Of a stretch of DNA of 6,121 bases, positions 1 through 6,121 are shown one piece after another. Positions within the stretch are counted from its first letter, which is position 1. Each line of letters starts with the position of its first letter. The DNA comes from a virus: IMG/VR virus record IMGVR_UViG_3300045988_001885, positions 1-6,121 of that record; one strand, given 5' to 3'. The translations under genes and the position numbers were made by a program. The notes beneath the pieces are model-generated. The model searched no databases. It saw only the letters and a list, made by a program, of their open reading frames with translations, and was not told where the DNA came from.

Positions 1-55
1 ACTATTTCATGGGTATGTTGCCTAATTCCCAGTATGGTTCGGTAGCTGTTTTGCC
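1..55. repeat. Terminal redundancy, copy 1. It is identical to 6067-6121, so the window is a linearised circular molecule with a 6066-nt unit length.
   Basis: Base-by-base comparison: both ends read actatttcatgggtatgttgcctaattcccagtatggttcggtagctgttttgcc. The capsid reading frame is continuous across the junction (6066 and 9 are both 0 mod 3 once position 6067 is equated with 1). Confidence 0.95.
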
Positions 56-995
56 TTCGTATATTTCATCTGTTGGTGGTTCTAATGCTGTTGTTGCTCG
101 TGCTACACCTTATAAAGCAGGCTCTGCGGCTTCATTGGTTCAGAATCCTGTTGATTCTACTTCTTTATCTACCTCTTATGGTAATACTACTGGTGCTTCT
201 CGTTTTCTTACTCTTAATTCCGATCTTTCCGCTCTTTCAATTCGTGCTACTGAATACTTACAGCGTTGGAAAGAGGTAGTACAATTCTCTAGCAAGGATT
301 ATTCAGACCAAATGGCCGCCCAATTTGGTATTAAGGCTCCCGAATATATGGGTAATCATGCTCATTATATTGGCGGTTGGTCTAGTGTCATTAACATCAA
401 TGAAGTAGTTAATACCAATCTCGATGCCGATTCTTCTCAGGCTTCTATTGCTGGTAAAGGTATATCCAGTAACTCCGGACATACTATTACTTATGACTGT
501 GGCGCTGAACATCAGATAATTATGTGTGTTTATCATGCTGTACCTATGTTGGATTGGAATTTGACAGGACAGGCTCCTCAATTGACTGTCACTGCTATAA
601 CTGATTTTCCGCAACCTGCGTTTGACCAGCTTGGTATGCAGGCTGTCCCCGCTCTGAATCTTCAGAATAACCCCGGTCGTAGTGTTTCCGGTTCTCTTGG
701 TTATAACCTCCGTTATTGGCAGTGGAAATCTAATATCGATACTGTTCATGCTGGATTCCGTGCTGGTGCTGCTTATCAGTCTTGGGCTGCTCCTCTTGAT
801 GGCTGGCAAGTTTTGACTTCCGCTGGTGCTTGGTCTTATCAGTCCATGAAGGTTCGCCCCCAACAGTTGAATTCTATTTTTGTGCCTCAAATTGATGCTG
901 CTAACTGTTCGGTTGCGTTTGACCAGTTATTGTGTAATGTTAATTTTCAAGTATATGCTGTTCAGAACTTGGATAGAAATGGTTTACCTTATTAA
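1..995 (+). CDS. VP1: Microviridae major capsid protein (VP1 / F-like), C-terminal part. Same gene as 5307..6121; true structure is join(5307..6066,1..995) = 584 aa. Bases 1-2 complete the codon begun at 6066.
   Basis: Long ORF with strong NNT codon bias that continues in frame from the ORF opening at 5307. The combined size (584 aa) fits a non-Bullavirinae Microviridae capsid protein. The conserved-looking segment KDYFMGMLPNSQ spans the junction. Stop TAA at 993-995. Confidence 0.9.
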   Translation, partial: YFMGMLPNSQYGSVAVLPSYISSVGGSNAVVARATPYKAGSAASLVQNPVDSTSLSTSYGNTTGASRFLTLNSDLSALSIRATEYLQRWKEVVQFSSKDYSDQMAAQFGIKAPEYMGNHAHYIGGWSSVININEVVNTNLDADSSQASIAGKGISSNSGHTITYDCGAEHQIIMCVYHAVPMLDWNLTGQAPQLTVTAITDFPQPAFDQLGMQAVPALNLQNNPGRSVSGSLGYNLRYWQWKSNIDTVHAGFRAGAAYQSWAAPLDGWQVLTSAGAWSYQSMKVRPQQLNSIFVPQIDAANCSVAFDQLLCNVNFQVYAVQNLDRNGLPY

Positions 996-1007
996 TTGTG
1001 TGTCGTT

Positions 1008-1451
1008 ATGAGAAATTTTGCTTATAAAAATCCCGATTTTATTAAAAACGAGGTTGTTCCTGAATTGATTGAGGATAATCCGTGTTATCAACAGTCTGTA
1101 TATGATACAGTTATGTACGATGAATCTCCCGATGGTGATTTAATTCAGGCTGATATGACGCAGATTCTTCTTAACCAAGAAAAATATCGCCGTCTTCTTG
1201 GTGATATGAATGTTCAGAATATCCTTGCTCAGATGCATCCTACTCAGTCTACTGTTATGGATAATATGTCTGACGAAGAGCGCTTTAATTGTGTTATTTC
1301 CCGTCATTGTCAGACCATGTCTGAAAGACAGGCTGTATTGCAGCAATTGGCTAGTGAGAAGTCTGAGCTTACTAAATATGCTGAAACTATGTTGGCAGAG
1401 CAAAAGTCAGAGCCCGCTTCTGCGCCCGCCCCTGACGCTTCTGCTCAATGA
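1008..1451 (+). CDS. Hypothetical 147-aa acidic protein between VP1 and VP2; possibly an internal scaffolding (VP3-like) protein.
   Basis: First ATG (1008) of the ORF 996..1451, 12 nt after the VP1 stop. It shares the NNT codon bias of its neighbours. Its stop overlaps the VP2 start (ATGA at 1448-1451). It is Asp/Glu/Gln-rich with a low-complexity tail EPASAPAPDASAQ. I recognise no motif, so the function is guessed from size and position only. Confidence 0.7.
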   Translation: MRNFAYKNPDFIKNEVVPELIEDNPCYQQSVYDTVMYDESPDGDLIQADMTQILLNQEKYRRLLGDMNVQNILAQMHPTQSTVMDNMSDEERFNCVISRHCQTMSERQAVLQQLASEKSELTKYAETMLAEQKSEPASAPAPDASAQ

Positions 1452-2590
1452 GATTCTATGATATTGGAGAAAGCCCCTTAATGGGGCACTCCGAAAAGCA
1501 TATTGCTCCTCTTGTACTTGGTGGTATTATTGCTGCCGGTGCTTCACTTGCTGGTAATGCCATTGGTGCGTCATCTCAGAATAAGGCTAATCAGACCAAT
1601 ATTGATATTAACCGTGAGAACAATGCATTTAATGCTCAGCAGGCTCAGATCCAACGTGATTGGCAAGAGAAAATGTGGGGAATGAATAATTCCTATAATT
1701 CTCCTAATGCCATGATTTCTCGTGGTTTGAATCCGTTCATTCAAGGTTCTGCCGCTATGGCTGGTTCTAGGTCTCCTGCTTCAGGTGGTGCTGCTGCTTC
1801 TGCTGCTCCTCCTCCTAGTGTTCAGGCTTTTCGTCCTGATTTCTCTGATGTCGGCTCTGCATTGGCTTCTATGGCTCAGGCTCGTGCTGCTATGATTAAT
1901 GCTGAACAGAATGTTGCTCTTACACCGTATAAGATTGCTCAGATTCGTGGCGCTACTGATTATCGTAATATTGGGATTGGTGAGTCCGGTTATTGGAATA
2001 AGAGCACTGGTCGAGCGTCTGCATTATTGGATCAATCTAAGGAATATCAAGAGCTCAAAAATATGGAGTTTGCCGGTCGTCTTACTGAGGCGCAAGAAGC
2101 ACAGATCCTTTTGGATTCAGAAGCTCAGCAGGTATTGAATAAGTATCTTGACGAACAGCAGCAGGCAGATTTGTTCATCAAAGGTCAAACTTTAGCTAAT
2201 TTGTTTGCCCAAGGTGCTCTTACTGAGGCTCAGTATAAGACTGAGATGGTTAAAGCTGTTAAGTTGTCTGTCGAGACTAATGGTCTTAGAATTCAGAACA
2301 GGATAGCTGGAGAAACTGCTGACTCATTGATTTATGCTAATATACATGCTAATCGTGCTAATGGCATAGCTTCTTTTTGGGATTTTAAGAATGTAAATGC
2401 TATTAAGAAAGGCCAGCTTCAGAAAGACGAAGCCATCCGTGATTATTATAGGTGGTCTTCTAAGAATAAACAGAAAGATGTCGATTCGTTTGAATTGCGT
2501 AATGCTCTTGATTATGGTATTCGTTTTTTCCAAGGTGTTGGTAATAGTATAGGCCGTCAAGGTGTTGGTAATAATATAGGCCGTAGATAG
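1448..2590 (+). CDS. VP2: Microviridae minor capsid / DNA pilot protein (VP2, H-like), 380 aa. An alternative start is ATG 1481.
   Basis: The N-terminus has a Gly/Ala-rich hydrophobic segment (IAPLVLGGIIAAGASLAGNAIGASS). This is followed by the pilot-protein-like block NQTNIDINRENNAFNAQQAQIQRDWQEKMWGMNNSYNSPNAMISRGLNPF. Next comes an Ala/Gly/Pro linker, then a long Gln/Glu/Ala-rich helical (coiled-coil-like) region. The position after VP1 is as expected. Confidence 0.85.
   Translation: MRFYDIGESPLMGHSEKHIAPLVLGGIIAAGASLAGNAIGASSQNKANQTNIDINRENNAFNAQQAQIQRDWQEKMWGMNNSYNSPNAMISRGLNPFIQGSAAMAGSRSPASGGAAASAAPPPSVQAFRPDFSDVGSALASMAQARAAMINAEQNVALTPYKIAQIRGATDYRNIGIGESGYWNKSTGRASALLDQSKEYQELKNMEFAGRLTEAQEAQILLDSEAQQVLNKYLDEQQQADLFIKGQTLANLFAQGALTEAQYKTEMVKAVKLSVETNGLRIQNRIAGETADSLIYANIHANRANGIASFWDFKNVNAIKKGQLQKDEAIRDYYRWSSKNKQKDVDSFELRNALDYGIRFFQGVGNSIGRQGVGNNIGRR
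2531..2584 (+). repeat. Perfectly adjacent 27-nt tandem duplication (2531-2557 and 2558-2584) with one mismatch (G2547 vs A2574). It encodes QGVGNSIGR-QGVGNNIGR at the extreme C-terminus of VP2.
   Basis: caaggtgttggtaatagtataggccgt is followed directly by caaggtgttggtaataatataggccgt. The repeat is in frame and ends 3 nt before the TAG stop codon (2588-2590). Confidence 0.95.
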
Positions 2591-2608
2591 CATACTTCAG
2601 GACTAGAA

Positions 2609-2655
2609 GCCCATCGCGGCGCTTGAGCGATATACACCCGCCGCCCGCGTAGGGC
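2609..2655 (+). other. Imperfect GC-rich hairpin A.
   Basis: GCCC(2609-2612) pairs with GGGC(2652-2655). A 2x2 internal mismatch follows (AT/TA). CGCGG(2615-2619) then pairs with CCGCG(2645-2649). GCGGCG(2616-2621) with CGCCGC(2639-2644) is an alternative inner register. Confidence 0.6.
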
Positions 2656-2667
2656 CTGATATAATAT

Positions 2668-2713
2668 GGAGCGGAGCGACTTCCTTAAAGAAGCGTTCCG
2701 CTTCGGTATTTTA
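2668..2713 (+). terminator. Long hairpin B (15 bp with one bulged A and a 6-nt loop) followed by GGTATTTTA. Candidate intrinsic terminator for the VP4-VP1-VP2 transcript.
   Basis: GGAGCGGAGCG-A-CTTC (2668-2683) pairs with GAAGCGTTCCGCTTC (2690-2704) around the loop CTTAAA. Two pairs are G-T wobbles (2669-2703 and 2676-2696). A T-rich run TATTTT starts 3 nt after the stem. It lies 78 nt downstream of the VP2 stop. Confidence 0.4.
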
Positions 2714-2729
2714 GCACAGAGTGCGCAAA

Positions 2730-2751
2730 GGCAGGTTCTATCTGACCTGCC
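2730..2751 (+). other. Hairpin D: 7-bp stem with an 8-nt loop.
   Basis: GGCAGGT(2730-2736) tctatctg ACCTGCC(2745-2751). GCAC(2714-2717) can pair either with GTGC(2721-2724) or with GTGC(2752-2755); the second option would extend this helix. Confidence 0.6.
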
Positions 2752-2756
2752 GTGCC

Positions 2757-2772
2757 TATACACCCCTGTATA
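2757..2772 (+). other. Hairpin E: TATACA-CCCC-TGTATA.
   Basis: A perfect 6-bp inverted repeat with a 4-nt C loop. Its 5' arm plus loop (TATACACCC) is a direct repeat of 2631-2639. Confidence 0.6.
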
Positions 2773-2773
2773 C

Positions 2774-2822
2774 ATCCACTTCTCTAGATCTATTGGTAGT
2801 GGATCTAGGATCTGTTAATTAA
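2774..2822 (+). other. Cluster of overlapping inverted repeats and palindromes (hairpin F and alternatives).
   Basis: ATCCACT(2774-2780) pairs with AGTGGAT(2798-2804). CTAGATC(2784-2790) pairs with GATCTAG(2802-2808); the two helices share 2802-2804, so they are mutually exclusive. TAGATCTA(2785-2792) is a self-complementary 8-mer. GGATC occurs at 2801-2805 and 2808-2812, and there are three GATC sites within 26 nt. TTAATTAA palindrome at 2815-2822. Confidence 0.6.
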
Positions 2823-2846
2823 GCGAAGCCCCTAGTTGTGTCCGAA

Positions 2847-2880
2847 GGAAAACCCGAGTTATCATCTCGGTTTCTCTCTT
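2847..2880 (+). terminator. Hairpin G followed by a pyrimidine run; weak second terminator candidate.
   Basis: CCGAG(2854-2858) ttatcat CTCGG(2866-2870). With C2853 bulged, the stem extends through AAA(2850-2852)/TTT(2871-2873) and G2848-C2874. TCTCTCTT follows. The U-tract is poor, hence the low confidence. Confidence 0.25.
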
Positions 2881-2941
2881 CCCTCGTCCATAAACGCACA
2901 ACTCACACTCCATCACAAATGGTCCTCTCCCCACAATTTCT

Positions 2942-2982
2942 AAAAAAAAATTTTGGAAATACAAAAAAAACTTATACCTTTG
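2942..2982 (+). promoter_or_regulatory. Bacteroidota-type (sigma-ABfr-like) promoter: -33 TTTG (2952-2955), a 19-nt spacer, and -7 TAnnTTTG (TACCTTTG, 2975-2982), embedded in phased A-tracts.
   Basis: Exact match to both published Bacteroides/Flavobacterium consensus elements (TTTG and TAnnTTTG), with 19 nt between them. It lies in the only sizeable intergenic region and points at the downstream gene block. An AT-rich leader of ~45 nt without a Shine-Dalgarno sequence precedes ATG 3033, as is typical for Bacteroidota. A9 (2942-2950) and A8 (2963-2970) start 21 nt apart. Confidence 0.55.
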
Positions 2983-3032
2983 CCCCATGTAGAAGTTACA
3001 ACTATTATTAACCTTTTAAAATTATTACAATT

Positions 3033-3227
3033 ATGCAGAAATTTATTATTTCAGTTAAAGACAAAAATACTGGCCGTGATGTTATTTCGCCTTATATTGT
3101 CAATTCTCTCGATGGTCTTGGAACTTATTCTGAGCGAGTTTCTCCGTTGGGTTTTGTTGTTATTGTGGATTCGATTAAAGAGGAAAATGATTTTGTTGAA
3201 CTTAAAACTCAAAGTGATGAAAAGTAA
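3033..3227 (+). CDS. Hypothetical 64-aa protein (orphan); first gene after the promoter.
   Basis: ATG-initiated ORF with the same T-ending codon bias as the structural genes. It is net acidic with no hydrophobic segment, and I recognise no motif. Confidence 0.6.
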   Translation: MQKFIISVKDKNTGRDVISPYIVNSLDGLGTYSERVSPLGFVVIVDSIKEENDFVELKTQSDEK

Positions 3228-3300
3228 TAATATTTGGAAAATTGTGATTGGTGCTGTTTCCGCTGCTTTAGGTTATGTTCTTAATGCTATCGGGCTATGA
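3217..3300 (+). CDS. 27-aa small membrane peptide (MKSNNIWKIVIGAVSAALGYVLNAIGL); candidate holin-like or membrane-acting lysis accessory.
   Basis: The ATG at 3217 overlaps the end of the 64-aa ORF by 11 nt. Its TGA stop (3298-3300) overlaps the ATG of the peptidase gene (ATGA at 3297-3300). Third codon positions are T in about 17 of 27 codons, matching the genome's coding bias in a stretch (3228-3296) that no other gene covers. It has a short polar N-terminus followed by a 22-residue hydrophobic stretch. It falls below the ORF-track length cutoff. Confidence 0.5.
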   Translation: MKSNNIWKIVIGAVSAALGYVLNAIGL

Positions 3301-3605
3301 ATTGTACTCTTATGCATTTTCTTGAGTACTTGTTGTATTCTAATGTACATTTTACGATAACTAGCGCTCGCCGTACTCCTGAACAGAATAAGGCTTGTAA
3401 TGGTGTTCCTACATCCCAGCATTTGATAGGAGAGGCTATTGATATGAAGCCTTATGGTTCTACTACTTATAATCGGTTGCTTGAATATATTCACAGATAT
3501 TCGGATAATATTCATGTATTTGACCAGTTGATATTATATCCTGCATTCATTCATATTTCATTTGGCCATCGTAATCGTTGTCAAGTGATTGATAAACGTA
3601 AATAG
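3297..3605 (+). CDS. Peptidase_M15 (M15A / Peptidase_M15_3-like) zinc peptidoglycan peptidase, 102 aa; putative endolysin.
   Basis: Signature block ITSARRTPEQNKACNGVPTSQHLIGEAIDMKP. It resembles the family pattern SGYR-x-P-x-x-N-x-x-x-GG-x-x-x-SQH-x-x-G-x-A-x-D. Zn-ligand candidates are His at 3420-3422 and Asp at 3441-3443 (H-x6-D), with a distal His in FIHISF (3552-3554). There is no signal peptide or TM segment. Confidence 0.8.
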   Translation: MNCTLMHFLEYLLYSNVHFTITSARRTPEQNKACNGVPTSQHLIGEAIDMKPYGSTTYNRLLEYIHRYSDNIHVFDQLILYPAFIHISFGHRNRCQVIDKRK

Positions 3606-3607
3606 TT

Positions 3608-5287
3608 ATGAAATTTTCTCCCGATTTGCTGAAGGCTGCTGATCATTGTCAGTATCGTTCGTTTATTACTAATCGTTACACTGGTGCACGCATTGCCGTG
3701 GATTGTGGTCAATGCGATTATTGTATCCATAAGCGTGCTAAAAAAGCGTCCATGCGTGTGAAGACCGCTGGAAGTGCTTTCAAGTATTCTTATTTTGTAA
3801 CTCTTACTTATGATAATGTTCATATTCCTCTTATGAATTGTAAGGTTCTCCACAGTGAATATGAGGATGTTGTAGGCATTTCGGGAGATATTCATTTTGG
3901 TGATGAATATCATAAATATATCCCTGTTTCTGAGTATCAATGTGATGATATCTCCATGTTGCGTCATATTTTTTTCGAACAAGTACAGGGTACTGTTCCG
4001 TATGACCGCGAAATTAAGGAATATGTTCCTGTTAAGGACAATTGGTTTCTTAGTATGGATGCTATTCGTAGTTTTATCACTAAGACGCAAGCCGTTGAAA
4101 AAACGGATTATCCCGTTTCTTCGCAATACGGTCGTGATAATCTTATTCCCTTCCTGAACTATGTTGATGTTCAGAATTATATTAAGCGCTTACGTAAACA
4201 TTTATTCCAACAATTAGGTTCTTATGAAACGTTACATTTCTACGCTGTGGGTGAGTACGGACCCGTGCATTTCCGCCCGCATTATCATCTCTTATTATTC
4301 ACAAACTCGGACAAAGTCGCCCAAGTTTTACGATACTGTCACGATAAGAGTTGGAAACTCGGTCGTTCAGATTTCCAACGTTCCGCTGGTGGAGCTGGTT
4401 CGTACGTTGCGAGTTACGTTAATAGCTTGTGCTCTGCTCCCCTCTTATATCGCTCATGCCACGCGTTTAAGCCTAGGTCGCGAGCATCTGTTGGATTCTT
4501 TGAGAAAGGTTGCGATTTCGTTGAAAGTGAAGACCCTTATGCGCAAATTGAGCAAAAAATCGATTCTGTCGTTAACGGAAGTGTCTATAACTTCAACGGC
4601 GTCAGTGTTCGGTCCACTCCACCCATGTCGTATATCCGTACCTTATTGCCCCGATTCTCGTCTGCTCGCAATGACGATGTTACTGCGATTACTCGAATTC
4701 TTTGCGCTGTTCACCGAACGCCACAGAGAATTGCGAGATTCGGATTCGTTGATTACAAGCAAGACTCAGTTTTGAGTCTTGTTCGGATCTATTATCAATA
4801 TCTTAAGGCTAACTCTATTCTTACTGATGATGACAAGATTATATTACATGCTTCTCGGTGTCTTACTAGGTTCTGCAATAGTTCTAGCGATGTCGATATT
4901 GAATCTTATATTAATAAGTTATATCGGCTGTTCCTATATGTCTATAAATTCTTCCGTAACTGGCATCTGCCTGACTTCGGTTCTGATGTTAGTGCTTATT
5001 CCGGTCGTATTATGTTTATCATTAAAACAGGTATAGAATATGAAAAGAAAAAGGATTATGAAAGTTTACGAGATTCATTCGACTTACGCTCTGCCAACCC
5101 AAACATTTCTGATTGTGTGTTTTCGCTGCCTCAGAACGGGTGCGAAACGGATGTCTTGTCCGATGTTTCGCGCGAGACGGTATTACTCCTTGAGCAACTC
5201 AGGTACCGTAGTTCGGCATTCTGTCGTAATATGATTAAACATAAGGCTCTTAATGATGCTAATAATATATTCAATCGTATGGTTTAA
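3608..5287 (+). CDS. VP4: Microviridae replication initiation protein (VP4 / phiX174 A-like HUH rolling-circle endonuclease), 559 aa.
   Basis: The N-terminus has a Cys cluster (CGQCDYCIHKR). RCR motif I is FVTLTYD (3794-3814). The motif II HUH is PHYHLLLF (HYH at 4280-4288). Motif III with two tyrosines is YVASYVNS (4403-4426); compare phiX174 A protein YVAKYVNK. The ATG lies 2 nt after the peptidase stop. Confidence 0.92.
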   Translation: MKFSPDLLKAADHCQYRSFITNRYTGARIAVDCGQCDYCIHKRAKKASMRVKTAGSAFKYSYFVTLTYDNVHIPLMNCKVLHSEYEDVVGISGDIHFGDEYHKYIPVSEYQCDDISMLRHIFFEQVQGTVPYDREIKEYVPVKDNWFLSMDAIRSFITKTQAVEKTDYPVSSQYGRDNLIPFLNYVDVQNYIKRLRKHLFQQLGSYETLHFYAVGEYGPVHFRPHYHLLLFTNSDKVAQVLRYCHDKSWKLGRSDFQRSAGGAGSYVASYVNSLCSAPLLYRSCHAFKPRSRASVGFFEKGCDFVESEDPYAQIEQKIDSVVNGSVYNFNGVSVRSTPPMSYIRTLLPRFSSARNDDVTAITRILCAVHRTPQRIARFGFVDYKQDSVLSLVRIYYQYLKANSILTDDDKIILHASRCLTRFCNSSSDVDIESYINKLYRLFLYVYKFFRNWHLPDFGSDVSAYSGRIMFIIKTGIEYEKKKDYESLRDSFDLRSANPNISDCVFSLPQNGCETDVLSDVSRETVLLLEQLRYRSSAFCRNMIKHKALNDANNIFNRMV

Positions 5288-5306
5288 TTTTTAATTTTAA
5301 TTAATT

Positions 5307-6121
5307 ATGAGTGATTTTAATCCCTTAGACCGAGCTAAGATTCCTACCCATCGGTCTTCCTTCGACTTAAGTTCGAAAAAGTTATTCACTGCTAAGGTTG
5401 GTGAAATCTTGCCATGCTATTGGCAGATTGCTATTCCTGATACTAAGTATCGTATTTCTTCGGATTGGTTTACTCGTACTGTTCCGGTAAATACTGCTGC
5501 TTATACCCGTATTAAGGAGTATTATGATTTTTATGCTGTGCCGTTACGTCTGATTTCCCGTGCGCTTCCGCAGGCGTTTACTCAGATGACTGATTATATG
5601 ACTAGTGCATCTAGTTCTACTACGAACTCGTCTGCGCTTACTTCTGTTCCTAATGTTTCTTTGAATGCTTTAAATATGTTTTTGCAGACGGCTAACGCTG
5701 GAGACCAATCTAACACTCGTGATGACGCAGGCCTCCCTATTGTTTATGGTTCTTGTAAGTTGCTTGATTTGCTTGGTTACGGTTCTATGATTGATTCTAA
5801 AAATAGTGGTAAGGCTTCTATTACGCAAAAGTATCTAGGTGTTGATGGCCTTGGTGATGCTGACAACCCTTTGGTTTATCAGACTTCACAGACTGTCAAT
5901 GCTCTTCCGTTCCTTGCTTATCAGAAGATTTATTATGATTTCTTCAGCAATAGCCAATGGGAAAAGCACACAGCCTACGCCTATAATGTAGACTATTGGT
6001 CCGGAACTGGTCAAATTGGATTGGTTACTGATATGATCCAACTTCGCTATGCTAACTATCCGAAAGACTATTTCATGGGTATGTTGCCTAATTCCCAGTA
6101 TGGTTCGGTAGCTGTTTTGCC
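5307..6121 (+). CDS. VP1: Microviridae major capsid protein (VP1), N-terminal part. It runs off the window end and continues at base 1. Bases 6067-6121 duplicate 1-55.
   Basis: The ATG at 5307 lies 19 nt after the VP4 stop, and the frame stays open to the window end. The N-terminus MSDFNPLDRAKIPTHRSSFDLSSKKLFTAKVGEILPCYWQIAIPDTKYRISSDWFTRTVPVNTAAYTRIKEYYDFYAVPLRLI fits the Microviridae VP1 pattern: FDLS, then T...G.L.P, then P-D, then R..P, then Y-F-VP-R. Confidence 0.9.
   Translation, partial: MSDFNPLDRAKIPTHRSSFDLSSKKLFTAKVGEILPCYWQIAIPDTKYRISSDWFTRTVPVNTAAYTRIKEYYDFYAVPLRLISRALPQAFTQMTDYMTSASSSTTNSSALTSVPNVSLNALNMFLQTANAGDQSNTRDDAGLPIVYGSCKLLDLLGYGSMIDSKNSGKASITQKYLGVDGLGDADNPLVYQTSQTVNALPFLAYQKIYYDFFSNSQWEKHTAYAYNVDYWSGTGQIGLVTDMIQLRYANYPKDYFMGMLPNSQYGSVAVL
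6067..6121. repeat. Terminal redundancy, copy 2 (identical to 1-55); an assembly or linearisation overlap of a circular genome.
   Basis: Exact 55/55 identity with the window start. Confidence 0.95.

Follow-up and report, generated by a model that had tools for sequence, protein, structure and literature searches.

A conserved folded element in the intergenic gap of gut Bacteroidales microviruses and its possible role as a complementary-strand origin

Introduction

What is the function of the hairpin-dense stretch that interrupts an otherwise tightly packed microvirus genome? The DNA analysed here, referred to as the window, is the whole stretch of 6,121 nt taken from the IMG/VR record IMGVR_UViG_3300045988_001885, and it represents a circular microvirus genome of 6,066 nt, with bases 1-55 repeated at 6067-6121. 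The + strand carries all genes (Table 1), and these abut or overlap throughout the genome, as a first-pass annotation of this DNA had described, the sole exception being positions 2591-3032. For this gap, the same annotation had left three readings side by side: a structured non-coding RNA or 3' UTR element, possibly acquired horizontally; the origin of the complementary strand; and an attachment or recombination site. To our knowledge, it is not known how the complementary strand is started in microviruses outside the phiX174/G4 group, and no description of a replication signal in this gut-phage group was found in the literature searched.

Table 1. Features of the window, in genome order starting from the capsid gene.
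Feature	Position	Strand	Description
Capsid gene	5307, wrapping to 995	+	
151-aa ORF		+	listed between capsid and VP2
Pilot protein VP2	stop at 2590	+	
Ha	2595-2609	+	weak 3-bp hairpin, 2595-2597/2607-2609, conserved loop GGACTA
Hc	2613-2631	+	5-bp hairpin, 2613-2617/2627-2631, 9-nt loop
Direct repeat TATACACCC, copy 1	2631-2639	+	single-stranded, nearly invariant
H-type pseudoknot	2639-2655	+	S1 2639-2641/2647-2649; S2 2643-2646/2652-2655
He	2668-2712	+	15-bp hairpin, 2668-2683/2690-2704, holding GCGGAGC (2671-2677), then GGTATTTTA
Hf	2714-2724	+	4-bp hairpin, 3-4 nt loop (AGA, GGA, GTAG or GAAG)
Hg	2725-2755	+	interrupted hairpin with variable tip; 92.6% paired, 3 pairs with two-sided changes
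Hh	2757-2772	+	A-T-rich 5-bp hairpin overlapping copy 2 of TATACACCC; without covariation
Inserted hairpin	2774-2808	+	lineage-specific, stem ~2783-2792/2798-2807; absent from most relatives
3' core domain	2816-2908	+	three-way junction
Core mini-hairpin GCGAAGC	2823-2829	+	precedes the junction
Hk	2834-2841/2896-2903	+	helix closing the core junction
Core mini-hairpin CCGAAGG	2842-2848	+	inside the junction
Hm	2851-2858/2866-2873	+	hairpin with loop TTATCAT
Core pyrimidine tract	2874-2885	+	
Hn	2886-2887/2894-2895	+	small hairpin in GTCCATAAACG
Core tail ACTCACAC		+	invariant; follows the junction
Variable spacer	2909-2951	+	small hairpin 2910-2922, A9 tract 2942-2950; poorly conserved, A run conserved
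Bacteroidetes-type promoter	2952-2982	+	TTTG 2952-2955, 19 nt, TACCTTTG 2975-2982
64-aa gene	start 3033	+	
Short ORF		+	listed after the 64-aa gene
M15 peptidase/endolysin		+	listed after the short ORF
559-aa Rep		+	REP_ORF2-G2P family

Non-Coding Nature and Distribution of the Gap

The absence of any gene from 2591-3032, as claimed in the first-pass annotation, is borne out by the comparison with related genomes. None of the open reading frames found in the gap is conserved or remains intact in more than 10 of 53 relatives, and the length of 306 of the 363 indel runs is not divisible by three; on these grounds, a coding function was rejected. The excess of G and C that had been noticed by hand over the first ~290 nt was confirmed as well, since the GC content of 2591-2880 is 0.50 compared to 0.406 for the genome, a value within the top 0.8% of 290-nt windows.

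The element that occupies this gap is present in more than 130 microvirus genomes, in every case after the pilot gene VP2. The region is 69-84% identical to that of 34 GenBank microviruses from dog, human and lemur samples, where it is also non-coding and where the corresponding gap mostly carries no annotation. In IMG/VR, a 17-nt signature gave 112 matches, consisting of 109 true copies and 3 chance matches on large contigs; all true copies lie on contigs bearing microvirus genomes, mostly of 5.1-6.9 kb and the longest of 9.4 kb, and further variants were obtained by a search anchored on the 3' part.

Regarding other possible sources of this DNA, when the region was compared with 50,697 phage records by blastn in distant mode, this clade alone was returned, and PLSDB gave no plasmid match at E up to 1. 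Neither a 27-nt signature of the element nor a related capsid gene was found among 185,579 species genomes. Thus, the capture of a host fragment, to which a chromosomal match would have pointed, was rejected, and the horizontal acquisition suggested earlier is not supported either, given the lack of plasmid and host-genome matches and a core that is common to distant microviruses. Known RNA families were also searched: cmscan of the whole window against Rfam, at E up to 10, gave zero matches in 2591-3032, and ARAGORN detected no tRNA or tmRNA in the region.

Fold and Covariation of the Element

When both strands were compared with shuffled sequences, the + strand folded far better than its controls, with z = -4.89 under RNA parameters and -4.99 under DNA parameters, the corresponding values for the - strand being -3.19 and -4.84. 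The model of the element (~2595-2908) comprises 12 helices and 68 pairs, and 96.4% of the cells are paired in an alignment of 53 sequences, in which both partners have changed in 20 of the 68 pairs, affecting 155 cells. No shuffle out of 500 matches this model, and slid controls are 24-49% paired. A long-range pairing given by RNAalifold, 2668-2677/2823-2832, involves only near-invariant columns.

Most of the seven stem-loops listed in the first-pass annotation are real. Those at 2668-2704 and 2714-2724 are supported by compensatory changes, which also back the hairpins placed at 2730-2751 and 2847-2875, although their true extents are 2725-2755 and 2851-2873, respectively. The hairpins 2757-2772 and 2774-2808 are present in the window, but the former is optional in relatives and shows no covariation, and the latter is a lineage-specific insertion. 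The stretch 2609-2655, taken as a single hairpin, had been wrongly closed, as 2652-2655 pairs with 2643-2646, and 2613-2631 forms a separate hairpin. Absent from that list were the helix 2834-2841/2896-2903, the mini-hairpins 2823-2829 and 2842-2848 and the pseudoknot 2639-2655.

The 5' module (2595-2712) begins with Ha, the 5' edge of the element, 5 nt past the VP2 stop codon; 97% of its cells are paired and its changes are one-sided only (G-T). Hc is 100% paired, with pair 2616-2628 occurring as GC in 42 sequences, AU in 5 and CG in 4, in agreement with the MI analysis. It is followed by the first copy of the repeat TATACACCC, whose second copy lies at 2757-2765, and by an H-type pseudoknot, which was revealed by variants from an unbiased second search and is preferred over the closing helix 2609-2612/2652-2655, now rejected. 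The pseudoknot is 100% paired in 26 distinct sequences, compared to 14-54% for slid controls, and its pairs are exchanged at 2639-2649 (CG/UA/GC), 2644-2654 (CG/AU/GC) and 2646-2652 (CG/UA); its loops are formed by 2642 and 2650-2651, with 2642 and 2650 free to vary. He is 95% paired, with pair 2674-2698 as GC in 43 sequences and AU in 6 and with 2691 covarying with 2703, and it has an alternative short hairpin, 2690-2695/2699-2704. The module as a whole is absent from mar56, L130, L134, L135 and L138, and variant L128 has only He; judging from these genomes, the 5' module is dispensable in nature.

Among the middle hairpins, Hf is 100% paired, with pair 2716-2722 as AU in 40 sequences and GC in 13 and zero G-T, and the 3' arm of Hh is absent from several relatives.

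The 3' core domain carries the strongest conservation. Its 22 pairs are 97.3% paired in 60 sequences, 13 of them with two-sided changes, and 0 of 500 shuffles match it. By sequence identity, the core is the best conserved of the segments compared and more conserved than the genes, because its identity to relatives is 77-96%, compared to 71-84% for the genomes of these relatives. A covariance model built on it (R1) scores the window at E = 1.6e-24 and also detects the core, with E values between 1.5e-16 and 2e-4, in mar56, Dulem 265, bajarodmic 502, Dulem 232 and Dulem 220; except for mar56, these genomes can be aligned with only 1-3% of the window. All five matches lie on the + strand in a non-coding gap that follows the VP2 block; their stems are compensated, and the CCGAAGG mini-hairpin is kept.

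Transcription Signals around the Core

A simple terminator scan of the + strand called two terminator-like sites in the element, 2690-2704 followed by GGTATTTTAG and 2854-2870 followed by TTTCTCTCTT; genome-wide, 6 such calls were found against 5.1 expected by chance. He is read as the likely terminator because it tolerates G-T pairs, is followed by GGTATTTTA and includes the call at 2690-2704, and because variant L128 retains He, then a T6 run. He with its T tract is most likely the terminator that would end a genome-length transcript. In addition, at least 2595-2704 must be transcribed, because no separate terminator is present in the window's lineage. In other lineages, canonical terminators were called between the last upstream gene and the whole element (in L149 and L152, and likewise in bajarodmic 502), or they replace the 5' module (L130 and L134). 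A terminator-like hairpin seen by eye upstream of the element of Dulem virus 243 was not called by the scan.

On the other side of the core, the promoter at 2952-2982 is the only full match in the window to TTTG, 19-21 nt, TAnnTTTG, which we take to be the Bacteroidetes sigma-A promoter consensus, and the window holds no match upstream of the element; a scan for sigma-70-type promoters gave matches at chance level. Both TTTG boxes are invariant in the alignment of relatives. The pattern occurs once or twice in most related loci, and it lies ~25-45 nt past the core in L012, L152 and L153, the loci whose positions were compared. On sequence grounds, this promoter is predicted to drive the 64-aa gene at 3033 and the later genes. 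Because relatives have terminators upstream of the core and the promoter lies downstream of it, the core falls within what is probably the single untranscribed stretch.

DNA or RNA

Packaged DNA and mRNA are of the same sense, so covariation cannot separate a fold that acts as DNA from one that acts as RNA. Regarding the loops, the mini-hairpin motif NCGNAGN' occurs at 9.5 per kb on the + strand of the element, whereas its frequency is 0.59 per kb elsewhere in the genome and 0.10 per kb on the - strand of the element (119 genomes). C-GNA-G triloops are thus ~16-fold enriched in the element, and three of the four NCGNAGN' motifs of the window fall in it. The distant relatives follow the same pattern, as 6 of the 7 C-GNA-G-capped hairpins (stems of 3-7 bp) of Dulem 265 and 4 of the 6 of bajarodmic 502 lie in the non-coding gap. 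None of the element's loops is of the GNRA or UNCG type. As described by Kimoto and Hirao (PMC13037366), such mini-hairpins are found at the complementary-strand origins of G4, St-1 and alpha3, CCGAAGG is part of the RSF1010 priming signal ssiA, GCGGAGC belongs to the N4 virion-polymerase promoters, and the RNA versions are far less stable.

The wobble pairs divide the helices in two sets. G-T occupies 89 of 760 cells in He, 13 of 147 in Ha and 21 of 527 in Hg; in the nine other helices, it occupies 3 of 1,954 cells versus 5 for A-C, and this includes pairs at which A-T and G-C alternate; the overall tally is 181 G-T versus 50 A-C cells. The two wobbles pointed out in the longest helix, 2669-2703 and 2676-2696, are real, but the specificity for the + sense deduced from them holds only for Ha, He and Hg. 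Golden et al. (PMC6993869) reported that G-U is favoured in RNAs and that G-T is neutral in structures of ssDNA viruses. Taken together, the loops, the wobble pattern, the terminators of relatives and the downstream promoter favour a fold acting as single-stranded DNA. The H-type pseudoknot is a classic motif of RNA, and we know of few natural examples in single-stranded DNA.

That the fold works as RNA, either as a structured 3' UTR or as a stable non-coding RNA obtained by processing of the late transcript's end, is unlikely, although part of the evidence fits it: the transcript has the same sense as the packaged strand, the fold under RNA parameters is as strong as z = -4.89, the pseudoknot covaries perfectly, G-U is tolerated at three He pairs and, in the window's lineage, the element begins 5 nt past the VP2 stop with no terminator between. 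Such an RNA might protect the 3' end of the mRNA or act on host or phage factors. However, no Rfam family matches it at E up to 10, GNRA and UNCG loops are missing and the C-GNA-G triloops that take their place are weak in RNA, G-U is nearly absent from nine helices, a canonical terminator precedes the element or the core in L149, L152, L130 and L134, and no promoter match lies upstream of the element. The structured RNA or 3' UTR reading of the first-pass annotation is possible mainly for 2595-2712, the 5' part, whose probable position is ahead of the terminator hairpin, and it finds no Rfam match; within this part, 2595-2660 may have a role as RNA.

A divided arrangement, in which the 5' module 2595-2712, with its covarying H-type pseudoknot, would be a new class of structured phage RNA at the 3' end of the late transcript and the core a folded DNA, is considered decidedly unlikely; if true, one strand of the same intergenic region would be read twice, as RNA and as ssDNA.

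A Proposed Complementary-Strand Origin

The reading preferred here, held with moderate confidence, is that of a phage intergenic control region, in which the core would be the complementary-strand origin and the 5' hairpin would double as terminator. Among the three readings left open earlier, it is the origin that is favoured by the C-GNA-G mini-hairpins, by the near lack of G-T pairs in most helices and by the place of the core between a terminator and a promoter. In microviruses, complementary-strand synthesis is expected to depend on a hairpin of this kind (PMC9865509). Against this reading speak the H-type pseudoknot, the G-T pairs of He (89 of 760 cells), as in an RNA helix, the transcription of at least 2595-2704 in the window's lineage, terminator-like calls that do not exceed chance, and natural variants that do without the 5' module; moreover, the element has no sequence in common with the origins of G4 or phiX174, the blastn against 50,697 phage records finding only this clade.

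In the proposed mode of action, the fold would act as DNA, it would serve the priming of replication, and termination would occur at He. The core would fold in the incoming ssDNA and resist the SSB that coats the + strand elsewhere. A host enzyme, which could be the DnaG primase, the PriA primosome or RNA polymerase, would then recognize the junction and the mini-hairpins, and an RNA primer would be started on the adjacent conserved single-stranded tract, leading to complementary-strand synthesis and to the replicative form. From the latter, the promoter at 2952-2982 would drive all genes round the circle to He, leaving 2714-2908 largely untranscribed between the He terminator and the promoter.

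Comparison with Known Priming Signals

Hairpin-based replication signals in ssDNA are known as a kind, and the one proposed here is homologous to no described origin and has a different architecture. The DnaG-dependent origins of G4, St-1 and alpha3 also lie in a non-coding intergenic stretch of the + strand of a microvirus, and the G4 origin, with roughly 100-140 nt, is similar in size to that of the element. A DNA mini-hairpin of the form GCGNAGC or GCGNNAGC, as in the G4 type, is present at 2671-2677, 2823-2829 and 2842-2848, with closing pairs that covary. Like the element, these origins form stable hairpins, including a DNA mini-hairpin of the GCG(N)NAGC type (PMC13037366). In contrast, they show no sequence similarity to it and have three tandem hairpins, compared to a three-way junction with an upstream pseudoknot module and a Bacteroidales host.

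The PriA site of phiX174 is a single hairpin of about 55 nt. This primosome assembly site (n'/PriA), in the F-G intergenic region, likewise places a hairpin on the packaged strand for the start of the complementary strand (PMC9865509). However, the element has no homology to it and lies instead after the pilot gene and before the promoter.

The filamentous Ff phages (M13, f1 and fd) belong to another virus family, and their tightly packed genomes also have a single hairpin-dense non-coding region between a terminator and a promoter, an organisation similar to that of 2591-3032. The Ff intergenic region gathers cis-acting replication signals: its minus origin mimics an RNA polymerase promoter, and the packaging signal and the + origin are found there as well.

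Among plasmids, the sso of the ssoA type and the ssiA and ssiB sites of RSF1010 are, like the proposed origin, strand-specific folded ssDNA signals, and ssiA carries the CCGAAGG heptamer at a hairpin tip (PMC13037366). However, the primase that reads ssiA comes from the plasmid itself, this phage has no primase gene, and PLSDB holds no match to the element.

Other Readings of the Element

A + strand (double-strand) origin, instead of the complementary-strand origin or besides it, is improbable. Rep would then nick a hairpin loop, for instance TTATC of Hm, extruded from the supercoiled replicative form, and it is consistent with this that Rep belongs to the REP_ORF2-G2P family, whose Ff-phage relatives nick within the intergenic region, that the Hm stem covaries with a conserved loop, and that most helices are strictly Watson-Crick, lacking G-T as well as A-C, which would be expected if each of the two strands must pair. 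On the other hand, the + origin of phiX174 lies inside the Rep gene, the Hm loop is altered in distant relatives, the GNA loops and the pyrimidine tract occur on a single strand only, and no known nick motif was recognized. A phiX174-like nick motif was also considered and rejected, as the matches to TTGATATT sit in the peptidase gene at conserved codons, where the coding constraint explains them.

It is very improbable that the element is only a cluster of terminator hairpins, stopping the genome-length transcript from circling. The sites called at 2690-2704 and 2854-2870 and the natural variants that swap the 5' module for canonical terminators agree with such a role, and termination by clusters of hairpins is described in PMC8355165. 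However, a terminator requires neither invariant loops and single-stranded tracts nor a pseudoknot or a core conserved above the genes, and the core lies downstream of a canonical terminator in L152, L149, L130 and L134, where it would therefore be redundant as a terminator.

An attachment site of the XerC/D type, possibly as folded ssDNA in the manner of CTXphi, can be practically dismissed: although the gap is the only sizeable non-coding region of the genome, the attP(+) of CTXphi is also a folded ssDNA of a small phage used by host enzymes, and related Bacteroidetes proviruses without integrase use dif-like sites (PMC3091885), a search for a 28-bp dif-like sequence, allowing up to 3 mismatches to the bacterial dif consensus, gave no match, the 185,579 species genomes yielded no integrated copy, as judged from the 27-nt signature and a related capsid gene, and all copies of the element are on microvirus-genome contigs of at most 9.4 kb. 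In the absence of plasmid, host-genome, capsid and dif-like matches, this third reading of the first-pass annotation is as unsupported as host capture. The remainder of the probability goes to other roles at the level of ssDNA.

Host and Significance

The window represents a microvirus of the lytic type that infects gut Bacteroidales. On the IMG/VR contigs L146 and L148, a type I-C CRISPR array has 18 spacers, 12 of which match the microvirus clade, four without any mismatch and the others with up to 3; nearly all have a TTC PAM, and one spacer is directed at the 3' end of the core domain. Next to the array, Cas8c shows 87% identity to a protein of an uncultured Bacteroides and 84% to the one of Parabacteroides distasonis. 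This link to the host agrees with the Bacteroidetes type of the promoter.

Microviruses are among the most abundant phages of the mammalian gut, and divergent Bacteroidales microviruses have in common a precisely bounded cis-acting signal of ~95 nt supported by covariation. The covariance model R1 provides a marker that finds the core where nucleotide similarity is otherwise gone. In addition, the element is directly testable in priming assays and could be used for replicons or vectors. Should the pseudoknot act as DNA, it would represent a natural recognition element of an unusual kind, made of folded ssDNA.

Genome form and the 3′-terminal part of VP2

Because its first and last 55 nt are identical, the window represents a circular genome with a length of 6,066 nt. 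A tandem duplication of 27 nt (2.0 copies, 96% match) in the 3′-terminal part of the gene of the pilot protein VP2 doubles the peptide QGVGN(S/N)IGR right before the stop codon, and this unit is single-copy in at least some relatives, such as the related locus L131.

Coordinates of the features in the window and in related loci (L-numbers, from GenBank or IMG/VR)
Feature	Location	Sequence or content
Identical ends	1-55 and 6067-6121
Tandem duplication in VP2	2531-2584
Direct repeat	2631-2639 and 2757-2765	TATACACCC
Short alternative hairpin	2690-2704	GAAGCG-TTC-CGCTTC
Palindromic insertion	2774-2808	CTAGATC...GATCTAG
Additional sequence, Dulem viruses 254 and 255	L005/L006 60-300	annotated 50-aa ORF
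Replacement of the 5′ module, Microvirus mar56	L124:3400-3800
Type I-C CRISPR array, Bacteroidales	L146:11814-13026; also on L148	repeat GTCACACCCTACGTGGGTGTGTGGATTGAAAC x19
Spacer against the core domain	L146:12306-12339

Repeats, insertions and alternative pairing

The conserved folded non-coding element that follows VP2 holds an exact direct repeat, whose two copies, 126 nt apart, each lie immediately 3′ of a hairpin and are kept in relatives, and which could be a protein-binding site. The palindromic insertion of about 35 nt is confined to some genomes, among them MG945572, L012, L051, L058, L097 and L123, and possibly represents a short hairpin that is mobile or was duplicated. Regarding the long hairpin of the 5′ module (2668-2704), positions 2691 and 2703 covary (GC, 68; AT, 36) and are not paired with each other in it, while they form a pair in the short alternative hairpin; this covariation could reflect either a structural switch or phylogenetic linkage.

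Upstream of the core domain, Dulem viruses 254 and 255, as well as contig L135, carry about 230 nt of extra sequence between VP2 and the element. In Microvirus mar56, the place of the 5′ module is taken by unrelated sequence with long T-runs and short direct repeats, namely TTCCCCACAGCGCAGC, GGAGTACGGAA, TCCGCAGGTGT and GCGTAGC, each present twice.

CRISPR targeting of the clade

The array on L146 has 18 spacers, 12 of which match the microvirus clade of the window with at most three mismatches (four of them perfectly), with a TTC PAM at nearly all of these clade-matching spacers; the core domain is targeted, at its 3′ end, by one spacer. The adjoining Cas8c shares 87% identity with a protein of an uncultured Bacteroides and 84% with one of Parabacteroides distasonis.

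Non-coding gaps and hairpins in distant microviruses

Non-coding gaps of 380-600 nt also follow the VP2 gene block in three distant relatives, Dulem 265 (L150), bajarodmic 502 (L152) and Dulem 263 (L153), two of which have the hairpins TGTCC-G(C/T)A-GGACA and GTCAAC-GAA-GTTGAC in common. These gaps and common hairpins suggest a wider family of hairpin arrays among microviruses.
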